Part shown: piece by piece, positions 1 to 64,000 of the stretch
Position numbering within the stretch: position 1 is the stretch's first letter
Layout: every line of letters begins with the position of its first letter
IMG/VR virus record: IMGVR_UViG_3300031552_000002
Coordinates: 1 to 64,000 of that record
DNA: 64,000 bases
Source of the DNA: a virus
Strand: one strand, 5' to 3'
Made by a program: the position numbers and the translations under genes
Notes under the pieces: generated by a model
The model's database searches: none
What the model saw: the letters and a program-made list of their open reading frames with translations, nothing else
What the model was told of the DNA's origin: nothing

Positions 1-37
1 CACTGCCTGGCACCACGGTCGTCTGGCCTGTTCGTAT

Positions 38-298
38 TCAGCGCTTCCGGTGCTCATGCTCATAGGATGCGACGAGCAAGCCTATGAGCACCGAATAGAA
101 GAACACTGAGAACCCCATGATGAGAATCCACCTGGCCATTCCCAGGGACCAAGAGATCTCGGCGAGGAAAGCGAGCCCCGGAACCCCGATAGCAACTGCT
201 GCCGTCGGGGGTGATGCGAGGGGGAACCCGCACCATTTGCAGGTGAGAAAGGAGCTGATGGCTCCAGCGAGAACTAGCGCCAAGAATGTTGTCAGCAC
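38..298 (-). CDS. small membrane protein
   Basis: Hydrophobic segments; GTG at 298 overlaps the end of the upstream ORF. Confidence 0.45.
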   Translation of the reverse strand: MLTTFLALVLAGAISSFLTCKWCGFPLASPPTAAVAIGVPGLAFLAEISWSLGMARWILIMGFSVFFYSVLIGLLVASYEHEHRKR

Positions 299-780
299 GT
301 GTTTCCTTCCTTGGTGATCCAGCCGGCGAGGGCGGCGAGGTCCTCGGCCTGGTGCTTGTCCCAGAGGGACGGGAGTCCCTGGGTTGAGAGGCGGCCCTGG
401 GGGGCTGGGGCCCATCCGAGGGCGGCCCAGCGGTTCCACGTGTTCCGCTGGGCCGATGGCCAACGTTCGCTGATCTGCTGCCAGGTGATGAGGCCGAGGC
501 TCTCTGCCTCGTGGGGGAGGATCAGGGGCAGGTCGCTGTCTTGCTGCTGGATGCCCCAGGGTGGGGTGCTGAGGCTCCTGCCCCAGTTCGGGCGTGGTTC
601 TCTGGGGCGGCGGCGGGCTGCGGCCAGGGCCTTAAGGTCGCTGGTGGTGTAGGTCCACCTGTTGTCGGCGGTTTTTTCCCCGATGACCAGTCCTCGGCGG
701 CGGGCCTCGTAGGCTGCCTTGACGAAGGTGGCGTAGGCGAGCCCTGCGCGGACGGCGGCCTCGCGGCCGGTGAGGGTCAT
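292..780 (-). CDS. putative DNA-binding protein with two MerR/Xis-like HTH modules
   Basis: LTGREAAVRAGL..TF and LITWQQI..TWNRW..APAP patterns; overlaps upstream stop. Confidence 0.5.
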   Translation of the reverse strand: MTLTGREAAVRAGLAYATFVKAAYEARRRGLVIGEKTADNRWTYTTSDLKALAAARRRPREPRPNWGRSLSTPPWGIQQQDSDLPLILPHEAESLGLITWQQISERWPSAQRNTWNRWAALGWAPAPQGRLSTQGLPSLWDKHQAEDLAALAGWITKEGNTC

Positions 781-1616
781 AGGGTGCGCCCGTTCTCGGT
801 CCAGTGCTCGTCCTCGGCGCGTAGGGCGCTGACCAGGTCGGGGAGCGCGTCGGCGATTGGCCCGAGGACGCGCCAGTCGAGTCGAGGGACGGCCTCGGCG
901 ATGGCTGCCGCGTACTCGGCCGCGATCTCACGAGACAGAAACCCCAAGCGGAGGGCCCGTCCAGAGCCGGTGATAACCGCGTAGGTAGGGACGGAAAGCG
1001 TCGGGTCACAGATGCGGATGTACAGCCCCCTGGCCGTGGTGGGCCAGGCGAGGACCCAGTAGTAATGGTGTTCCTCTGGGTTCGAGTCTCTGGTGAGAAC
1101 CCTGACCGGGGTCAGGCCCCGGTCGTCCTGGCCGAGTTCGACTGCGCAGGCGATACGCACCGCACCGGTGATGATCACGTCGCTGTGGTCTCGGCTGGCC
1201 TGCTCTGGGGTGGTGGGGGTCCCGGAGTTCGTGAGGGCCTCGGCGAGCGCCAGAGCGATCGCCTCCTCGAACCCTGCCGTGTCGAGGATGTCGCCGGGCC
1301 CCTGTGTCTCGGGGTGGAGCCCCGTTGTGGGGGGAGCGGCGAGGTGCGCGGCGAGCGCTGTCTGAGCCGACCGGAGTTCTCTCCGGCGCTGGTCGGTGAT
1401 CAGCCACACTGGCGGGGAATGGGCGTCGTCATAGAAGACAACGGCTTCTTCGACGGCGTGTTTCCCTCCGGGAAGAGCGTCGGCGAGGTGGGAGGCGAGG
1501 TCCTTGGCGTCCCAGGCGTACCGTTTCCACGTGGTACGGCCGTCGGCGTCGGTCTCCTCGGTCCAGTGGTGGCGTGGCCCGTAGGGGTGCCTAGACCTGT
1601 AGGGGTTTCTGGTCAT
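777..1616 (-). CDS. hypothetical phage protein
   Basis: 279 aa ORF with GAGAGGACACACC RBS. Confidence 0.6.
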   Translation of the reverse strand: MTRNPYRSRHPYGPRHHWTEETDADGRTTWKRYAWDAKDLASHLADALPGGKHAVEEAVVFYDDAHSPPVWLITDQRRRELRSAQTALAAHLAAPPTTGLHPETQGPGDILDTAGFEEAIALALAEALTNSGTPTTPEQASRDHSDVIITGAVRIACAVELGQDDRGLTPVRVLTRDSNPEEHHYYWVLAWPTTARGLYIRICDPTLSVPTYAVITGSGRALRLGFLSREIAAEYAAAIAEAVPRLDWRVLGPIADALPDLVSALRAEDEHWTENGRTL

Positions 1617-1634
1617 GGTGTGTCCTCTCGGCTT

Positions 1635-2117
1635 TCAGGGGCAGGACAGTGCTGAGTAGTCCGGGAAGATCCGGGCAGCGACAACGTCTGTGCTGCCGAT
1701 GCGCTGCGAGACCACGATCTTGTTTCCGGCGTGCTCTGCGGCGAATCCCGTGGATGCTAGTTCGACCAGCATGTTTCTGGTCGTCTCAGATGTTTTCTGG
1801 CTGTACCTGGTGACGATGTTGAGGTGTCCTTCCACGGTGAGGGAAACCGTTCTCACGGTGAGAACCTTTTCGATCGCTGCCGTGACCTCACGGACGAGGG
1901 CCGTTACGACGAGCGGTGCCCGGTGGACGATGGGACACGGACCGCGGTGTGCTGGCCCGCCGTTCAGGAAGTAGATGCCGGGGCGCCTTCTCAGGTAGTA
2001 GGTGCCAGGACGCAGCAGGTAGTACGTCGTCCTGGTCTCTTGCCGCGCAGTCCAGGGGCCGGGCAGGGCGGCCTCGGCGGCCTCAGCCCACGACGAGTAG
2101 ACGTCGGAGCGGTTCAC
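1635..2117 (-). CDS. hypothetical protein
   Basis: GTG at 2117 overlaps the stop of 2114..2620. Confidence 0.5.
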   Translation of the reverse strand: MNRSDVYSSWAEAAEAALPGPWTARQETRTTYYLLRPGTYYLRRRPGIYFLNGGPAHRGPCPIVHRAPLVVTALVREVTAAIEKVLTVRTVSLTVEGHLNIVTRYSQKTSETTRNMLVELASTGFAAEHAGNKIVVSQRIGSTDVVAARIFPDYSALSCP

Positions 2118-2620
2118 CGGCGGCCGTCCGGCCCGTCGTCCGGCCCGTAGGTGAACGGCGGATGCACGTGGCAGGCGACCGGTAGGCCGCAGCGCGGGCA
2201 TGAAGGGTCAGTGGCCTTACTCGTACAGGAGCACGGCCAGGACGAGAGCACCAGAAGCGACACCTCCCGGTACTCGGCCCGTATCGCGGACAGGGTCTCT
2301 GCCGTCACCGTGAACCCGGCATCAGCGAGCGCGCCGGTCACCTTCCCGCCGGAGTCAGGGTCGGAGGGCCAGACCCCGACCTCGACCTCGACTGTCAGCC
2401 GGCCTCCCTCGCCGGTGTAGAGGTCGAGGCTGAGGACGGCGAGTTCCTCTTTCGAGGCCAGGTGGGTGAGCACTGTGGTCAGGTCGTCGGCGTGTGCTGG
2501 TGGAACCAGGCAGTTTCTGATTGATTCCAGGTGGTAGCCGTTGTCACCGGCCCGCTTCCAGATTGACCAGTAGTTTCGGACTCCTGCTGTTTCGATGGCG
2601 GCTGCCAGTGTTTGCATCAC
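2114..2620 (-). CDS. hypothetical protein, partial paralogue of 2617..3426
   Basis: Shared motif DPDSGG(K/R)(V/T)T(G/A)ALADAG; GGAGGAGG RBS. Confidence 0.6.
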   Translation of the reverse strand: MMQTLAAAIETAGVRNYWSIWKRAGDNGYHLESIRNCLVPPAHADDLTTVLTHLASKEELAVLSLDLYTGEGGRLTVEVEVGVWPSDPDSGGKVTGALADAGFTVTAETLSAIRAEYREVSLLVLSSWPCSCTSKATDPSCPRCGLPVACHVHPPFTYGPDDGPDGRR

Positions 2621-3426
2621 GCCTCCTCCCTCGTGATTTCTCCGGTCGTGTCGAGCTTGAAGTAGCGGGTCTTCGGGTCGTCCGGGTACTTCAGGGCGAA
2701 GGCGATTTTCCCGCGCGGGCGGGCGGCCGGTTCTCCGACGAGCGTCGCGCCGAGTGCTTCAGCGATAACGAAGAACAGGCGGCCTTCGACATTGGCACCT
2801 GCGGCCCGGGAGAGGTCGTCGAGGGTGACCGGCGCTACCGGAGCGCTGACGTGCCTGTCGGTACGCAGGAAGTCGGCGAACCTGAACTTCCCACCCAGGG
2901 CGCGGCTTAAGACCCGGGACAGAAGGACCGGCCCCGGACCTTCCATGACCCTGCTGGGAGTGGCGGTGAGGATCGCGTACCCGGGTGGTGTAGGGATGTT
3001 TATAGCCCAGGGGGCGTGTTCCTGGGGCGGCTCAGGGGTCAACCCGGCGTCGGCGAGCGCGGCGGTTGTTCTCCCGCCGGAGTCGGGGTCTGTTCCGGGT
3101 ACCTCGCAGGCGAACCGCACGTTTACCGGGCTCATCCCGACCGAGGTTACGGCTGCGATCTTGAAGCCGATCCGGCCGAGGGCCAGCTCGATGACTTCGA
3201 TGGTTTCGAGGGTCTGAGCTGGTATCCCAGCGGTTCCGTTGTGCTGGGGGATGGCTTCTGCGCTCTGGTAGTGAGAGCGCCCACCGACGGTGCCGGGGAG
3301 ACGGGTGATGGCCCATCCCCCGATGGCTGGGGCGACGTCCCGTGCCGCTGCGCTGATGCTGGGGTAGGTGTCCAAGGCGTTCCCCTCGTGGAGTTGGGGC
3401 CGGCGCCCGCCCTGGTCAGTGGTCAC
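2617..3426 (-). CDS. hypothetical protein
   Basis: ORF downstream of the promoter copy at 3460-3488; start uncertain. Confidence 0.55.
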   Translation of the reverse strand: MTTDQGGRRPQLHEGNALDTYPSISAAARDVAPAIGGWAITRLPGTVGGRSHYQSAEAIPQHNGTAGIPAQTLETIEVIELALGRIGFKIAAVTSVGMSPVNVRFACEVPGTDPDSGGRTTAALADAGLTPEPPQEHAPWAINIPTPPGYAILTATPSRVMEGPGPVLLSRVLSRALGGKFRFADFLRTDRHVSAPVAPVTLDDLSRAAGANVEGRLFFVIAEALGATLVGEPAARPRGKIAFALKYPDDPKTRYFKLDTTGEITREEA

Positions 3427-3459
3427 GGGGCGGGCGCCGGTGGCTTGTGGTGTACCCAC

Positions 3460-3488
3460 ATAGTGTCACGTCCTGTAGGCCGTGTCAA
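3460..3488 (-). promoter_or_regulatory. repeated sigmaA/HrdB-type promoter
   Basis: TTGACA-N14-TGA-CACTAT, 17-nt spacer. Confidence 0.7.
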
Positions 3489-4480
3489 TCGTTTCCCGAG
3501 GAGCCCTCACCGACTGAGACCCCCTGGGCCCGCCCCCACCGGACTATGACGTCTCCCAGCCGGTAGATCGGCTGACCGGCGGCGTTGTACCCCGCTGGGC
3601 GCAGCCCACCGCCGGACCTCGCATCACGAGACACCCACCCGCGGATCATCGCCGGAGTCACCGACCTCAACCCCGTCGTCATCGCCGCCGCTATCTGCCG
3701 CGCCGTCAGCATCCGGTCCTCAGCCTCCCTCAGCCGGGCGTCCCTCGCCGTCACGACGTCCACCGTCGTCCGGCATCCCCGACACTCCACCACCACGGCC
3801 CCACGCTGGGCCGTCAACGCACGTCCGCAGGACGGGCACGGTCCGACAGTGGATTCCGGCTGCTCCACGTCCACGACACGGACCGCGACACCAACCGCCC
3901 TGAGAACCTCACGGTGAGCCTCCCCGGCCCACGGACGCTGACGCACCAGCTGCACCCGGGCAGCGAGCCACCGCGCCGGATCACGACCCGGGTCCGTCCC
4001 GGTATCCGAGGCCAGAGCCCTCGACCAATGGCGGACAGCAAGCGCGAGACCGGTCCGGGCGTCGAGGGCCGCCGTATCCAGGGGCGAAGACTGTTCCGAG
4101 GCCGTGAGCTCGGCGTGAAGGACAATCTCCCGGACGTAGGGGTAACCGAGGGCCTCAGCGGTGGCAGCCACGGCTTCAGGGTCCCACCACCCGCCGGGGC
4201 CAGGGGTAAACCCCAGGCCGGAGGCTGTCTCGGTGAAGTCTTCGATACCGGTCGAGGTCAGAGTCGTTACCTCAGCGGTGCCGAGACGTAGGGGCGCTTG
4301 GGGCAGGACGGGGCCGGGATTCTTCCTGGTGGCCTGCCGAGCAAGGTTCGTCTCCAGGTCTCGCAGGAGCCCAGCAGCAGAGTCGAGGGCAACGGCGAGG
4401 TTCCTGGAACAGGGACGGCAGATAGTTCCGCCGGGGTCTGCTGCTCCGCAGGCTTCACAGGACCGGTCACTATTCGTCAC
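3485..4480 (-). CDS. actinophage protein with Zn ribbons and C-terminal HTH
   Basis: CxxC..CxxC at the N-terminus, GPCPSC..CRGC, C-terminal LTARQIA..IRGW..PIYRLGDV. Confidence 0.65.
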   Translation of the reverse strand: MTNSDRSCEACGAADPGGTICRPCSRNLAVALDSAAGLLRDLETNLARQATRKNPGPVLPQAPLRLGTAEVTTLTSTGIEDFTETASGLGFTPGPGGWWDPEAVAATAEALGYPYVREIVLHAELTASEQSSPLDTAALDARTGLALAVRHWSRALASDTGTDPGRDPARWLAARVQLVRQRPWAGEAHREVLRAVGVAVRVVDVEQPESTVGPCPSCGRALTAQRGAVVVECRGCRTTVDVVTARDARLREAEDRMLTARQIAAAMTTGLRSVTPAMIRGWVSRDARSGGGLRPAGYNAAGQPIYRLGDVIVRWGRAQGVSVGEGSSGND

Positions 4481-4631
4481 AGAAAGTAATCTTAAGTGTC
4501 TGCTGGTGACCGTGAGGGCACGAACCGTCCGGTGTCGAGCACCAACCCGCAGAGCCCGGAACAGTCCAGGGCAGGACCGCCAACAGCCCAACAGGACGCG
4601 CCAAGACAACGCAGCTCGGTACGGTACTGGG

Positions 4632-4916
4632 GTGGGAACCGCAGAACGGCAGCTACGCTCCGACCAGATCAAGGCCGGTCTCGCCCGGAGACGAGCAGCA
4701 GGAGCCATCCTCGGAAGGCCAAGGGCCATCTCCGATACGGCCCTGGACCTGATCCTGGGACAGACCGCGGCCGGGGTCTCACCCTGGAGAATCGCCCGGA
4801 CACTGAACGAAACCGGAGTCCCCACCATCCGGGGCGGGGCTGCCTGGTCGCCGTCCACGATCCGGGGTGTTCTCTGCTCCAGCTACGTCCGGCGTCTCAC
4901 CCAGAGACAGCGCTAG
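4632..4916 (+). CDS. truncated serine recombinase (E-helix plus DNA-binding domain, no catalytic domain)
   Basis: ERQLRSDQIKAGLARRRAAGAILGRP and IARTLNETGVPTIRGGAAWSPSTI; start uncertain. Confidence 0.6.
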   Translation: MGTAERQLRSDQIKAGLARRRAAGAILGRPRAISDTALDLILGQTAAGVSPWRIARTLNETGVPTIRGGAAWSPSTIRGVLCSSYVRRLTQRQR

Positions 4917-4976
4917 GGACGCCTGCGGGCCCCGCCGCATCGCCGAACCGGGGCCCGCACCAGTAATCATCCCACG

Positions 4977-5291
4977 TCAGGGGTCCTGCCGCGGGGCTCT
5001 TCGCAGCCCCAGCAGCCGCTCCCGGGCCTCGATGATTTCCTTCGCGAGTTTCGTAGCGGCAGGGTCCTCTCCGGACGTTGCTCGCTGCCACAGGCCGACG
5101 AGGAGCCTGTCCAGGCGATCGGCGTCGAGGTCCCGCTCATCCTCGACCCGGACCATGCCACCACTGGCCGAGCGGACGTCGTCACGGACGGCGTCCGCGT
5201 CCTCGTAGCCCAAGACCTGTGCGATCTGCCGGAGAGACACTCCGGCGCGGCGCATCGACAGGGCGCGGTCCGCGCGGTCGCCCTCGGTCAT
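4977..5291 (-). CDS. HTH protein, terminase small subunit-like
   Basis: ALSMRRAGVSLRQIAQVLGY..DRLDRLLVGLW..RERLLGL; ATGA overlap with the upstream gene. Confidence 0.55.
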   Translation of the reverse strand: MTEGDRADRALSMRRAGVSLRQIAQVLGYEDADAVRDDVRSASGGMVRVEDERDLDADRLDRLLVGLWQRATSGEDPAATKLAKEIIEARERLLGLRRAPRQDP

Positions 5292-6151
5292 CGCGGTTTC
5301 CGATAGACCCCGGAAACGATCTTCGGGACGGTTCTTCCCCAATCAATGTGGTGGTGGTACCGCTGATATTTAGACGGCATGATGGAGACATGCACGCTCG
5401 AAGGGTGCATCATGACGGTGTAGAAACTTTTAACGTACGTTCCGGATCCCTCGTAGATGCCAGTCATCCCACCGGAACCCTCCTGTGTGTCTGTTTGGTC
5501 GAGCTGTAGTCTAAGGATCGTCAAGAATATTCGCCCGCGTGATCCTTCAGTGACGTAAGTGTTGACGTCCTCATTGATTCTGCCCACGAAGGTGATGTCA
5601 GCTGTTGAGGGGATGAACAACGAGTTCATTGCCTTGCGTTTTACCTCTTTGGGGAATCCTCCCCTGATACCACCCAGCGCGTCTCCGCCCTGACAGAACG
5701 CAATAACACTGGATGGTGGAAGCGTGTCAAGAAAATCTAGCATCGCCTTAAAAACACCGTCCAGCGACCTTATTACGATACCCCTCAACACGCCACCATC
5801 ATCGACATAGCGGTAGGTGAAAGTGGTGTAGTCATCGTCGAGTTGCAGGTGATAATCCAGGCCGAGATCACGGGCCGCACGGACAGCAGCGTTACGGGCG
5901 AAAACCACTGCCCTACGGTCACCCGTATTGTCGGCAAGATCGAATGTTTGAGCTATTTTTTCCTTGTCGAATACCAGTACGTTCTCGGCCCCAAACTTTT
6001 CCCGATAGGCATCGTCGTCAGGATCCTCGTTGTCAATCAGGATATAAGTGCGGCCAGTGTACCCACAGTTTTTTAGGGCGCGATGCGTTGACATGGTGTG
6101 GGCGCGGCCATGAGAAAGAATGAAGACCGCGAACTTACTGTGATCACCCAC
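5288..6151 (-). CDS. GREB1-like / TET-associated-type glycosyltransferase
   Basis: FILSHGRA, ARN, LDDD, GRINEDV, YVKSFY motifs; visibly more AT-rich than flanks. Confidence 0.7.
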   Translation of the reverse strand: MGDHSKFAVFILSHGRAHTMSTHRALKNCGYTGRTYILIDNEDPDDDAYREKFGAENVLVFDKEKIAQTFDLADNTGDRRAVVFARNAAVRAARDLGLDYHLQLDDDYTTFTYRYVDDGGVLRGIVIRSLDGVFKAMLDFLDTLPPSSVIAFCQGGDALGGIRGGFPKEVKRKAMNSLFIPSTADITFVGRINEDVNTYVTEGSRGRIFLTILRLQLDQTDTQEGSGGMTGIYEGSGTYVKSFYTVMMHPSSVHVSIMPSKYQRYHHHIDWGRTVPKIVSGVYRKPR

Positions 6152-7010
6152 CGTCCGCCTCCGAGTCCGACTCTGGGCCGTGGTCCCCATTCCTTAGGTC
6201 GAGTAGCCGCTGCGTCAGCTTCAGATACCCATTTCTTATGGCGTCATCATCATCTACGATCACGAGGGCTGACTCCTCCATGAGTCGCTGCACCTCCGAC
6301 GTCGCGTGAGCGTAGAATTCGGCAGCTTTCCCGTAGTCGAAGACGGTGTGCCGCGCTGCTGCTGCCAGCAGATACTCACGGACGTCATCATCTAGGTCCG
6401 CGGCCCGGATCTCTTCCCGGAGCGCGTCAGCTTTAGCCTCCTCGCGTAGCTCCGATACGGCCGGTTTGGCCCCAGTAATTTCGTATTGGGGAACATTCAC
6501 GGCAGTCGTGTAGGGGTTCCCCTCCTCCCCCGGGAGGAGATAACCGGGGCCAGAATCCACGTCATCGAGTCCCAGGAGGAGCTCGGCGGCGTCATCAGCG
6601 TCCCAGCCAGCGAGCGCGAGAAGGTCTGCTTCCCGCAGATCATCCAGAACGTCAGCGAGAGCGTGAGTGTCCCATCCTCCGAGTTCGGTGATCCGATTCG
6701 AACCGATGAGGTACGCCTCAGCATCAGCGTCTGATCTTGACGACCAGCCGGTGATGACTGGGATCAGCCACCCACCGGAGTCGTCCACGATCACGCCGTC
6801 CGGCGGGTGGTCCCCGGCGTCGCGCATCGCTACCAGCTGCGCATACCGTCCGTGCCCTGCCACGAGTCTTCCGGTGCGCCCGTCCAGGAGCGGGAGCTCG
6901 GCGAGCCCGTGATGCGAGATGGACCGCTGGATTTCCTCACCAGCATGAGCCTTGGGGTTCCGCTCGGCACCCCTGATCTGGTCCATCGGCAGATGTTCGA
7001 CTTGCCGCAT
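6144..7010 (-). CDS. ParB-N domain protein with a conserved phage C-terminal domain
   Basis: RNPKAH, LVAGHGR, NRITELGGWD; C-terminal RHTVFDY..AEFYAH..MEESALVIVD. Confidence 0.75.
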   Translation of the reverse strand: MRQVEHLPMDQIRGAERNPKAHAGEEIQRSISHHGLAELPLLDGRTGRLVAGHGRYAQLVAMRDAGDHPPDGVIVDDSGGWLIPVITGWSSRSDADAEAYLIGSNRITELGGWDTHALADVLDDLREADLLALAGWDADDAAELLLGLDDVDSGPGYLLPGEEGNPYTTAVNVPQYEITGAKPAVSELREEAKADALREEIRAADLDDDVREYLLAAAARHTVFDYGKAAEFYAHATSEVQRLMEESALVIVDDDDAIRNGYLKLTQRLLDLRNGDHGPESDSEADGG

Positions 7011-7096
7011 TGAACGCCTCCCCAGGCTAGGACTACCTGGCACGGTAGCGGCCGGTCACCGACTGTCAGTAACCGGCCGCCTACGCTGACGCCGTC

Positions 7097-7333
7097 CTAG
7101 CCCCGTCGCCCGGAGGAGGCCCTGAGAGTGATCCACCGGCGTTCCGCCGGGGCGTGCCCTCCACCAGAGTCCACGCAGAGAAGCGACAGGCCATAGCCCC
7201 CGCCCGGGCTTCCAACGCCCAAAGTGATCTTCCAGGTGGCGCCGTCGATGACGACCTCGCCGGTGTCGGACAGGGCTAGGGCCGCTGCCTCGGCGACGCT
7301 GGCAGCGAATCGCAGACCGGCTGGGGATGTCAC
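7097..7333 (-). CDS. hypothetical protein
   Basis: Short ORF in the operon, GAGG RBS. Confidence 0.4.
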   Translation of the reverse strand: MTSPAGLRFAASVAEAAALALSDTGEVVIDGATWKITLGVGSPGGGYGLSLLCVDSGGGHAPAERRWITLRASSGRRG

Positions 7334-7342
7334 GGATCTACC

Positions 7343-8155
7343 TCATCCTTCAGTTATGGTGTCGCTGGGGGCGGTCCCCGAGGCTCCTGCTATCCCCCCC
7401 CGGTAGGCAGCAGCCTCACCGTGGGCCCCTGCCCGTCCTGTCGCATCCCCCCCGCGGCGGACCAGCGGCAGGGGCCCACCGCTTTCAGGCTGTGGCAGGG
7501 GCCCGACCATGGTCCAGGACCCGGCATACTCCCAGTGCCGGGGTATTCCACGTGGGTCTCCCCGGTGCACGACGTCCCACAGGGTTGCCGCCCAGCGGGC
7601 GTCTCCGCCGGCGGTGTGCCTGGACCCGGGTCCAGGCGGTTCGACTCCGAGGGCCCTCGACAGGACCGCCGAGTCATACGGCGGGGTCAGGACGCGGCGG
7701 ATCCCGTCCCGCACGACACCCGGCAACGCCAGCAGCCGCTCCAGCGCCCGGAGATATCCGACCGCTGCCGTTTCAACATCCTGGACGTGGTAGTGCCAGG
7801 GAGGTGTGAACCCGGGGAGAGACTGGCGGAGAACCCTTTCATCGAAGCAGGGAACTGCCCCTATCAGCATCGGCTTCTGGCCGTCCGGTCCTGGGGCAAA
7901 GATCTGCTCCAGCCAGATGACTGCCTCGGTCTTGGTGAGGGCGGTTTCAGGGTTGTAGCGGGCCTCGTAATCTTCCCGGAACGCCCGGGGCAGCCGCTTG
8001 TAGTCATCCGGGTCGTTGGGCTGGACGAAGGTGGAAGCCACCTCCCCAGGGCCGTAGTACGGGTCCCACGGGCAAGCAGCGATTTCCCAGACGGACGCCT
8101 GGTAGTCGAGGCCCGTAGTCTCAGTATCAAGAGAGATCACTCTGGTGCTGGTCAT
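7343..8155 (-). CDS. DEDDh 3'-5' exonuclease
   Basis: SLDTETTGLD, PCFD, HTAGGDA. Confidence 0.8.
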   Translation of the reverse strand: MTSTRVISLDTETTGLDYQASVWEIAACPWDPYYGPGEVASTFVQPNDPDDYKRLPRAFREDYEARYNPETALTKTEAVIWLEQIFAPGPDGQKPMLIGAVPCFDERVLRQSLPGFTPPWHYHVQDVETAAVGYLRALERLLALPGVVRDGIRRVLTPPYDSAVLSRALGVEPPGPGSRHTAGGDARWAATLWDVVHRGDPRGIPRHWEYAGSWTMVGPLPQPESGGPLPLVRRGGDATGRAGAHGEAAAYRGGIAGASGTAPSDTITEG

Positions 8156-8397
8156 GCTTGGTCCTCCTCGTCGAAATGGTGGCTCACCGTCACTTTGAGC
8201 GAGGCGTCGCTACTCAGGACGTTCCCGACGAACACGGCGAGCGCAGCTGAGACGTCCAGCGGGCGGTCTGAGGCGACCACCAGGGAGGGGCGTTCCCCAA
8301 CTCTGATCATGGTTACTGCTCCGGCGCGAGTGATGGGCCATCATCCCGGTCAGGATGGAAGCCTCGGCCAGAACTCGGCGCAGTATTGGGGAGTCCA

Positions 8398-8838
8398 TCA
8401 GCTCTTCCTCTTTCTCCGGAGGACCTCGGCGATCCCGGCCTCGGCCCTTTCTGCGCGCCAGCAGGAGGGGTGTCCTTTCCTGCTGACATCGGCGCGGGGG
8501 AAGAGCCCGCGGCAGACCCAGGTCGGGATGGTCTTCCTGTCCACGGCGATCCCGGCTGCGGACAAGGCAGCGATGATCTCGACCGAGGTCACATGCCCGG
8601 GAGGGACCGTGGTCCTTGTGGCGAGCCCGGCCGGACGTCCCCGTGGCTTGCTCGGGCGCTTCACCCAGGCGTCGATGTCCTCGGGACGGTACAGCTTGAT
8701 GCGGCCGACCGTGGCCGCTGGGACGAGCCCACTTCTCTGCGCGTATTGGTAGAAAGTGTTCACCGCCAGGCGTGCCCGTCTAGCTGCTTTTTGTGAGGTG
8801 AGAAGCCCCTCGGTACCGGGCGGGAGGGGTGTTGTCAT
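8398..8838 (-). CDS. tandem HTH (MerR/Xis-like) DNA-binding protein
   Basis: LLTSQKAA..NTFY..LYRPEDIDAW plus second module TIPTWVCRG. Confidence 0.7.
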   Translation of the reverse strand: MTTPLPPGTEGLLTSQKAARRARLAVNTFYQYAQRSGLVPAATVGRIKLYRPEDIDAWVKRPSKPRGRPAGLATRTTVPPGHVTSVEIIAALSAAGIAVDRKTIPTWVCRGLFPRADVSRKGHPSCWRAERAEAGIAEVLRRKRKS

Positions 8839-8880
8839 GGCGTGGTCCTTCCTTGTGCTCCCCGAACGGGTGACGACAAC

Positions 8881-8909
8881 ATTGTGTCACATCGCGTAGG
8901 TTCTGTCAC
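8881..8909 (-). promoter_or_regulatory. repeated promoter, variant
   Basis: GTGACA-N14-TGA-CACAAT. Confidence 0.55.
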
Positions 8910-9622
8910 CCGTCGGAGTCGAGAGCCCGCCCCAGCAGCAGCCGCACCCACTGCGGCGAAGACAGAAACTCCGCCCCAGCAGCCGCCACCACCCGCCCCC
9001 ACAGCTCATCCGGGACCACCACATGACGACGTCGTCCTGCCGGCAGACACCGGCCAGACACCCCCAACTCCAATAACCGGCGCCTCACCGCTGACGCGGA
9101 TACCCCCAGCCCAGACTCCGCCGACAACCGGCGGGCCATCACCTCATGCGACATCCCGGCCGCACGCCACGACACGAGATCCCCCGGGCCACCGGCCAGG
9201 ACCAGGCCCTCGGTCTCAGCAGCACGCACACCACCGGAAATAACCCACCTGATCCACGCCGACCGGGACACCTGCGCCTCATTAGCTGCTTCCTGCGCTC
9301 CTGCCCAGTAATGCTCGGGTAGCCCGATGATCCGCGTCTCCAGCCCCCGAGGTTTTCGATGGCGGGCCCTCAGGAGGTACTGCTTAAGGGCACCGAGAGC
9401 CTCAGGGGTCCCACACCTCAGGAGGAGAGCCGATGCTTCCTCAGCGCAGACGGTCTGCCACCGGTCGCCCTGCTGGAGGATCCAACGCCCCTTCGCGGTC
9501 CGCCACAGGACCCGACCGTCGAGGTCGAATCTCTGTGCCGTGTCCGTCTCGAACCAATGGGTTCCGCGACGGCTCCGCTCCTGCCACGGGACGGCCTGGT
9601 CGTGCCAGCTGAGGCGTGTCAC
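8906..9622 (-). CDS. hypothetical protein, possible ribbon-helix-helix repeats
   Basis: GGAGGGAG RBS; two LP..W..A..A..S.S.W(I/V)R segments. Confidence 0.5.
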   Translation of the reverse strand: MTRLSWHDQAVPWQERSRRGTHWFETDTAQRFDLDGRVLWRTAKGRWILQQGDRWQTVCAEEASALLLRCGTPEALGALKQYLLRARHRKPRGLETRIIGLPEHYWAGAQEAANEAQVSRSAWIRWVISGGVRAAETEGLVLAGGPGDLVSWRAAGMSHEVMARRLSAESGLGVSASAVRRRLLELGVSGRCLPAGRRRHVVVPDELWGRVVAAAGAEFLSSPQWVRLLLGRALDSDG

Positions 9623-9758
9623 CGTCTCCCTCCTGCCAGGAGGGCAGTCCGCTGGGTCGCTGTAGCGCTGTAGCGTCGATGGTTCTTCACGGCACTATCG
9701 GAGCACACCTCAGAGGAACGGGGCTGTCACCAAGTCCACCTTGCGCAGCTGAAGACCG

Positions 9759-9799
9759 GAAGGCGCCGCCCCACCGGTCAGGGTAGGGCGGCGCCTTCG
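9759..9799. terminator. GC-rich hairpin
   Basis: GAAGGCGCCGCCC / GGGCGGCGCCTTC. Confidence 0.6.
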
Positions 9800-9807
9800 C
9801 GGAGACG

Positions 9808-10230
9808 TCAGGCCGGAGAATCCAAGATGCCGAGTCTCCGACCGGACCGGTCCTGGAGAATCATCCGGCGCGAACCGGGCCAGCAAGGGGACGCGACGAT
9901 CCTGCCCTCGTCCAGGGGGGCAGCCAGGGCGTGGAGGCCCTGGTCCGAGGTGACGGTCACCTCATACAGTGCCCGGGCCAGGCCGGGCCACTGGGCCAAG
10001 GTCATTTCGGAGCTGATGCCGGTCAGGGCCCCTCCCAGGGCCCCTGCGATCCGGCGTGCTGCCCTGTTCGCTGCCTGGTGCCCCGAGGTGTCCACGGGGA
10101 CGCTCAGGGGCGGGATCCTGCGTATCTCCAGATACGCGGTGCCGTTTTCGGCGATGGTGATGGCCCACCCATCGCCTGTGGGGAGGTTCGCGAGCGCCTC
10201 ACCCATGGTCAGCGCTGTGGTGATGGTCAT
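9808..10230 (-). CDS. hypothetical protein
   Basis: GAGAGGACACC RBS. Confidence 0.6.
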   Translation of the reverse strand: MTITTALTMGEALANLPTGDGWAITIAENGTAYLEIRRIPPLSVPVDTSGHQAANRAARRIAGALGGALTGISSEMTLAQWPGLARALYEVTVTSDQGLHALAAPLDEGRIVASPCWPGSRRMILQDRSGRRLGILDSPA

Positions 10231-10251
10231 GGTGTCCTCTCAGGAAGAGTT

Positions 10252-10285
10252 CTGGGGTGCCAGGGGTGGGCCCCTGGCACCCCAG
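10252..10285. terminator. perfect 15-bp intergenic hairpin
   Basis: CTGGGGTGCCAGGGG-TGGG-CCCCTGGCACCCCAG. Confidence 0.55.
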
Positions 10286-10289
10286 TTGG

Positions 10290-10610
10290 TCAGGCGGCGT
10301 CCGCGAGGATCTTGGCGTAGTGCCTCACCCCATCGAAGACGTCGTGGAGGGCGTCCTCGGAGAGGAACGCGTAGTTGATGTCCTCTAGCCTGTCGAAGGT
10401 CTCGTCAATGGCGTCCTGCCATTCCTGCGTGGTGATGGTGTTCGCGGCGATGGCCGCGTCCACGCGCGCTGCCTGCGTGAGCAGGTAGGTCGCGTCCTGG
10501 ATCCAGGAGGCGTGCTCGCGGTCGTTCTCGATTCCGAGCTGGGCGCGGAGGAAGTCCGCTGTCGTCTCGGTGACGGTGGCGGTGGTGGTGATGGTGATGG
10601 TGGCGTTCAT
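10290..10610 (-). CDS. small acidic hypothetical protein (MNAT-start cassette)
   Basis: AGGAGGACACC RBS; promoter at 10655-10683. Confidence 0.7.
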   Translation of the reverse strand: MNATITITTTATVTETTADFLRAQLGIENDREHASWIQDATYLLTQAARVDAAIAANTITTQEWQDAIDETFDRLEDINYAFLSEDALHDVFDGVRHYAKILADAA

Positions 10611-10684
10611 GGTGTCCTCCTGGTGGTGGTGGGGTGAACCTTGCCGACACCTGAATACTGTCAGGTGCGGCGGGCGTTGTCAAC
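10599..10684 (-). repeat. 86-bp perfect inverted repeat, left copy (promoter, RBS, first 4 codons)
   Basis: Exact reverse complement of 11962..12047. Confidence 0.95.
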
Positions 10685-10747
10685 GCGAACACGGGAACCA
10701 CCAAAACCGTGGTGCCCCTGACCGAGGCCAGGGGCACCACCACACCG

Positions 10748-11329
10748 TCAGCTGAACCTCACCGAGGCCAGCTGCTTCTCGGTGAGCTGCCCCTCCCTCA
10801 GGTGTCGTGCCCCACTGAGATCGGCCCCGGACAGGCGCGCCCCGGCGAACTGCACGCCGAACAGGTCCGCCCACCGGAGATCGGCATCGGTGAGGTCCGC
10901 GCCGGTCAGGTCCGCGCCGGACAGGTCTGCGCCGGACAGATTCGCACAGATGAATTTCGCTTTCCACGCGTTGGCCCATCTGAGGTCTGCGCCGGTGAAA
11001 TCGGCACCTGAACAGGACGCGTCGACGAGGTCGGCCGCAATGAGCTTGGCGCCGGTGAGATTCGCGGTGGACAGATCCGCGCCGGTCAGATCGGCTTTGA
11101 TCAGATCCGCTGCGATCATCTGAACGCTGTGCGCGCAGACGCTGATGAGCTTCGTCCTGTAGAACGAGGCCGAGGTCGCTGTCGCCATTGTCAAGTTGGC
11201 GCCGGTGAGATTTGCGTCAGAGAAGTTGCCGCGGAGCAGGTTCGCCCGGCGCAGGTCTGCGCCGGGCAGGTCGGCTCTGGTGAGATTCGCGGCAGCGTAG
11301 TTTTTCTTGGTCTTGGCCTGGGTGTTCAT
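10748..11329 (-). CDS. pentapeptide repeat protein
   Basis: A(D/N)L(T/S)G repeats throughout. Confidence 0.9.
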   Translation of the reverse strand: MNTQAKTKKNYAAANLTRADLPGADLRRANLLRGNFSDANLTGANLTMATATSASFYRTKLISVCAHSVQMIAADLIKADLTGADLSTANLTGAKLIAADLVDASCSGADFTGADLRWANAWKAKFICANLSGADLSGADLTGADLTDADLRWADLFGVQFAGARLSGADLSGARHLREGQLTEKQLASVRFS

Positions 11330-11357
11330 GGTGCCCTCCTCGTTTACTGGCATCCAC

Positions 11358-11386
11358 ATACTGTCACCCTCAGTGCCCACTGTCAA
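11358..11386 (-). promoter_or_regulatory. repeated promoter
   Basis: TTGACA-N14-TGA-CAGTAT. Confidence 0.75.
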
Positions 11387-11487
11387 CGCGAGGCACGCAA
11401 CGCCGCCCCCCGATGACAGGCTATGCCTGCCAGACCGGCCCTCGACGGCTCCCAAAAAACTGCCGGCCCCAGGCCGTTCAGTTGTCG

Positions 11488-11516
11488 TTGATAGCTGCTC
11501 TAGCACGTGACGGTAT
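11488..11516 (+). promoter_or_regulatory. repeated promoter, variant
   Basis: TTGATA-N14-TGA-CGGTAT. Confidence 0.55.
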
Positions 11517-11549
11517 TGGCGCAACAGCATTCGAGCCAAGGGAGTCATC

Positions 11550-11933
11550 ATGAGATCGATATGGATGTTCCAGATCGAGCACCTCGTCGCCCCGTACACG
11601 ACCCGCAGCGACGACGGGACGATTGACTGGGGGGAGCCGGACCCCAACTATGTCGCGCTCATGCGGTCGATCATGAGAGGTGGGGCCTTTATCGTCATCT
11701 CCACCGATAAGGTATCGAAGGACAAGGCTCAGGGGCTCCACGGCTGGCTGGACAAGCACCACATCCCGGCGGGCCTTGCAGTCACAAGCAGCAGCACCGA
11801 CAGCCGCGACCACCTCGACCGGGCCAACGAGTGGCTTCGGGAGAACCTCAGCCCCGACGCCAAGGTGCTGGGGGCATTCACCCAGCCCCTTGACGGAGAC
11901 TGGCAGTCAGAGCACCTGGTCATGTATCCGTGA
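11550..11933 (+). CDS. degenerate HAD/PNKP-phosphatase-like protein, paralogue of 16094..16525
   Basis: Near-identical core to 16094..16525; aligns by eye to 32558..32989 but lacks DxD. Confidence 0.6.
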   Translation: MRSIWMFQIEHLVAPYTTRSDDGTIDWGEPDPNYVALMRSIMRGGAFIVISTDKVSKDKAQGLHGWLDKHHIPAGLAVTSSSTDSRDHLDRANEWLRENLSPDAKVLGAFTQPLDGDWQSEHLVMYP

Positions 11934-11961
11934 TGCGGTCGCCAGATGTCTCGGCGTAATG

Positions 11962-12047
11962 GTTGACAACGCCCGCCGCACCTGACAGTATTCAGGTGTC
12001 GGCAAGGTTCACCCCACCACCACCAGGAGGACACCATGAACGCCACC
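11962..12047 (+). repeat. 86-bp perfect inverted repeat, right copy
   Basis: TTGACA 11963-68, CAGTAT 11986-91, AGGAGG, ATG 12036. Confidence 0.95.
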
Positions 12048-12395
12048 CGCGAGATCTGCAGCTGGAACAACATCGCCACCAGTACGCTCCGGGTCGAGGA
12101 CTGCGTCAGCGACTACCTGTCAGGTGGCGGCGTCGAGTTCGGCGAGCGCTGCTCCGCCACCGGGAGCTATGCCCGGATGGTCGATGGCTACCGGGACGCG
12201 ATCAACGAGGCTTTCCCCGAGGGCATCTCCCTCAACGGGGACGTCGTGTATGGCCCCGCCGACACCGACATCGCGCTTGAGACGCTCCGCGAGATCGTCG
12301 AAGAGATCGACCTCGGCGCGATCGTCGAGCGTCACGACCCCGACCGCCACGGCAACCGCGAGGTCGCCGAGGTCACCGGACGCCACGACCGCTGA
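12036..12395 (+). CDS. acidic hypothetical protein, paralogue of 34197..34508
   Basis: MNATREICSW vs MGATREICNW; YRDAI/YREAL. Confidence 0.7.
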   Translation: MNATREICSWNNIATSTLRVEDCVSDYLSGGGVEFGERCSATGSYARMVDGYRDAINEAFPEGISLNGDVVYGPADTDIALETLREIVEEIDLGAIVERHDPDRHGNREVAEVTGRHDR

Positions 12396-12404
12396 CCAGC
12401 CAGG

Positions 12405-12444
12405 CGGAAGGCCCCACCCCAGCATCCCGGGGTGGGGCCTTCCG
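12405..12444. terminator. hairpin between convergent genes
   Basis: GGAAGGCCCCACCCC-AGCATCCC-GGGGTGGGGCCTTCC. Confidence 0.7.
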
Positions 12445-12489
12445 TCTGTCCAAGACCATCCATCGGGCCTTGTGGCCAGGCGGATTCCC

Positions 12490-13191
12490 CTACGGATCGG
12501 TGTAGGTACGCCAGGCGCGGGTGATGACCCCGGACCCGGGGAACAGGTCGTCCAGGGTGTCCCCGGGCTGGGCGTTGAGCAGGTCGAAGACCCACCGGGC
12601 GAAAACCGGTGGCTTGGTGCCGATGACACGGCCCGGGACAGTAGTCATGGGCGTCACCCCGTGCACGAGGGAGTCAGGCACTGCTTCCCCGTCAGGGTCA
12701 CGAGGCCGGGACGGCACATACAGTACGGGCTCCCACGCGGTCAGGGGGTTGCGGGACCGCGTAGGCCGGGGGCCCCGGTGCCACGCGGCGACACGGACCC
12801 CGCGCGGGCACAGGCCCAGGACCGCGGGTAGGGCGCTGGCCGAGGTTGACAGGGCCCATCCGTCATACCCGCAGAGCCGACGGATCAGCACGGCATGATC
12901 GACCTCCCCGGCGTAGTCCGGGTGATCCCGGTAGTAGTGCGCGAGCCCGGGGTACGGGGGGTCAGCGTAGGCCAGCCGCCGAGGACCCCCAGGGCAGGCA
13001 GGACCGGCGGTGCCGACGACCCGGGCGAACCTGGCCCGGGCCTGCCGGCAACGCTGCGAGCAGGTCAGGGCGTCGGACCGGGCGGCGGCCGGCAGGGGGC
13101 CCTCGCACCACGCGCAGGTGCGGGTAGCCGTCGAGTCCGGCCGCGGGCGACGGCTCAGGCCCCGCCCCGGGGCAGGGGCGGTGTCAGACAT
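12490..13191 (-). CDS. amino (N6A/N4C) DNA methyltransferase with N-terminal Zn finger
   Basis: YADPPY, TKP, DLFPGSG; CAWC..CSQRC. Confidence 0.8.
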   Translation of the reverse strand: MSDTAPAPGRGLSRRPRPDSTATRTCAWCEGPLPAAARSDALTCSQRCRQARARFARVVGTAGPACPGGPRRLAYADPPYPGLAHYYRDHPDYAGEVDHAVLIRRLCGYDGWALSTSASALPAVLGLCPRGVRVAAWHRGPRPTRSRNPLTAWEPVLYVPSRPRDPDGEAVPDSLVHGVTPMTTVPGRVIGTKPPVFARWVFDLLNAQPGDTLDDLFPGSGVITRAWRTYTDP

Positions 13192-13303
13192 GGCCGGTCA
13201 GGGTCCAGTGGTTGGCGGCGGTGCGGACCTGGACGCCGGGGACTTGCATGGCCCCGGTGCTTGATCCGCCCGCCCCGCAGAACAGATCAGTCATGGTGAT
13301 CAT
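13184..13303 (-). pseudogene. 39-codon N-terminal remnant of a C5 cytosine methyltransferase
   Basis: Hand translation MITMTDLFCGAGGSSTGAMQVPGVQVRTAANHWTLTGHV* (motif I FxGxGG plus AANHW). Confidence 0.75.
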
Positions 13304-13902
13304 CGCAGGTCCCTGAAGTTGGTAATGATGGTGTCATCGTTGGCGACCTGCTCAGCCTTAAGACCGGTGGCTGTCGGCCAGCACGCGCCGGGGCACAGGA
13401 GGGGAGTTAGGGCCCTGGCGGTGGCAGCGCTGGTGGTCTGCAGGTACAGGCCACTGGCCGTGACCGTGATGTGCCAGAGGTCCGCCAGGTTTATGGGGGA
13501 CCCGGGGACGGTCAGGGCCTCGTGCAGGCGGGCCAGGTGGCCGATCATGGCGCTGGAACCCGGGATGCGGTGCTGGATCAGCACCCGGGCGTCGTGAATG
13601 ATCGTGACGTCCGCGTAGTGCCCCCACGGTGTCGGCGCCCCGGACCCGGACCATTGAGTCAGCGGCGGGTGCGTGTTCTTGGACGGCGGGACCCCCAGGC
13701 GGTCAGCGAACACCTGGGCCGCCTCGACAGAGGCCATGGCCAGGGTCAGGTAGGGGGATCCCGGCTGGCACTGGTAGGTCGCGATACCGATGCTGTCGAT
13801 CTGTCCGGCCTCGGCGGGCAGCTGCCTGAGCAGGGCCAGCAGATCTGCCACGTGGGCCCCCGGGGAGGCGTACGAAACGGGCCGGTCGGTGCTGTCGGTC
13901 AT
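13300..13902 (-). CDS. hypothetical protein
   Basis: AGAGAGGAC RBS. Confidence 0.6.
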   Translation of the reverse strand: MTDSTDRPVSYASPGAHVADLLALLRQLPAEAGQIDSIGIATYQCQPGSPYLTLAMASVEAAQVFADRLGVPPSKNTHPPLTQWSGSGAPTPWGHYADVTIIHDARVLIQHRIPGSSAMIGHLARLHEALTVPGSPINLADLWHITVTASGLYLQTTSAATARALTPLLCPGACWPTATGLKAEQVANDDTIITNFRDLR

Positions 13903-13935
13903 GGTGATGTCCTCTCTGTGCTGGTGGTCAGGAGT

Positions 13936-13993
13936 GCCCTGGCCCGGTCTGACTCCGGGTGTCCCGCTCACGTCCCTGCGCGGGGTCCAGGGC
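13936..13993 (-). ncRNA. tRNA-like three-way-junction element, copy A
   Basis: GCCCTGG-AC-CCCGC[12]GCGGG-ACA-CCCGG[AGTCAGA]CCGGG-CCAGGGC. Confidence 0.6.
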
Positions 13994-14003
13994 TGGCCTG
14001 GTG

Positions 14004-14732
14004 TCAGATCTCCCAGGAGGCTTCTCGTAGGCAGTCCTCGCACCACCAACGCGGTGCGAGTTCCTCATTGTCGTCGGAGGGAGCGGACCCGGGGCAGGCG
14101 CCGGGGCCAGCAAGCCACCACTCGACGGCGGACGGGTCGGGGGCGGACACCAGTTCGGGGACCTCAGGCACGGCCCGGTGGCACCTGTGGCATTTCCCCA
14201 GGGCGCCCTGGGCGGCCTGGCCCTGTGCCTCCTGGGCGGGGGGTGTTTCTCGGATCTCCCGCAGGTAGACCCCGAGAGCCTCCAGGGTGACGTGATGCTC
14301 CGGCTTGGTGGCGAGGGCGGACAACAGCCCGTGCAGACGCCACAGCCATTGACGGTCGGTGCTGGTAGGGGCGGGGCGGTGTGCCTTCAGCGCGCGGAGG
14401 ATCACGGCCTGGTCGGCGCCATACTGCTGTGCCAGGACTGAGGCGAGAGCCTCCACCCCAGCCCCCTCCACGGGGATCTGCCGTTCTTTGTCGAAGATCA
14501 AGCCGTCGGACTTACGTCCGATGACCTGCGTGAGCGCGGTCTCTCTGACGTCCCAGTGCCCACCAGACAGCTGTAGGACGGCCAGTTCGACATCGTGGCC
14601 GTCACCGGTCTCGGCGTCGACGACGGTGAGAGACACCTCACTGTCAGCGAGTGGGACGTCGCTGAAGAAACCGCCTCGAATGCGGATCTCGGTTCCCGGG
14701 TGGTAGAGATCCCCGATGGGGTACATGACCAT
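14004..14732 (-). CDS. hypothetical protein; N-terminal domain paralogous to 14833..15186
   Basis: Shared LQLS.G.WDVRE..L.Q..GRK.D..ERQIPVEG.G.EALAS. Confidence 0.7.
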   Translation of the reverse strand: MVMYPIGDLYHPGTEIRIRGGFFSDVPLADSEVSLTVVDAETGDGHDVELAVLQLSGGHWDVRETALTQVIGRKSDGLIFDKERQIPVEGAGVEALASVLAQQYGADQAVILRALKAHRPAPTSTDRQWLWRLHGLLSALATKPEHHVTLEALGVYLREIRETPPAQEAQGQAAQGALGKCHRCHRAVPEVPELVSAPDPSAVEWWLAGPGACPGSAPSDDNEELAPRWWCEDCLREASWEI

Positions 14733-14765
14733 GATCTTGTCCTCTCTGGGGGTGATGCTGGTCGT

Positions 14766-14822
14766 GCCCTGGCCCGGTCCGACTCCGGGTGTCCCGCTCG
14801 CGTCCTGCGCGGGGTCCAGGGC
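14766..14822 (-). ncRNA. tRNA-like three-way-junction element, copy B
   Basis: GCCCTGG-AC-CCCGC[11]GCGGG-ACA-CCCGG[AGTCGGA]CCGGG-CCAGGGC. Confidence 0.6.
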
Positions 14823-14832
14823 TGGTCTGGGG

Positions 14833-15186
14833 TCAGGCATCCGGGCCGGGGTGTGCCTGGAGGGCGCGGAGGATCACGGCCTGGTTTGCTCCGTACTCCT
14901 GAGCCAGGGCTGAGGCGAGGGCCTCCAGTCCGGTCCCCTCTACGGGGATCTGCCGTTCCTCGTCGTACACCCAGCTGTCGAACTTGCGTCCGACGAGCTG
15001 CCCGAGGATTGCCTCTCGGACGTCCCAAGAACCGTTCGACAGCTGTAGGACGGTCAGCTCGGCGTCGTACCCGTTGCCGGTGTCGGCGTCGGTGACGGCG
15101 AGATCCATCTCACAGTCTGTGAGTGGACCGTAAATGTCGATCTCGGTCCCCTGGTGGTACTCCTTGCCGATGGCGTACATGACCAT
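14833..15186 (-). CDS. hypothetical protein, tandem paralogue
   Basis: AGAGAGGACAC RBS; homology to the next gene. Confidence 0.7.
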   Translation of the reverse strand: MVMYAIGKEYHQGTEIDIYGPLTDCEMDLAVTDADTGNGYDAELTVLQLSNGSWDVREAILGQLVGRKFDSWVYDEERQIPVEGTGLEALASALAQEYGANQAVILRALQAHPGPDA

Positions 15187-15216
15187 GGTCGTGTCCTCTC
15201 TGGTGGTGTTGTGGTC

Positions 15217-15274
15217 TGGCGCCTTGCCCCGGTCTGACTCCGGGCGCCCGCCTCAGTGGTGGCGGTGGCAAGGC
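15217..15274 (-). ncRNA. tRNA-like three-way-junction element, copy C, ending in GCCA
   Basis: GCCTTGC-CA-CCGCC[8]GGCGG-GCG-CCCGG[AGTCAGA]CCGGG-GCAAGGC-GCCA; compensatory changes relative to A and B. Confidence 0.6.
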
Positions 15275-15281
15275 TGGTGGT

Positions 15282-15653
15282 TCAACGTGCCGAGCGGCGT
15301 GCTGCTTCAGCTCTCCGGTAGCGGGTAGCCCACCGGCGGACGAGCTTCCTAAGCTCGGTGGCCTCTGTTGGTGTCACGAAGACGTAGCCCTGCTGACAGC
15401 GCGTCAGCTGGTGGAGCTCGACCCAGCCCGGAGTCGAGTACTCCCAGGACTTGAAGAGTGGGCGGAGCACGGCGAGGAAAGCCTCGTCGTAGTTCCAGCC
15501 CCAGCTGGCGTTCCTGACGACGCTGTCGTCATCGATGACGGTGACGGCGTCGAGGGCGTCGGCGGGGACGCGGGGAGCGTTCCCCGGCTTCTGGGCCGGG
15601 TTCACTGTCGCCGGAATTCCGGCGATCAGCTCGCTCACCGTTTTCTCGCTCAT
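15282..15653 (-). CDS. hypothetical protein
   Basis: GGGAGGAG RBS. Confidence 0.65.
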   Translation of the reverse strand: MSEKTVSELIAGIPATVNPAQKPGNAPRVPADALDAVTVIDDDSVVRNASWGWNYDEAFLAVLRPLFKSWEYSTPGWVELHQLTRCQQGYVFVTPTEATELRKLVRRWATRYRRAEAARRSAR

Positions 15654-15683
15654 GGTGGCTCCTCCCTTCGGTGTCGTCGGTGA

Positions 15684-15938
15684 TCAGGCGGCGAGCGCGG
15701 TCTCGATGATCTCGCCCGCCTCGTCACCGGTGAGGTAGGCGATGGTCTCGCTGACCACCGGGTCGATGTTGCTGGCGCTGATGGGGGTGTCGGCGCCGAT
15801 GTTGAGGGTGTAGGTGACGCGTCCCACCGCCAGGTTCTCGGCGACGCCGTTGTTGGCGCCGAGGGCCGCGAGTTCGGCGTTGAGGTACTCCTCGACCAGG
15901 TCGCTGATGAGGTCGGTGACGGTGGGGGTGGCGTTCAT
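15684..15938 (-). CDS. small acidic hypothetical protein (MNAT-start cassette)
   Basis: GAGGAGGACACC RBS. Confidence 0.7.
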   Translation of the reverse strand: MNATPTVTDLISDLVEEYLNAELAALGANNGVAENLAVGRVTYTLNIGADTPISASNIDPVVSETIAYLTGDEAGEIIETALAA

Positions 15939-15971
15939 GGTGTCCTCCTCGGCTCACGTTCTGACATCCAC

Positions 15972-16000
15972 ATACTGTCATGTGCCGTAGGTGCTGTCAA
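15972..16000 (-). promoter_or_regulatory. repeated promoter
   Basis: TTGACA-N14-TGA-CAGTAT followed by GTGGATGTCA. Confidence 0.75.
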
Positions 16001-16048
16001 CCTGAGACGCTGAGACACGCCCAGGAACATGCGGAAGGCCAGCAACCA

Positions 16049-16084
16049 GAAGGGCGCCCGCCGGAACTCCGGCGGGCGCCCTTC
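16049..16084. terminator. perfect hairpin
   Basis: GAAGGGCGCCCGCCGGA-AC-TCCGGCGGGCGCCCTTC. Confidence 0.65.
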
Positions 16085-16093
16085 GAGGGGTGA

Positions 16094-16525
16094 TCACATC
16101 ACCTGTAGGTGATCTGCACTTCCAGATCCGTAACTGAACGCCCCTAGCACCTTGGCGCTGGGGTAGAGGTTTTCCCGGAGCCACTCGTTGGCCCGGTCCA
16201 CATGGTCACGACTGTCGGTGTTACTGCTCACGATGGTCAGGCCCGCCGGGATGTGGTGCTTGTCCAGCCAGCCGTGGAGCCCCTGAGCCTTGTCCTTCGA
16301 CACCAGGTCGGTGGAGGCCACGATGAAGGCCCCACCCCTCATGAGCGACCGCATGAGCGCGGCATAGCCAGGATCCGGCTCCCCCCAAGAAATCACCCCA
16401 CCATCACCCAGCACCGGGGCCGGAGCGACAAGGTACTCGATGTCGAACATCCAAGCCGACCGCCTGACTACTCCCTTAGCTCGACGGAGAAGGTACTCGA
16501 TGTCGAACATCCAAACTGACCGCAT
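16094..16525 (-). CDS. degenerate HAD-like protein with duplicated N-terminus
   Basis: WMFDIEYL occurs twice; paralogue of 11550..11933. Confidence 0.65.
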   Translation of the reverse strand: MRSVWMFDIEYLLRRAKGVVRRSAWMFDIEYLVAPAPVLGDGGVISWGEPDPGYAALMRSLMRGGAFIVASTDLVSKDKAQGLHGWLDKHHIPAGLTIVSSNTDSRDHVDRANEWLRENLYPSAKVLGAFSYGSGSADHLQVM

Positions 16526-16542
16526 GACTACTCCCTTAGCTC
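16430..16542. repeat. 60-bp-period tandem duplication
   Basis: 16430-16482 vs 16490-16542, 3 mismatches. Confidence 0.9.
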
Positions 16543-17045
16543 AGGTGGGGCGGGATGGTCCCAGCCCTCGGGATGATGTCGCCAATGTCGTCCCGGATGA
16601 TGTCCCCCCCGTCACCCTCACCGGGCCTCTCGTGCGCCGACCCGGCGGCGAGTCCGCGCAGTGCCGATGACACGTCCGTCATCCTGTCCCGTAGCGGGTC
16701 GATGTCTTCATTCCGGACTCGGAACGTCTTCACTCCGGACCCGTCTGTCAGCTCGGTGCTGATCGTCGCGCCGCCACAGAATCCGCTGTCGAAATCGATG
16801 GCGACGAGCTTCGAGCGGAATCGCTGCCGGTCCTCGTCGGGAGAGAACCCGTCGTTACCGAACTCGGGGTCGTCGACGAATCCCTCAGGTTCGAGTTCGA
16901 CCCAGCTGCGAGGATGCTGGGTCAGGGCTGCGCGCAGGGCGTCCCGGTAGGTGTTGTGGAGCCCTGGGGTGCGCCAGTCGGCGTCCCCGGCAATGATCCA
17001 CGTCCCGGTCTCATCGGATTCGGTGGCGTGTGGTCCAACAATCAT
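16536..17045 (-). CDS. hypothetical protein, paralogue of the N-terminal half of 27310..28419
   Basis: GP.AT..IA.DADW..PG.HN.YR.AL..ALT.H and IP..GT.P.HLS. Confidence 0.7.
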   Translation of the reverse strand: MIVGPHATESDETGTWIIAGDADWRTPGLHNTYRDALRAALTQHPRSWVELEPEGFVDDPEFGNDGFSPDEDRQRFRSKLVAIDFDSGFCGGATISTELTDGSGVKTFRVRNEDIDPLRDRMTDVSSALRGLAAGSAHERPGEGDGGDIIRDDIGDIIPRAGTIPPHLS

Positions 17046-17086
17046 GGTGTCCTCCGCGTCATCGTCGTCATCGTCCCGACGTCCAC

Positions 17087-17115
17087 ATACTGTCACGTGC
17101 GGCTGTCATTGTCAA
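17087..17115 (-). promoter_or_regulatory. repeated promoter
   Basis: TTGACA-N14-TGA-CAGTAT. Confidence 0.75.
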
Positions 17116-17136
17116 TGCGGAATACACGCCCCCACG

Positions 17137-17667
17137 TCATCCCTGCGAGCACGGCCCCAGCCGCTCACCGTCGAGAGTCGTCACACCTTCCCCCAGGTGC
17201 GCATCGCGGCTGATCTGACTTCCATGCGAGAGGATCACGTTCCGCTCGACGTCCGAACCGGAGCCGACGAATGATCCACTACCGATGAGGGCGTTCCTCC
17301 CTATCGTGACCCTTTCTCCGATCTGGACGGCGATCCCGACGACAACGGCGTCATGGATATGCGTCGCGTCTCCGACTCGGAGCCCATGCCCGAGGTCCGT
17401 GTGGCCACCATCGATGACGACGTCATCACCGATCTCGGAGCCGATCCCGAGGCTCGCGCCGATGCGCGACCTTGCCCCGATCTTCACCCCGAACCCGATC
17501 TTGACGTCATCCTCGATCTTGGTGTCTTCCCCGACGTCAGATCCAGCGAAGATCACCGCACGCCTGCCCACCTCGACCCCGGGGCCGATCTTTACCCAAG
17601 GGCCTACGGTGGCCGTCTCGTCGATAGTGGCCGTCTCGTTGATGGTGGCCGTCTTGTCGATGCCCAT
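17137..17667 (-). CDS. left-handed beta-helix (hexapeptide repeat) protein
   Basis: [IV]Gxxxx repeats over the whole length; AAGGAGG RBS. Confidence 0.85.
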   Translation of the reverse strand: MGIDKTATINETATIDETATVGPWVKIGPGVEVGRRAVIFAGSDVGEDTKIEDDVKIGFGVKIGARSRIGASLGIGSEIGDDVVIDGGHTDLGHGLRVGDATHIHDAVVVGIAVQIGERVTIGRNALIGSGSFVGSGSDVERNVILSHGSQISRDAHLGEGVTTLDGERLGPCSQG

Positions 17668-17765
17668 TGACTTCCTCCTTGTCAGAATCCGTTGTCTCCG
17701 CGGTCCCGCCGGTCCGTCTACCCGTCGCTGGCGGCCGCAGGCGACGAATGACGACGTGCTCGTGC

Positions 17766-18697
17766 TCAGGGAGAGCAGAGCTCGGGATCGGCGGCTCTCC
17801 GACGCTGCCTGAGGGCCGCCTTGACGTAGTCCGGCACCGGCACGCCCTTGCCGGCGCACTCCGGGCAGCAGATGACACGGTGGGTCGGGTGGTCAGGGCA
17901 CATCGCCTGAGGACCGGGAGCCGGGTGGGCCGCTGTGTGCCGATCTGACGGCCTCAAATCGCGAAGCCATGCCACCACAGCACCACCGTGGCACGAACCC
18001 CAGGACCGGGAACCTACGGCGGCGGAAATGGTCCCTGGGGTCCACCCGTCGGCTATCAGCCGCTCACACTCCCGGATGATGACTCCCCGGTTCAGGGACC
18101 GGCCCACGTCACCGACACCCTCGACAACCGCCTCAGCGAGGAGGGCAGTGGTTCCCCTGTGCCCGGCCTCAGTCGGGTTCTGGGTTGCGGGGTTTCCCGT
18201 TGATCCTTCCACCACCACCGTTGCCTCGTCTTGGGGTGCGGTGGGGCCGGTGGGCTGGGGGGCTTGGGGGGTGGATGGTTCTACGGATGGTTCTAAGGAT
18301 GGTTCGGGGGATGCTGGCATCCTCCCCCCCCCGGATGCTGGCATCCTCCCCCCCCGGATGCTGGCATCCCCCCCTGTTCAGGTGTCCGATGCTGCGACGT
18401 CCCATCGCAGCCGGCCGGACACCGGACGAGGATTTCATACCGGTTCGGACGCTCATGCTCAGCGGTCCGGCGAGTCCCGCCATCGCCCAGGTGAGTCCGG
18501 ATCTCGCCGGCAGTCTCCAGGCGGCGCAGGGCCGCGCGGACGTTCCGGGGATCGACGTTCGCGTACTTGGCCAGCGTCGCGATGGTCGGCCAGGACCCGC
18601 CGTCGCCGTCGTGGTTGGCGATCCCGAGGAGGACGACCTTGTCGGTGCCTCTGGACCGTGAGTGGTGCAGGACGATCGCCAGTGCCTCGACGCTCAT
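17766..18697 (-). CDS. wHTH replication initiator-like protein, split by a 1-nt frameshift in a G tract (ORFs 18293..18697 and 17766..18344)
   Basis: KVVLLGIANH..SWPTIATLA..VRAALRRLE HTH; EPSLEPSVEP linker; one extra G at 18348-55 joins the frames. Confidence 0.7.
18309..18374. repeat. three palindromic iteron-like repeats GGATGC-TG-GCATCC with C tracts
   Basis: Starts 18309, 18333, 18356; C9, C8 and C7 runs. Confidence 0.85.
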
Positions 18698-18783
18698 GCC
18701 GGGCCTCTCCGCCCGGTCTCAGCATCCGACCGGACCGGGAGTGTGCCTCGACCGATCCGGGATGCGCGGGTACTATGGTTCAT
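18694..18783 (-). CDS. 29-aa leader peptide coupled to the initiator gene
   Basis: GGAG RBS; MNHSTRAS..RRGPA*; ATGA overlap with ATG 18697. Confidence 0.5.
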   Translation of the reverse strand: MNHSTRASRIGRGTLPVRSDAETGRRGPA

Positions 18784-18845
18784 GTCAGCTCCGATCTGAC
18801 CATGGCCCGGATCCCCTACCAGGGATGCCGGGCCTCCACTTTTTG
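18782..18845 (+). ncRNA. putative antisense (counter-transcribed) RNA 1
   Basis: TCGACC-N17-TACTAT at 18748-76; hairpin GTCAG/CTGAC with CTCCGAT loop; second hairpin plus T run; homologous to 45323..45390. Confidence 0.6.
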
Positions 18846-19051
18846 TCTTGTGCTGTAACCATACTCTGTGGTCTCGTTCGCTGGCCGCAAGGAACGGCAT
18901 CGAATATCTACAGCTCAGGTCGGGGTCACCTATCACCCCAGGTCCTCGATCTTCACCTGCCCCGACCCGTTGGACAAGGACAAGATCCTCCGTGCGATCG
19001 CTGGCATCGATCCTGCGGCGGTGATCACCGCCTGACACCAGCAACGCACGC

Positions 19052-19090
19052 AGGGAGCCCCCGATCTCGCTATGAGATCAGGGGCTCCCT
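19052..19090. terminator. hairpin
   Basis: AGGGAGCCCC.GATCTC / GAGATC.GGGGCTCCCT. Confidence 0.55.
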
Positions 19091-19098
19091 ACGTCTTG

Positions 19099-19356
19099 TC
19101 AGATCTTCGTCCGGCGCTTCCGGGGTTGAGTCTTCCTATCGTCGAGGCCCCACCAGCCGCACCCCGGCCGTGATCTCCGCCAGGCCAGTACGTCTGAACG
19201 CCGGTACAGGTACCGGTGCAGATCAGGGGACCATGTCCTCGGGCACGGCGTGCACGCGGCAGTGTCCCGGAGGGCTGCCCGCGTGAAAACCGGGCGCGTC
19301 ATCCTGAGAAGATCCGCCGCCTGCTGCGAGGTCAGCCAAACATCATCACCGGTCAT
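19099..19356 (-). CDS. Xis-like HTH protein
   Basis: WLTSQQAADLL..YLYRRSDVLAW. Confidence 0.65.
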   Translation of the reverse strand: MTGDDVWLTSQQAADLLRMTRPVFTRAALRDTAACTPCPRTWSPDLHRYLYRRSDVLAWRRSRPGCGWWGLDDRKTQPRKRRTKI

Positions 19357-19568
19357 GGTGTCATCGTCTCGTTCCATGTCTCGTTCCATTCCTTCACCTC
19401 CTCCCACCGGTAACGGAGTTCACAGCCGACCCGGACAGACGGCAGCGGCCTTACCGTCCTGTTGGCCCACCGCCAGACGGTGACTGGTGAGACCCCGAGG
19501 GCGCGTGCTACTGCTCCGACCCTCAAAAGGTCACCCCCCGCGTCAGCGGGGGGTCTGGTTGCTCCCAT
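19353..19568 (-). CDS. excisionase/MerR-like HTH protein
   Basis: LLRVGAVARALGVSPVTVWRW..LPSVRVG.ELRYRWEEV. Confidence 0.75.
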   Translation of the reverse strand: MGATRPPADAGGDLLRVGAVARALGVSPVTVWRWANRTVRPLPSVRVGCELRYRWEEVKEWNETWNETMTP

Positions 19569-19677
19569 CGGGGGTTCTCCTTCCTCGCCGAGTCTCCCAC
19601 GTCCACGCAACGCTTGCAATACTTGCAATACTTGTGACATGGTGAGTGTCACACGGGCACGACACGAAAGGGCAGAA

Positions 19678-20007
19678 ATGACAGTGCAACTAGAGCGCCT
19701 CGTAACAGAGGCCACAACGGCGGCCGTCGCCGTGTACGCCCTACGAACGGGAGACGTGGCCGCTACCTGGGGAGCCCTCGGCGCGTCCGGTGCCCTCGTT
19801 CTCTGGGCCGACGCCGACGGCCTCCCCGGACGGTCCCTCACGACCGTCCTCCTGATGATCGTCTTCGTGGGGGTTGCCCTGGACCTTCAGGGGATCTCGC
19901 CCCTCGGAGGCCCCATCACCTGGGCCCTCGCGGCCCTCGCCCTCGCGACCTGCGCGTCCTGGCTGCGGGCCACGAGACGCACAGGACGCAGGGAGGAGGC
20001 CCAGTGA
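19678..20007 (+). CDS. membrane protein
   Basis: Several hydrophobic segments. Confidence 0.55.
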   Translation: MTVQLERLVTEATTAAVAVYALRTGDVAATWGALGASGALVLWADADGLPGRSLTTVLLMIVFVGVALDLQGISPLGGPITWALAALALATCASWLRATRRTGRREEAQ

Positions 20008-20231
20008 GCTGGGCCAGGTATGACCTGGTCCTGCGAATGAAGGACCACAGGCCATCCCGGACCCGTGTCGGATCGGGTCGGCTCGACGAGAAGGACGCGA
20101 AGGCCCTCGCAGCTGCCTTCGAGTCGATGCTCCACCCGGGCGACAACCCGGCCGAGTGGAAACTCGAAGTCCGCAAGCAGGACGCGAAGTACGCGGGTAA
20201 CGGGACCGTCGTCGCCCGGTACGAGGGCTGA
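20004..20231 (+). CDS. hypothetical protein
   Basis: GGAGGAGG RBS; GTGA overlap. Confidence 0.6.
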   Translation: MSWARYDLVLRMKDHRPSRTRVGSGRLDEKDAKALAAAFESMLHPGDNPAEWKLEVRKQDAKYAGNGTVVARYEG

Positions 20232-20234
20232 GCA

Positions 20235-20420
20235 GTGGCCTACCGGCAGAAGACAGCCGCCGACCGAGAGCTGAACGAGGCTCTCCGACGGCTCAGGGCC
20301 ACAGCGGTCGGGCTCGACAGGCTCGACGGGACCACAGAACCCGGTGACTGTCTCCGCCGTGAGGCAGCGGCCCTCATCAAGGGTCTGGTGAAGGCCAGAC
20401 TCCGCGGGACCGGGACCTGA
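20235..20420 (+). CDS. hypothetical protein
   Basis: Short ORF in the operon. Confidence 0.45.
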   Translation: MAYRQKTAADRELNEALRRLRATAVGLDRLDGTTEPGDCLRREAAALIKGLVKARLRGTGT

Positions 20421-20540
20421 ACGGAAAACGGAAACGGAAAACCTACGGAACGTTTTTCGGGGCCAAGGTACGTAGGCGTGTACGTGCGCGTGCACGCACG
20501 CGTGTACAAGGCCCGCCGACTGATGTCAATGAAGGGAGGA

Positions 20541-21110
20541 ATGATGAGCGGTGCAGCAGCGGACGGCGCGGCCATCACGGCAGCAGTAGTGATGATCGTG
20601 ATCGTCTTTGGCCTTGATTCTCTCAAGGTCAAAATCAGGCTGGTCGATAAGTACCAGCTTGACAAGATTCTCGGTCTGATCCTGATGGTCGCTGCGGGGG
20701 CAACACTCGCGATGACGCCTGTGATGGGCGTTTTCGTGTGGGCGGTGGGGATCGTCGAAGGAATGGCCGGTTTCGCGGTCGGCGCCATTTTCGGCGCGTT
20801 GAACTCCGTAGCCGGGTCGCTGTCGCCGGGGGCGCCAAAATTCCCGACATCGGACGGGTTCAACGCGAGCGCCGGTCATGGCCTGGTCGTGGCAGGGGCC
20901 TCGCTGCTCCTGCTGCGCCTGGCCTGTGGTGCCCTGCCTAAGGTGTCGGAGCGCCGCCTGGCGTGGAGTGACGTGCACCTGGCGGTGCTGGTGCCCCTGT
21001 TGTTGACGGTGTGTCTGTCGTCGCTGGGGCAGGCGCTTGAGGGCCCGGTGCAGTGGGCCCACGGCACTGTTGGCGGCTGGTTCGAGCAGCAGATCACGGA
21101 GGTGCCGTGA
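20541..21110 (+). CDS. multi-pass membrane protein (Spd-like by context)
   Basis: GGAGGA RBS; 4-5 hydrophobic segments. Confidence 0.6.
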   Translation: MMSGAAADGAAITAAVVMIVIVFGLDSLKVKIRLVDKYQLDKILGLILMVAAGATLAMTPVMGVFVWAVGIVEGMAGFAVGAIFGALNSVAGSLSPGAPKFPTSDGFNASAGHGLVVAGASLLLLRLACGALPKVSERRLAWSDVHLAVLVPLLLTVCLSSLGQALEGPVQWAHGTVGGWFEQQITEVP

Positions 21111-21112
21111 TC

Positions 21113-22432
21113 ATGGAACTGTTCCTGCTGTTCATCCTTTTCGAGGTGGCGTCGGGCGGGTGCCTCACGGCGTCCGTGACTGGTGCCACGGCAGGTGCCG
21201 CAGCAGGTGCCGCGAAGGGCGGCAAGGCGGCTGTGGCACCGCGCCGCAAGTCACTGCGGCAGCGCCTCACGAAGTCCCGTAAGGGGCGTGCGTTGATAGC
21301 TGCTGGTGGTGCAGCGTCCCTGGTGGGGACAGGGATCGCTGGTGCCGCGAGAGGTGCCGCAGGAGGTGCCGCACGCGGGTTCACGGCAGCGCATCGGGTG
21401 CGCCGTGAGCGGGTGCCGTCGCCTGCCGCGATCGCGGTCCGGAAGGTCCGCGAGCGCCGTGGCGGCACTGCCGCGGCTGGTGACGTGGACGCTGCCACGG
21501 CACCAGGGAAGGCCAGTGCCACGGCACCTAGCGGCACTGACACTGGTGCCGCCGCGGCACCGCCCGAAAGCACTACCGCGGCACCAGGCGATGGTGCCGC
21601 GGGCTCTTCCACGGCACTGTCCCGTGATGCCGTGCGGTGCCCGCGGTGCGGTGCCGTGACGCTGCTGGCCGTGGACGGCAGAACCATCTGCCGCCAGTGC
21701 AGAGCCTTCGTCGATAGCACCGCGCCTGGTGCCGCCGCTGCCGTTCTCACGTCCTGCGCGAAGTGCGGCAGGGAATGCCTCGAACGGCAGGACGGGGAGC
21801 CTTCCCTGTGCGCTGCCTGCGCCGTCGTCGGGGCGGGGCAGTACCAGGGCACGACCCCGGGCCGGTGCACGGCCTGCGGGTGCCGGACTGTCGTGCAGGA
21901 CGGTCGGGTCCGCTGCCCGTCCTGCGGCACCGGGATGACCAGCATCAACGGTGACGGTGCGCACCCGACGTCGGAGGACTGCGGGTGTGACGGGTGCACG
22001 GCTGCCGTTGCTGCCTCGCAGCAGAAGGACAGCACCAACGCTGGGGCGACCGCCCCAGCCGAGACGAGCAAGAAAACCGAGGGAGACACCATGAGCGAGA
22101 ACACCACGAACGTGTCCGCTGAGGACGCGGGGATCACCCCGTACCTCGCGGCCTGGGACCAGGCTGCGGGCACCGGCCTGGAAGCGATCATCGCGCAGGT
22201 TGCGGGGACGGCGGCAGCCCTGTCGGCGGCTGTGGAGGCCAACTCCCGGCACGACGTCGGCGGCGGCGCAGACGCCATCGGAGCACTCCAACACGCCGTG
22301 TCCGCTCTTGACAACGCGCAGGAGCAGCTCCTGGCCCACGCCGCGATGCTGCACGGCCAGTGGGACCAGGCGACCGAGGCGTTGTCCGGGGTCACCGCGG
22401 ACTCGGCGCAGGAGCTGTTGGGCCAGCGCTGA
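21113..22432 (+). CDS. membrane-anchored Ala-rich protein with Zn ribbons and helical C-terminal domain
   Basis: N-terminal hydrophobic helix, multiple CxxC pairs. Confidence 0.65.
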   Translation: MELFLLFILFEVASGGCLTASVTGATAGAAAGAAKGGKAAVAPRRKSLRQRLTKSRKGRALIAAGGAASLVGTGIAGAARGAAGGAARGFTAAHRVRRERVPSPAAIAVRKVRERRGGTAAAGDVDAATAPGKASATAPSGTDTGAAAAPPESTTAAPGDGAAGSSTALSRDAVRCPRCGAVTLLAVDGRTICRQCRAFVDSTAPGAAAAVLTSCAKCGRECLERQDGEPSLCAACAVVGAGQYQGTTPGRCTACGCRTVVQDGRVRCPSCGTGMTSINGDGAHPTSEDCGCDGCTAAVAASQQKDSTNAGATAPAETSKKTEGDTMSENTTNVSAEDAGITPYLAAWDQAAGTGLEAIIAQVAGTAAALSAAVEANSRHDVGGGADAIGALQHAVSALDNAQEQLLAHAAMLHGQWDQATEALSGVTADSAQELLGQR

Positions 22433-22496
22433 GGATCGGACCGGGCGGGCGCCGAGGAGATGCGGCGCCCGCCCCCCTATTTGAGAGGACACCATC

Positions 22497-24599
22497 ATGG
22501 GCAGGATGAGGACTCCGGGGCCGCTGCGTCCCGCCGTGGGGGTCGTGCGGCTGGTGCGGCGCCGGAAGCGCCGTGCCACTCAGAAGGCTGCCGAGCAGCG
22601 GAACGCCGACCGGCAGCAGGCCAGGGACCTTGCGGTTCTCGCTGCCCTCGCGCAACAGTCCGGGGCCAGCATCGACCTGGGGGCCCTCTCGGGGAAGATC
22701 CCTACCGGTAAGCCTGCCTGGCATCGTGCCTACCTGCAGGCTGGTGGGCACCGGGCCATCGGGTCCGTGTGGGCAGTCGCTCTGGGGCTCGACGTGACCT
22801 GGCTGGGCGTCCACTACCTGCCCGGGGGGTGGATGGTGGGGGTCGGGAAAGCCCTCGTTGCCCTGGCGTGGATGGTAGGGGCTGTCCTGTGGCTGGGAAG
22901 TCTCGGCGGAGGGGCGAACCGCCGCATCGCGTCGTCCGGGGTTGTCCTGTTGTCGGCCGTCTGGGTGGGTCTCCCAGCCGGGCCGGTGGAGCTCCCCGCC
23001 CGATGGATGACGCTGGTCCTGGTCGCGGTCGTGGCGTCCGTGGCGAGGGGCTGGCATTTCCGGGCCCGCCCGGTCACGGAAGAGACCAGGGCAGCGCGGA
23101 AGCCGCGCCAGACAGACCAGGCCCGGACCTGGGATGAGTACCTGGGGGCCGAGAAGAAAGCAATCGCCGGGACCCGCCTGGAGGGTGTCGAGGTCAAGGA
23201 CACGTCGTGGTCGGCGACGGTTGTGTGCCCGAGGGACTCTCAGGGCGCGCAGCTCGTCGTTAGTGCCCGGGAGCGCATCGCCACGGCTTTCGGGGTGTCG
23301 CCGCTGTGGGTCGAGGTCATCCGGACCTCGGACAACTCGCGGCCTCGGGTCGTCGTGACGACAGAGGCGACCCTCGCGGAGTCCCGGCCGTGGACTCCTG
23401 CCGGGGTGACGGCGACGACGGTCGAGGTCGGGACCCGCCCGGACGGCACCCGGGTGGTCGCTGAAGTGCAGCGCCCGGAATCCGGGGTCCGCCACTGGTG
23501 GTTCACCGGCGGGTCCGGGTCGGGGAAGACAGCGGCGGTGATCGGGACGGTGGGGCGGATCATGCAGCCGCACGTGCCGGCACTGGAGGCCACAGGTGAG
23601 AAGGTCGGGTGGGTCGTCCTTGACCTCGTGGACCTGGGTGAGACCTCGCTCCCCGCCCTCGCGGATGACCGGGTGAGGTTCCGGTTCGGGACGACGGTCG
23701 AGGACTGCCGGCTCGCGCTCCAGCGGGCTGTCGCGGTGATGGAGTCCCGGCAGCACGCTATGCGGTCTATGCGGATCGTGGACCGGGGGGTGGAGCGTGT
23801 CGGTGTCTCGACGCTCCAGGTGGGCCCCGAGTACCCCCTGTACCTCCTCCTGATCGAGGAGGCTACGGGGATCATCGGGGACAAACAGTCGATGCTGCTT
23901 GCGCAGCAGGTCGCGAAGTTAGGCAGAAAGTACGGCGTGTCCCTGGCCTGGGTTACCCAGACCAGCAGCCTCAACGAGGCTTTCGGGCCGAACGGCGGCG
24001 AGGCCGTCCGCATGAATATTCAGGCCAACGGGTCGGTGTGGGCCGGATGGTCGAACCGCGGGTCCGGGCAGATGGCTTTCGGTGGCGGTGTTCAGATCAA
24101 TCTCGCCGAGATCCCGAAGGGCCAGCCGGGAACGGGCCTGTGGGTCACTCAGGGCGGGGACCGGTGCGGGGTGTCCCGAACGGACTGGATCGATGATTCA
24201 CAGGGCCGCCCCGACAGCGTGCCGTCGATGTGGCAGGTCGCGGACACGATCGTTCCCGGGGGCCTCGAAGCGGCGGCGTTGGTGGCCGTCGAGGAGGTCG
24301 AGGCCGCCGCTGTTCAGGGGAGCGGGGAAGGCGGGGAGGTCCCGGCGGTCCGGCTGGTGGAGGCGTCGTCCTCGGTGGGTGACCGGCGAGCGCTGGTCGC
24401 AGGGATCGTCGAGGATCTGGCCGCGGAAGGCCCGGTTAGGACATCCGAGGTGATGGTCGAGTTCTTGGCCCGTACTGGGGACGCCGGGCTGCAACCAACG
24501 GACCCCGAATGGGGAAAGATTTACGACCGTGTTCTGAAGGATCTCGGGCAAGTCGCCGCGAAAACCTCTCGCGGCCAGTGGGAAAGGAAAGCAGCATGA
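22497..24599 (+). CDS. FtsK/TraB-like DNA translocase
   Basis: N-terminal TM segments; Walker A GGSGSGKT; Walker B LLLIEEA; LGRKYGVSLAWVTQ FtsK-HerA signature. Confidence 0.8.
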   Translation: MGRMRTPGPLRPAVGVVRLVRRRKRRATQKAAEQRNADRQQARDLAVLAALAQQSGASIDLGALSGKIPTGKPAWHRAYLQAGGHRAIGSVWAVALGLDVTWLGVHYLPGGWMVGVGKALVALAWMVGAVLWLGSLGGGANRRIASSGVVLLSAVWVGLPAGPVELPARWMTLVLVAVVASVARGWHFRARPVTEETRAARKPRQTDQARTWDEYLGAEKKAIAGTRLEGVEVKDTSWSATVVCPRDSQGAQLVVSARERIATAFGVSPLWVEVIRTSDNSRPRVVVTTEATLAESRPWTPAGVTATTVEVGTRPDGTRVVAEVQRPESGVRHWWFTGGSGSGKTAAVIGTVGRIMQPHVPALEATGEKVGWVVLDLVDLGETSLPALADDRVRFRFGTTVEDCRLALQRAVAVMESRQHAMRSMRIVDRGVERVGVSTLQVGPEYPLYLLLIEEATGIIGDKQSMLLAQQVAKLGRKYGVSLAWVTQTSSLNEAFGPNGGEAVRMNIQANGSVWAGWSNRGSGQMAFGGGVQINLAEIPKGQPGTGLWVTQGGDRCGVSRTDWIDDSQGRPDSVPSMWQVADTIVPGGLEAAALVAVEEVEAAAVQGSGEGGEVPAVRLVEASSSVGDRRALVAGIVEDLAAEGPVRTSEVMVEFLARTGDAGLQPTDPEWGKIYDRVLKDLGQVAAKTSRGQWERKAA

Positions 24600-25420
24600 G
24601 CGCGACCACGATCGCCGTGCAGGCTGCGCGGCCCCCGGTGTGGGGGTGGATCTCCGCGGGGGACCGTGCCCTCGTCCTGGGGGCGTCCCTCGGCTCCTTC
24701 GTCCACGTCCACGACGCGATGGGTCTGTACGGCCAAGCGGGTTTTTTCGCGTGGCTCGCCGCCGGGGTAATCGAACTCGGGGGGATCCTCGGGATCCTCC
24801 TGCTCTCCCAGGCGACGCGGATCAGCGGCGCCCTGCCTACGGGGATCATCGTGGTCACGGCCTGCCAGGGCATTAGTCTCTGGGCGAATCAGGCCATGGT
24901 CACGGCGTCGGCGACGGCCGGGCAGGAACTCAACGCCCGGATTTCCGGGGTCGTGTTCCCGGCTGTCGTGGTGCTGGGTCTCGGCCTGGAGCTGGTGATG
25001 CAACGGCACCATGAGCAGGAGGCACGGTCTGCCCGAGAGGCAGAGGCGAGGGCTGAGGCCGCTGCCCGGGCCGCTCAGGAACGCGAGCAGAAGGAAGCCG
25101 AGCGTCGCGTCGTCGAGGCCCGGGAGACTGCCGAGGCCAAAGCCCGTGAGGCCAAGAAAGCTGAGGATCCGGCAACTGCCGTAGGGAAGCGACCGGCCCA
25201 GCGGCGCGCGAAGGCCCCGGCCCCGGCGGCTGCCCAGGGCCGGAGTATCCCTGTGCTAGAGGACGCGGTCACGGCTGCTCTGAACGCAGGAGTGGATACG
25301 TCGAAGGCCGGATGGTATGTGCCATTGTCCCGTGACCTGGGGGGGTCACGGTCCTGGTGGAAGGAACGCGTTGCGCCTGAGCTGGCAGCTCAGGCTGGAG
25401 TCGTGAGGGTGACGTCATGA
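24596..25420 (+). CDS. SpdA/DUF2637-like membrane protein with coiled coil
   Basis: SFVHVHD then 4 TM segments, EAEARA coiled coil, possible C-terminal HTH; ATGA overlap. Confidence 0.6.
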   Translation: MSATTIAVQAARPPVWGWISAGDRALVLGASLGSFVHVHDAMGLYGQAGFFAWLAAGVIELGGILGILLLSQATRISGALPTGIIVVTACQGISLWANQAMVTASATAGQELNARISGVVFPAVVVLGLGLELVMQRHHEQEARSAREAEARAEAAARAAQEREQKEAERRVVEARETAEAKAREAKKAEDPATAVGKRPAQRRAKAPAPAAAQGRSIPVLEDAVTAALNAGVDTSKAGWYVPLSRDLGGSRSWWKERVAPELAAQAGVVRVTS

Positions 25421-25686
25421 GCGTCCGTGAGAATCTCCCGTCGAGGGCTATCGCTGTGGGCGTTGCGGCGGCGTCTGTGTTGAGGTGCGGTGAGCTACTG
25501 GGAGGAGGTCCCCTGTCGGGGGTACTCCCCCTGGTGGCTGGCGCGCTGTTCGCTGCGGCTGGCGTCCTGGGGGTCTCGGCGATGGTGTCCGCGGTGAGAG
25601 GCACTGCCTCTGCCAGCTATGCCTTGTACGGCTTGGGAGCCCTGATCATGTGGGTCGAGGAAAGGGATGTTCCGTGGACGTTCTGA
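25417..25686 (+). CDS. small membrane protein
   Basis: Hydrophobic; overlaps upstream stop. Confidence 0.5.
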   Translation: MSVRENLPSRAIAVGVAAASVLRCGELLGGGPLSGVLPLVAGALFAAAGVLGVSAMVSAVRGTASASYALYGLGALIMWVEERDVPWTF

Positions 25687-25946
25687 TGAAGTCGGTCTCG
25701 GTGGGGATCGCGAATTTCCTGTTTGGGCTGGTGCTGACGACGTGTCTGGTGGTTGGGGTGGTGACGTTGCTGTCCCTGCTGGGGCTCGGAGTGACGACGT
25801 GCTCGACGGCTGTGATGGTGGCGTCGCTGAATCAGCCGTCGGAGGTCCACATACGGGAGGTCCTGCGGGCGGCGGTTGTCCTGTCGCTGGTGGCGTCGGT
25901 GCTGACAGTGCTGACGTTGGTTACCGCCGTGGTGGTGGTTCTGTGA
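25686..25946 (+). CDS. small membrane protein
   Basis: Two hydrophobic segments. Confidence 0.5.
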   Translation: MKSVSVGIANFLFGLVLTTCLVVGVVTLLSLLGLGVTTCSTAVMVASLNQPSEVHIREVLRAAVVLSLVASVLTVLTLVTAVVVVL

Positions 25947-26452
25947 ATAGGGCTACGCACCGGTTGGCTGGGGCGGTGGCAGGGCTCGGGGTGGGGCTGG
26001 TGGAGGGGTGGGAGCCTGGGCGGGCTGTCCTGGGGGTCGGCCTGTCGGTCCTCGTGTCGGGGGGCGTGCTGTCGCCGGATATGGATCAGTACGGGTGGTG
26101 GAGGTTCCTGGACCGGTGGGTCCCGGACGAGGTGCTGGGTCGGGGCGGGCCGCTACAGCACCGGGGGATCACGCATTGGTGGGGGCTGCCGGTGCTGGTC
26201 CTGGTGTGGCTGGTGGTGGTGGGCCCGGGTCTGCTGTGGCCTGTCTTGGCGCTGCTCGCCGGCTGGGGGTCTCACCTGGTGGGGGATCTTCTCTATGGGG
26301 CGGAGAGCCCGGGGCGTGGGCCGGGTATTCCGATGGGGTTGTGGTGGGGGCATAGGGGTGTGGGGTGGCATTCGGGTGGGCGGGGTGAGGTGTGGGTGGC
26401 GAGGCCGGTGCTGGTGGTGCTGGTGCTGGGGTTGTTGGCGTTGTCGTGTTGA
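25943..26452 (+). CDS. membrane-bound metal-dependent hydrolase (YdjM/YbcI-like)
   Basis: TH, PDMD, HRGITH, SHLVGD motifs. Confidence 0.8.
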   Translation: MNRATHRLAGAVAGLGVGLVEGWEPGRAVLGVGLSVLVSGGVLSPDMDQYGWWRFLDRWVPDEVLGRGGPLQHRGITHWWGLPVLVLVWLVVVGPGLLWPVLALLAGWGSHLVGDLLYGAESPGRGPGIPMGLWWGHRGVGWHSGGRGEVWVARPVLVVLVLGLLALSC

Positions 26453-26477
26453 CACAACCCACTACATGTGACAGTAT
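26449..26477 (+). promoter_or_regulatory. repeated promoter
   Basis: TTGACA-N14-TGA-CAGTAT followed by GTGGATGTCA. Confidence 0.75.
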
Positions 26478-26507
26478 GTGGATGTCAGCAAGCGTTGAGA
26501 GGACATC

Positions 26508-27272
26508 ATGAAACTCCACAACGGGCCCCGCCAGACAACGGCAGAGGCAGCAGCAACCCACCTCGGAATCGACGTCAACGAAGGCGAAAAATTCTACGCC
26601 TGGGTCAACCCCGCGGACCTTGACCGGAAGGCCATCTGGGCAAACTTCAAGGGATTGCCCCACCCTGACGAGGAGCTCGTCCTCGTCGCGATCCCGGTCT
26701 TCCCCCGCTCCGCCGCCATCCGGAGCGGACGCGGCGTAGGGAACATCCCCTGCTTGCGGGTCCCGCGCGAGAAAGTCGAGAAGATCGGAACGTTCACGAT
26801 CTCCGAGGTCGTGAAGTCAGGAGCCCTAGCCCGGGTCTCCCTCAGAGGACTCAACCTCCAGGACTGGTCCGCAGCGCGCTACTGGGACAAGCGGACCTGG
26901 GACCTGTCCGGATGGTTTCTCGAAAGGGCCAGCCTCCCCGAGGCAGGACTCTCCGGGATCCCCATGATCAGGATCAACCTGGCGCGAGCGAACCTCACCG
27001 GCGCCTCCCTGAACACGGCAAACATGACAGCAGCAACACTCCGCCGGGCGAACCTGACCGGGGCCAAGCTCCGGGGATCCAACCTCACCGGCGCCGATCT
27101 GAGCGGCGCAGACCTGGCCAAGACCGATTTCCTGAACGCGAATCTGACCGGGGCCGATCTCCGATCCGCCAAGAACATCGGAGACGCGAGAGTCTCTGGA
27201 GCGAAGATCACCGGAGCGCTCATGGACGAGGGCATCCGAGAGATCCTGCTCAGCAACGGCGCGACCGAGTAA
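26508..27272 (+). CDS. pentapeptide repeat protein with unique N-terminal domain
   Basis: ANLTG/ADLSG repeats in the C-terminal half. Confidence 0.85.
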   Translation: MKLHNGPRQTTAEAAATHLGIDVNEGEKFYAWVNPADLDRKAIWANFKGLPHPDEELVLVAIPVFPRSAAIRSGRGVGNIPCLRVPREKVEKIGTFTISEVVKSGALARVSLRGLNLQDWSAARYWDKRTWDLSGWFLERASLPEAGLSGIPMIRINLARANLTGASLNTANMTAATLRRANLTGAKLRGSNLTGADLSGADLAKTDFLNANLTGADLRSAKNIGDARVSGAKITGALMDEGIREILLSNGATE

Positions 27273-27309
27273 ACAACCCCACCAGCCAGAGACCAGAGAG
27301 AGGAAACCC

Positions 27310-28419
27310 ATGAACACCACACCGGGCCCCTACGCCACCACTCGTGAGGACGGCGTCATCGTCATCGCTGATGACGCCGACTGGACCGTCCCCGGGATCC
27401 ACAACCGGTACCGGGCCGCCCTTCAGTCGGCCCTGACACGGCACGTCTGGAACTGGCAAGCGGATGGTGATGGGGGGCTGGTATCTCGTTCTGGGTGTTG
27501 GTCTCCCCGGTACGTCTGGCTCCGACAGGGAGTAGTTGCCGTTTCCTCCAAGGAGGACCCGGACTGTGTGACAGAATTCGCTATCCGTAAGTCCGAGATC
27601 GAGGCGCTGGACACCCGAGTCGAACAGATACGGCGCGCCCTCGAAGGGCTCGCCGACAACACCGCCACCGAGATCAACGGTGGAGGGGAACCGGTCAGGT
27701 CCGACGAGTACGGAGACGTCAAGCTGGACTCCGGGGAGGTCATCCCCGGTGACGGGACGTGCCCCAGTCACCTCTCAGACAAGAACTGGCCGAGGGACCT
27801 CCGGGCCCTCTCCGAGGAAAAGAGTTTCCTGGAGGAATTGGTGAGCCTCATCCCGGGGAACCTCATCCCGGGCCTGACCGCAAGGGCCGAGGCGATGCGC
27901 GCCTCGACGGCCGCCCTGGCCGAGAATCTCACCGGAATCTACCAGGAGCACCTCAGGCGCGGCCTGACCGCGACGGAAGAGACTGCCATTCGGGAAACCC
28001 CGGTGGCTGGCCATGAGCCCTGGGAAGTAGAGCTGACCGGGATCTGTGAGCTCGACGACGAGGAAACCGAACTCGCGACGCGCAAGATAATGCGTGACCG
28101 GGTAGAGGCCCTGAGGAAACGCTGCACTCCGCGCCTCACGAATGAGGAAGTTCGGCTCTACGAGGGGACCCTGAACCTGGCGTTTCCCCTGGTTGAGCAG
28201 GCCCTCGCGGTCTGTGAGGTGGACGTTCTGCGGCACCGGGATGGTGTCTGGGAGCTTGCCCGGCGCATGGTGGAGCCGGGGGAGCTGCTCGGAGAACTGG
28301 ACGACCTGGCCATGGCTCAGGTCATGCCGGTTCTGGCGCAGAAGCTGGTGTACCGGGCCATTTGGCTCGGGGTGATTGACTGGTTTCCGTCAGATCCCTG
28401 CCCTGAGGGAAACGTCTGA
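27310..28419 (+). CDS. hypothetical protein
   Basis: GAGAGG RBS; N-terminal half paralogous to 16536..17045. Confidence 0.7.
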   Translation: MNTTPGPYATTREDGVIVIADDADWTVPGIHNRYRAALQSALTRHVWNWQADGDGGLVSRSGCWSPRYVWLRQGVVAVSSKEDPDCVTEFAIRKSEIEALDTRVEQIRRALEGLADNTATEINGGGEPVRSDEYGDVKLDSGEVIPGDGTCPSHLSDKNWPRDLRALSEEKSFLEELVSLIPGNLIPGLTARAEAMRASTAALAENLTGIYQEHLRRGLTATEETAIRETPVAGHEPWEVELTGICELDDEETELATRKIMRDRVEALRKRCTPRLTNEEVRLYEGTLNLAFPLVEQALAVCEVDVLRHRDGVWELARRMVEPGELLGELDDLAMAQVMPVLAQKLVYRAIWLGVIDWFPSDPCPEGNV

Positions 28420-28522
28420 TCCGTCGTCTGTGGCCGTGCCCGACGGGTAAACGTCGCCGGCGGCCGGAGGTTGGGTCCCTGCCCTGAGGGGTGGGGGCTC
28501 TTCCTCTTTGGCGGCGCTAACG

Positions 28523-28551
28523 TTGACACACGCCACAAGACGTGACACTAT
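28523..28551 (+). promoter_or_regulatory. repeated promoter
   Basis: TTGACA-N14-TGA-CACTAT. Confidence 0.7.
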
Positions 28552-28578
28552 CTAGGCATCACATCTGAGAGGAAGCCC

Positions 28579-29286
28579 ATGAAAACATTCGCCAGGGCCG
28601 CAGCCCAGTCCCTCAACCTCGGCCCCGCCCCCCACGGATCCGTCTACGCCGTCATCCACTGCGGCGGTGACCGAATCCCCAGCGGGGAACTCGGACGCAC
28701 GCCACTCCCCCCCACCGGGGGAACCTACCCCGGGTTGCTCTGCGCCCAGAGGGATTTCGACTACAGCTGGAGTATCGGCACACCGCTGGCAGTCCTCGTC
28801 GTACCGCTGGCCAGCCCCTTCGCACCACTCGCCGATCACATGCCCGAGGAGAACATCGAGGAGAACATCGAGAAGAACATCCGGGTCGGCCGGTTCTTGT
28901 TCCTGTCCGCCGAGGTCGTCGGAGAGGTCACTTTCCACGGCGTCGCGCACTGGGGCAGCCTGGCCAACACCTACTTGACCGGTCTCATCCTGTCGGGCCT
29001 CGACCTGTCGGGCCTCGACCTGTCAGGCGCGGACCTTAGCTCGGCCAACCTCAACCGCGCGAACCTGTCCGACGCTGACCTGTCCGACGCGAACCTGTCC
29101 GGCGCGGACCTCACCGACGCAGACCTCACCGGCGCGAACCTGACCGAGGCGAACCTCACCGGCGCGGATCTGACCGACGCGATCCTGTCCGGCGTGGACC
29201 TCACCGACGCAGACCTGACAGGAGTGATCCTGACCGGGGCGGACCTCGACGGCGTCGAGGGTCTTCCCCCCATCCTGAGCATCTGA
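28579..29286 (+). CDS. pentapeptide repeat protein with unique N-terminal domain
   Basis: A(D/N)L(S/T)(D/G) repeats. Confidence 0.85.
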   Translation: MKTFARAAAQSLNLGPAPHGSVYAVIHCGGDRIPSGELGRTPLPPTGGTYPGLLCAQRDFDYSWSIGTPLAVLVVPLASPFAPLADHMPEENIEENIEKNIRVGRFLFLSAEVVGEVTFHGVAHWGSLANTYLTGLILSGLDLSGLDLSGADLSSANLNRANLSDADLSDANLSGADLTDADLTGANLTEANLTGADLTDAILSGVDLTDADLTGVILTGADLDGVEGLPPILSI

Positions 29287-29309
29287 TCCAACTAACCCAG
29301 GAGGACACC

Positions 29310-30608
29310 ATGGGCGCCCTGGACGCCATGAGCATCAGCGAGATCACCGGCATTCTGGCCAACGATTATCACCGGCCGCTGCGGGCCCTCGTCATCACCC
29401 AGGGACCCCCCGGGTGCGGGAAAACCACGTGGGCATCCCGCTACGTGGACGAGATCAACAGCACGTATAAGGAAATGGAAACGAGGGCCTTCAAGGGGCC
29501 CTCACGGGACGACCTCCGTGCTCTGCGCGGATACCCGCCCCTGGGGAACACTCAGCAGGAAAGCAAGGTGTCCCAGATCCAGAGAAAGGCCATCAGGGGA
29601 CACTTCAGCTCGTCCTGTAGCAGAAACACTATCGTCGTCATTGACGATACGAACGTCTCCACGATGGCCCTGCACAACATGAAAATCATCGCCGAGGAGA
29701 ACAACGCTTTCCTCGTGATCAAGAGATTCGAGGTCCCCCGCGAGGAATGTCTTAGGCGTTGCCGGGATCGCGGGTATCGCCCGATCTCGGCCTCGGTCTG
29801 GGATCTGATCGATTCTCGTCTTGCCGGGCTGGACAACGCCATGATCGCTGAGGCTGTCGTAACAGGTACGAAGATTCAGCTTCCGGTCGTTCTCCGGGCC
29901 CTGGACCGCGCCGGGATCGGGGTCACCGGGCCGTCCCCGGAGAAAGCCCTTGAGGTGCTGCTCTCCCTCGGCTACGGCCAGGAGGATCTCATCGAATGGT
30001 TCAACGAGCCCTGTGTTGATGACCGGGACAGCTTCGAGGAGTTCTTGTTTCTCAGGATCGGGATTGAGAGGGCACGTAAGGCCCTGGGGGCAGCACTGCC
30101 GATGGTCTCGCCGCCGTCCTGGTTCGTGGAAGCGCACCAGCGCGCACAGGCGGCTGAAGGTGATTCGGTCAGGGACGCGAGCCTTCGCGGCGTCATCAAG
30201 TGGTTCATCCCTTCGTGCCTGGAGGAGGCACGAACAGCCGTCGTCAGGATGGCGTTCGGTCTCCGGCCTGAAGTCCAGGGGCTTCGTGAGAAGCTCGACG
30301 GCTCAGAGACCGCGTGGGGGCAGCTGTGGGGACGGCCTCTCCGAGGGGCGGAGGATGACCGTCTAGCGGTTTTCGCGGTGATGGTCGTCGCAAGCGCGGA
30401 GGGTGATGCCGTCGCGTTCCGACGGAGGGTCGCGGTGGCAGCCCGGATGATCCCTCACAAGGTTGTGAGGGGCGAGGGGACGCTGCCGTCGGCCTACTGG
30501 ACGTATACGTCCAGCACCTTTTCTCCTCGGGTCTTCAGCAAGGTCGGGTCTGTGGCGGCGTGGGTCCCGCCGTGCGCTGAGGCCCTGGCCTCAGTGATCG
30601 GATGGTGA
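29310..30608 (+). CDS. PNK-type P-loop kinase domain fused to an unknown C-terminal domain
   Basis: GPPGCGKT, SRDDLR, VIDDTN, ECLRR. Confidence 0.75.
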   Translation: MGALDAMSISEITGILANDYHRPLRALVITQGPPGCGKTTWASRYVDEINSTYKEMETRAFKGPSRDDLRALRGYPPLGNTQQESKVSQIQRKAIRGHFSSSCSRNTIVVIDDTNVSTMALHNMKIIAEENNAFLVIKRFEVPREECLRRCRDRGYRPISASVWDLIDSRLAGLDNAMIAEAVVTGTKIQLPVVLRALDRAGIGVTGPSPEKALEVLLSLGYGQEDLIEWFNEPCVDDRDSFEEFLFLRIGIERARKALGAALPMVSPPSWFVEAHQRAQAAEGDSVRDASLRGVIKWFIPSCLEEARTAVVRMAFGLRPEVQGLREKLDGSETAWGQLWGRPLRGAEDDRLAVFAVMVVASAEGDAVAFRRRVAVAARMIPHKVVRGEGTLPSAYWTYTSSTFSPRVFSKVGSVAAWVPPCAEALASVIGW

Positions 30609-30690
30609 TTTCTGGGTGGGCCGGTGACACTACGGTGTCACCGGCCCACACACTACCCACAGCGCATCTCAGGGATGTACTGTGACGGGA

Positions 30691-30942
30691 GTGAAACTCT
30701 TAACGGCGCAGCAGGTCGTCGATCACCTGGAACGTCACTACGGCAGGAAAGCCCTGCCCCGCACGTGGCGGTCCTACGTCTACCGGGGAACAGCGCCACC
30801 ACCCGACGCGTACGCCACAGTCCGCGGCCTGCTGCTGGACTGGCAATCCCAAGACCTCGGCCCACGACCTACCCCCCTCTGGAGGATAGACACCGTGGAC
30901 CGGTGGGCCTCGACCCGAGAGAACACCGAGAGGACACCATGA
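30691..30942 (+). CDS. Xis/MerR-like HTH protein
   Basis: LLTAQQV..TWRSYVYRG.APPPD..PLWR..TVDRW. Confidence 0.65.
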   Translation: MKLLTAQQVVDHLERHYGRKALPRTWRSYVYRGTAPPPDAYATVRGLLLDWQSQDLGPRPTPLWRIDTVDRWASTRENTERTP

Positions 30943-31220
30943 AAACGATCCAAGTCCTACACCGGCTTCTGCCGGTACCCCGCGCCGAAACCAGCACCAC
31001 AGCTATCACAGCGGGCGACAGCCCGCCCCTGGCAGCCGGCCTCGCCGAGCTGTACGTGTGCGCGGTCCGCCGCGACTCCCACGCGCAAGCAGCAGCCGGA
31101 CGGGTCCTGGCGGAGATTTCCCAGTCCGGGACCCCGGAAGGCTCCTGGCTCTGGGAGCAGGTCCGAGCCGGTGTCACCAGCGACCTCGCCCGCCGCATCG
31201 CCGAGGGGAGGACCTCATGA
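30939..31220 (+). CDS. hypothetical protein
   Basis: GAGAGGACACC RBS; ATGA overlap. Confidence 0.55.
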   Translation: MKTIQVLHRLLPVPRAETSTTAITAGDSPPLAAGLAELYVCAVRRDSHAQAAAGRVLAEISQSGTPEGSWLWEQVRAGVTSDLARRIAEGRTS

Positions 31221-31798
31221 CAGCACCCGGGCTCCGGACCTTGACCTGCCCCGCCGCCGTCAATGCGACGGCGGGCCTGGTCCTCGCTGCCTCAGGCTCG
31301 ACCCTCATCGGCGGAGTCTGGGACCAGAATCTTTCCGTCAGACCGCAGTTGCGGTTCACGCCAGCCGGGGGCGTTTCCGAGGCGCGGCTCCTGGTTCTCG
31401 CCGCCGGAGCAGAAACAGCACACCATGACGTGCTCCTCCAGACCGTTGCTGGCCCCGTCGGGGTCGTCTTCGACGATGTCAGCAGCCGCGGTGACGCTCT
31501 GGCCGTGACGTCCAAGACCCTGGAGGAATGGAAGGCCGCGAGCGCTGCCTGTGAGGCCCTGGAAGCCGCCGGTCTGCTCTCCTGGGTCGCCCGGGTGGCT
31601 TTCGGGAGTGATTCCCGCGGCTGGGGGTGGCCTGGTCGCGCTGACGTCTCCCTCACGGTGGAGACGACCGACGGAGATGGTATCCGTGAGCGCGCCATAG
31701 AGGCCCTTACCGGGGCTGTCGGGGACTACCCGGAGGAAGACACCAGCGGGCACCACTGGCGTGTCGGTAACGTCCTGTTGCGGCTGGTGTGCCCATGA
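31217..31798 (+). CDS. hypothetical protein
   Basis: GGAGG RBS; ATGA overlap. Confidence 0.55.
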   Translation: MTAPGLRTLTCPAAVNATAGLVLAASGSTLIGGVWDQNLSVRPQLRFTPAGGVSEARLLVLAAGAETAHHDVLLQTVAGPVGVVFDDVSSRGDALAVTSKTLEEWKAASAACEALEAAGLLSWVARVAFGSDSRGWGWPGRADVSLTVETTDGDGIRERAIEALTGAVGDYPEEDTSGHHWRVGNVLLRLVCP

Positions 31799-32034
31799 AC
31801 GGCCGGGGCGTTTCCGTGAGGTCCTGCGGTGACCTGAACAGGGCTGCGGTGGCAGCGTTGAGCAGACGCGGTCAGGGGACGGCCTCCCAGGTCGCGAAAG
31901 ACGCCGGTCTCACAGAGGGTGGGGCCCTCGTCCTGCTCCGGGCCCTGGTCAGTGACGGGCTGGCGACGGCCTCTCCGACGGCGATGGGGCCCGGCCCGTA
32001 TGGCGCCGTGTTCGCCTGGGTAGGCGCGTCGTGA
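31795..32034 (+). CDS. small wHTH-like protein
   Basis: TASQVAKDAGL..LRALVSDGL. Confidence 0.5.
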   Translation: MNGRGVSVRSCGDLNRAAVAALSRRGQGTASQVAKDAGLTEGGALVLLRALVSDGLATASPTAMGPGPYGAVFAWVGAS

Positions 32035-32561
32035 CGCTGACCATCGTGGGCGTGGATCCCGGGGCGCGATGGACCGGTGTCATCGCGAGGCGGGGCCGTG
32101 ATCTGTTGCACGGTGTCGTGGTCGAGAACACGGCCGGGGACCGGGTTCCGTACGCGGTAGCAGTGTGCGCGGAGATCCGGAACGGGATCGAGATCAGCGG
32201 CGGGAATGCCGTGGTCGCGGTGGAAGACGTAAGGGCTCCCTGCCCGCACGTGAACCGCCGGAACGGGAGAGCCTTGACGAACCCGGGGCCGATCATCGAG
32301 ACCGGGGTCCTCCTCGGGTGGGTCCTAGCCACGTTCGAGGACGTCGTGGTCGTCCCACCGGGCGGGCACGGGTCGAACCCCCTCATCAGCTACCCGGGCG
32401 CCCTGGTCACGGCCAGCGAGCACGCTCACATGGTCCGCGCTAAGGCCCAGCTCAAACCAGCACCGCAAAACTCGACCCGGCGGCACCTACGGTCTGCCTG
32501 GGACATCGCGGGGACCCTCACCAGGGTCGGCCGCACACACCTAACGAGGAGGACACAGTGA
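32031..32561 (+). CDS. RuvC-like Holliday junction resolvase
   Basis: IVGVDPG..TG, VAVED, RHLRSAWDIA. Confidence 0.7.
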   Translation: MTLTIVGVDPGARWTGVIARRGRDLLHGVVVENTAGDRVPYAVAVCAEIRNGIEISGGNAVVAVEDVRAPCPHVNRRNGRALTNPGPIIETGVLLGWVLATFEDVVVVPPGGHGSNPLISYPGALVTASEHAHMVRAKAQLKPAPQNSTRRHLRSAWDIAGTLTRVGRTHLTRRTQ

Positions 32562-32989
32562 GTTACTGGGTTGTGGATGTTGACGGGACTCTCGCAATCA
32601 GGTGCCCGGGGGGGCGTGGTCCCTACGAGGAGGACCGGGTGTGGGAAGACCTCCCTAACCTGCCAGTCATTGAGATTGTCCAGGCTCTCAGGGCGGCAGG
32701 GCACCTGATCATTATCGTGTCCGGGCGGCAGGACTCCTGTAAGGAAGAAACTGAGGCGTGGCTGGCGAGACACAGAGTGCAATACAACTCGGTATACATG
32801 CGGAAGGCCGGAGACCGTAGGCATGACTACGAGGTGAAGGGGGAGATCCTAGAAAAGATCTTCCGGGATCACCCGCTGATCGGTGACCCGCAGGACAACC
32901 TGCGAGTCCTGGATGACCGTGATCAATGCGTACGGCTGTGGCGCGACTGTGGCCTGTTCTGCGCTCAGGTCGCGCCGGGGGACTTCTGA
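32558..32989 (+). CDS. PNKP-type HAD 3'-phosphatase
   Basis: DVDGTLA, SGR, MRKAGDRR.D..VK, DDR. Confidence 0.85.
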   Translation: MSYWVVDVDGTLAIRCPGGRGPYEEDRVWEDLPNLPVIEIVQALRAAGHLIIIVSGRQDSCKEETEAWLARHRVQYNSVYMRKAGDRRHDYEVKGEILEKIFRDHPLIGDPQDNLRVLDDRDQCVRLWRDCGLFCAQVAPGDF

Positions 32990-33414
32990 TGCCGGGGGAA
33001 TTCGCGGCAGTGTTCGTGGCCCTGTGGGTCGGGCACCAGGTTGGCGACCACTGGGCCCAGACCGGTCCTCAAGTGATGAAGAAAGGGCTACCGGGGTGGG
33101 TCGGGCGGTTGGCGTGCAGCAGGCACGTCCTGTCTCTGACGCTGGTGAAGGGTGTCGCGCTGGTCGCGGTCTCCGTTGCCACTGGGTGGCGTCCTGGCCT
33201 GGTGGGGCTGGTGGCTGGTCTGAGCATCGACGCCGTATCCCACTGGTGGGCTGACCGGCGCAGCACGCTGCGGTGGCTGGCCGCTGTCATGGGTAAGGGG
33301 CGGTTCTCCAGGCTGGGGGACCCTATCGCTGCCCCGTGCGGTACTGGGGCCTATGCCCTTGACCAGAGCTGGCACGGATTGTGGATGTTCCTGGCAGCCC
33401 TCATCATCAGCTAG
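32989..33414 (+). CDS. DUF3307-like membrane protein
   Basis: HQVGDHWAQ, SHWWADRR, DQSWH. Confidence 0.75.
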   Translation: MPGEFAAVFVALWVGHQVGDHWAQTGPQVMKKGLPGWVGRLACSRHVLSLTLVKGVALVAVSVATGWRPGLVGLVAGLSIDAVSHWWADRRSTLRWLAAVMGKGRFSRLGDPIAAPCGTGAYALDQSWHGLWMFLAALIIS

Positions 33415-33485
33415 CTGTCGCCCGCGGCCGTACTCGACAGGTCCGCGCCTGGCCCCAGGGTGGGGCCTGCACGGTGCAACAGGAG

Positions 33486-33520
33486 CGGCCCCACTCCCCG
33501 TGACGGGGGGAGTGGGGCCG
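33486..33520. terminator. hairpin between convergent units
   Basis: CGGCCCCACTCCCC / GGGGAGTGGGGCCG followed by TTT. Confidence 0.65.
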
Positions 33521-33581
33521 TTTCTCATCCCGTCCAGGTGAGTGCCCAGGCGCTCGGGCACTCACCTGCCCGCCCCGGATC

Positions 33582-34121
33582 CTATCGGTGCTGGGCTTGG
33601 ACCCTTCGTGATCGTGCGCGTGCCTCGTGGAGGTCTACTGCTGCCGACGGCTGGTCCAGGGGCAGGACACCGGTGATATCGAGGCCGGTCAGGTCAGTGC
33701 CCGGCTGGAGGTCCTCCCAGCACCGGGGGCACCATCCCTGCGCCTGGTGGTCAGGCTCATGTGCTGCCCAGGTGAGGACGGTTACGGGGCCTAGGATTCC
33801 CCGGCACCGCTGGCAGGTCAACCACTGGCCTCGGCTGTCCCAAGAGATCCGCGCGGCTTCTGCTGTGGTGATGGGCCGGGGCGGTTCCAGGTGTCTTGCG
33901 CCGTTGTTCCACCAGAGCAGTCCGGTCTCGGTGTGTTCCGGACAGAGGACGTCCGGTGAGGGGTAGGGGGACTCTGCTTCGATGGTGGCTATGGTCTGCG
34001 CGTCGCAGCCGGGGTGGGTGCAGGTGGCGTGCTGGGTGGGGCCGTTGGCGTGGCGTGCTGCGGGGTTGGTTGTCCAGTCCCGGAGGGCATCTGTGAGCGC
34101 GAGCCAGAGACGGGCGTACAT
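33582..34121 (-). CDS. Cys-containing hypothetical protein
   Basis: CTHPGC, CPEH, CQRC, CPRC. Confidence 0.55.
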   Translation of the reverse strand: MYARLWLALTDALRDWTTNPAARHANGPTQHATCTHPGCDAQTIATIEAESPYPSPDVLCPEHTETGLLWWNNGARHLEPPRPITTAEAARISWDSRGQWLTCQRCRGILGPVTVLTWAAHEPDHQAQGWCPRCWEDLQPGTDLTGLDITGVLPLDQPSAAVDLHEARARSRRVQAQHR

Positions 34122-34139
34122 GGATCTACTAGTAGCAGA

Positions 34140-34179
34140 CCGTAGGCCCTGCCCCGGGATGCTGGGGCAGGGCCTACGG
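34140..34179 (-). terminator. hairpin homologous to 12405..12444
   Basis: Same AGCATCCC loop with compensatory stem changes. Confidence 0.7.
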
Positions 34180-34196
34180 CGTGCTGGTTAGACGTG

Positions 34197-34508
34197 CTAC
34201 TGCTTGGTGACGTCGAGGGCGATTTTTTCCAGGCTGACCGTGTCGAGGGCTTCGTTGATGATGGTGATGAGGTCGCTGTCAGCGGCCTGGTTGTCCTCGC
34301 TGGTGGTGAAGATCTCTTCCCAGGCGCAGAAGAAAATACCGTCCTTGGCGAGCTGCGCCTGGAGGGCTTCCCGGTAGGTGATGGTGATGGTTCTCCGTGC
34401 GTCGTCGGAGAGTCCGGGGAGGTCGGCGATGACTTCGTCAACGTAGCTGGTGAAGTCGTGGGTGGGGTAAAGCTCATCCCAGTTGCAGATCTCTCGGGTG
34501 GCGCCCAT
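34197..34508 (-). CDS. acidic hypothetical protein, paralogue of 12036..12395
   Basis: MGATREICNW; GAGGAGGACACC RBS. Confidence 0.7.
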   Translation of the reverse strand: MGATREICNWDELYPTHDFTSYVDEVIADLPGLSDDARRTITITYREALQAQLAKDGIFFCAWEEIFTTSEDNQAADSDLITIINEALDTVSLEKIALDVTKQ

Positions 34509-34584
34509 GGTGTCCTCCTCGTTTGCTGATGTCCATATAGCGTGGTGTGTGTCAACAGGGTAGGCAATACATCCCCTGCCTTGC

Positions 34585-34758
34585 TCAGCCGTCCGAGAGC
34601 TCCGGGCGGTGGCCCTCCTCGTAAGACGAGGTCCACTGGGCGCCGCAGGAGTCACATTCGAATAGGCCAGAGTCGAAGGTGATCTTCCCCTCGCAATCCA
34701 ACGCCGGGCACAAATCTTCGTCATCCCAGTCGAGCGCTGGCACGACGCCGGGCCACAT
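34585..34758 (-). CDS. small Zn-ribbon protein
   Basis: CPALDC..CDSC; TAATG overlap with a 24-codon MNATR ORF at 34758..34832. Confidence 0.5.
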   Translation of the reverse strand: MWPGVVPALDWDDEDLCPALDCEGKITFDSGLFECDSCGAQWTSSYEEGHRPELSDG

Positions 34759-34871
34759 TACGAGTCCTTCACGGCGTCGCTGCCGACGCTGGGCCGCGGT
34801 CTGGTGAGTTCGTCGTCTCGGGTGGCGTTCATGGCGTCCTCCTGGCGTTCTGACAATTACCTGACATCCAC

Positions 34872-34900
34872 ATACTGTCACAACGTGGTGTGTGTGTCAA
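34872..34900 (-). promoter_or_regulatory. repeated promoter
   Basis: TTGACA-N14-TGA-CAGTAT followed by GTGGATGTCA. Confidence 0.75.
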
Positions 34901-34914
34901 CTCTGAACAACCAA

Positions 34915-36276
34915 TCACCCCTCCGCCATGTCAACGAACCTCGAATAGTGCCCCTGGAACGCCACCGTCACCGTGTCCGTCGGCCCGTTCCGGTGCTTCG
35001 CCACGATCAGGTCCGCCTCCCCCGCCCGGGGGCTCTCCCGGTCGTAGGCATCCTCCCGGTGCAACAGGATCACCAGGTCAGCGTCCTGCTCGATAGCCCC
35101 CGACTCGCGGAGATCCGACAGCAACGGACGACGATCCGCCCGCTGCTCCGGACCCCGATTCAGCTGGCTCAACGCCACGACGGGTACCCCTAACTCTTTC
35201 GCGAGGAGCTTCAGAGTCCGAGAGAACTCGGAGACCTCCTGCTGCCGGCTCTCCACCCGGCGCCCTGACGTCATGAGCTGGAGATAGTCCACGATGATCA
35301 GCTTCAGGTCGTTCCGTTGCTTGAGCCTGCGGCATTTCGCGCGGATCTCTGGGAGCGACATGTTCGGGCTGTCGTCGATGAACAGTGGCGCGTCCTGGAG
35401 TTCAGCGATTTTTTCGGCGATCCGTATCCAGTCAGAATCCTCGACGGCCCCGGTACGAAGCTTCTGGAGCCCGACGCGGGCCTGCGCGGAGAGAAAACGC
35501 ATGGTGACTTCCTGGGCGCTCATCTCCAGTGAGAACAGCACCGTGGTGAGCTTCGACATGGCGGCCGAGCGTGCGAAGTCGAGGGCGAGGGTCGATTTTC
35601 CGATTGCGGGACGGGCCGCGATCACGACCAGTTGCCCGGGGTGTAGCCCGTGGGTGAGCCGGTCAAGATCCGCAAATCCTGTCGGTATGCCCTGCATCGT
35701 CATATTATGGCATCCTGCCGCCTCGACGATGTCGATGACCTCCTCGACGAGCATCCCGAGGGGCCGACAGTCCGATGCCTGGTTGCGGGCCCCGGTGGCA
35801 TCGTCAAGGGCAGCGTGGGCTGCCGTGACCGCTTCCTCAGCAGTCTCGGACGCTGCCCCGGACCGTCGGTGCCCGATCTGGAGGATCCGCGTCCCCGCCA
35901 TGGTGAGAGCCCGGAGGGTTGCCGCCGTCCGGACGGCCTCGGCGTAGGACCGTGCCCCCGCCGTCGAGGGGACCTCAGCGATCAGCGTGTGGAGGTACGC
36001 CGGGCCGCCGATCTGGGTGATCTGCCCGGCGTTGACGAGCCGTGACGCCACGGTCACGGGGTCTGCTGGTTCGCCGGCCCCGTACAGGTCCAGAACCGTG
36101 TCATAGATGATCTCGTGTGCAGGGCGGTAAAAATCGTGTCCCCTAAGGACCTCAACGACGTCCGCGATGGCGTCCTTGGACAGCAGCATTGCTCCGAGGA
36201 CAGAGCGTTCCGCAGGGTCGTCCTGGGGCGGGGTAGGGGTGTTGGTGTCGTCATAGGTGTCTGTCAGCTCAGTCAA
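34915..36276 (-). CDS. dnaB: replicative DNA helicase
   Basis: AARPAIGKS, IIVDYLQLM, LSQLNR, DLRESGAIEQDAD, KHRNGPT. Confidence 0.97.
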   Translation of the reverse strand: MTELTDTYDDTNTPTPPQDDPAERSVLGAMLLSKDAIADVVEVLRGHDFYRPAHEIIYDTVLDLYGAGEPADPVTVASRLVNAGQITQIGGPAYLHTLIAEVPSTAGARSYAEAVRTAATLRALTMAGTRILQIGHRRSGAASETAEEAVTAAHAALDDATGARNQASDCRPLGMLVEEVIDIVEAAGCHNMTMQGIPTGFADLDRLTHGLHPGQLVVIAARPAIGKSTLALDFARSAAMSKLTTVLFSLEMSAQEVTMRFLSAQARVGLQKLRTGAVEDSDWIRIAEKIAELQDAPLFIDDSPNMSLPEIRAKCRRLKQRNDLKLIIVDYLQLMTSGRRVESRQQEVSEFSRTLKLLAKELGVPVVALSQLNRGPEQRADRRPLLSDLRESGAIEQDADLVILLHREDAYDRESPRAGEADLIVAKHRNGPTDTVTVAFQGHYSRFVDMAEG

Positions 36277-36334
36277 GGTGTGTCCCTAATCCGGGCCGTC
36301 CGGGGTCCGGTCGGCGGGGGTGGTGTTAGGGGGG

Positions 36335-36550
36335 TCAGTGATTTATTCGGTTGCCACGTCCGGGCCTTACTGCGGCACGAGCACGGACGGTCTGGGCGGA
36401 GTAGAGCGCGAGGGACCCTCCACCGGCAGGAGAGGGGTTCCGGCGGTAGCGGAGGGCCCGAATGCCCAGGCGGCTGAGTGCTGTCCGTGCGGAGTTCTGG
36501 TTGATGCCGAGATAATCCGCGACTTGGCTTACCGTCCATTCTTCCACCAT
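36335..36550 (-). CDS. HTH DNA-binding protein
   Basis: WTVSQVADYLGINQNSARTALSR. Confidence 0.6.
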   Translation of the reverse strand: MVEEWTVSQVADYLGINQNSARTALSRLGIRALRYRRNPSPAGGGSLALYSAQTVRARAAVRPGRGNRINH

Positions 36551-36641
36551 GGCTGCCTCGGCTTCTGTTCGTTGGTGTCCTGACAGAACCATGATGCCAC
36601 ATCCGTAGCGTTATCGCTCTGGACGTCCCGCAGCGGACCCG

Positions 36642-37220
36642 TCAGACGCTCAACGCACGCCCGACCAGAGCGAACCGGACCCGCAGGTCAGCAAGCTCAC
36701 CAGCCACCGTTACAGCCATCTCCAGGCACCGCACAACCTCAGCCATCACCGCCACAGACGGCACCATCTCGCCCGCCTCACGAACACCACGCAAGGCCGC
36801 TTCCAGGGCCGCGACGAAATCGCTCGTGTCACGCTGCGGGCAGGCCGGGAGGCCCGAGTCCAGCCACTCGACCCGGGTCCGCCCACCGTGCCCATGACAG
36901 GCCAGCATGTCCTCCAGAGAGTCCCAGTGCGACAGCGAGGCACGCTCACCTTCCCACTGGAGCGTCACCCGTCCCGATGACCATTCCACGCCGTCCGCGA
37001 TATGCCCCACCCCGGAGACACCGGAAACATCCTCGTCGCGGATCAGCCGGAAACGCATCGGCGACGCGACCTCCGCATACGACAGGGTCCGGACAACAGC
37101 ATCGCAGGCCCTCACCACGAAACCGGCAGCATCTCTGCTGGGGTTACCGGTCTCAAGTTCTCCTCGGAGACGCTCAATAACACCTATGAGCGTCTGGAGT
37201 TCAACACTGGCCTTGGTCAT
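36642..37220 (-). CDS. conserved phage hypothetical protein
   Basis: F.L.RDEDVSGVSG.G..ADGV.W..HGHGG.T motif. Confidence 0.65.
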   Translation of the reverse strand: MTKASVELQTLIGVIERLRGELETGNPSRDAAGFVVRACDAVVRTLSYAEVASPMRFRLIRDEDVSGVSGVGHIADGVEWSSGRVTLQWEGERASLSHWDSLEDMLACHGHGGRTRVEWLDSGLPACPQRDTSDFVAALEAALRGVREAGEMVPSVAVMAEVVRCLEMAVTVAGELADLRVRFALVGRALSV

Positions 37221-37236
37221 CTCGTATTCCTCATCC

Positions 37237-37419
37237 TCAGGTCATTACGTAGCGCCGTTCGCCCGGCTTCCGGCAGGCATGGGGCCGGCACACAGGGCAC
37301 GGTCTTGGGGAGTCCGGGGCCCAGGGCGCACGAGGGAGCCATCCGACGCCTGGCATGTCGGGGTCAGCCCCGCAATCCGGGTCCTCACAATCAGGCATGT
37401 CCATGCCCCTATGAAACAT
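37237..37419 (-). CDS. small Cys-rich protein
   Basis: CEDPDC..PCPVCRP. Confidence 0.4.
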   Translation of the reverse strand: MFHRGMDMPDCEDPDCGADPDMPGVGWLPRAPWAPDSPRPCPVCRPHACRKPGERRYVMT

Positions 37420-37721
37420 TATGTCGATTTTTTAAGCAACCTTCTTTGGGCTCGGTCTCTTGGGGTTGTCCCGCCCCAGATCCCGAAAACCTCACCAGAC
37501 CGGAGGGCCCACTCTGCGCATTCCTCTATGACTGGGCAGCTATGGCAGATACGTAGCGCCTCCTGCTGGACGCCTAAGCCATCTCCGTAAAACGACTCAC
37601 AATCCGTTCCGATACAGGCCGCCCGATCACGCCACTCCGCGAATATCTCAAGGCGATTCTCACGCAGAAACACCGCCTGCACGCCCGTAGGCGACACTCC
37701 TGTTCCCTTTCCCATCAGCAA
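37419..37721 (-). CDS. whiB: WhiB-family transcription factor
   Basis: AAC..ICHSCPVIEEC..GIWGG; start uncertain. Confidence 0.9.
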   Translation of the reverse strand: MLMGKGTGVSPTGVQAVFLRENRLEIFAEWRDRAACIGTDCESFYGDGLGVQQEALRICHSCPVIEECAEWALRSGEVFGIWGGTTPRDRAQRRLLKKST

Positions 37722-37734
37722 CGTTCACCGAAAA

Positions 37735-37773
37735 GTGGTGGTGCCCACAGAAAAATCCTGCGGGCACCACCAC
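37735..37773. terminator. hairpin
   Basis: GTGGTGGTGCCC / GGGCACCACCAC. Confidence 0.55.
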
Positions 37774-37794
37774 AGACCTTACCTTACTGCCGTC

Positions 37795-39834
37795 TCACCT
37801 TACGATCTTGACGACAGTCCTCCCGGGACCCGTGGTGCAGCCCGGAGACACGATCCTTACCTTGATGGCCTTCCATCCCTTGCCGGTGTTCAGGGTGAAG
37901 ACGCGCACTGAGGTGATCATCTTGTGCTTGCCGTTCACCGACACCCAGTACCGGGCACCAGCAGAGGGCTGCCCCAACGTATAGATCTTGACCTTCCCAT
38001 AGCCAGCCTGCGCAACGACGAGCGCCGTCATCCGGGTCGTGACCCTCACCATGACCGGCGCAGTGGCCTGCCCACCGGAACCGGCAACGAACGTGGTCGT
38101 CCGGGTCGCCGGGTAGGTCGCGGTCCAGGTCCCGCCGGTAGCAGTGACCGTCCAGGATCTCGGCGGGATACCGATGCCCTTCGCGGTGATGGTCACGGGC
38201 CCGTTCGGGGCGGTGCCGCTCAGGCTGATGGTCCGCCCGGCGAGCGCACCGGACGCGGTCAGTGACAGGGCAGTCGGCTCGGGGGTGGCCCCCACCGTGA
38301 TCGACGGCGACATGGCCGTGACCGTGGCTGGCACTGTCAGGGACGTTCCGAGCCACTGCCCGGCCCCAGCCGGAGTGACACCAGGCAGGACAGCGGAGTA
38401 CGCGCCGGTCCCGGGACTGTCAGCAGCCGCGAACCTCCCGGACCACGTGCCGTCAGCGCCAGTACTGATGCTGGCGACGTCGAGGACGCCGACGCCACCG
38501 GTGACGCCGGACAGCTCGACAGGGGTTCCCGGGACGGGGTTCCCGAACGCGTCGGCGACGCTCCCGGTGAGGACTCCGCTCTTCCCCTGCTCCAGGGTCG
38601 CCGCGGGGGCCGAGATCACATAAGGGTCAGTGGAGGCTGCCCCGGCTGGCGTGATCGTTGCCTGGGCGTCACCGGCCCGTACGGTGATCTTCGCCGGTCC
38701 GGTCTTCGTGAACACCACAGCGTTGAACCTGAGGTCAGAACCGACGTACTCAACGGTCTTGATCTCAGGGTGGTTGACTCCCTTGATCAGGGCGGTAGCG
38801 GCGTGGAGGCTATCCACGGCATTGTCACCGTCGAGGACCCACGTCCCCGGGGACGTGGTGACGTCCACGAGGGGGCACTCCAGGCGCACCGGCCCCGGCG
38901 CGCTCACCCGGGCCACGAGATCCACCGAATTCAGGTGATCGCGGTCCCCCAGGGGGTAGGTCTTCCCGCTCGGGCTGGCCTGGCCACCGAGGCGCATGAC
39001 CTCGACGCTGTCCGGCTTCGCGGAGTGCAGCCACGCCACATCTGCGACCCCGGGGGAGCTGGTATTGGGGAAGGTCGGGGTGACCTTCACGGTTCCGCCG
39101 TTGTGGGGCGTGACGAGGGTGGCAGTCCCAAGGTCGAACGTGAACGCCTGCGACCCGTTGAACTTCACGGGCACCGCTGGGGACGGGGGCGTGACGGTGA
39201 CGTTCCCGCCCTGGCCGGCAGCGTCGGCCCCACAGGGGCCGTTCTTAGCGGTGACATGGGTGTAGGCAGCAATGACGTCCCCGAGGACAGTCCCTCCTCG
39301 GAAGTCCCGCACGGTGGGCTGCGGCTCGAACTTGATGGTCCCGTCGAGGGTGACGGTTCCCATCGAGTCCTCGGGAGCGCGGAGCGTCACCGTCGGCACG
39401 AGGTCCGCGACCCGCATCGTCAGGAGCTGGGCAGCACGGTCGATCCCCTGATCGAATGCCGAATTCCCGTTCTCATCCGCGAAGACGCGGACCTTGTACT
39501 CACCCGCCGCGTCCGCAGCGAACGACCAGTAGACGTGAGTCGAACAGGAAGGACTCAGGGCCCCGGCGCCGGTCGGCGTCGTGGCGTGACGGGCCTTCAG
39601 GGTTCCGGGGCCGGACACGCGCTGGACACAGATCTTGTTCCCGTCACTGCCACCGATCTTCGCGTGGGCTGCGAGACCCGGGACGGCAGCGGCCCGGGTC
39701 GACACGGTCACCGTGCTGCCGATGCCGTCCACGGTCAGGGCCGTGCCAGCGCGGGACGACGTCGCCACCGTTACAGCGACACCGCCCACAGTCAGGGCTA
39801 CCGCCAGAGCGGCAGCCACGTTCCGATGCTTCAT
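37795..39834 (-). CDS. secreted beta-rich protein with Ig-like (Big_1-like) segments
   Basis: Signal peptide MKHRNVAAALAVALTVGG; VADAFGNPVPGTPV..TGADG. Confidence 0.7.
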   Translation of the reverse strand: MKHRNVAAALAVALTVGGVAVTVATSSRAGTALTVDGIGSTVTVSTRAAAVPGLAAHAKIGGSDGNKICVQRVSGPGTLKARHATTPTGAGALSPSCSTHVYWSFAADAAGEYKVRVFADENGNSAFDQGIDRAAQLLTMRVADLVPTVTLRAPEDSMGTVTLDGTIKFEPQPTVRDFRGGTVLGDVIAAYTHVTAKNGPCGADAAGQGGNVTVTPPSPAVPVKFNGSQAFTFDLGTATLVTPHNGGTVKVTPTFPNTSSPGVADVAWLHSAKPDSVEVMRLGGQASPSGKTYPLGDRDHLNSVDLVARVSAPGPVRLECPLVDVTTSPGTWVLDGDNAVDSLHAATALIKGVNHPEIKTVEYVGSDLRFNAVVFTKTGPAKITVRAGDAQATITPAGAASTDPYVISAPAATLEQGKSGVLTGSVADAFGNPVPGTPVELSGVTGGVGVLDVASISTGADGTWSGRFAAADSPGTGAYSAVLPGVTPAGAGQWLGTSLTVPATVTAMSPSITVGATPEPTALSLTASGALAGRTISLSGTAPNGPVTITAKGIGIPPRSWTVTATGGTWTATYPATRTTTFVAGSGGQATAPVMVRVTTRMTALVVAQAGYGKVKIYTLGQPSAGARYWVSVNGKHKMITSVRVFTLNTGKGWKAIKVRIVSPGCTTGPGRTVVKIVR

Positions 39835-39930
39835 CTGTCACTCCGATGCTTGTCTTGTACAAGACTTGCCCCCCGCACCACGCGCACGGTGCGGGGGGCT
39901 CGACCATCTTGCCACTTGCTGTGCCTGTCC

Positions 39931-40194
39931 TCAGTCAATGACCCTTCTTGGGCGACGCCGAGGAGCCACCGCCCTGGCCGTACCGGCAGCACACACTGAC
40001 CGATTGACGACTTCAGCAAGCCGCCCGCACTGCCAGCACCAGGCGAGGCCGGTCGCTGGGGGCGGCTCTACCCCGGTGGCGACAGGGTGCACAGCAGCCT
40101 GGTGCCCGCAGCCCAGATCCCGGACCCAGACCTCTTTCGTCTTACCGGTTAGTTCTGCGCTGATCTCAGCCGTTCCGAAAGAGATGCTCGTCAC
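39931..40194 (-). CDS. small hypothetical protein
   Basis: LGCGH..WCWQC. Confidence 0.4.
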   Translation of the reverse strand: MTSISFGTAEISAELTGKTKEVWVRDLGCGHQAAVHPVATGVEPPPATGLAWCWQCGRLAEVVNRSVCAAGTARAVAPRRRPRRVID

Positions 40195-40321
40195 CGGTAC
40201 ACCCCCACCGCGGCCGCGATCTTCAGGAGATCCGTGGTGGCCTCGTCGTCGAGGCCGGGGCACGGCGGGGCCACGTCCGGAAGAGAAGTAGTGCGCCTGG
40301 CCAACCGTCGGAAGATTCCCC

Positions 40322-41200
40322 TCACTGTGCAACTCCGCTCTGCTCGGCGGCCCACGGGTCCATCCCCGGGGGGTCCTCGGCCTGGTACTGGTCGGCCCCC
40401 GCCGGGACGTCAACGGTCTCCCCGGTTACCGTTTCCGGTCCCACGTACTGCGAGACGACCGAGATTTCTTGGTCGTCTCGCAGATCGACGCGGACCGTGT
40501 CGTCTGCTGCCATTGCGTTCATGAGTTCGGTCGATCGCGGCGCGTATTTCAGTGCCCGCTTCAGGACCGTTTTCTGAGCCATGGCCCAGAAATGGTCTCT
40601 CCAGGGGCCGAGGATTACGCCGTTTTTCTTGGCCATCGCGAACTCGTCGCGGTGGCGTTCAAGGTCTGTCCTAGACATGTAATCCCAGTACACGCCGCCG
40701 TTCGCCTTCACCACGGCGTAGGCCCCGATCTCCGCACCCCGGTCGCCCTTCAGGTAGGGGCGGTGAGTGAGACGGTCTGACGTCCCGTACTCGATGTCGA
40801 ACTCGTCGCGCTCGTACACGACCCTCGATGAAATCGACTCGATCAGCCCTGACCTCTGGGCCAGGGTCACGAGCCCCTGGTACCCGATGATGAGCTGCGC
40901 CTGCAACTCGCCCCGGATCCGGAGCGGCAGGAGCCATCCGTGCCCCAGGACCCCGGGCCTGAGCCCGAGCTGGGCCATCGTCATGAGCCCACCGAGGACG
41001 CTCACGCGGGTGCATTCAGCGAGCCTCGGATTGTTACTGATCACGGTTAGGGCATCCCTGACCAGCTGTCGGGCCTCAGCCCCCCTCGGCATAGCCTTTT
41101 GAAATTCACCCTCAAGATCCGTGACTTTCCGACGCATCACCTTTTCGGTGTCCGACGCCTTGACGGCCTGCTGGCCGGTCATTCTTTCTTTCAGCGACAT
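40322..41200 (-). CDS. recT: RecT-family single-strand annealing protein
   Basis: AQLGLRP, IGYQGL..LAQRSG, MAQKTVLKRALK..P.S.E. Confidence 0.92.
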   Translation of the reverse strand: MSLKERMTGQQAVKASDTEKVMRRKVTDLEGEFQKAMPRGAEARQLVRDALTVISNNPRLAECTRVSVLGGLMTMAQLGLRPGVLGHGWLLPLRIRGELQAQLIIGYQGLVTLAQRSGLIESISSRVVYERDEFDIEYGTSDRLTHRPYLKGDRGAEIGAYAVVKANGGVYWDYMSRTDLERHRDEFAMAKKNGVILGPWRDHFWAMAQKTVLKRALKYAPRSTELMNAMAADDTVRVDLRDDQEISVVSQYVGPETVTGETVDVPAGADQYQAEDPPGMDPWAAEQSGVAQ

Positions 41201-41227
41201 GGTGTGGTGTCCTCTCGGTTATTGCTG

Positions 41228-42175
41228 TTACCAGTTGACTTTCAGCGTTGAGGACAAGGTTTCCTCAACGGTGTACCCGCGCCGGACCGTCCGTTTCATG
41301 GCCCAGGCGGGCGTTTCCCTGCCCTTCACCCAGGCCGTGTCAGCAGGGCCGAGGAGATCGAGCATCTCTGCGCGGACCGCTGTCCGGCGCGCCTCTGCTG
41401 CTTTCACTGCGGCGCGGGCCCTTGCGACGTCTGCTGAGGCGTCGGCCCACGCCTGGGTGAGGCGCACGGCGTCCCCCTCAGGCACAGTTACTCCACCAGA
41501 CCGGTCCGGAAACAGGTTCTCCAGGACCTTGACCGCGGTCTCGTCGTAGTCCACTGGGGGCATGGTCCTGGCGGTCACGTGCCCCCAGAACTCGACGGCG
41601 TGCTTCACGAGGAGTTCCTCGACCTCCCGGTCACGCTCAACGGTGACCTGGATGAGCCGCTGCCCACCCAGTAGGACGGCGACGTGCACGTGCGGAAGGC
41701 CAGTGACGTGCAGCTGCCACGCCACCTGTGCCTCGACGTCCTCGGGGAGCCGATCCGTGTCCGGGTCCCACTGGCCAGTGAGGAACGCTGACTTAGTTTT
41801 CACCTCTAAGGCACAGGGGCCGCCGTGGGCGTGGGGGCATCCGGTGACGACCCGGTCGAGGGACGCGCGGCGCCAGGGGTGGTCACGGTGCGCGAGGACC
41901 CCTACCTGGTGGATGGTCACGCCCTCCCGGCGTGACCATTCGTCGGCGACGACGGGCTCAAGGAGGGTGCCCCAGTGGGCAGGCTCCCCGACGGGGGAGT
42001 TGTCCGTGCGGGTGGTCTTGGCCTCCCACACGGATCGCGGGTTTCCCCATTTCGACATTCCGATGATTTTCGGGATGTCCGTGGCGGTGAGTCCGTCGTA
42101 GCGGGCTGCCAGCCACGCCTCGGTGCCTGGTGCTGCCCCGGTGACGAGGACCGCGCGGGGTCCTTGGGTGTTCAT
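41228..42175 (-). CDS. YqaJ-like viral recombinase/exonuclease
   Basis: WLAAR..GLTATD, WGTLLEPVVA, ASLDR, LEVKT, QVAWQL.VTG. Confidence 0.9.
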   Translation of the reverse strand: MNTQGPRAVLVTGAAPGTEAWLAARYDGLTATDIPKIIGMSKWGNPRSVWEAKTTRTDNSPVGEPAHWGTLLEPVVADEWSRREGVTIHQVGVLAHRDHPWRRASLDRVVTGCPHAHGGPCALEVKTKSAFLTGQWDPDTDRLPEDVEAQVAWQLHVTGLPHVHVAVLLGGQRLIQVTVERDREVEELLVKHAVEFWGHVTARTMPPVDYDETAVKVLENLFPDRSGGVTVPEGDAVRLTQAWADASADVARARAAVKAAEARRTAVRAEMLDLLGPADTAWVKGRETPAWAMKRTVRRGYTVEETLSSTLKVNW

Positions 42176-42366
42176 CTCCGCACCAGGTCACGGAGGACAC
42201 TGTTAGGGACGGCGATCGTGAAGTCGTCGTTCCCGGCCGTCCCCTGGGGGCGGAGGATCAGCCGTATACCGGTGGGGTGCCGCAGGGCCCCCACGACCGT
42301 GGGGCGGACGGTGCGGACGGGGTTGATGGTTCGTGGTGTGGTGTGCATCGGTGTCCTCGGTCTTTT

Positions 42367-42546
42367 CTAGAGGTGTGTCGGGTCTCCAGGTTCGGGCTCC
42401 CTGGAGTTGAGAGCCTCGGTCAAGAGGATGTTGACCATCGAGTTTGTGCTGATGTTGAACTCTGCGGCCTGTGCTGTGATCCTCCGGTGGAGGTCTTCAG
42501 GCAGTCTCGCGTGGACTTGCCGGATGGTGGTTTTCTTCGGCGGCAT
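42367..42546 (-). CDS. Arc-like ribbon-helix-helix protein (59 aa, not in the ORF track)
   Basis: Hand translation MPPKKTTIRQVHARLPEDLHRRITAQAAEFNISTNSMVNILLTEAL... Confidence 0.75.
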   Translation of the reverse strand: MPPKKTTIRQVHARLPEDLHRRITAQAAEFNISTNSMVNILLTEALNSREPEPGDPTHL

Positions 42547-42762
42547 AACGTCACACTACCATAGTGGTACCACTGTTGTGGTGGGGAGACACGCCGCCGC
42601 CACCACCCGGACGCCATCCCGGCAGCAGCCCGGATTGACCAACACTGGGACCATCAGGGAGGATCGACCTGTCACAGGTGTCCTCTCAAGGTGACGCGCC
42701 GCTACGGTGGCGAGCTGGTCCCGGTCGTGGTGTCCGGGACCAGCAAACACCGAGAGGAAACC

Positions 42763-43284
42763 ATGAACGAGGACGCAGCCCGTACAGCGATAACGGTCCT
42801 GTCGCGGGCCCTCAACCAGGACCTAGTCGTCACCGTAGGTGACCGCTGGAATGAGGACCTCGAAGCCCTGAAGATTCTTCTCAGCGACGGCCTCGCCGAG
42901 CTAACCGTCCTTCCCGCCCGTGGCCTCACGGCCTGCCCGACGGCGGCGGGGATCGGCCTTCTTGAGGTCGCCGGCAGGATTCAGCGCGAGGAAACAGCTG
43001 AGGCCCGGATCCGGACGGACTCGCGTATCGCCTCTGCCTACGCGGAGGCGGCTTCGGCGTTACTTGCCAGGACCCCAGTCACACGGCATAGCGCTGTGGA
43101 CGCCGAGGAGCTCGCTTCGCCGCCCGGGTTCAAGGAACAGGGCGGGCCGCCAGATCGGCGCCACGGTCCACCACCAGATCGCGGCGTCCTGCGGGGTGTC
43201 GTGATGTGGGCTGTAGCCGGGCCGGAGGGTGAGGCCATCGCCCAGGCGGCGAGCCAGTTGCCCGAAACAGACACCTGTGATTAA
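42763..43284 (+). CDS. hypothetical protein
   Basis: GAGAGG RBS. Confidence 0.55.
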   Translation: MNEDAARTAITVLSRALNQDLVVTVGDRWNEDLEALKILLSDGLAELTVLPARGLTACPTAAGIGLLEVAGRIQREETAEARIRTDSRIASAYAEAASALLARTPVTRHSAVDAEELASPPGFKEQGGPPDRRHGPPPDRGVLRGVVMWAVAGPEGEAIAQAASQLPETDTCD

Positions 43285-43333
43285 CCACTGAATCAATATA
43301 TCAATACCCGCAGTAAACGCGTACAATAATACT

Positions 43334-43660
43334 ATGAGCGAAGAAAGACTCCGCTGGATCTCCCACATCATGGGAGACGACTGCCTCACAAACGCCACGC
43401 GCCTAATCGCCGTGGCCTACGCCATCACCCCATCAGAAGGAAGGACAGTCCAGCTCACAGCAAAAGAGGTAATGGCACTGTCAGGGATCAGATCAACCAT
43501 GACAGTATCGAGATCACGGAAACAACTAATAGCACGCGGATGGCTCACCACCGAAACACGCAGAGGATGGGGAAAAGCAGCAACTTATACCCTCACCATC
43601 CCGGCAGGCCGGCAACCGGCCACCACCAGCATCGATACCACGGACGGGGCGTCCCGATGA
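43334..43660 (+). CDS. wHTH DNA-binding protein, probably leaderless
   Basis: TAKEVMALSG..TVSR..KQLIARGWL; TACAAT at 43322-27, 6 nt before ATG. Confidence 0.7.
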   Translation: MSEERLRWISHIMGDDCLTNATRLIAVAYAITPSEGRTVQLTAKEVMALSGIRSTMTVSRSRKQLIARGWLTTETRRGWGKAATYTLTIPAGRQPATTSIDTTDGASR

Positions 43661-44412
43661 AAGACCTTGAGCAGGGTGACCGCTGGTGGTCGCAGCTGTC
43701 GGCTCTCGACACGGAGACGACAGGGGCCAACACGGCTGAGGACCGTATCGTCACCGCCGCCATCACGAGCGCTGGCACCGGGCCGTGCCGCGAGTGGCTC
43801 ATCTATCCGGAAGTCGAGATCCCGGAGAGCGCTACAGCCGTTCACGGGGTTTCCACGGAGCACGCGCAGAAACACGGCTGGGACGCGCGTCTGGTCCTTA
43901 CCGAGATCTCCAGCATGCTCCAAGAGATCACGGAAAGGGGCGTGCCCCTCGTGGTCTTTAATGCGAAATTCGATCTCCCAATACTCACGGCGGAGTTTCA
44001 CCGCCACGGCGTCAATAACGGCGCCTGGCCCGAGATCATTGACCCCCTGGTCATCGACAAGCACGTTGACCAATACCGGGGGGGAAGCCGTAAGCTCGAC
44101 GCTGTCTGCGAGCACTGGGGGGTGGAGCTAGTGAACGCGCATTCCTCAACCGGTGACGCAGAGGCCGCGCTGCTCCTCGCCCAGGCAATGTTTGACCGTG
44201 GAGTCCTCAACAACAGCCTCGTCTATGAGAAGAAAGGCGAAGACGGGGAACTGTGTCTGTTCCAGGTGGATGGATCGTCCAGCAGTCTCCAGGCTGCGCA
44301 AGCGGCCTGGGCAGACCAGCAATCGGACTCTCTCCGGAAGTTCTGGAGAAAGAAAGGCAACCCGCTGTGGAAGACCGTCACCAACGGGTGGCCCTTTCCC
44401 AAGGGGCAATAG
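43657..44412 (+). CDS. DnaQ-like DEDDh 3'-5' exonuclease
   Basis: LDTETTG, VHG, FNAKFD, IDPLVIDK, AHSSTGDA. Confidence 0.9.
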   Translation: MKDLEQGDRWWSQLSALDTETTGANTAEDRIVTAAITSAGTGPCREWLIYPEVEIPESATAVHGVSTEHAQKHGWDARLVLTEISSMLQEITERGVPLVVFNAKFDLPILTAEFHRHGVNNGAWPEIIDPLVIDKHVDQYRGGSRKLDAVCEHWGVELVNAHSSTGDAEAALLLAQAMFDRGVLNNSLVYEKKGEDGELCLFQVDGSSSSLQAAQAAWADQQSDSLRKFWRKKGNPLWKTVTNGWPFPKGQ

Positions 44413-44424
44413 CTGCGATTGTGA

Positions 44425-45324
44425 TCACGCTGCTACCGTTGCCGCGCATTGGCCTCGGAGAAGGTCTCGGATCCTCGCAGCCCCAGCGCTGGGAGCAGGG
44501 GCCTGCTCCGGTATCACCTGCTGCGCTACGGGAATAGTGCCCGCGTACCGGGGGTGGCAGTGGCAGCGTCTCATGCGGCCGTATCCGTCCTCGACGAAAC
44601 CGTGGTCACAGGACCCGCACCACTCCCGGCGGGGAACAGGAAGACGGCACGGGGTGACCTCGCCGAGCCGGTGGAGGAGGACAGCCCGGGGGCTCCGGGC
44701 CCCGTCGAGGGCCCCGCTAAGGGTCTCCTCGGCGGCCCGAAAACCACGCAGGGCGTTCCCGGCGCCGAGGCCACGAAGGATCGGCAGGAGCTCGTCCTCC
44801 TGGACTGGCAGGGACATCCTGGCGAGTCGGCGTCGGACGTCCAGCTCGTCAGGGTCTTCCTCCTGGCGTTCAGTGGGCGCGGGCCCGGCGTGAGGCCAGA
44901 CGACAGCGGGAGGCCCCGGGCGCAGAACCTCGACCGGGCGCCGGACTGCTGTGGGTTCCTCTACGAGCGCGGGGTTCTCGTGGGGCTCCTGGGATGCGTC
45001 CTCGACGTGTTCGGCTGTCTCCGTGGCTCCTGCGGACGGCGCGTAGGTCGTCAGCGTGTACGTGCACCCGACGATCCCGCCGTTCCGGTGCCGCTGCACC
45101 GACGTGACCAGCCCCGAGGCCCTGAGGGCAACCAGGGCCGCCTTGACGGGGCGGAGCGTGAGGCCAGCGCGTTCGGCAATCGCGTGCTGTGAGGGCCAGC
45201 AGGTGCCGTTGCTGTCGGCGAAGGACTCAAGCGCCAGGTACACGCGAACCTCAGCGCCGGTCTTGGTGAGTTCGAGGGCCCGTGCCGCTCTGAGGCGCGG
45301 TCCCGGGCAGGTACACTGTTCCAT
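44425..45324 (-). CDS. wHTH replication initiator-like protein 2
   Basis: VYLAL..FAD..CWPSQ..IAERAGL..V..AL..L; C-terminal WCGSC..RC.CHP; AGGAG RBS. Confidence 0.7.
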   Translation of the reverse strand: MEQCTCPGPRLRAARALELTKTGAEVRVYLALESFADSNGTCWPSQHAIAERAGLTLRPVKAALVALRASGLVTSVQRHRNGGIVGCTYTLTTYAPSAGATETAEHVEDASQEPHENPALVEEPTAVRRPVEVLRPGPPAVVWPHAGPAPTERQEEDPDELDVRRRLARMSLPVQEDELLPILRGLGAGNALRGFRAAEETLSGALDGARSPRAVLLHRLGEVTPCRLPVPRREWCGSCDHGFVEDGYGRMRRCHCHPRYAGTIPVAQQVIPEQAPAPSAGAARIRDLLRGQCAATVAA

Positions 45325-45390
45325 GTCAGCTCCTATCAAGCTGGCCACGGCCCGGACCCCCTCCGCAGGGGTGCCGGGCCTTCTTCTGTC
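45323..45390 (+). ncRNA. putative antisense RNA 2
   Basis: TACACT at 45312-17; hairpins GTCAGCT/AGCTGGC and GGCCCGGACCCC/GGGGT.CCGGGCC then a T-rich tail; covaries with 18782..18845. Confidence 0.6.
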
Positions 45391-45516
45391 GTTGTGGTCC
45401 TGAAGCTATCACCTGCCGCCGCTGTTCCCGTGGAGCACCTCGCCGAGGCCGAGGCTGGGGGGTAGGGGGGTTCTTTCCTTGAAAACCTTCTTTGGAAACC
45501 TTCTGTAGGCTCCACA

Positions 45517-45575
45517 GAGCACTAGGTAGTGCTCCGTGGAGCACTAGGTGGTGCTGGTGGGAGCACCAGGTAGGA
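45517..45575. repeat. three 22-bp-period iteron-like repeats
   Basis: GAGCAC(T/C)AGGT at 45517, 45539, 45561; the first contains palindrome AGCACTA-GG-TAGTGCT. Confidence 0.8.
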
Positions 45576-46206
45576 CGAGGCCGTCCAAGACCTCTGACGG
45601 GTAGGTGGATGACACCGTGCTGGTGCCGTCCCCCCGGGTCACCTGGTAAGAGCCGTGCACAGTCGATGACACCGACCCTGCTGCTTCCATCGCGGCCCTG
45701 ACCATCAGTTCCGGTGACAGCTCTAGCCTGCTGGCCACGGCTAGGGCACCGGAGGCGATGGCCTCAGCGCTGCCGATCGCCACGTAGCCGCAGAACGGGA
45801 CGAGTACCCCGTAGTTGCTCTCGATCAGCGCGCACGAGTCATCGTGCGCGATGACGAGTTGCTCATCGCAGGACGGGAACCCCGGGCCCTGATGGGTGAG
45901 CCCAGCCTCAGCGAATGTTCGCCGGAGGAACGGGACAACGGCTCGCACGACCCAGGTGCAGAATCTCTCGTGGGGGAACCGTTCGGGGAGCTTACTTCCC
46001 GTCCGGACGCTGGACAGGATGAGCTGCGGGGTGAGCGCGATCCCGGCTGTACCCAGGTAGGCGTGAAGGTACGACCCGGTAACGGGAACGGCAACGATCT
46101 TCGGGTTGTCGTACTCGTCGCTGAGTACTGGGTCTGAATACCGGTAGTCCGCTGCGATCGCGGCACTACCACGGCCAGGCCCGGCGGCAGCGATGACCAG
46201 AGTCAT
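45544..46206 (-). CDS. Ntn-hydrolase (HslV/proteasome-beta-like) peptidase
   Basis: MT start, IAAD, KIV, YVAIGS..A.GAL. Confidence 0.65.
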   Translation of the reverse strand: MTLVIAAAGPGRGSAAIAADYRYSDPVLSDEYDNPKIVAVPVTGSYLHAYLGTAGIALTPQLILSSVRTGSKLPERFPHERFCTWVVRAVVPFLRRTFAEAGLTHQGPGFPSCDEQLVIAHDDSCALIESNYGVLVPFCGYVAIGSAEAIASGALAVASRLELSPELMVRAAMEAAGSVSSTVHGSYQVTRGDGTSTVSSTYPSEVLDGLVLPGAPTSTT

Positions 46207-46252
46207 CCTGGGTGGTCCTCCAGATCGGTGTGAGCGTGGAGCCGTAGCACTG

Positions 46253-46504
46253 TCAGCCAGGCTGCGGGCCCTGAGAACGCATGATCTGTGCTACGGCGTG
46301 ACCGGCGACAGCTCCGCCGGACGCCGACCATGCGTTCTTGATCCGCTCTGGCAGTTTTTCCCAGGTCGGGAGCGGTTCGCCACTGACAAGACTCACGCCG
46401 TCGGACGACTTCAAGTACATCTCGTAGTTGAGACGTCCATAATCACGATCGGAGAACTGGGTCACGGGGGAAAGATCTTGTCCCATGGGCTCGTCATCTT
46501 CCAT
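46253..46504 (-). CDS. hypothetical protein
   Basis: LVSGEPLPTWEKLPERIKNAW. Confidence 0.55.
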   Translation of the reverse strand: MEDDEPMGQDLSPVTQFSDRDYGRLNYEMYLKSSDGVSLVSGEPLPTWEKLPERIKNAWSASGGAVAGHAVAQIMRSQGPQPG

Positions 46505-46541
46505 GGGCTCATCATCGCAGGACCCCGGCCCTGGACCGAGC

Positions 46542-46582
46542 GGAAGGCGCGCCCTTGTTGCTATCGGCAGGGCGCGCCTTCC
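46542..46582. terminator. hairpin after the lysis genes
   Basis: GGAAGGCGCGCCCT / AGGGCGCGCCTTCC. Confidence 0.65.
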
Positions 46583-46632
46583 ATCTCATCCACGCGGGGC
46601 AATCCCTCGTCCCGTGACCGGGATCCTACCTG

Positions 46633-47040
46633 CTAGCTGACGCCATACCCAGCAGGCTTAGGCGGGTCAGCCCAGAACCCCGCCAGCGAGACCAGGCCAC
46701 CAGCCAGCGACGCCAGGAGAAGGGCACGCCACCCGTCCGGCCCGAGGTCCACCATCCCGGCCAGCGATACCGGCATCAGGCCCAGGGCAACGCCGGCAGC
46801 TGTCGCCACGAATCGCGCAGCAGGTCCAGCCGGTCCCAGCCCTGCTAGTGCTCGCAGGACCCCGTGAATCCCGGTCACGATGACGGCGCCCGTCAGGGCG
46901 AGGGCCGTCGTCGAGACGCTAATACGGCCTTCAGCCGCTTCCACGGTCGCGAGGATCGGGACCACCGTTTGAAGGATCTGCCTGGCTACAGAGGACACCA
47001 TGGTCCTCCACCAGTCAGGGGCGAGCAGTAGATCTGTCAT
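46633..47040 (-). CDS. holin (putative)
   Basis: Multi-TM protein downstream of the endolysin. Confidence 0.65.
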   Translation of the reverse strand: MTDLLLAPDWWRTMVSSVARQILQTVVPILATVEAAEGRISVSTTALALTGAVIVTGIHGVLRALAGLGPAGPAARFVATAAGVALGLMPVSLAGMVDLGPDGWRALLLASLAGGLVSLAGFWADPPKPAGYGVS

Positions 47041-47434
47041 CTTGCGTTCTCCTCGTCGTGTTGAGCCGGTCGAGGACCGGGACTTCGTCCACGGTCCCCC
47101 CGATTTCCGTGAGTCTTCGCGCGTGGACGATGGACCAGTCCCTCATCGACCTTGCCCAGACCCCTATTTCCCCGAGGGCAGCGTGGGCGTCGGCGAGATC
47201 TTGGGTAAGGGCCTCGACGCGGCTGCTGGCGTCGGTGAGGGCAGCGCGGACGCGGTCGAGTTCGTTTCGGAGATCCCCGATGATCGCACTGTAGGTTTCG
47301 GTGCGGATCCGGTCGGCTTCAGCGTCGGCTTTCTCTGCCTCTGATTTCCGGCCGCGTTTCTCGGACCAGAGCATGACGAGGGTAGTAAGACCGCTGGTCG
47401 TGATGACTGGACCGGCGGCCTCGGGCCAGGGCAT
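47015..47434 (-). CDS. lysis-cassette protein with TM helix and coiled coil
   Basis: Position and composition. Confidence 0.55.
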   Translation of the reverse strand: MPWPEAAGPVITTSGLTTLVMLWSEKRGRKSEAEKADAEADRIRTETYSAIIGDLRNELDRVRAALTDASSRVEALTQDLADAHAALGEIGVWARSMRDWSIVHARRLTEIGGTVDEVPVLDRLNTTRRTQDDRSTARP

Positions 47435-47435
47435 C

Positions 47436-48017
47436 TTACTTTGTCCTGGCCTCGATGGCGGCGACTGTTTTCCGGAGTTCAGTGATTGATGCCTGGAGCT
47501 GGGCGAGGGTCTGGAGGACGTGAATAGTGTTCAGGTAGGCGCCTCTGACTGATTGGAAGAACGTTATTTTCTGTCCGTCTTGGGGGAGATCAACGCGGTC
47601 GTCTGGTTTCATGTCGATATCCTCGGTGGTGTTTTCGCGTGGGGCCGGTAGTTTGGCGGCGTGGTGCCATCTCCTGCCGCTGATGTTCCCTATTCGTATT
47701 CCGAGGGCGGAACTCATGGCCTCAACGGTGTGGCCGTTCCCGAGGCTTATCGCGACGTGTTCCTCGGCTCGTGTCCCCCGGTAGAGTAAAGCACCCAAGG
47801 TCTGGGAGGCGTCTTCGACGGCTAGGGCCAGACCGAGATCCTTAAGATACGCGTACTGGGACGCAGAGTAGTGCGGTAAAGGGATCCCGAAATGGGCGGC
47901 GCACCACATGACGAGGCCGGAGCAGTCGAACGAGTCAGGGCCTTCAGCACCCCACACGTAGGGCTTTCCTCGCTGGGCAAGGGCCAGAGCGATGAACTGT
48001 TCAGTGTCGTTCATCAT
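47436..48017 (-). CDS. NlpC/P60 endolysin
   Basis: GKPYVWGAEGPDSFDCSGL, HVAI. Confidence 0.85.
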   Translation of the reverse strand: MMNDTEQFIALALAQRGKPYVWGAEGPDSFDCSGLVMWCAAHFGIPLPHYSASQYAYLKDLGLALAVEDASQTLGALLYRGTRAEEHVAISLGNGHTVEAMSSALGIRIGNISGRRWHHAAKLPAPRENTTEDIDMKPDDRVDLPQDGQKITFFQSVRGAYLNTIHVLQTLAQLQASITELRKTVAAIEARTK

Positions 48018-48023
48018 AGCTTG

Positions 48024-48488
48024 TCAGGTCTCACCCAAGTACTGGGCTTCAATTGTCGAGAACCTCACGTCCTGTTGCGTCTCATTGCCGTAGATGGAAA
48101 GCCTCGCGGCGAGTCTCGTTCCGGCCGCAACGGTGAACCACGGGTTTATTTCAGCGCTACCGCAGAGCATAGTGCCCGTCCCGTTGATGTAGACACTCCC
48201 TGAAAGCACGATCTCCGCTATCTGTTCTTCCGATCCGGAAGCCCCGACCCCGAGCCCAACGAGAGCACGCATATAGGACGCTGGGACGGCAGGCCCGGAG
48301 CTAGAATGCGGGTGGTGCGTGAGCCTCAACACATAGGTGTCATCGGCTGCGGACGCGATCACTTCATACCATCCCCCATACCCACCAGCAGCGGACCCCT
48401 GCAATGTTTGGGTGATGGTTGTGATCCTGGTGTCATTCTTTTTTCCTGCGAGCGCTAGCTGTTTCTTCCCGATCTGCGACAGGCTCAC
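48024..48488 (-). CDS. minor tail/virion protein
   Basis: Beta-rich ORF at the end of the tail operon. Confidence 0.55.
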   Translation of the reverse strand: MSLSQIGKKQLALAGKKNDTRITTITQTLQGSAAGGYGGWYEVIASAADDTYVLRLTHHPHSSSGPAVPASYMRALVGLGVGASGSEEQIAEIVLSGSVYINGTGTMLCGSAEINPWFTVAAGTRLAARLSIYGNETQQDVRFSTIEAQYLGET

Positions 48489-48847
48489 GAGATCACCTCT
48501 GAGATGAGCGAGCCTGAAAGGTTGAAGGCCAGCGTGTCAGCGACGGATGACACGACGTAGATGGTGTCTCCGCTGGAGGCGGTGTATCCAGTGGTGAGGG
48601 CGTGGAACTCTCCTGGTCGCACTACGACGTTTTTCGCGACGTAGTGTTCTGCCGCCGTCGTTCCTACACCGGACGGACGCATGATGACGTCGTATCGTGC
48701 TTCCGTCCCGGATGCGATTGTTGCCACGTTGCACACCGAGATCGTCGAAACAACTAACTGCACCCCGGTGGGGACCGTGTAGAAAAGGACTTCTGAAGTC
48801 CCGGAGGGGCATTCTTGCCCCAGAATACTGTACGACGTTATCATCAT
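48485..48847 (-). CDS. minor tail/virion protein
   Basis: LFYTVP..VVSTISVCN pattern; overlapping starts. Confidence 0.6.
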   Translation of the reverse strand: MMITSYSILGQECPSGTSEVLFYTVPTGVQLVVSTISVCNVATIASGTEARYDVIMRPSGVGTTAAEHYVAKNVVVRPGEFHALTTGYTASSGDTIYVVSSVADTLAFNLSGSLISEVIS

Positions 48848-49317
48848 GCGCCCATCAGGATAAAGGGATGAACAATTGCCGCCATCTCTAATGGGGCAAG
48901 AGAACTCTCCGTGTTCGTCACGCGCCCATCAAGCGCTGAGAGCTGAGCCACCGTCGCATACTGGTAAGTCTCCGATGGTGTCTCTGTGGCCGGTGCCAGT
49001 ATCGCTATCTGGACCGGTGGAACCATCGCCGATGGCAACTGGAAAGACCACGACCGGCCACCGGCAAACAACTCCTTGACGTCCCACGTCCAGCCTGTAG
49101 GCGACGTCAGCGGGTCATCCGTCACGAGAAGGTCTATCGAGAACTCGCCGGACCCGTCGAGCGTAACCAACAGTGGCGTAGGTGGGACGACGACGTTCCC
49201 CGCCTGATCGAGAACCGTCGTCGATGGCTGGAACCGGACCTGACCCGCCACGGGGTCACCGTCAGGAGCCTGGTATGCCCCCACGACGCTCTTGTATGTG
49301 AACGGCGGTGTAGCCAT
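48844..49317 (-). CDS. minor tail protein
   Basis: G.P..G.V.F.P..LD..G.FS..L..TD..P.GWTW. Confidence 0.65.
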   Translation of the reverse strand: MATPPFTYKSVVGAYQAPDGDPVAGQVRFQPSTTVLDQAGNVVVPPTPLLVTLDGSGEFSIDLLVTDDPLTSPTGWTWDVKELFAGGRSWSFQLPSAMVPPVQIAILAPATETPSETYQYATVAQLSALDGRVTNTESSLAPLEMAAIVHPFILMGA

Positions 49318-49373
49318 TCCTCAGATCACCTCCACGCGCATTGGTAGAAATCCATTTCCCGCATTGGAATGTC

Positions 49374-49868
49374 TCACTGTCGGCGCTCTGCACCATCAGG
49401 CCAGATGACGTTTACTGGTAATCCGATTCGCCGAGCACGCGCGACGATATCAGAAGTCCCGCCAAGGTATGGCGAATCGATACCGTCCCAGACGGCTATT
49501 AGCTGGTCAATGGCGCCGAGCATCTTTTTTCCGGCAGCTAAATACGCTGCCGCCCCTGAAGGCCCATTGTGCGCGTACTGGATTGTTCTTGCACGACTCA
49601 ACAGCTCGTCGAACTGCTCGACGCCATCATCATCAATGATGTCATCGCGGTAGTCTGTGGCTGGGATTATCGCGTCAAGAACCCCACCGAGTTCGAGAAC
49701 AACATTAGCGAAAATCTGGTCCGCTCCAGCCGCAAGACTACTGACACCAACTATTTCTTGGGTTTCGCTGATCGGTGTCAGAAAGTTTCTCACGGCATCT
49801 TCAATGCCAGGAACGCAGCTATTGACAAGCTTGATGTGCCCGGTGATTCCGATTCTCACAGGTCTCAC
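49374..49868 (-). CDS. SLOG-superfamily (YspA/DprA-like) protein
   Basis: IGITGH, SSLAAGADQ, AVWDG..GGT..V..AR. Confidence 0.75.
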   Translation of the reverse strand: MRPVRIGITGHIKLVNSCVPGIEDAVRNFLTPISETQEIVGVSSLAAGADQIFANVVLELGGVLDAIIPATDYRDDIIDDDGVEQFDELLSRARTIQYAHNGPSGAAAYLAAGKKMLGAIDQLIAVWDGIDSPYLGGTSDIVARARRIGLPVNVIWPDGAERRQ

Positions 49869-50998
49869 GTCACCACCCCATCACCAGGCAGGAGCCTGTC
49901 TATCTGAGCTGACATCCGTTCCTCCCACGTTTTCATGATCGACCCGAGTTCGAGGGTCGCCTTCACGCCGCCAGACCCGGACACCGACAGGGCTATCTGT
50001 GACACCCGGCGCTCCACGACCTGCAACCCGGCAGCCCGGGTCAGGATCCAGTCCCCGGGCCGGTAGTCCACCCACGGACGTGACCCGTCAGCAGCGTCCG
50101 TCACCTCGTGCGTGAGCTGGACATCAGCGGCCCCATGAGCCCCCAGATACAGGTCACCGAGCGAATCGAGGACCCCTGAGGCTGCCTTCGATTCTGAGAC
50201 GAAGGCTTCACGGGCTCGCCTTCCGGTAAGGGCCTGGGTACGGCGTGCCGTCGCGTCAGCGGCCCCCAGGACGAGGACAGCAGTCGCTACGGCTTTCCGT
50301 GACCTCGCGACCGGCGCCGAGGTCACGTCCCGCCCAGGACGGAGCATCACGGGCTGGTGCCGCTCCAGGCCACCGGCCCACCGGTGCAGCTCCAGCTCAC
50401 GGCCGTCCCACCGGGTCTCCAGCAGCCGCGCCTCTACCAGGGCCTTCACCACCGAGGAAAGTGTCGCCCCGGCCTTGTGGGTCACGGTGACCGTGGTGGG
50501 CCACGCCACCCCAGAGGCGTCTACGGTCGCGGTCCCCGACACCGTGACACCCTGGAGGAGCCCCCGGGCCTGCGCCGACGTCACCAGGTCAGTGACGATC
50601 TTCCCTGGTGTTTCTGCCGTCCACGCCCACTCCGCCGGGGTCGTCCCGACGCCGCCCGAGGGCGGGACGAGGGCCTCGTCCAGGAGCGCGCTCAACCCGC
50701 GGCCCGTGATCCTGAGGGTCTCGGTCGCCGGGTCATCGCTGATCCACGTCGAGGCGTCATCGTCGAGAACCCACCAGGACGTGACCGCGCCACCCTCGTA
50801 CGGGATCGTGACCGACAGCTGCCGGTCCTCATCCACGTCGAGATGCTCTGCCCCGACCGAGGACCGGGGGACTTCGAGTTGCAGGGATCCTTCCCCAGAC
50901 AGGACCTCCGAGATAGTCACCGACTGGTAGCCGCCGAGGACGGCAAGGCCCGTGGAGCCGGTTTCGTCCCACACCTTCAGGATCGGGTAGGGGATCAC
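49865..50998 (-). CDS. minor tail (hub-like) protein
   Basis: Follows Dit; PWVDYRPGDW. Confidence 0.7.
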   Translation of the reverse strand: MIPYPILKVWDETGSTGLAVLGGYQSVTISEVLSGEGSLQLEVPRSSVGAEHLDVDEDRQLSVTIPYEGGAVTSWWVLDDDASTWISDDPATETLRITGRGLSALLDEALVPPSGGVGTTPAEWAWTAETPGKIVTDLVTSAQARGLLQGVTVSGTATVDASGVAWPTTVTVTHKAGATLSSVVKALVEARLLETRWDGRELELHRWAGGLERHQPVMLRPGRDVTSAPVARSRKAVATAVLVLGAADATARRTQALTGRRAREAFVSESKAASGVLDSLGDLYLGAHGAADVQLTHEVTDAADGSRPWVDYRPGDWILTRAAGLQVVERRVSQIALSVSGSGGVKATLELGSIMKTWEERMSAQIDRLLPGDGVVT

Positions 50999-51870
50999 CG
51001 GAGCCACTTCCGGTGTGTCTCGAACGCGACACTGAACCCGTCCGAGGCCCCAGTCGTGGCCACCAGAACACTCGGGCCGCGGTTCGGGGCAGGCGCCGGG
51101 GCCAGCTCGATAATCACCTGGTCGGTGAGGACCAGAGACGTGATGACCGACGTCGCCCCGACCACGGCCGTCCACGCCCCGGAATCCACGACCAGGGACT
51201 CGGCCCCGGAGAGAGCCGACGCATACGCGAACCCCGACCCTGTCTCCTCGTCATACACCGACACTGTGGAGCACGGGCCGGTCACCGTGACCACGGCATC
51301 AGAGCAGGGGGCGGTCTGCCCTGCCAGCGAGTACACCTCCATCGTCTGCTCACCCCCGGTCGACGTGTCATAGTCCACGCGGTGCGTCACCGGGTCCGTG
51401 TCTTCCCAGAACGACCCGGGGACCGACAGCTCGACTGACAGCCGGTACGCGGTGTCACCGATGGGCTTCGGTGCCAACGCTGAGACGACCTCACAGCCGG
51501 CAACCCGCCGGGACCCGTCGGCGTGGACTCGCTCCACTTGCAGGAGCCGGTGACGTGGGGCGAAGGCCCGGAGGAGCTCGTCGAGAGCCTGCTCGGACGC
51601 GGCGCGCCGCTCCAGACCGGTCACAGGGGCGACATGCCCTCCAGCTCCGGTGCCGTTCACGGCCAGGGTGAGGGTTTTCTTCCCAGGGCCGTAGCGTTTC
51701 CGGCGCCAGGACGTTCCGTGGACGCCGAGCAGAGTGGTGTCCTCTCCCCGGAGTCCGGGGACGTCGTCCCAGCCGTCGCGGTTTTCGATGGTCACCCCGT
51801 TGTCGTCGGTGACCTGGGCCCAGCGGTCCAGGCGGGCGCCGTCCACATACCAGCCCTCAGTCAGCGCCAT
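50995..51870 (-). CDS. distal tail protein (Dit-like)
   Basis: Directly after the tape measure; PGLRGED..HG..W; P..FW. Confidence 0.7.
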   Translation of the reverse strand: MALTEGWYVDGARLDRWAQVTDDNGVTIENRDGWDDVPGLRGEDTTLLGVHGTSWRRKRYGPGKKTLTLAVNGTGAGGHVAPVTGLERRAASEQALDELLRAFAPRHRLLQVERVHADGSRRVAGCEVVSALAPKPIGDTAYRLSVELSVPGSFWEDTDPVTHRVDYDTSTGGEQTMEVYSLAGQTAPCSDAVVTVTGPCSTVSVYDEETGSGFAYASALSGAESLVVDSGAWTAVVGATSVITSLVLTDQVIIELAPAPAPNRGPSVLVATTGASDGFSVAFETHRKWLR

Positions 51871-54800
51871 CAGCCGAACATCCCCACTGCGGCGAGGCGC
51901 CGCATCACCCGGGTCGTGGATTCCGAGGCCGTCTCAGGGACAGGGTTCGTGACCTCGACATTCACGGTGGCGCCGGTGGCGAGCTGGTCCCACTGCTGGG
52001 GGGTCAGGACCGGTTCCGGGTGCCCGGTCCGGTTGACGACAGTGGTTACGCCGGGGGGGATCCACCCGCCGGAATCGTATTTCAGGACAGGGCCGCCCCC
52101 GGAGAACCCGGGGATAATGTTGAGCGCAGACCTGAGTTTACTGACAATCCCGTTCGTGAGTTTCCGCGGAATCGCGGAAAGCATTCGCCCGAGCGGATTA
52201 TCGGCTACTTCTTTCATTTTGTCGAGCCAATGCCCGATTGCTCTGCGGACCCAGCCGAGGGGATTCTTGAAATCGAATCCCGGTGGGGCGTCCTCGGCGT
52301 TACCGCCCGGCCCGAGATTCTCGAGGTAATACTGTTTCGGGAGCGACATCACGGATCTGGCTCCTTGGCCGACGAAGATGCCGTACTTGCTGCCCTTCGC
52401 TTCGAAGGGTAGCGATGCGAGATTCCCCACCATGTGCGTGCGTGAGACGCCGATCGTGTACATGCCTGTCCCAGGTTTAAAACCGAGAGACGGGAAATCT
52501 GCCCTCGTAGTGAACGCACGCCGGTACGACGGACGTCCCGTTAGCCTGTTGAAGACCTCACCAGTGAGCCCTGAGCAGTCATACCCGCCGGGCCCGACGC
52601 CACCCCACACGTAGGGCAGGGGGTCCACAGACGGGAGCCAGTCCCTTACCTGCTGGACCACGCCACCAGCCGCGTACTTCGAGCCGATCACGGTGCGTCC
52701 TGGGTCCCCGGACACGTTGACTTTCCCCCCAGCCGCGTTCAGGAGGTCGAGGAAGTCCAGCCCGAGAGCCTTCACCGCCGCAGCATTGATCACGTACTCG
52801 CCGGCGGACAGGCGCGCGAGGACACTGTCTGACGTCGCGGTACCCGGGCCGTTGACCCTACCGCCTCTAGCGAATCCCTCAGGTAGTTTCACTTCGTCAA
52901 CCGGGTCAACACCGAACCAGCCGGCGACCTTGTTCCAGGTCCCGATGATTCCCTTGTTGATGATCGTGTTGACCATGAATCTGACGGGTATCTTCGCGGC
53001 ATCACTGATCGAGTCCCAAGCTGCCTTGATGGCGTCCACGCCGCGTCGGAATGGTGGCGCAACATTCTTACTAATGAAGTCCCCGAACGTACTGAAAATA
53101 GGTCTCAGCACATTGTTCCATGTCGCGGACAAGAACGACGCTATCCCATTGAACACGGGAATGAAGATGACGTCCTTCAACCAGGTGAACACCGGGGCGA
53201 GAACGCTCTCGACGAACATTTTAATAGCAGCGAATATGACTTTAATGACGGACCATGCGAGTTGGATCGCCGTCGTAACCAACGCCCACACGAGCTGTAT
53301 CTGCGGCAGTAACGTCGCCTTGAACACTGGGATGAGAACGGACTCGATGTATGAACGGATCGCGGCGAATACGACTTTAATGACGGACCACGCGGCGCTG
53401 ATCGCCAACCGTATTCCGCTAAATGCCGGGCGGACGGCGTTCTCCAGAAGCCAGGTGAACGCGACCCCGAGCACATCATGGATCGTCCCCGCGATCTGCG
53501 AGAACGCCGCCCCCAAGGTGGACGCGAGGAGCCCGACAGCGGCCCCCACGGCTTCCGCCACCGTATCCACAACGGTCCGGAACACGTCCCAGTGCTGGTA
53601 TGCCTGGACGACAGCGAGCCCCAGCAGTGCCAGCGCAGCGACCACTACGGCGACGACCCCGATAATGACGCCGAGGGACACCGACAGCGTCCCGATCGTC
53701 ACCGTGAAGGCCATCACCGGGGCCGTGATGACCCCGACCACCAGGCCCATCACACTGAGAGCCACCGACACCGCCGTCAGGGAGATCGCCACCGCCTGGA
53801 TGGCCCACGGCGGCATCGCGGCAATGAGGTTCGCGAACTGCCCGATGAGCTGGAGAACGACCGGGCCGATCGGAGACAACGCCACCGTGATCTGCGTGAA
53901 GGCCCTAGAAATGGACGCGATGGTCTGGGCTACTACCGGTCCGGTCTCACGCAGATAGCCCATGAGAGCCTGCACGGCCTCGGACCCACCAGCGGACTTC
54001 CCGAACTCAGCGAACCTCGCTGAGAGATCTTCCAGGGACTTCCCGAGCCCCATCCCCACCGGTGAGAAAGCCTGAAACAGCCCGGCGAACCCCGTGGTGA
54101 GGTTCCCCAGAGTCCGCGCGAATATCTGCACTGACGTGATCGCAGTCCCACCGAGCCACGAGAAGAACTGGCGCCACCACGGCCCGGCGAGCGTGGCCCC
54201 GGCTTCCCGGGCCAGCTCTCCGAGAGCAGCACCCATCCGCCCGACCCACGTCGTGAAACCACCCAGGTAAGGAAGGACAGAACGGATCCCGTCCTGGAGC
54301 CCGGGCAAGAACCCGCTCTGCGCGACCTTCGGGATCTCCCGGAGCTGGGGGAGGAGTGTCCCGGCGATGAACTGCGCGAACGCGCGGCCCTCCGGTGAGA
54401 GAGCCGCCATCCTCTGCTGAAGGTCCAGCATCGCGGCGCCGCCGACCGATCCGGCCGAGAGCGCTGCCTGCTCGATTCCACGCTGGGCAGAGACCACAGC
54501 CTGTTGCGCGGACGCTACGGACGCCGCTGACCGGCGCTGCTGCTCGGCTGACGACCGGACCGCTACGGCGAGGGCCAGCTCGGCGTCAGCGACCTTCCGC
54601 GACGCCTCACGGTGGGCGTCAGCGGCCCCGGTGACGGCGTCCCTGACTCCCTGCTGGGCGTCAGCGACCCGCCGTGCCGACTGCTCCTGCTGGAGCCCAG
54701 CCTGAGCCGACGCGTCCGCCACTCTCTGCTCGGCGTCCCCCACCTGGCGGCGTGCCTGCGCCGTACGCTTCTGGGCGTTGGTCACGGCGTCAGAACCCTC

Positions 54801-56471
54801 AACACCGGCCCGGGACGCCTTCGCCTGTTCCTCCCGGAGACGGACCAGCTCCCGCCCCTGGTCCGACAAGGCCAGGGTCGCTTCCTTGACCGCGAGGATT
54901 GCTTTCCGGCGGTCCAGCTCCGTCGACTTCGGGTCGCTGGCGACCTCCGCTGCCCGCTGCCGGGCCTCAGCGAGCCGGATCTGTGCCGACTCCTCGTCGA
55001 GGACGCTGCCCGCGAGCCGGGATTGAAGGTCCTCCAGATCCTTCGCAGCTTGCTTGCGCGCGTCGTTCACGGCGAGCTGCGCGGACAGGAAATCGCGCTG
55101 GGCCCTAGCGAGGGACTCCTCGGCGTCCTGGACCTGCCGGGCAGCAGCAGCCTCATCCCGGGCGGCGTCCCGTTTCACGTCGGCGAGATCCCGGCGGGCG
55201 TCCCGGACCCGGCGCGCTGCCTCGGCCTCCTGCGCTGCTGCCTCCCGGCGCGCGTCAGCCACCGAACGGGTCGCAGCCGCGACCTGCTCCGCCGACCGGA
55301 CCTGCTGCTCACGGGCAGCAGCCACAGCGCCGGCAAGCGACCGCTGCGCGGACCGTAGACCATCCGACGCCGCAGCCATCTGCCCCTGAGACCGGGCAGC
55401 ACCAGCAGCAGCCTGCCCGGACTGGTCCTCTGCTTTCCCGAGCGCCTGCACAGCGCCGATCACCGGGATCAGGGCCATAGCCAGGACACCGACAGCGCCA
55501 GCAGCGCCGACCGCTGCTACCCCGATGGCGGCGATCCCTCCGATAGCAGCAGCCCCCAGCGGGACCAGAGCAGGCCCCAGAGTGAGGATCACCGCGGCCA
55601 GCATCCCCACGGACGGCGTAGCCCCCGAGGACGCCGCCCCGATCGCTGTCAGCCCGGCAACCGCGCGCCCGGAATCGACATCGACGTTCACGGTGATGTC
55701 ATCGGCATCGACCCGTGCCGCCTGCGCGGAAAATCTGGTGAGTGCTGCCTGCGCGGCCCCGGCATCCACTTGGATCCGGACGTCAGGGCTCGACGCCGAC
55801 AGGGCCGCGAGGCGTGCTTCGAGATCGCGGACCTGGGCGAGGGCCTGCGCGGCGTCCACGTCCACGCCGATTTCCTGGTCCTGGAGGGACGCGAGGGAGG
55901 CGCGGACGTCGGCGATCTCACGGTCAGCAGCGGTCGAGTCAGCGTCGATCTCTACCTCGGGGAGAGCATCGAAGGCCCCGGCTAGTGACCTTGTGAAACC
56001 GCGGGTGAACGCCGACCCCGTACGCTCACCTGCTGCCGGGGCGTCACGTTCTGCCTGCGCCGAGCCGTCCCTGGCACCGCTGGCCACGCCCTCGGAGATC
56101 CGGGCGCGGGCCTTCTGGCCGGCTTCCCCGGCGGCCTTGTCCATCCTTGAGGAAAGCCTCGACGTGTCCACATCGACGTTGACTCTCTGGTCTTTCAGCC
56201 CTGCCCGGATCGTGGCGTTCGCGGTCCGGGCGAAAGCCTTCCCGTACTCCGCCCCGGACCTGGTGCCGATCGCGGAGACGTCCACGCCGCGCAGGGCGTC
56301 CCGTAGTCCCTGCGCGGCGTGGCGTCCGAGGAGCTGGCCCAGCTGCCGACCGGCCCGCTCCCCGACCTTGATGACCTGTGGTGTGACCCCGGCCGTTAGT
56401 TCCCGCCCGAATCCCGCCGTGTCGGGGACGATCTCGACGCTGACGCTCCCAGCGCTGGCCTCAGCTGGCAT
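51870..56471 (-). CDS. tape measure protein with C-terminal NlpC/P60-like domain
   Basis: 1533 aa; AGSVSVEIVPD start; Ala-rich coiled coil; aromatic repeats; FARGG, PYVWGG..YDCSGL, YDSGG. Confidence 0.93.
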   Translation of the reverse strand: MPAEASAGSVSVEIVPDTAGFGRELTAGVTPQVIKVGERAGRQLGQLLGRHAAQGLRDALRGVDVSAIGTRSGAEYGKAFARTANATIRAGLKDQRVNVDVDTSRLSSRMDKAAGEAGQKARARISEGVASGARDGSAQAERDAPAAGERTGSAFTRGFTRSLAGAFDALPEVEIDADSTAADREIADVRASLASLQDQEIGVDVDAAQALAQVRDLEARLAALSASSPDVRIQVDAGAAQAALTRFSAQAARVDADDITVNVDVDSGRAVAGLTAIGAASSGATPSVGMLAAVILTLGPALVPLGAAAIGGIAAIGVAAVGAAGAVGVLAMALIPVIGAVQALGKAEDQSGQAAAGAARSQGQMAAASDGLRSAQRSLAGAVAAAREQQVRSAEQVAAATRSVADARREAAAQEAEAARRVRDARRDLADVKRDAARDEAAAARQVQDAEESLARAQRDFLSAQLAVNDARKQAAKDLEDLQSRLAGSVLDEESAQIRLAEARQRAAEVASDPKSTELDRRKAILAVKEATLALSDQGRELVRLREEQAKASRAGVEGSDAVTNAQKRTAQARRQVGDAEQRVADASAQAGLQQEQSARRVADAQQGVRDAVTGAADAHREASRKVADAELALAVAVRSSAEQQRRSAASVASAQQAVVSAQRGIEQAALSAGSVGGAAMLDLQQRMAALSPEGRAFAQFIAGTLLPQLREIPKVAQSGFLPGLQDGIRSVLPYLGGFTTWVGRMGAALGELAREAGATLAGPWWRQFFSWLGGTAITSVQIFARTLGNLTTGFAGLFQAFSPVGMGLGKSLEDLSARFAEFGKSAGGSEAVQALMGYLRETGPVVAQTIASISRAFTQITVALSPIGPVVLQLIGQFANLIAAMPPWAIQAVAISLTAVSVALSVMGLVVGVITAPVMAFTVTIGTLSVSLGVIIGVVAVVVAALALLGLAVVQAYQHWDVFRTVVDTVAEAVGAAVGLLASTLGAAFSQIAGTIHDVLGVAFTWLLENAVRPAFSGIRLAISAAWSVIKVVFAAIRSYIESVLIPVFKATLLPQIQLVWALVTTAIQLAWSVIKVIFAAIKMFVESVLAPVFTWLKDVIFIPVFNGIASFLSATWNNVLRPIFSTFGDFISKNVAPPFRRGVDAIKAAWDSISDAAKIPVRFMVNTIINKGIIGTWNKVAGWFGVDPVDEVKLPEGFARGGRVNGPGTATSDSVLARLSAGEYVINAAAVKALGLDFLDLLNAAGGKVNVSGDPGRTVIGSKYAAGGVVQQVRDWLPSVDPLPYVWGGVGPGGYDCSGLTGEVFNRLTGRPSYRRAFTTRADFPSLGFKPGTGMYTIGVSRTHMVGNLASLPFEAKGSKYGIFVGQGARSVMSLPKQYYLENLGPGGNAEDAPPGFDFKNPLGWVRRAIGHWLDKMKEVADNPLGRMLSAIPRKLTNGIVSKLRSALNIIPGFSGGGPVLKYDSGGWIPPGVTTVVNRTGHPEPVLTPQQWDQLATGATVNVEVTNPVPETASESTTRVMRRLAAVGMFG

Positions 56472-56477
56472 CAGGTC

Positions 56478-56981
56478 CTACCTTCCGGGTCGGTTGGCTA
56501 GTAGGCGTTCAGCAGCGGCGCGGGCGCTGGGACTGGCCGATGCCAGCACACTGTCGAGGGTCCGGGGACGGCGGCGAGTGTCGTTACCGTCCGCCGGTGG
56601 GTCCCCGGTGCCAGGGCGCGGTAGGCGGGATGGACGTTTCGGTCGTTTCTTCCACTGGCCGAGGACCCAGGTCTGCTCGGCGACCCTGTCAGCGATCTCC
56701 GCGAGCAGCATCTCCGTGTGGGACCAGGGGCCGTGCCCCTGCTGGGAGGATGCTGCTGCCTCCAGCTCGCCCGGGGTGAGGGAATCACGGATCGCTGTCG
56801 AGGTCGCTGACTCCCCAGGGAGCCCATGGATGAGGGCCAGGCACCGGCGGTGGGTAAGCCTCGACGGCCCGCCCCCGGGACGCCACAGGTCACGGAGATC
56901 GATCCTGTAGTACCGCTGAAGGTCGGCCTCTACCTGCGGCGCCCACGAGCGGAGGCACGCCGCGAGGCCCTGGATCCCCCC
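56478..56981 (-). CDS. tail assembly chaperone, -1 frameshift extension
   Basis: EADLQRYYRIDLRDLW; entered through G GGG GGA at 56981-56975. Confidence 0.8.
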   Translation of the reverse strand, partial: GGIQGLAACLRSWAPQVEADLQRYYRIDLRDLWRPGGGPSRLTHRRCLALIHGLPGESATSTAIRDSLTPGELEAAASSQQGHGPWSHTEMLLAEIADRVAEQTWVLGQWKKRPKRPSRLPRPGTGDPPADGNDTRRRPRTLDSVLASASPSARAAAERLLANRPGR

Positions 56982-57397
56982 AGGGACTGGCCCATGGCCT
57001 CCATCACGGCGTCGATGATCCGCTTCCGTGCGCCAACAGAGAGGGCGATCCATTCCTCCTGGAACCATCCCTGATCGTCAGGGTGACTCAGGGACGGGAA
57101 CACCGACAGCGACCCTTGATCCACGATCGCGTCGTAGACCCGGCCGGGCCACTCCGTGAGGGGAAGGCATCGGAAGACCAAGCCCTCGACCTCGACCTCG
57201 ATCCACTCAGTTTCTTCAGCCGCGACCTCAGCGGTGATGGCGTCGGAAAGATCTGGCGGGTCCAGTCTCCCGGTAGGGTCTGGAGTCCGGATTGTCTCGG
57301 TCACTGCTGGGGCGCGTTGCGCCCGTGTCGAGGGCCTCTGTGTCGAGGGCCTCCGTGTCGTGGTTTTCCTGGGCGTCGTTTTCTTGGTGGCAGCCAT
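56930..57397 (-). CDS. tail assembly chaperone
   Basis: Between major tail and tape measure genes; slippery site near the 3' end. Confidence 0.8.
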   Translation of the reverse strand: MAATKKTTPRKTTTRRPSTQRPSTRAQRAPAVTETIRTPDPTGRLDPPDLSDAITAEVAAEETEWIEVEVEGLVFRCLPLTEWPGRVYDAIVDQGSLSVFPSLSHPDDQGWFQEEWIALSVGARKRIIDAVMEAMGQSLGGSRASRRASARGRRR

Positions 57398-57493
57398 CTG
57401 TTACCCCTCGGTCCTTTCCCCTCGGTTGTCTGGTGTGGTGAGCGCGGGGGCCAGCCGAGGGGACCCAACCCCCGCGCCTTATCACGGCGACCG

Positions 57494-58087
57494 TCAGGAA
57501 GCCGCCGCGAGTTCTGGGATGTGGAAGTACTCGTACAGGGCCTTCCCGTCAGCGCCCGGGTACGCAGTGAACGTGACTTCGTACTGGATCGGGGACCCCT
57601 TCGCGACCTGGATCTCTCCCCGGTCGCTGACCTCACACGACGGGTAGTAGTACCGCAACGCGTTGACGCCGTCCACGACGTCAACGACCACCGAGTACGT
57701 CTGAACACCGATGGTCCCGATGGACAGGTCGAAATCCCCCTGGGCGTCAGGGACGATCGTGCCCGGCTCCAGACGGTTGTAAATCTCGATGGTCGTCGGG
57801 TTCGTTTCCAGGAACGTCACGCCCAAGGTCTGCTTCGAATCGGTGTTCAGGGTCCGGACGGGACCGGACGCCGCGTACGCTCCGACGTCCTCGGATGACT
57901 CGTCAACCCCGAGGGTCACCCCATCCGTGGTGATGTACCCAGCCGATTCCCACCCGGCAGGGAGCGCCGTGGTGGCGTCAGTGGGAGCTGTCGCCGTGGT
58001 CGGGGCAACCCACAGAAGCTCCAGTGCTGTGGTGCCACCGGCTGCGACGCCGGCGAGGATCAGGTCACGGTTCGCTGTCACGCTCAT
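57494..58087 (-). CDS. major tail protein
   Basis: VAP..TAP, GYITTDGV, FLETN, YEVTFTAYP. Confidence 0.88.
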   Translation of the reverse strand: MSVTANRDLILAGVAAGGTTALELLWVAPTTATAPTDATTALPAGWESAGYITTDGVTLGVDESSEDVGAYAASGPVRTLNTDSKQTLGVTFLETNPTTIEIYNRLEPGTIVPDAQGDFDLSIGTIGVQTYSVVVDVVDGVNALRYYYPSCEVSDRGEIQVAKGSPIQYEVTFTAYPGADGKALYEYFHIPELAAAS

Positions 58088-60126
58088 TCTCCTTGCGCTG
58101 TGGCCCATCGGCCGGTGGCCGTCACGGTGAACACCGCACGGTGTAGATCCGGGTGCCCGGGATCGTGGACGTGCCCGATCCCGGTGGTGTCGGTGACGGA
58201 GAGGATCGTCACCCCGTCGATGACCCGCCCGGGGGCGTCATGGGTGATGGCCCGCAGGGTCTCCGCAGTGTCGCGGGCCTGTTTCTCGTCCAGGTGCCAG
58301 ACCTGGAGGTTTAGGGATGACCTGGCTATCGCGCACCAGATGAGGGGCGGCGGCCCGGGAGGCTCGAAAACCGCCGCGTAGGGGACGAGCCCGGCAGGTA
58401 GGTCATCGGCGAGGGCGCCGGCAACGGTCAGCCCGGAGGGGGACGCCGGGTGCTCCTGTAGGAAGACGATGAGGGCAGCGCGTAGGTCCGGGACCGTCGC
58501 CGGGGTCCCGAGGCCGGGCCACCGCGTGATGGTGCCCGTCGCTGTCGCGGCCAGGGGCGGGGTGGCCGCCGTGGACGCGGCGAGGTAGACGGGAGAGTCC
58601 ACGACGCCGGTCCCCGTCACGGCCACCGGGGCGGTAACGGCGTGGGAGGCCCCAGCGGCGGTGACGCTACCGGGCGCGGCCCCGGACACGGTGGGGACCA
58701 GGGCTACCGCGGTGGCAGCGGTGAAGACGACGCCTTGGACGCTGGCGGTCGAGGGCCCGGTAGTAGTGGCAGCAGCAGCTTCGATGAAGGGCGGCGTTGC
58801 CGTCCCGGTGGCAGCCGCTGTCACGAGGGAAGTAGTAGGGGCGGCCTGCCCTGAGACGGTGAACGTTCCTGTCGCAGCAGCCTGGACTGGTGCCGTAGCG
58901 GCGGTGGATACCCCGCCTGCAGGTGGGGTGTACGTGCCAGCAGCCGAGCTGGTCACCGGAGCGACCTGAGTCACGGCCGTCGCAGTAGCGGTGTACGTGC
59001 CAGCAGCCGAGCTGGTCACCGGAGCGACCTGGGCAGCAGCCGTCGCGGCAGCAGTGACAGTGCCCGCCGCTGCCCCGGTGACAGGTGCCGTGTGACTGTC
59101 GGCTGCCCCGGTGACTCCGGTTCCCGGCGTGAATGTCCCGGTCGCGGACGCTTGCACTGGGGCTGTGGCCGCTGCTGCGTCCCCAGCAGTAGTAGCTAAA
59201 AACAGGACGTCCGTGAAGTAACAGGTGCCGCCGCCGCCGGTCGGGTATTCGAGCCCGCTACCGCCGACTTTGAAACGCCCGTTGCGGGCAGGGGTCACAG
59301 AGTCATCGGCGGGCGCGGTTAGGTCACCGTTAGTGACGTCCGTAGTGAAGAACGCTAGAGAGTAGACGTATCTGTCCGTCCAGACGGCGGCGTAGAGGTC
59401 CGCGCCGTCCTCGACCTCGACCGGGGTATCGAACAGGACATCCTGCCAGCCTGGTGTCAGCGTCGAGAAAGCCTTCGAAGCGAGGAGGGTCCCGGCCGCG
59501 TCCGATGTCCGGGAGAACAAGCCACCGACAACCTGTGTCGGTGCCGTGTCCGGCATCCAGTAGCGGACCCCGACGATCGACCCGGCAGCACCACAGACAA
59601 TCCGCGTAACCAGCGTGTAATACACGCTGTCAGTGGCGTCCGTGACATTCGGGGTCTGATCCGTAAAGACGGACTGCGTCACGGTCTCGACAGCCACAGC
59701 AGCAGCACTAGTTGTAGCGCCCACCGTGGATGACGACGACCCGAGAACCAGGACCGCCCCAGAGGCAGCACCAGAGACACTAGGCGCTGACCCCGAGGAA
59801 ACGCCGCTGTCAACGACGACACCAGCAGCGGAACCGGTGACAGCACTGACCTGTGCCTCTGACACCGCTAGAGCAGTAACAGCCCCGGCAGTAGCACTGG
59901 TGACAGCAGGAGCTACCCCTGGGGAAGACCCACTACTGGTGACGACACCGGTAGCGGCACCAGAGGTGTCGGGGACCTCAGCCGCCGACAGTCCACCGGT
60001 AGACACCTCACCCGTAGCTGCTGCCTCCACCGGGCCAGTGCCGGTAGTGCTTCCGGCGTAGAGAGACAGGGACTGGCTACGGACGATGACGGTCCGAGGG
60101 GGGAGTCCGCGACCGTACCGTGCCAT
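58084..60126 (-). CDS. low-complexity fibre with DUF4082-like domain fused to a C-terminal tail-terminator-like domain
   Basis: A/T/S/V/G repeats; G.I.GVRYW..GWQ.V.F.TPV..YFTDVLF; C-terminal LQVW...K.ARD.A..LR. Confidence 0.7.
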   Translation of the reverse strand: MARYGRGLPPRTVIVRSQSLSLYAGSTTGTGPVEAAATGEVSTGGLSAAEVPDTSGAATGVVTSSGSSPGVAPAVTSATAGAVTALAVSEAQVSAVTGSAAGVVVDSGVSSGSAPSVSGAASGAVLVLGSSSSTVGATTSAAAVAVETVTQSVFTDQTPNVTDATDSVYYTLVTRIVCGAAGSIVGVRYWMPDTAPTQVVGGLFSRTSDAAGTLLASKAFSTLTPGWQDVLFDTPVEVEDGADLYAAVWTDRYVYSLAFFTTDVTNGDLTAPADDSVTPARNGRFKVGGSGLEYPTGGGGTCYFTDVLFLATTAGDAAAATAPVQASATGTFTPGTGVTGAADSHTAPVTGAAAGTVTAAATAAAQVAPVTSSAAGTYTATATAVTQVAPVTSSAAGTYTPPAGGVSTAATAPVQAAATGTFTVSGQAAPTTSLVTAAATGTATPPFIEAAAATTTGPSTASVQGVVFTAATAVALVPTVSGAAPGSVTAAGASHAVTAPVAVTGTGVVDSPVYLAASTAATPPLAATATGTITRWPGLGTPATVPDLRAALIVFLQEHPASPSGLTVAGALADDLPAGLVPYAAVFEPPGPPPLIWCAIARSSLNLQVWHLDEKQARDTAETLRAITHDAPGRVIDGVTILSVTDTTGIGHVHDPGHPDLHRAVFTVTATGRWATAQGE

Positions 60127-60127
60127 G

Positions 60128-60739
60128 TCACCACCTCGATGCTCGGTCGATAGCCGTCCTGCCGGCGTTCACAGGGCGGGGCTGTTTCGCTGGGGCGAGG
60201 AGAGCTGACCACGTCCCGAGGGGGGTGTCTCCGGCCCAGGTCTTGGTCCCGGTGGCACCGGTAGCGGCGAGCTGCTTGTAGGCGTAGCCGGTCCGGGAAG
60301 CTCCGACGATAGCGCCGGTCATTCCTGAAGGAATACTGGTCATATCGAAATACGACGACGCCGTACACACCAGGAATCCGTCCGGGAAACTATTATCTAA
60401 TGACGGGGAAACATATGACTTGTCAGCCTCAGAGTTAGCTATCAGCTCTGGCGCCGCACCTCTATACGCAGAGATAGACCAATAGATGTCTACGTAAATG
60501 TTTCCCCAGGTCACAGACGGTGTTGACGGTCCGCGAACCGTTTTCCACAGTTGCCCGTAGTACGTCCCATATTCGACGGTAGTGTTCGAACAGGTGGCAC
60601 CGACCTGTTCCCACCCGGCGGGAGCCGTCAGCGCCTGGTAATAGGCGCGTGTCGTAGCCAGAAAAACGTCACCGGACTGGACCCCCGACGGTTCAGCGAC
60701 AGAGTTCCAGCCACCGGACACCGCGACGAACGAAACCAC
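60128..60739 (-). CDS. putative virion structural protein
   Basis: PSGVQSGD, TAPAGW, AYRG, GATGTKT. Confidence 0.6.
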   Translation of the reverse strand: MVSFVAVSGGWNSVAEPSGVQSGDVFLATTRAYYQALTAPAGWEQVGATCSNTTVEYGTYYGQLWKTVRGPSTPSVTWGNIYVDIYWSISAYRGAAPELIANSEADKSYVSPSLDNSFPDGFLVCTASSYFDMTSIPSGMTGAIVGASRTGYAYKQLAATGATGTKTWAGDTPLGTWSALLAPAKQPRPVNAGRTAIDRASRW

Positions 60740-60743
60740 GGCG

Positions 60744-61214
60744 TCAGGTCCGCTCGGAGTCCAGGGAGACCCGGACGTTCACCGCTGCCGGGGCCGTGCA
60801 CCGGACTGCGAACCCCTCGGCGAGCGCGCAGTCCGGGGTGTTCCCCAGGGGCCACCGATACGCGACGAGGCCGCCGTTCGGCGTCAGTAGAAATTCTTTC
60901 AGGACTGTTAGGACGGTCGGTTCAACGGTCCATGTCTTCGCTGCCGTGAAACCGGCTGCTGCTACCCGCCCATACGACTGGGCTGGGGTCACGGACGTGG
61001 AGTTCGTTCCCGGGCTGTTCGTGGCCCACGTCGAGGCACAGAACTCGACCAGGACAGGGACCGCTGACGCCGTGACGCCGTCGAAGCCGATCTCGAAACC
61101 GAGGACGTCCAGGCAGAACGCCGCCCCGGACTTCACCCCGAGGACAGTCTTCGCCGTCCCCGCTGACAGTGCCACCGCGCCGCCAGTGGTCACCGTGTAC
61201 CCGGTTTTCGCCAT
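60744..61214 (-). CDS. putative virion structural protein
   Basis: Beta-rich ORF in the late operon. Confidence 0.6.
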   Translation of the reverse strand: MAKTGYTVTTGGAVALSAGTAKTVLGVKSGAAFCLDVLGFEIGFDGVTASAVPVLVEFCASTWATNSPGTNSTSVTPAQSYGRVAAAGFTAAKTWTVEPTVLTVLKEFLLTPNGGLVAYRWPLGNTPDCALAEGFAVRCTAPAAVNVRVSLDSERT

Positions 61215-61216
61215 GG

Positions 61217-61651
61217 TCAGGCCCCTGCCGGGACGGTGACGGTCATCGACGTGATCTGGACGACGCCGCCGGTCGTAATGGTGGTGGTCCCCAGGGTCAT
61301 GTCTCCGCCGCCGCCGGTCGCTGTGACCGTCCCGTCGAAAACTCCGTAGCCGTCCCCGGCCGCCTCGGTGGAGTCGAGGACACGGAACCACCCGGCTGTT
61401 CCGTCATCTCCGGCAGTCCCGGACCGGGCCGAGGACACGTCGAGGGTCGCGACGCCGTCCGAGGCTGCGCCGAATGCCGGGTCCGCGAGGTCGATCTCGA
61501 CGAGGAGGGTCCCGGTCGCCGACGACCCCGGCCCAGCTGGCCTGGACCCGGTGTAGATCCGGATCTTCCCTGCGGCAGACCCCGCATCGACGAGGTCAAC
61601 GATCGCATCGCAGGCCGCCGTCCGGGCAGCATTGATGAGGTTCAGAGTCAT
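61217..61651 (-). CDS. putative virion structural protein
   Basis: IRIYTGSRPA..ATGTLL..GTAGWFR..DG.V..GGGGD. Confidence 0.7.
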   Translation of the reverse strand: MTLNLINAARTAACDAIVDLVDAGSAAGKIRIYTGSRPAGPGSSATGTLLVEIDLADPAFGAASDGVATLDVSSARSGTAGDDGTAGWFRVLDSTEAAGDGYGVFDGTVTATGGGGDMTLGTTTITTGGVVQITSMTVTVPAGA

Positions 61652-61703
61652 TTCTCAGCCTTCCTCAGATGGTATCGGTGACTTAAAGAATCCAGCGAAG
61701 TCC

Positions 61704-62060
61704 CTATTCCCTGGCCCTGAAATCGGTCGCTGCGCCGGTCAGGATCAGTTGGGGGTGTATCCCGCGTTTCTGCGGTGTTCTGGTCGGTGTCGGTGCCGAG
61801 GCTGAACGTCGCGCGGAAGTTCCCCACTCCACATAGTTGGAATGCGCGGCTGACGCTGTCAGACGAAAAGAATTCCTGGGCAGTTCGTGAACCTTGAGGC
61901 CCCTGATATACGCTCCGGTGTCACGGTGCGGAAGAGCCCGGCGGATTGCCGCCACGTGAACAGCCGTCGCTGCTTTCTTCATCCCTGCCCGGACCGCGGG
62001 GCTGTCCGCTAGCGCGCGTTCGAGCTTGGCCTGGTCGAGGCGGACACGGACACGGACCAT
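61704..62060 (-). CDS. HK97 gp10-like tail completion protein
   Basis: DTGAY, YVEWGT. Confidence 0.7.
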   Translation of the reverse strand: MVRVRVRLDQAKLERALADSPAVRAGMKKAATAVHVAAIRRALPHRDTGAYIRGLKVHELPRNSFRLTASAAHSNYVEWGTSARRSASAPTPTRTPQKRGIHPQLILTGAATDFRARE

Positions 62061-62710
62061 CAGGAAGCCACCGGCTGGGCTCCCCAGGACCTGAGCCTCG
62101 CCGTGGACCAGGACAGGCCAGTCACATCGACGCGGGTGATGGGGTCACCGTCGAACGCGTATTCGGCGCCGTCCGGGCCGATGACCTTCGTCCAGGCGTC
62201 TACGCCGTACGCTGCGAGATCCGCGTCAACGGTCAGGGTCCAGGTCCGATAGGACCGCTGGCCGTCGGACGTGTCCTCACCGGAGTCCACAGGGTCGAGG
62301 CGCCCGACCAGGTCGAAGGCCGCCGTGTCGTCAGGGACCCGGGTCCGTGTCCCGTACGCGTCCACCACGACGCCAGCCGGGATGAAAGTCAGATCGTCGG
62401 TGGTGGGCCCGCCGAGGACGTCTTCCCTGGTCGCAGCGTAGACGCGGGCATGCCGCATCCAAGGACCAGAAGCGTCGAAGACCGTGACAGAGGCGACACG
62501 CGCCGTGGTGCCGTCCCGAGTGACCAGGACAGCCCCTACCGTCGGGGCCGACCGGACCCGAAACACTGCCTCCAGGGAGCACTGAGCACGTTCACCGGCC
62601 CCAGTGAGGACCCTGGAGGACGATCGGCGCGCTGAGGGGATCAGAGCGCACCGTCGCCGGACTCCGTCCACTGTCACCGGGTCACGGAGCAGCGAGAGCA
62701 TCACGTCCAC
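62060..62710 (-). CDS. putative head-to-tail stopper
   Basis: Position; VDAYG..; Y..DG.P. Confidence 0.5.
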   Translation of the reverse strand: MDVMLSLLRDPVTVDGVRRRCALIPSARRSSSRVLTGAGERAQCSLEAVFRVRSAPTVGAVLVTRDGTTARVASVTVFDASGPWMRHARVYAATREDVLGGPTTDDLTFIPAGVVVDAYGTRTRVPDDTAAFDLVGRLDPVDSGEDTSDGQRSYRTWTLTVDADLAAYGVDAWTKVIGPDGAEYAFDGDPITRVDVTGLSWSTARLRSWGAQPVAS

Positions 62711-63090
62711 GACAGGGGCCCCTGAAGGATCGAAGCCCCGGCCGAATCGACTCCGGAACGGATGAGGTCAACGGCCACCGGTGAGACCCGGGGGATGGCA
62801 CCGGTCCAGGACGGGCCGCCGGAGATCGACGCGCTTTTCATGAGGGACGCTACGCCCTGCTCATCCCCTGTTTCGACCATGAAGGCTGCCTGGGCGACCG
62901 TGGCCTGCCGGAACACCTCGGCAACGCCAGCGTCCGTGGGAAGACTGTTGTCATCGACGTCATAGAGCGCCGTGACCAAGGGGCCGGTCAGGAGCGCCCT
63001 GGTGGCGGCCTCCAGGAGGCGGTCAACGTCCGGTGGCTCCTCCAGGCCGTCTGGGAGGACCAGGTCAGACGCTTCTGCGAACGCTGTCAC
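62701..63090 (-). CDS. head-to-tail adaptor
   Basis: FA..SDL, RLL.AATR, YDVD..LPTD, AT.AQA..M. Confidence 0.7.
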   Translation of the reverse strand: MTAFAEASDLVLPDGLEEPPDVDRLLEAATRALLTGPLVTALYDVDDNSLPTDAGVAEVFRQATVAQAAFMVETGDEQGVASLMKSASISGGPSWTGAIPRVSPVAVDLIRSGVDSAGASILQGPLSWT

Positions 63091-63923
63091 GGTGCCTTCT
63101 TCCTGCTTCTCCAGGTAGAGGCCCGGGACGCTGCCCGGGACCGGGCGGTGGCGGTGAGGGCTACTGTCTCGCGGCGTTCCCAGGCTCTCGCGGTGCGGCC
63201 CGTGTACCGGCGCCACGCTCTGGCCTGCGCCGATACGGTCCGCGGGGACCGGAGTCTCGTCGTCCGGCCGGGGATCCAGGCGACGAGGCGGTGACGGCAC
63301 CAGGGGTGCATCAGCCCGGCGTCCCGTGCTTCCCGGAGGGTCCCGGCGACGCGGACCGTGCGACCGCTGGTCTCGACGCTGCCCGGGCTGACGTCGTCCA
63401 GGGACAGGATGGCGTTCTCCCAGGGGACACAGCGAGCGCACGGTGACGCTGACCGCCCGACGACGACCAGACTGACCCCGGCTGACCGGCAGGCGTCCGT
63501 GTACTCATCGAGGGCTGCCTGCGCGTAGTGGGCCCGGACCGTTGTCTCAGCCCATGTTGTGAGGCTCCAGCGGCGGCCGGACGTGTCCACGAACACGGTT
63601 AGGCCCCGTGCTGCAGCCCGGTCTAGGACAGCCTGAATTTCCCGTGTCGGGTCGCCGGTGGAACGGCTGATGACGGTGACGGCTTCCAGGTACGTGTCGT
63701 AGAGGGCCGAGGCCAGGCGTTCCTCGCAGGAGCGGAGTGCCGACCGGAGCGCTGTCGCTCTCGGCTCGGCGGCGGGGAGCGTTCCGGGGATGGCCCGTTT
63801 CAGGTCACGTGCCGCGCTGGCCCGCGCTGAGGCTGTGAGGCTACGAAACGCGTTCTCGGCGACGCGTTGGACTCTCGGACCGAGGCCCTGGAGCCCATCG
63901 GAGACCCTACGGCGGGCACGCAA
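63087..63923 (-). CDS. phage minor capsid (MuF-like) protein; start uncertain near the window edge
   Basis: FVDTSGRRWSL, CARCVPWE, GLMHPWCRH. Confidence 0.8.
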   Translation of the reverse strand: MRARRRVSDGLQGLGPRVQRVAENAFRSLTASARASAARDLKRAIPGTLPAAEPRATALRSALRSCEERLASALYDTYLEAVTVISRSTGDPTREIQAVLDRAAARGLTVFVDTSGRRWSLTTWAETTVRAHYAQAALDEYTDACRSAGVSLVVVGRSASPCARCVPWENAILSLDDVSPGSVETSGRTVRVAGTLREARDAGLMHPWCRHRLVAWIPGRTTRLRSPRTVSAQARAWRRYTGRTARAWERRETVALTATARSRAASRASTWRSRKKAP

Positions 63924-64000
63924 CGGGTCCAGGGACCGACGCCAGACGTCGAAGGCCCCGGGGAGAGGCGGGGCGAGCTCGGACGCCAGCCACGCCAGGA

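Follow-up and report, generated by a model that had tools for sequence, protein, structure and literature searches.

A candidate branched RNA element repeated between successive genes of a single operon in an actinophage-like, uncultivated virus

What does a branched repeat do when it follows one stop codon after another in a phage operon? We analyzed a 64-kb stretch (64,000 nt, called the window here) of the 75.8-kb uncultivated virus record IMGVR_UViG_3300031552_000002, which is 84%-complete and comes from an actinophage-like virus. An earlier note had described a three-copy repeat on the minus strand, placed after a stop codon and before the next ATG. This arrangement held for every copy. 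The TGA stop ends 10, 10 and 7 nt before copies A, B and C, and the next ATGs (13902, 14732 and 15186) follow after 33, 33 and 34 nt. Judging from the sequence, we think that the copies may form a phage-private structured intercistronic RNA module setting mRNA processing or segmental stability. We hold this reading tentatively, at somewhat less than an even chance.

The operon runs on the minus strand in the order g1–g2–[C]–X1–[B]–X2–[A]–Y–methyltransferase-like genes, with each copy between consecutive genes (Table 1). No promoter-like or terminator-like sites were found at the elements, and all three copies lie within one predicted transcription unit. An intrinsic terminator (hairpin plus U tract) was rejected as an identity, since a terminator scan of 10500–18000 listed none at the elements. 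The operon is an accessory and probably early one. The flanking genes X1 and X2 were confirmed as paralogues, with 68% amino-acid identity over the first ~120 aa of X2, 76% nucleotide identity and 71% identity at third codon positions. A 278-aa frame at 14004–14840 in the ORF list crosses copy B. The actual start of X2 is the ATG at 14732, because the database product (P0001) has 242 aa and the homologues share the M..Y N-terminus.

Table 1. Elements, proposed contacts and neighboring features in the window (numbering of the whole stretch).
Feature	Coordinates	Strand	Remarks
Copy A	13936–13993	minus	58 nt; covariance model 83.7 bits
Copy A, outer stem	13987–13993/13936–13942	minus	7 bp
Copy A, middle hairpin	13963–13984	minus	12-nt loop
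Copy A, conserved hairpin	13943–13959	minus	CCCGG-AGTCAGA-CCGGG
Copy A, proposed loop–loop pairs	13968–13970 with 13950–13952	minus	UGA with UCA
Copy B	14766–14822	minus	57 nt; covariance model 80.9 bits
Copy B, conserved hairpin	14773–14789	minus
Copy B, proposed loop–loop pairs	14798–14800 with 14780–14782	minus	CGA with UCG
Copy C	15217–15274	minus	54 nt at 15221–15274 plus 3' GCCA at 15217–15220; 72.2 bits
Copy C, conserved hairpin	15228–15244	minus	identical to copy A hairpin
Copy C, proposed loop–loop pairs	15253–15255 with 15235–15237	minus	UGA with UCA; fourth pair possible
Operon start, upstream module	15939–16085	minus	terminator-like hairpin and promoter-like TTGACA...AGTATG
Gene g2	15282–15653	minus	123 aa; no family match; TGA 7 nt before copy C
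Gene X1	14833–15186	minus	117 aa; between copies C and B; paralogue of X2
Gene X2	14004–14732	minus	242 aa; between copies B and A; CxxC...CxxC tail
Gene Y	13300–13902	minus	200 aa; no family match; downstream of copy A
Spacer and Shine-Dalgarno block before gene Y	13903–13935	minus	C/A-rich, G-poor
Shine-Dalgarno block CAGAGAGGACA	13908–13918	minus	before ATG 13902 of gene Y
Blocks equivalent to CAGAGAGGACA	14738–14748; 15192–15202	minus
Operon end	near 12405–12440		hairpin

Each copy can form a Y shape, in which a 7-bp outer stem encloses two 5-bp hairpins, as had been drawn previously. Copy A reads GCCCTGG AC CCCGC, a 12-nt loop, then GCGGG ACA CCCGG AGTCAGA CCGGG CCAGGGC. Copy B differs from it at three points only: a 1-nt deletion in the middle loop (11 nt), a U>C change in the same loop, and an A>G change in the conserved loop (AGTCGGA). 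Copy C reads GCCTTGC CA CCGCC, an 8-nt loop, then GGCGG GCG CCCGG AGTCAGA CCGGG GCAAGGC, and is followed by GCCA. The Y shape was the minimum-energy structure of each copy, folded alone or with ~15-nt flanks. With 150-nt flanks, the predicted outer-stem probability was 0.77 for A, 0.11 for B and 0.24 for C; the long-context prediction was thus low for copy B and for the outer stem of copy C. Folding z-scores against shuffles were only –1.5 to –2.2 in this 65–80% GC context, and both strands fold about equally well.

The elements are non-coding, because copy C carries an in-frame TGA and the loop indel shifts the 5' halves of copies A and B into different frames. Stop-codon readthrough or fusion across the element was rejected, as the frames join neither X1 to X2 nor X2 to Y. 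The element flanks (3' flanks ACUCCUGACC, ACGACCAGCA and GCCAGACCAC) are rich in C and A but poor in G, and no part of the element is complementary to the ribosome-binding site. The structure therefore appears insulated rather than part of a switch.

All 17 of 17 stem pairs form in all three copies, and none is broken. The compensatory changes previously claimed for copy C were recovered as four pairs altered on both sides relative to A/B, giving an outer stem of GCCUUGC/GCAAGGC and a middle stem of CCGCC/GGCGG. Such conservation of pairing was matched in 5 of 500 shuffles, and slid registers collapsed. Since 60 of 60 pair cells are Watson–Crick, with no G–U, the pairing does not settle the strand or distinguish RNA from DNA.

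A further contact is proposed here. A 3-bp loop–loop helix, YGA/UCR, is possible in all three copies, with covariation between A and B. Its compensating partners (U–A to C–G) make up two of the three A–B differences. YGA/UCR was the sole conserved 3-bp helix among the unpaired columns, and any such helix arose in 1.3% of column shuffles. The copies represent just two independent lineages, A/B and C, so the covariation rests on five pairs. We also considered a loop-to-flank pseudoknot, in which the loop would pair with a complementary CUGAC found at the stop codons of both A and B; it was rejected, not being conserved in C. Copies A and B are 95% identical, in contrast to the 76% of the adjoining paralogous genes, so constraint or gene conversion must have been focused on the element. 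The middle and outer stems and both linkers diverged between the lineages, while the conserved hairpin is the same in both (17 of 17 positions, the covarying R excepted).

The search for relatives started from the covariance model (R1) that the earlier note had called for, built from copies A, B and C. The copies scored 84, 81 and 72 bits, against 18 bits for the next best match in the 64-kb window. No further copies were found over the whole 75.8-kb record, and the conserved hairpin did not recur elsewhere in the genome. R1 had no matches in 151 Streptomyces genomes, nor in three other actinobacterial genomes and a viral record (G004, which contains locus L144). Among 28 viral records related through DnaB, it gave one 19.5-bit match, which we judged to be noise. 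A scan of the window against Rfam 15 at the gathering score matched no family, in line with the claim that the repeat is not a described one. At E ≤ 10, the Rfam scan of 13800–15400 returned sub-threshold noise only (mir-m22-1, HIV_PBS, RsmV and anti-hemB).

The exact conserved hairpin, CCCGGAGTCRGACCGGG, was found at 19 loci in IMG/VR, compared with about 14 expected by chance from a database size estimated at roughly 60 Gb. None of these loci has the architecture seen in the window, except for a Bacteroides prophage (L022; same sequence: L102), which lacks the YGA/UCR contact and was judged coincidental. In 185,579 species genomes, the hairpin gave at least 120 matches, with a recurrent group in a Streptomyces coding stretch (...MLGIPESDR...) that reads as cytochrome P450-like. 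The conserved 17-mer thus occurs elsewhere in about chance numbers, many of them in coding sequence (PESDR-encoding, Streptomyces). A 20-mer including the linker had 34 matches in metagenomes, none of them Y-shaped. We also scanned 5.1 Mb of fetched loci with a structural descriptor of our own, which combined the outer stem, a first hairpin with YGA at its end, and a 5-bp/NNUCRNN hairpin. It recovered only the three copies; shuffles gave two matches. The intergenic units returned nothing meaningful by blastn against GenBank phages and PLSDB plasmids. No RNA run was listed among the sequencing runs with this sequence, and the single DNA run, at a small share, gave only short, scattered pieces of it. 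With no relatives in the databases searched, the element appears to be private to one phage genome.

This isolation raises the question of whether the repeat does anything at all. A GC-rich palindrome could have been copied in a tandem duplication and left as a functionless relic, its complementarity kept by template-switch correction of quasi-palindromes. Three adjacent copies beside duplicated genes in one genome only, the absence of relatives in any search, and the modest z-scores would all fit. However, all three nested helices are perfect in a copy where four stem pairs, the two linkers and the larger part of one loop have diverged. The inter-loop contact covaries, and the spacing to the stop codon and ATG is constant. 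We consider a relic unlikely.

A structure search (Atlas) for the product of gene Y returned TM < 0.5 only, a word search found no homologues of X2, and X1 had four distant homologues. A search of 401 genomes from the class to which the Streptomyces genome G001 belongs did not recover the flanking-protein family. P0003 and P0005 were absent in the IMG/VR search, and no close relatives of the 700-aa and 680-aa proteins were found. The sole viral locus found with a relative of a flanking protein (L144) has a terminator and a promoter in place of the element.

These genes bear on the possibility of a protein-binding operator. Here the invariant hairpin CCCGG-AGUCRGA-CCGGG would be bound by a sequence-specific RNA-binding protein or endoribonuclease, either phage-encoded (possibly an ORFan product of the same operon) or from the host, through which the neighboring cistrons would be regulated in their translation or cleavage. 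The other stems would be a scaffold needing only to pair. A hairpin that stays invariant across the lineages while the other stems and linkers diverge is consistent with this, as are the operon's own proteins without a recognizable family and the cysteine tail of X2. Yet no RNA-binding or nuclease domain was detected in any neighbor protein, the hairpin is found nowhere else in the genome, and at ~30 nt upstream it is too distant from the ribosome-binding site to occlude it simply. An operator is not probable in our estimation.

Action at the level of DNA was weighed too: a cruciform, a folded single strand or a boundary for recombination could have mediated the tandem duplication or exchange of the X cassettes. 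The elements bracket the two paralogous cassettes exactly (C–X1–B–X2–A; n+1 elements for n cassettes). All pairs are Watson–Crick and both strands fold equally. The similarity of A to B far exceeds that of the surrounding genes, as under gene conversion. On the other side, no tyrosine or serine recombinase was found in the 84%-complete record, a conserved attC-type R'/R'' core is missing, and TraB-type 8-mers do not cluster. Flank words are equally matched between copies (for example, CCAGACCA in the 5' flank of B and the 3' flank of C). Because these flank repeats, read by eye, are not copy-specific, there is no target-site duplication. Loop–loop covariation is also hard to explain for duplex DNA. 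For the folded-ssDNA recombination site that the earlier note had put forward, nothing favorable was left beyond the Watson–Crick pairs, and we regard a DNA-level role as very improbable. Several specific identities were rejected: an integron attC site (no RYYYAAC ... GTTRRRY core, no GTT core in A/B, and PF00589 absent from the record), a MITE or small mobile repeat (three adjacent copies only, none in the 151 Streptomyces genomes, flank repeats not copy-specific), and a TraB clt/8-mer recognition site (no clustering).

The outer stem and conserved hairpin had also been read as the tRNA half recognized by RNase P, RNase Z and the CCA-adding enzyme. As an acceptor/T-arm minihelix, they would be recognized by host RNase P, cutting 5' at the first G, and by RNase Z or exonucleases for the 3' cut. 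The mRNA would thereby be punctuated in the manner of mitochondria and of plant t-elements, and 54–62-nt tRNA-like RNAs may be released. The geometry is tRNA-like: the 7-bp outer stem is continuous with the 5-bp/7-nt-loop arm, a 2-nt linker follows the 5' strand, and the arm joins the 3' outer strand with no spacer, which would give a 12-bp coaxial stack. GCCA directly follows copy C, as noted before, and the loop–loop contact formally resembles the D-loop/T-loop elbow. Plant mitochondrial t-elements offer a precedent for such signals defining mRNA ends (PMC1920247).

However, ARAGORN found no tRNA or tmRNA on either strand of the window, and Rfam gave no tRNA, tmRNA or other match, with the tRNA clan empty even at E ≤ 10. 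The loop AGUCRGA, correctly described at the outset as non-canonical, departs on the coding strand from the T-arm consensus GGTTCRANYCC (U54, C56, A58), the t-element-defining motif, in lacking U54/A58. The complement of copy B, GGTCCGACTCC, has one mismatch to this motif, but the hairpin there adjoins the 5', not the 3', outer strand. CCA is correctly placed in one of the three copies, with ACUCC after A and ACGACC after B. The conserved GG is absent from the middle loop, and no CCA-adding enzyme was found among the phage-encoded proteins. The tRNA claim was thus weakened, and mimicry looks distinctly unlikely to us. A bolder version seems slightly more doubtful still. In it, host RNase P and 3'-end enzymes would recognize a minimal acceptor/T-like minihelix, whose non-canonical loop is held by a D-loop-like contact, cut the mRNA into monocistronic pieces and release three stable, tRNA-shaped RNAs of 54–62 nt. 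These RNAs could also be decoys for host enzymes or defences that bind the acceptor end or the elbow of tRNA. Domains of polynucleotide kinase and PNKP-phosphatase are encoded by the phage as well, a circumstantial fit with a lifestyle handling RNA-end chemistry.

We return to the preferred reading, a cis-acting module in the polycistronic mRNA of one operon. In the transcript, each element would fold into a compact three-way junction, with the 7-bp outer helix continuous with the sequence-invariant 5-bp hairpin. The second 5-bp hairpin would be variable in sequence, and three base pairs would join the two hairpin loops. The module would lie between unstructured C/A-rich linkers, straight after the stop codon and ~20 nt before the next strong ribosome-binding site. 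It may act post-transcriptionally, determining how the mRNA is processed and how stable it is. After a cut in a linker, the module would block 3'-to-5' exonucleases (PNPase-type), and possibly the 5'-to-3' exonuclease RNase J as well. This would give the X1, X2 and Y segments of the mRNA separate ends and half-lives, and would keep upstream GC-rich sequence away from each ribosome-binding site. This module is favored by the identical position and orientation in three of three copies (stop, 7–10 nt, element, 33–34 nt, ATG), the kept stem pairs, the loop–loop covariation, the non-coding nature, the A/B similarity and the insulated flanks. It is weakened by the two lineages, the lack of homologues found, the modest z-scores and the all-Watson–Crick pairs.

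If the proposed action is correct, the element would be a compact, portable insulator or stabilizer for the cistrons of high-GC actinobacterial operons. A branched fold, in place of a simple hairpin, would then punctuate phage mRNA, and a structured RNA motif with a tertiary loop–loop contact would be new. The tRNA-mimic version, if true, would extend an organellar punctuation principle to phages of bacteria. For now, this is a clearly defined candidate motif of a single uncultivated virus and not yet a discovery.

Several known systems resemble the element in part. Plant mitochondrial t-elements are tRNA-shaped, lack a full cloverleaf, and define mRNA 5' and 3' ends via RNase P and RNase Z (Forner et al. 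2007, PMC1920247). They derive from tRNAs, whose T-arm motif GGTTCRANYCC they retain, and after excision they can persist as small RNAs (PMC1920247). The phage element likewise lies beside coding regions of a longer predicted transcript and has an incomplete cloverleaf. Unlike t-elements, it carries AGUCRGA, has no tRNA-model match, belongs to a phage of bacteria instead of an organelle, and is known from sequence alone.

Cluster K mycobacteriophages carry a 13-bp block with the ribosome-binding site at translation starts (SAS; Pope et al. 2011, PMC3203893). A 17-bp inverted repeat with a variable spacer (ESAS) precedes a subset of SAS, at 5–10 per genome, and is cluster-conserved; a post-transcriptional role is suspected for both (PMC3203893). 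Both they and the present element are actinophage-specific repeats tied to translation starts, and the start context AGAGGACACCATG is common within this phage. The SAS sequence GGGATAGGAGCCC had no match in this phage with up to two mismatches. Three copies of a three-way junction in one genome also contrast with the simple inverted repeat of ESAS.

In T7, RNase III hairpins lie between the genes of early and late mRNAs, and cleavage leaves a 3' hairpin that stabilizes the upstream message. The elements share with these sites a position between the stop codon and the next ribosome-binding site of a phage polycistronic mRNA. Each T7 site is one irregular hairpin, ~20 bp long and interrupted by an internal loop, whereas the phage element is a three-way junction, whose longest coaxial stack, 12 bp, is short for RNase III. 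Intercistronic stabilizer stem-loops and REP sequences (e.g., malE–malF) shield the upstream segment from 3' exonucleases by a post-cistron structure and set differential expression. They are simple hairpins, often in hundreds of genomic copies; the phage element, in contrast, is branched, has an invariant arm and is private to one operon.

In shape, the element also resembles the tuning-fork three-way junctions with kissing loops, such as the purine riboswitch aptamer and hammerhead stems I/II. No ligand pocket or catalytic core is present here, because the junction strands are 2, 3 and 0 nt and are not conserved between the lineages. A riboswitch or ribozyme was rejected on the same grounds, the junction nucleotides also being too few, together with the lack of an Rfam model match. 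As in tuning-fork junctions, two equal-length hairpins stand on a closing helix, and their loops would be joined by Watson–Crick contacts.

The window carries three copies (A, B and C) of a Y-shaped element, placed between the genes of one minus-strand operon. The element is real, well defined and structured, apparently unnamed, and so far private to one uncultivated phage. Its 7-bp outer stem leads through a 2-nt linker to a 5-bp stem carrying an 8–12-nt loop; a 3-nt linker and the hairpin CCCGG-AGTCRGA-CCGGG come next, after which the outer stem closes without a spacer. The distance from the preceding TGA is 10, 10 and 7 nt in copies A, B and C, respectively, and that to the following ATG is 33, 33 and 34 nt. 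The sequence reads exactly as the earlier note had described the arms, loops and placement. The Y shape is the minimum-energy fold of each copy (ViennaRNA), with 17/17 stem pairs formed in every case. The pairing, said to be kept despite the changed stems of copy C, was indeed preserved there through four double compensatory changes, with zero broken pairs. The covariance model made from the three copies (R1), a check named in the same note, gave 84 bits for A, 81 for B and 72 for C; the strongest other match in the window reached 18 bits, and no further copy was found in the window or the 75.8-kb record.

This IMG/VR record, of which the window covers the first 64 kb, is classed as linear and 84% complete. 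We take the virus to be a siphovirus that infects a high-GC Gram-positive host, based on the DnaB helicase, YqaJ-type exonuclease, ReqiPepy6 Gp37-like tail protein and tape-measure-sized ORF encoded in the window, and on its G+C content of ~65%. Close relatives are missing for most of its proteins. The operon starts at a promoter-like module near 15972-16000 (minus strand), downstream of a terminator-like hairpin, and ends at a strong hairpin near 12405-12440. The order is g1, g2, copy C, X1, copy B, X2, copy A, Y, and two ORFs of 39 and 233 aa, which may be a broken or split methyltransferase, judging from their motifs. The 39-aa ORF opens like a C5 cytosine methylase and then ends (PF00145 match weak, E 0.2). 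Elsewhere, end-healing functions are divided between two plus-strand genes, and three separate pentapeptide-repeat proteins are found in accessory cassettes (10748-11647, minus; 26508-27272 and 28579-29286, plus).

Coordinates of the element copies, the operon genes and the end-healing genes
Feature	Position	Strand	Remark
g1	15684-15938	-	first gene of operon
g2	15282-15653	-	precedes copy C
Copy C	15221-15274	-	read on coding strand
X1	14833-15186	-	between copies C and B
Copy B	14766-14822	-	read on coding strand
X2	14004-14732	-	between copies B and A
Copy A	13936-13993	-	read on coding strand
Y	13300-13902	-	after copy A
39-aa ORF	13184-13303	-	cytosine-methylase motif I (DLFCGAGG); after Y, ATGA overlap
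233-aa ORF	12490-13191	-	DPPY and FPGSG motifs; after 39-aa ORF, last of operon
432-aa protein	29310-30608	+	polynucleotide-kinase-type P-loop domain (PHROG 505, AAA_33)
143-aa protein	32558-32989	+	PNKP-type HAD phosphatase (PF25109, E 1.6e-38)

Copies A and B differ at three positions in total. Two of these are the R of the conserved loop (UCA vs UCG) and a Y located 3 nt before the end of the middle loop (UGA vs CGA), and the corresponding segments of the two loops are able to pair. Copy C retains UGA/UCA, the remainder of its middle loop being unrelated to that of A and B. Across all unpaired columns, no other 3-bp Watson-Crick helix is conserved; column shuffles yielded any conserved 3-bp helix in 1.3% of cases and a covarying one in 0.9%. 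Accordingly, the model that best suits the element is a compact three-way junction in which the two hairpin loops would be in contact. The covarying pairs number five altogether and come from two independent lineages only (A/B and C).

Folding z-scores were modest (−1.5 to −2.2), and with 150-nt flanks the predicted outer-stem probability decreased to 0.11 for copy B and 0.24 for copy C. Watson-Crick pairs fill all 60 pair cells, and folding is about equally good on the complementary strand, so the sequence is compatible with either strand and with RNA as well as single-stranded DNA. Minus-strand RNA is likely the active form, given the gene orientation, the placement within a single transcription unit and a bidirectional terminator at ~12.4 kb, which stops plus-strand transcription. 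The element is non-coding. The middle loop of copy C contains an in-frame TGA, copies A and B are in different frames over their 5′ halves owing to a 1-nt loop indel, and, if translated, the conserved loop would encode different amino acids with A and with G. At 14840, an ATG that shares bases with the X1 stop (ATGCCTGA; 14833-14840, minus) opens a frame through copy B, in frame with X2 and 36 codons longer. This coupling-type start is probably not used; it was rejected as the gene start, as the 242-aa database protein P0001 fits a start at 14732, with an N-terminus common to homologues. The conserved loop is able to pair with the stop contexts of X2 (14002-14007, minus; UCUGAC with GUCAGA) and X1 (14831-14836, minus; CCUGAC with GUCGG, including one G-U). 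No pseudoknot was counted, because copy C lacks the complementarity.

The element is tRNA-like in outline only. The proposed tRNA half holds for the geometry: the 7-bp stem, the 2-nt linker and the 5-bp arm with a 7-nt loop abutting the 3′ outer strand. However, ARAGORN gave no match, and Rfam returned neither the tRNA clan nor any other family, even at E ≤ 10, in keeping with the earlier note, which did not recognize a described family. The conserved loop, AGUCRGA, is non-canonical as claimed and does not fit GGTTCRANYCC, the motif that identifies plant t-elements (PMC1920247). A 3′ GCCA is present in one of the three copies (C). A CCA-adding enzyme is not encoded by the phage, nor does the record contain a PF09414 RNA ligase. 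It is quite unlikely that the element is a true tRNA mimic processed by RNase P/Z. The complement of the conserved hairpin in copy B (14776-14786, plus) reads GGTCCGACTCC, one mismatch from GGTTCRANYCC; its topology is mirrored relative to tRNA, since the hairpin there adjoins the 5′ outer strand.

The invariant 17-mer matched 19 times in IMG/VR and at least 120 times in species genomes, and a 20-mer matched 34 times in metagenomes; we estimate these numbers to be about chance level. The recurrent group in species genomes was a Streptomyces coding stretch reading PESDR. The Y architecture was absent around these matches, except in one prophage of Bacteroides (L022, with an identical sequence in L102, Bacteroides neonati). 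R1 searches of 151 Streptomyces genomes and of 28 viral records linked by their DnaB were negative, as was blastn against GenBank phages and against PLSDB plasmids; a structural descriptor scanned across 5.1 Mb of fetched loci returned the three copies only. Among viruses, one relative of the X gene family was found, and in it a terminator and a promoter occupy the element's place. In the prophage, a different Y-shaped element occupies two intergenic sites (12031-12080 and 11058-11107 of L022, both minus), each preceded by the hairpin CCUACUGG...AUAGGUAGG. An outer stem (UUCAUUU/GAAUGAA) and a small hairpin (UCGU-ACAG-ACGA) accompany the same 17-nt hairpin, CCCGGAGUCAGACCGGG, and Rfam gave no match. 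A C>U change in its second copy yields a G-U pair, which points to RNA on that strand. This element lacks the loop-loop signature; its resemblance was judged a coincidence, and it is probably unrelated.

X1 and X2 proved to be tandem paralogues, as claimed, with 68% amino-acid and 76% nucleotide identity; X1 has four distant homologues. Copies A and B are 95% identical, whereas the third codon positions of the genes reach 71%. The order C-X1-B-X2-A, with B almost the same as A, would fit a unit of gene plus element that was duplicated in tandem, after which the element underwent gene conversion or was strongly constrained; a relic without function is unlikely. Words repeated in both flanks of each copy match equally well between copies, so there is no target-site duplication, and no tyrosine or serine recombinase is present in the record. 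A DNA-level recombination or duplication boundary appears very unlikely.

Our tentative preference is an intercistronic module that would act in mRNA processing or stability. A compact fold of high stability would lie between C/A-rich unstructured linkers and, after a linker cut, would halt exonucleases. Each strong ribosome-binding site (CAGAGAGGACA) would be kept free, giving every cistron a separate mRNA fate. The invariant hairpin suggests an operator for a sequence-specific RNA-binding protein, which we consider improbable. The start context around AGAGGACACCATG is common to many genes window-wide (e.g., 1621-1631, 10233-10243 and 41208-41218, minus; 30926-30936, plus); there are 18 occurrences of GACACCAT and 13 of AGAGGACA, versus ~1.3 expected. 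The context resembles start-associated sequences in Cluster K mycobacteriophages but differs from them in sequence.

T7 mRNAs are punctuated by RNase III hairpins, and in its proposed action the intercistronic module is closest to these and to operon stabilizer hairpins. In appearance, plant mitochondrial t-elements are closest (PMC1920247), and the nearest described actinophage counterpart is SAS/ESAS of Cluster K mycobacteriophages (PMC3203893). The element belongs to none of these.

Follow-up and report, generated by a model that had tools for sequence, protein, structure and literature searches.

Background

Translation of the replication initiator of plasmid R1 is controlled by CopA, an antisense RNA of two stem-loops which is transcribed from a promoter in the rep leader and which blocks a leader ORF coupled to the initiator, and plasmid pMV158 makes RNAII, a short countertranscript consisting largely of its own terminator hairpin, which directly blocks the translation-initiation region of the initiator (PMC5717011). 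We analysed a window of 64 kb with about 65% G+C, which is the first part of a 75.8-kb IMG/VR virus record, and in which a cassette of two hairpins lies over a translation start at two places (copy 1 and copy 2). Copy 1 is like the CopA-tap-repA arrangement of R1: its antisense element lies over the RBS of a leader ORF which overlaps the initiator gene as ATGA, and translation of this leader is predicted. Copy 2 is unlike it in that the initiator's own ATG is covered, and most relatives of the cassette are leaderless as well. CopA has no sequence or Rfam relationship to the cassette (cmscan), and the replicons differ: RepA of R1 is an IncFII protein whereas the initiators behind the cassette are phage O-like wHTH proteins of the HTH_36 type, and R1 is a plasmid whereas the present record is a tailed-phage genome in which no ParA or ParB was found. 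Unlike CopA, the cassette has its predicted antisense -10 within the first five codons and also heads endonuclease genes, and no partner resembling CopB was identified for it. Copy 2 matches instead the direct, RBS-covering layout of pMV158; the geometry of an overlap with RBS and start together with a predicted end hairpin of its own occurs in 8 of the 12 members of the family, copy 2 included, the U-tract being weak in several of them. However, pMV158 is unrelated in sequence and belongs to the rolling-circle plasmids found in Firmicutes, and the cassette RNA would cover the whole 5' UTR as far as the sense promoter.

Facing promoters and an antisense RNA of about 65-70 nt over the 5' end and the start codon of the mRNA are also the plan of IS10 RNA-OUT/RNA-IN, of P22 sar and of hok/sok-mok, the targets of which (a transposase, an antirepressor and a toxin) are potentially harmful. 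In hok/sok the block works via the coupled leader ORF mok, and IS10 has its antisense promoter within the beginning of the coding sequence. The sequences and hosts of these systems are unrelated to those of the cassette, and none of them is a portable cassette of actinophage initiator and endonuclease genes.

Among actinophages, the mycobacteriophages of cluster K carry SAS and ESAS elements, imperfect inverted repeats with a short spacer directly upstream of a conserved sequence which contains a Shine-Dalgarno motif, at a subset of non-structural genes, the function of which is open (PMC3203893, PMC12699233). They share with the cassette the combination of inverted repeats, Shine-Dalgarno motif and gene start in an actinophage. 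Yet the 13-bp SAS consensus GGGATAGGAGCCC has no match with up to two mismatches in the 64-kb window, and SAS occurs in 11-19 copies per genome, 3-8 bp before start codons, whereas the cassette occurs once or twice per genome, is conserved as far as codons 3-5 in the form of the antisense -10, and has a family fold which favours the antisense strand. We found no description of antisense-RNA translational control in actinobacteriophages in Rfam or in the literature that we consulted. The cassette family is small and undescribed; it is akin in its layout to known antisense systems and is a member of none of them.

Two copies of the cassette in the window

The features of both copies are collected in Table 1. 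The original prediction had placed a promoter, two hairpins, a T run and a leader ORF around copy 1, and direct reading of the sequence found each of these motifs at its position. Two of them stand with a reserve. The -35 hexamer TCGACC is there, at 18748-18753, and has no counterpart in copy 2 or in any relative; the T run is there too (TTTTT at 18840-18844) and begins only 5 nt past the stem of hairpin 2. The loop of hairpin 1, CTCCGAT, reads as the complement of the minus-strand GGAG at 18792-18789. The predicted plus-strand RNA of copy 1 folds at -30.4 kcal/mol (z = -3.3; 0 of 200 shuffles were equally stable), and the plus strand of copy 2 at -35.1 kcal/mol (z = -3.4).

Table 1. Features of the two cassette copies (positions in the window) and members of the family in other records
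Feature	Position	Strand	Remarks
wHTH replication-initiator-like gene 1, 134-aa ORF	18293-18697	-	HTH_36 E = 3e-9; phrog_8540 E = 1.4e-29
Interrupted helix enclosing initiator 1 start codon	18690-18725	-	sense-strand MFE fold; GGAGAG 18710-18705 in loop
29-codon leader ORF (MNHST...GPA)	18783-18694	-	GGAG 18792-18789, 5 nt before ATG
Copy 1 -35-like TCGACC	18748-18753	+	17 nt upstream of TACTAT; weak, not conserved
Copy 1 cassette	18762-18854		over RBS and start codon of leader ORF
Copy 1 predicted antisense -10 TACTAT	18771-18776	+	G18770 before; inside leader codons 3-5
Copy 1 hairpin 1 GTCAG / CTCCGAT / CTGAC	18784-18800	+	fold; 7-nt loop is anti-Shine-Dalgarno
Copy 1 hairpin 2 GGCCCGGATCCC / GGGAT-G-CCGGGCC	18804-18834	+	7 + 5 bp, GC-rich; G18827 bulged; predicted terminator
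Copy 1 T-rich tail TCCACTTTTTGTCTT	18835-18849	+	9 T in 15 nt, background about 2.6
Copy 1 candidate sense -10 TATGGT	18858-18863	-	23 nt upstream of hairpin 2 on the mRNA strand
wHTH replication-initiator-like gene 2, 299 aa	44425-45324	-	HTH_36 E = 2.4e-8; phrog_391 E = 2e-10
Copy 2 cassette	45303-45400	same as copy 1	core match 45307-45381, E = 2e-11 (within-genome search)
Copy 2 predicted antisense -10 TACACT	45312-45317	+	G45311 before; inside initiator 2 codons 3-5
Copy 2 hairpin 1 GTCAGCT / CCTATCA / AGCTGGC	45325-45345	+	fold; U:G wobble on plus strand
Copy 2 hairpin 2	45349-45380	+	bulged G45373; T:A of copy 1 is C:G
Copy 2 T-rich tail TTCTTCTGTCGTTGT	45381-45395	+	9 T in 15 nt
Copy 2 candidate sense -10 TAGCTT	45403-45408	-	TGA before; 22 nt upstream of hairpin 2
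L091			orthologue of initiator 2
L004			ahead of MUG113/T5orf172 gene
L101 and L113			both in the same provirus, ahead of HNH-type genes
L105 and weaker L114			in one record; L105 ahead of HNH_3 gene
L106/L107			ahead of phrog_2447 'replication initiation protein'
L011, L052, L072			lower-scoring; initiator 1 homologues with non-coding region upstream

These two copies are the only ones in the 75.8-kb record. They are about 80% identical over a non-coding block of about 75 nt, and the initiator proteins behind them are 28% identical over 60 residues. The identity between the copies has sharp edges, one at G-TAC... and the other at the foot of hairpin 2, and their hairpin 1 loops differ. The family phrog_8540, to which initiator 1 is matched, is described as 'replication initiation O-like', and the reading of gene 1 is carried on at 17766-18344 in a different frame. 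Copy 2 is leaderless: the ATG of the cassette is the start of initiator 2 itself, and two homologues of this protein, P0002 (90% identical) and L091, start at the same place. Three iteron-like direct repeats of 22 bp lie at 45509-45574, about 130 bp from copy 2.

A family of related elements

Relatives, for which the original prediction had envisaged a covariance-model search, were looked for first by scanning viral, metagenome and genome collections for DNA patterns and then by running the covariance models R1 and R2 on the fetched records. This gave a family of 12 related elements, which stand for about 7-8 independent lineages. They are spread over 10 records of viral or metagenomic origin, and a genome has one or two of them. 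On the strand opposite to the gene their common plan begins with G-TANNNT and, 7 nt further on, a hairpin whose 7-nt loop is the complement of the Shine-Dalgarno region; a GC-rich hairpin containing a bulged G and a T-rich tail follow.

Searches of other collections returned chance-level matches or nothing. When positions 17000-21000 were compared by cmscan with all Rfam families at E <= 1, there was no matching family, and the four matches listed were unrelated and at chance level. When copy 2 was compared by BLAST with 50,697 records of cultured phages, there was a single match, also at chance level, and a homology search of viral contigs with initiator 2 gave none. The distant homologues of the L107 initiator in Gordonia phages lie in tight operons, where the covariance model has no match. 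Exact 17-mer scans for the sub-types of copy 1 and of L052 yielded chance matches only, unscored by the model. We also discarded, as chance combinations of an RBS and a GC hairpin, the pattern matches L003, L005-L010, L092-L097, L099, L100 and L102-L104. A further element, L017, is not scored by the model; its initiator is nevertheless preceded, in antisense orientation, by TATTGT together with two hairpins and a T run.

Conservation of the hairpins and of their strand

Pair statistics were calculated on the alignment A4 of the 12 sequences, which was fitted to the covariance model. In this alignment 98.2% of the cells are standard pairs and 14 of the 19 pairs have undergone compensatory change. 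Covariation is scored at 0.616, to be compared with 0.209 after shuffling (0/500) and with at most 0.10 when the partners are slid. The helix of hairpin 1 is paired at 100% over the 12 sequences, with compensatory change at four of its seven pairs, and its loop, of variable sequence, has a length of 7 nt in ten members. In hairpin 2 there is compensatory change in 10 of the 12 pairs, and the bulged G of the 3' arm is present in 11 of the 12 members. The hairpin 1 stem of copy 1 is re-paired following a deletion of 4 nt, and L113 has two adjacent pairs swapped.

The pairs also differ between the strands. There are 18 G:U cells on the antisense strand (half of which, nine, are one inherited pair) against a single reverse case, which is A.C on the antisense strand, and this means that the mRNA would carry A.C mismatches at those 18 cells. 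When each strand is folded for minimum free energy, the antisense strand is the more stable one in 8 of the 12 members (sum of -366.8 against -346.8 kcal/mol), while for both copies of the window the sense strand has a slight advantage.

This asymmetry bears directly on the alternative that the original prediction had itself named, according to which the structure acts in cis on the mRNA. In the form considered here, it would be a translational operator or stabiliser similar to the ESAS/SAS arrangement: a GC hairpin near the promoter would stabilise or gate the 5' end, a second hairpin beside the start codon would partly sequester the Shine-Dalgarno sequence, and no antisense RNA would be made. 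The good sense-strand folds of the two window copies speak for it, as do hairpin 1 of the mRNA, which pairs the 3' half of GGAG and adjoins the ATG, and the existence of an actinophage precedent in the inverted repeats found with a Shine-Dalgarno motif at gene starts (PMC3203893, PMC12699233). We nevertheless consider it unlikely, and weakened by the present data: the bias of the G:U pairs toward the antisense strand (18:1) amounts to a set of A.C mismatches on the very molecule that would have to fold, and two signals described below, a codon-independent G-TANNNT within or beyond the coding start and a T-rich run which follows the hairpin on the antisense strand alone, would be left unexplained.

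Promoter signals and the 3' tail

In M. smegmatis, ANNNT is found at -6 to -13 in 79% of mapped promoters, the SigA -10 is preferably TANNNT, VANNNT being weaker, and no strong -35 is reported (PMC6448022). In our family, 11 of the 12 members have a TANNNT whose distance ahead of hairpin 1 is 7 nt, or 6 nt in the case of L072, it being understood that the position of the start site is predicted only and that the three distant members were chosen partly by a model which includes the TANNNT columns. The twelfth member, L107, has CATACT, a VANNNT hexamer, in the same place. A G precedes the motif in ten members, and no -35 is conserved among the relatives. With a start 6-8 nt past the hexamer, the 5' end would fall at the foot of hairpin 1, and hence the predicted RNA would be about 60-68 nt long.

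In nine members the start codon adjoins hairpin 1, so that the motif coincides with sense codons 3-5. Eight of these nine have xAx as codon 3, xxT as codon 4 and ACN as codon 5, where all four third bases occur (the exception is L107, which begins VSSMH). The N-termini read over the motif are MNHST, MEQCT, MTNGT, MSDDT (twice), MPDRT, MEDVT and VPDRT: residue 3 varies between H, Q, N and D, and residue 4 between S, C, G, D, R and V. A third base which is invariant under changing amino acids points to a signal at the level of the nucleotides. The position of the motif is also kept in L052, L072 and L011, though no start codon adjoins hairpin 1 there.

At the other end, the 15 nt that follow hairpin 2 contain between 2 and 10 T across the family, and the count is above the background of about 2.6 in 11 of the 12 members. 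A U-run comes directly after the stem in L107, L101 and L011; L004, L091 and L114 have a weak U-tract or none. Intrinsic terminators of the canonical kind, in which at least 5 T in 8 come within 0-2 nt of a GC-rich stem, were not detected in 18200-19500, and a generic scan for sigma-70 promoters and terminators made no call in the copy 1 region, a result which counts in favour of the cis-only alternative. We considered whether the plus-strand promoter might really serve the plus-strand ORF at 18868-19035, and dismissed this: the last 37 or so residues of the ORF alone match a protein of 92 aa, so that it is a truncated remnant.

Ten of the 12 members also have a TANNNT on the sense strand, which there lies upstream of hairpin 2 by 13-27 nt. 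A reading of the sequences thus suggests two facing promoters about 85-95 bp apart, with a predicted antisense terminator which would stop just short of the sense -10. A candidate sense -10 at this place suits a structure that works in cis on the mRNA, and a pair of facing TANNNT in ten members suits an explanation at the level of DNA or of transcription, in which convergent promoters interfere with each other, or the repeats bind a protein or serve as a single-strand origin, and pairing between RNAs is unneeded. Convergent-promoter switches occur in temperate phages, G:T pairs are tolerated in hairpins of single-stranded DNA too, and copy 2 is close to the iteron-like repeats. However, the stems covary freely while loop length and bulge are kept, which is more in keeping with an RNA fold than with a site recognised by a protein through its sequence; the cassette is also found in glycosyltransferase operons and before HNH genes, far from iterons; and a hairpin 1 placed over the RBS would be superfluous for pure promoter interference. 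We hold this explanation to be quite improbable.

Proposed mode of action

The reading that we prefer, with a probability of about 0.6, is that each cassette is a small gene from which an antisense RNA of about 60-68 nt, encoded in cis, would be made and would block translation of the gene it overlies. The original prediction of an antisense RNA from the plus strand has gained from the comparison a -10 at fixed distance, covarying hairpins, a strand preference of the G:U pairs and a T-rich tail; the RNA itself is still a predicted one. Its transcription would start from a promoter of actinobacterial type reduced to the -10, G-TANNNT, inside codons 3-5 of the first sense ORF. The RNA would begin at hairpin 1 or 1-2 nt earlier and would end at the bulged hairpin 2 and the U-rich tail. 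It would be made constitutively and be complementary throughout to the sense 5' UTR, the Shine-Dalgarno sequence and the start codon. The 7-nt loop would first kiss the complementary loop of the mRNA, and the duplex would then block the binding of ribosomes and probably expose the mRNA to RNase III. In the case of copy 2, the block would act directly at the start of initiator 2. In the case of copy 1, it is the start of the leader that would be blocked, and initiator 1 would be held down via the leader, the translation of which would open the helix around the initiator 1 start and hand over ribosomes at the ATGA. As the loops of the two copies differ, they probably act independently and cross-talk is unlikely.

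The overlap of the leader with the initiator as ATGA is confirmed by reading the sequence, the TGA of the leader being at 18696-18694 and the ATG of initiator 1 at 18697-18695. Leaders which begin at the start codon of the cassette and have an overlapping stop and start also exist in relatives: the leader of copy 1 has 29 codons and ATGA, that of L011 has 22 and ATGA, that of L052 has 21 and ATGA, and that of L107 has 14 and TGATG, while L072 has no coupled leader. The leader peptides are unrelated past their first residues, and the copy 1 leader has no codon-position GC bias (0.63/0.70/0.63). This suggests that leader translation itself, and not the peptide, would matter. Among the homologues of initiator 1 there are many in which the ATGA overlap is formed with the end of a genuine gene upstream, which indicates that this initiator family commonly relies on coupling. 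The proposed coupling of leader and initiator 1 thereby gains comparative support, with analogous coupled leaders in three relatives.

If the RNA is real, the cassette would show how actinophages silence their initiator and endonuclease genes or limit their dose, and it would be a clear example of a promoter placed within the first codons of several unrelated genes. It would also provide compact and possibly orthogonal repression modules for Actinobacteria.

Gene context

Seven of the 12 cassettes precede initiator-like genes and four precede endonuclease-like genes, the gene being unclear for the remaining one. To judge from these relatives the cassette is portable, since it is carried before initiator-like genes and before free-standing endonuclease genes alike. 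The products of the genes that it heads may do harm when they are mistimed or present at the wrong level. One may go further and regard it as a silencer of about 95 bp that plugs in by recombining between homing-endonuclease and initiator genes of actinophages, bringing along its own sense promoter, RBS and start codon as well as an antisense promoter within the first five codons of the fused ORF, and with divergent loops making the copies orthogonal, dosage-sensing brakes. This joint claim is a tentative one, which we find rather doubtful; if it were true, it could hint at the role of the unexplained ESAS-type repeats of mycobacteriophages.

The same contexts weigh on the idea that a plus-strand RNA exists and does another job, as a primer or activator at an origin or as a small RNA acting in trans, its overlap with the RBS being incidental. 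Mycobacteriophages do have RNA-based prophage replication origins (PMC7157519), and the predicted transcript of copy 2 is directed toward the iteron-like repeats. Copy 1, on the other hand, has no iterons downstream, endonuclease genes adjoin the cassette in relatives, and the only geometry which never varies is that the Shine-Dalgarno sequence and the start of the first ORF are covered. The chances of this idea appear to us very slim.

We return to the antisense block of translation and to the use which the phage could make of it. The original prediction saw in it a copy-number control of plasmid style, and as it stands this is not supported: four members head HNH or T5orf172 genes, copy 2 is leaderless, no partition genes were found and two relatives are classed as proviruses. 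In the present genome no tyrosine integrase, ParA or ParB was found, and the only match to a serine recombinase is weak. The two relatives with the class of integrated provirus are G002 and G010, and G002 has two HNH cassettes amid glycosyltransferase-like genes. The endonuclease contexts and the proviruses suggest a general device for genes that are kept low rather than a controller specifically of plasmid-type copy number; a dose-dependent restraint of initiators is a plausible use of the cassette.

Surroundings of copy 1 and frame of initiator 1

Next to copy 1, the predicted cis-antisense RNA cassette lying over the leader of the replication-initiator-like gene initiator 1, there is a plus-strand ORF (see the table) that resembles P0005, a metagenomic protein of 92 aa, in its final ~37 residues only; these share 75% identity with the C-terminal end of that protein. 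The ORF is apparently what remains of a truncated plus-strand gene. Such a remnant implies a recombination joint near 18900-18925, the point at which the cassette and initiator 1 would have been brought in. The strong hairpin further along is probably the terminator of the HTH_17 gene, separating this gene from the initiator 1 transcription unit. The only integration-type signal found in the whole record is at 4752-4880 on the plus strand, where the 'Recombinase' domain of serine recombinases is weakly matched (24.4 bits).

In the region 17766-18697 (minus strand), the frame of initiator 1 meets a stop after 134 codons, within GGATGC..GCATCC repeats, past which a 192-codon ORF carries on in a different frame; the match of the PHROG profile (196 positions) to initiator 1 is limited to positions 1-119. 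These features suggest either a frameshift or slippery tract in the gene, or else an error in sequencing.

The TGA of the mini-ORF MVRSELT overlaps the leader ATG as ATGA. Copy 2, the cassette over the start of initiator 2, has an in-frame GTG at 45348, a position equivalent to the mini-ORF start.

Repeats around the cassettes

Both cassettes are flanked by short inverted repeats, every arm of which holds or adjoins one of the facing -10-like motifs (TANNNT, one per strand). These repeats could reflect either similar promoters or a long-range helix. Directly upstream of the copy 2 sense promoter region lie the 22-nt direct repeats, which also form inverted repeats, and the additional CCGTGGAGCAC; they may serve initiator 2 as iterons or operators.

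Features near the two cassettes, and related cassettes of provirus G002 (positions in that record)
Feature	Position	Strand	Sequence or remark
Inverted repeat, copy 1	18771-18780 with 18857-18866		TACTATGGTT / AACCATACTC
Mini-ORF MVRSELT, 7 codons	18783-18806	-	ATG within CCATGG, between two hairpins of copy 1
ORF, 55 codons	18868-19035	+	Coding-like GC3 0.75-0.83; conserved part about 18925-19035
Strong hairpin	19045-19085		GGGAGCCCC..GATCTC / GAGATC..GGGGCTCCC; directly downstream of HTH_17 gene 19099-19407 (-)
Inverted repeat, copy 2	45308-45314 with 45412-45418		GGCAGGT / ACCTGCC
Additional repeat	45428-45438		CCGTGGAGCAC
Three tandem 22-nt direct repeats	45509-45574		GCTCC..GAGCACTAGGT.GT
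L113 and L108	G002 33383-33478 and 35751-35847		2.3 kb apart in one complete provirus

Two cassettes in one provirus

In G002, an HNH-type endonuclease gene stands behind each of the two cassettes, inserted among glycosyltransferase-like genes. The one following L113 is apparently split, into ORFs of 83 and 106 codons.

Follow-up and report, generated by a model that had tools for sequence, protein, structure and literature searches.

A strongly covarying family of elements across gene starts of actinobacterial mobile elements: probably a portable antisense RNA brake acting in cis

The window is a 64-kb stretch out of a 75.8-kb IMG/VR virus record, the terminase of which is approximately 53% identical to terminases of Streptomyces phages. 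Two related elements lie in it, each on the plus strand across the translation start of a minus-strand gene. Copy 2 covers the start of wHTH gene 2 (44425..45324, minus strand), which encodes a 299-aa HTH_36 wHTH protein with matches to PHROG 'replication initiation O-like' families. Its start codon, in the context GGAGCTGACATG, is equivalent to the ATG chosen by gene callers in two relatives of protein 2, P0004 (a 90% relative) and P0005 (a 47% relative). On the plus strand, a -10-like box, TACACT (45312..45317), conforms to TANNNT, falls within codons 3–5 of the gene and belongs to the predicted antisense promoter. Four nucleotides separate it (TACACT-GTTC-CAT) from CAT (45322..45324), the complement of the gene 2 ATG; the predicted antisense RNA would start here or 1–2 nt downstream. 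Hairpin 1 (45325..45345) pairs GTCAGCT with AGCTGGC through 7 bp, including one U-G pair, and closes a 7-nt loop. The junction of its 5' arm and loop holds the anti-SD CUCC, complementary to the GGAG ribosome-binding site of gene 2. A linker, CAC, separates it from hairpin 2 (45349..45380), a GC-rich, terminator-like structure with 7 bp in the outer stem (GGCCCGG/CCGGGCC), 5 bp in the inner stem (ACCCC/GGGGT) and a bulged G at 45373. In the T-rich tail that follows (45381..45397), the RNA is predicted to end near 45388–45392. Beyond the tail lies a candidate sense -10 box, TAGCTT on the minus strand (45403..45408), which would start the initiator mRNA approximately 15 nt before hairpin 2. Farther upstream on the sense side are two 13-bp direct repeats (45475–45500) and three tandem 22-bp repeats with dyad symmetry (45509–45574). 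These look like operators or iterons and are candidate sites of that kind; analogous repeats occupy the equivalent position upstream of the cassette that heads P0005 (locus L145).

Copy 1 has the same order of parts. The box TACTAT (18771..18776) is followed by GGTT and by CAT at 18781–18783, as read directly from the sequence. Hairpin 1 (18784..18800) has 5 bp, GTCAG/CTGAC, and a loop, CUCCGAU, that includes the anti-SD; hairpin 2 (18804..18834) has the inner stem ATCCC/GGGAT and a bulged G at 18827, and the T-rich tail (18835..18850) contains a TTTTT run. The ribosome-binding site and ATG beneath this copy belong to a 29-codon leader ORF (18694..18783, minus strand), the stop codon of which overlaps the ATG of wHTH gene 1 at 18697 as ATGA; translational coupling is predicted. 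Gene 1 (18293..18697, minus strand) encodes a 134-aa HTH_36 wHTH protein that matches phrog_8540, 'replication initiation O-like', with E=1e-29. Short coupled leaders are also found at two other members of the family (L271 and L290). A 55-codon plus-strand ORF begins just after copy 1, at 18868. Upstream of the copy, the nearest plus-strand ORF in a crude ORF screen with a GC3 filter has its end at 12395, some 6 kb distant, so that plus-strand RNA here would most simply come from a local promoter.

Both wHTH proteins exceed the HTH_36 cut-off of 25 bits (Pfam PF13730; 34.1 and 37.0 bits), and their PHROG matches include phrog_391 at 2e-10 besides phrog_8540. They thus match phage O-like replication initiator families, with a putative role in initiation. 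An initial annotation, made from the sequence, had described copy 2 as a second, covarying antisense element over an initiator gene. Direct reading finds every part that it listed at 45312–45390, recurring at 18771–18850, and the distance that it gave, 26.5 kb, is correct. TACACT and TACTAT both stand 4 nt before CAT, and no clear -35 box is visible at either copy. Hairpin 1 is indeed re-paired over the anti-SD (GTCAGCT/AGCTGGC in copy 2, GTCAG/CTGAC in copy 1), hairpin 2 carries the compensatory change described (C-G in ACCCC/GGGGT, U-A in ATCCC/GGGAT) with a bulged G in both copies, and the loops differ. Each copy precedes a wHTH initiator-like gene, as HTH_36 and the O-like PHROG matches attest, copy 1 doing so through its leader ORF. 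Less weight falls on the common start: the 12-mer CATGTCAGCTCC is present in both copies, but these 2 matches are not significant by themselves, since at least two occurred in 11 of 100 shuffles.

Copy 2 is confirmed as a real element, well above chance. Self-BLAST aligns it with copy 1 at 79% identity across a 75-nt block (E=1e-8), whereas the adjacent wHTH proteins show just 28% identity over 60 aligned amino acids; the block is therefore conserved far beyond its surroundings. Both hairpins are predicted in both copies, on either strand, with z-scores of -3.2 to -4.2. The whole record holds these two copies and no more. A third self-match, at 73235–73258 of the record, lies inside the terminase gene, is not a hairpin and was rejected.

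Relatives were sought in several ways. Exact-pattern scans of viral, genome and metagenome contig collections gave mostly chance matches; they are nonspecific because a ribosome-binding site, an ATG and a common GC stem are not specific. Among the matches listed, the only relatives are L145, where a well-preserved element heads P0005, L011, which heads a T5orf172-like gene, and L188, a partial copy that heads an XRE-like gene. One locus (L251) has hairpin 2 alone in common with the cassette. Three others (L253, L254 and L256) have the ribosome-binding-site hairpin alone in common and are not family members. Protein 2 as a query found no relative among viral contigs, and BLAST of the window copies against cultured phages gave nothing useful; searches there needed a Streptomyces member as the query. 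A protein-similarity search yielded 80 loci encoding relatives of initiator 1, the product of wHTH gene 1. At most of these, an upstream Xis-like ORF overlaps the start by 4 nt and there is no element. A first covariance model, built from three copies, placed the element antisense and just upstream of an initiator 1 relative at L054 and L013, and it was recognised by eye over an initiator 1 relative at L074. Since L054 and L013 had been fetched by protein similarity only, the element was recovered there independently.

A second covariance model (R2), built from seven copies with the window copies among its seeds, was run on whole genomes and shows how widely the element is distributed. At E≤1e-4 it matches 88 of 151 sampled Streptomyces genomes, often with several copies per genome. 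In a class-wide sample, 8 of 151 genomes match at E≤1e-6, and four of these eight matches are absent from the Streptomyces-genus sample (loci of 59–72% GC); Kitasatospora is matched as well. BLAST with a Streptomyces member finds the element on Streptomyces plasmids and in phages: in Streptomyces phage Kromp it overlies the gene 32 start, and in a group of Gordonia phages that of an HNH endonuclease gene. Annotated phages with the cassette geometry are Kromp (gene 32) and Asapag (gene 99). The window copies score 84 and 75 bits, as seed sequences, and independent members with a matching layout score 32–55 bits. This layout, which both window copies share, runs from a 5' hairpin with the anti-SD at the edge of stem and loop, through a CCA(C/U) linker, to a second, GC-rich hairpin that has a bulged G on its 3' side, and on to a T-rich tail. 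Both also carry the promoter signature of the family, (G/A)TANNNT, 4 nt before the start-codon complement. Against Rfam, the whole window gave no family match at the gathering score, and five loci including both copies gave no relevant match at E≤1; the antisense families ctRNA_pGA1, ctRNA_pND324, ctRNA_pT181, ctRNA_p42d, RNA-OUT, SymR, C4 and sar were not matched. A literature search found no described counterpart of the cassette family. By these searches, the family is uncatalogued, large and strongly covarying, and is carried on actinobacterial phages, plasmids and islands.

The alignments show that the structure is conserved. Aligned with MAFFT, seven copies pair in 89% of cells, and both partners have changed in 8 pairs; the covariation score of 0.456 was reached in 0 of 500 shuffles, and slid partners gave at most 0.135. 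In a 39-copy alignment, which was fitted to the model and drawn from matches chosen by a model containing the -10 columns, so that pairing and box counts are somewhat inflated, pairing holds in 96.2% of cells, both partners have changed in 16 of 19 pairs, and covariation scores 0.508, compared with at most 0.079 for controls. The covariation statistics on homologues that the initial annotation had proposed as a check thus find real covariation in both alignments, and a structured RNA family is supported. GGCCCGGA resembles the TraB recognition octamer of Streptomyces plasmids; this identification was dropped, as the octamer is not kept in Streptomyces members and the stems covary. The element might still be a site in double-stranded DNA, such as a protein-recognised operator, an origin, or a recombination or module boundary. 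It adjoins the iteron- or operator-like repeats, and the start-associated ESAS repeats of cluster K mycobacteriophages have been read as protein sites (PMC3203893). The stems, however, vary in sequence, keep their pairing and use G-U pairs, which points to a folded single strand and not to a duplex read by protein, and makes a DNA site the most improbable of the accounts considered here.

The 39 copies also show a strand bias. There are 72 G-U cells on the element strand versus 2 A-C cells; the fold is therefore selected on the strand opposite the gene, and the pairing breaks on the gene strand. Folding energy is better on the element strand in 30 of the 39, by a mean of 3.7 kcal/mol (p=8e-5). 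The window copies have a single G-U pair between the two and fold slightly better on the gene strand (-36.6 versus -34.0 and -30.9 versus -27.4 kcal/mol), so that for these two the strand is assigned from the box, the tail and their membership of the family. That preference would suit an element acting in the sense mRNA only, with hairpin 2' ending or attenuating upstream transcription and hairpin 1' masking the SD and AUG, without an antisense RNA. On the gene strand of the window copies hairpin 1' does pair part of the SD and AUG, and at L011 and in Asapag hairpin 2' lies 17–24 nt past the stop codon of an upstream gene on the same strand. Such action is rather unlikely: besides running against the G-U bias and the greater stability of the element strand, it would have to do without a U tract after hairpin 2', which is absent on the sense strand, and it leaves the conservation of TANNNT within unrelated coding sequences unexplained.

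This box and the tail are the promoter- and terminator-like signals that the comparison shows. In 29 of the 39, TANNNT stands exactly 4 nt before CAT or CAC, and at least 36 have the box, counts that share the inflation noted above. It falls in codons 3–5 of non-homologous ORFs, all of which fit xAx-xxT-Axx with differing residues; protein coding therefore cannot explain it. A scanner for consensus promoters and terminators, the rules of which need a sigma-70 -35 box and at least five T in eight, reported nothing at either copy, and no conserved -35 box is seen by eye in the 20 nt upstream of the TANNNT box. Over the 8 nt after hairpin 2, the 39 copies have 46% T versus a background of 15%, with just moderate T-richness in some members, for example L145 and L011. 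The bulged G is retained in 37 of 39 members. At L251, hairpin 2, with the equivalent tail orientation, closes an ordinary gene as a terminator. On the sense strand, a TANNNT lies 10–24 nt past hairpin 2 in 18 of the 39 copies (approximately 2 expected), both window copies among them, which suggests a face-to-face pair of promoters, antisense and sense.

Plus-strand transcription could have other uses, with the hairpin terminating a convergent gene, or the whole unit serving a divergent gene of the element strand as leader or attenuator. At copy 2, a gap of 12 nt that lacks a terminator separates the end of a plus-strand exonuclease gene (44412) from that of the initiator-like gene. In four Streptomyces loci (L266, L271, L273 and L277) the element is followed within 57–104 nt by a KorSA-like GntR gene encoded on its own strand, a neighbour that fits conjugative-element settings, and the 55-codon ORF follows copy 1. 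Against this, the ORF screen finds no such neighbour gene for copy 1 and most members, and neither the fixed spacing between TANNNT and hairpin nor the anti-SD loop would be explained. As a full account it is very unlikely; an antisense RNA could nevertheless double as a leader or attenuator, given the KorSA-like genes at the four loci and the ORF at 18868.

The genes headed by the cassette show how diverse its targets are. Approximately 40 members were examined, and they head large serine recombinases (three), HNH endonucleases, DUF6415 proteins, a HATPase_c_2 protein and a T5orf172-like protein. Many headed genes are small ORFans, some of them membrane-like by eye and with a recurring VRPY motif; some Streptomyces members head small ORFs whose N-termini are hydrophobic by eye. 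The targets in the window, as wHTH proteins, are not those of a type I toxin–antitoxin system of the hok/sok kind. The initial annotation had proposed an RNA family tied to initiators, to be abandoned if its homologues were not associated with initiator genes. The structured, covarying family stands, and the case for an antisense RNA has gained strength; the tie does not stand, since the homologues head recombinases, nucleases and ORFans, and the initiator-specific reading fails by the annotation's own test. Judged by the genes that it heads, the cassette is not special to replication initiators.

That proposal amounts to a copy-control countertranscript dedicated to initiators, like plasmid ctRNAs, with diverged loops making two replicons of the record compatible. 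Both window copies and L145 head HTH_36 O-like genes, L013, L054 and L074 head initiator 1 relatives, the loops of the two copies differ, and the ATGA-coupled leader of copy 1 parallels the tap gene of R1. Most family members, however, head non-replication genes, and the element is found at only those three of the 80 loci encoding initiator 1 relatives, the other 77 being without it; the initiator role of the genes and the presence of two replicons in the record are themselves only putative. Moreover, the 12 nt over the start codon and SD are identical in copies 1 and 2, so that cross-talk between RNA 1 and RNA 2 would be at least as plausible as insulation. Dedicated copy control is accordingly quite unlikely, less so than a terminator or leader for neighbouring genes.

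On the reading preferred here, each copy is probably a small transcription unit whose product, a cis-encoded antisense RNA of roughly 65–70 nt, brakes translation of the gene it heads. From the signals described we infer transcription, the exact ends of the RNA and a repressive effect. (i) The opening codons of the minus-strand gene would contain a minimal -10 promoter (TANNNT) that fires outward, on the plus strand. (ii) The RNA would begin at or adjoining the start-codon complement. (iii) The 5' hairpin would form first, displaying the anti-SD CUCC at the edge of its loop. (iv) Transcription would terminate at the GC-rich hairpin with its conserved bulged G and U-rich tail. (v) The resulting RNA would be fully complementary to the last 65 or so nucleotides of the mRNA leader, including the SD and AUG. 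(vi) Pairing at the leader would block ribosome binding, probably leaving the mRNA open to decay and possibly to cleavage. Synthesis of the wHTH gene 2 product would be lowered directly, and that of the gene 1 product indirectly, through a block of the 29-codon leader ORF to which it is coupled by the ATGA overlap. With a convergent sense promoter just past hairpin 2, the whole would form a self-contained, portable module of promoter, leader and antisense brake, and the cassette heads many unrelated genes of actinobacterial mobile elements.

A further-reaching possibility, tentative and itself rather unlikely, is that these RNAs form a network among mobile elements. The 5' part over the start codon and ribosome-binding site is near-identical in many copies, and the loops and inner stems vary; a resident element might therefore use its antisense RNA to shut off cassette-headed genes of an incoming relative, as a form of exclusion or incompatibility. 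The genes silenced would be those of replication, recombination, nuclease activity and spread. Loop and inner-stem variants would set specificity groups, and the two window copies would be either insulated from each other or deliberately cross-wired.

If the predicted RNA is made, it would be among the most widespread cis-antisense regulators of Actinobacteria, with the element in over half of the sampled Streptomyces genomes. It would also extend the control of Streptomyces mobile elements, hitherto mainly a matter of Kor-type repressors, to the post-transcriptional level, and provide a compact regulatory part for Streptomyces engineering. The portable unit would combine promoter, leader and built-in brake for genes plausibly harmful if over-expressed, such as those for recombinases, HNH nucleases and initiator-like proteins. 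The cassette may also explain common N-terminal codon patterns (x-D-L-I, x-N-G-T) at the starts of mobile-element genes. Copies occur in cultured hosts and in cultured phages (Kromp, Asapag).

The design of the cassette fits, by analogy, that of SymR, RNA-OUT and CopA, the first two being its nearest counterparts and CopA with the tap leader the nearest for copy 1. IS10 RNA-OUT (Rfam RF00240), an antisense RNA of approximately 70 nt, is transcribed outward by a promoter that lies within the 5' region of a mobile-element gene. It base-pairs over the ribosome-binding site and AUG of that gene's mRNA, and is a single long stem-loop serving one transposase. The predicted cassette RNA would have its size, outward promoter and start-site pairing in common with the RNA-OUT/RNA-IN pair, but it would consist of two hairpins, the second a terminator, and it lacks an Rfam match. 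SymR of E. coli (Rfam RF01809) represses translation of its target, SymE, and is transcribed from a promoter that lies within the ORF of that target (PMC1891008). The likeness lies in a short cis-antisense RNA with its promoter in the first codons of the target, covering the translation start. SymR has no sequence or model similarity to the cassette, serves one toxin-like gene whereas the cassette heads many unrelated genes, and belongs to another host phylum. CopA of plasmid R1 acts through translational coupling (PMC5415839), and the R1 arrangement of CopA/CopT and tap is paralleled at copy 1, where the element lies over the start of a short leader ORF that is ATGA-coupled to an initiator-like gene. 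This tap-type arrangement is found at copy 1 only; copy 2 sits on the gene's own start, the family extends beyond rep genes, sequence similarity to CopA is lacking, and control of copy number is putative here.

Two phage systems resemble the cassette in position. Lambda OOP, a short antisense RNA read leftward, ends in a hairpin and has the equivalent position and orientation at an O-like gene; it targets the upstream cII message (PMC3985674, PMC5869508), and in the lambda sequence the -10 box of pO, CATAAT, overlaps the O start codon. OOP starts beyond the ribosome-binding site of O, whereas the cassette RNA would cover the initiator-like gene's own ribosome-binding site and start codon. Nor would the copy 2 RNA reach an upstream message: its tail runs to about 45397, and the next minus-strand ORF upstream stops at 45544, so that the RNA falls approximately 160 nt short. 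The SAS and ESAS of cluster K mycobacteriophages are repeated start-site units on ribosome-binding sites just before the starts of many unrelated genes, often with an upstream inverted repeat (PMC3203893). The SAS consensus, GGGATAGGAGCCC (a 13-bp unit), is absent at the cassette, which is not a member of that group; ESAS repeats do not covary, whereas the cassette repeats covary strongly and come with antisense promoter and terminator signals. Set beside these systems, the element is most readily understood as a portable RNA, antisense in cis, that would brake genes of actinobacterial mobile elements at their starts.

Translational coupling seems to be the rule for the protein family of the first winged helix-turn-helix (wHTH) gene (window 18293-18697, minus strand), because an upstream open reading frame (ORF) ends by overlapping the wHTH gene start by 4 nt, as ATGA or GTGA, in about 57 of 78 loci, counted among the 80 that encode relatives of this gene (L013-L092). 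The overlapping ORF is usually an Xis/MerR-like HTH gene of 55-100 amino acids. Many of these loci are located on 'viral' contigs of 14-18 kb, which may be integrative conjugative elements.

In the window, the first copy of the cassette, a predicted antisense RNA unit, is followed on the plus strand by a 55-codon ORF (18868-19090 region; GC3 0.76) that begins 18 nt past the cassette tail. A strong hairpin lies after it, near 19052-19090. Possibly this ORF is a small divergent gene that is transcribed by read-through past the antisense terminator.

The region upstream of the second wHTH gene is repetitive. At window 45475-45574, a pair of 13-bp direct repeats is accompanied by a tandem array of three 22-bp units that have internal dyad symmetry, and the block overlaps the end of an ORF at 45544..46206. 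Three analogous palindromic repeats are found at the same position in L145, the cassette-bearing locus of a 47% relative of the encoded protein. The repeats in the window are candidate operators or iterons. Longer inverted repeats are present elsewhere in the record: an identical pair of 86 bp (window 10599-10684 and 11962-12047), a 350-bp pair at 80% identity (11531-11880 and 16135-16484) and a 108-bp pair at 95%. One arm of the 108-bp pair is in the replication region (43117-43224) and the other in the virion region, past the window end (68445-68552 of the record, G000).

Many ORFs headed by the cassette, about 65-215 amino acids long, have three features in common: their N-terminus is hydrophobic or basic, their middle is rich in Pro and Arg, and an '(L/A)xVRPY' motif lies at the C-terminus (loci L277, L280, L291, L300, L302, L305, L306 and L308). 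The cassette-headed ORFs of L277 and L258, the two scanned, have no Pfam match. The VRPY ORFs may constitute an uncharacterized protein family of Streptomyces mobile elements.

In L054 and L074, two of the loci with relatives of the first wHTH gene, hairpin 1 of the cassette, as read on the gene strand, contains an SD-like GGAGG that precedes the start of the wHTH gene by 45 nt. No start codon is within reach of this GGAGG, and no SD accompanies the ATG of the wHTH gene itself. In L037, the locus of a wHTH relative of low GC content, the antisense strand carries a 14-nt string, TCATAATGACTCCT (about 2940-2975), that extends over the ribosome-binding site, the start codon and the spacer between them. 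The identical string occurs in lambda (L252, about 375-395) at the O gene/pO promoter, probably through convergence on a strong start context.
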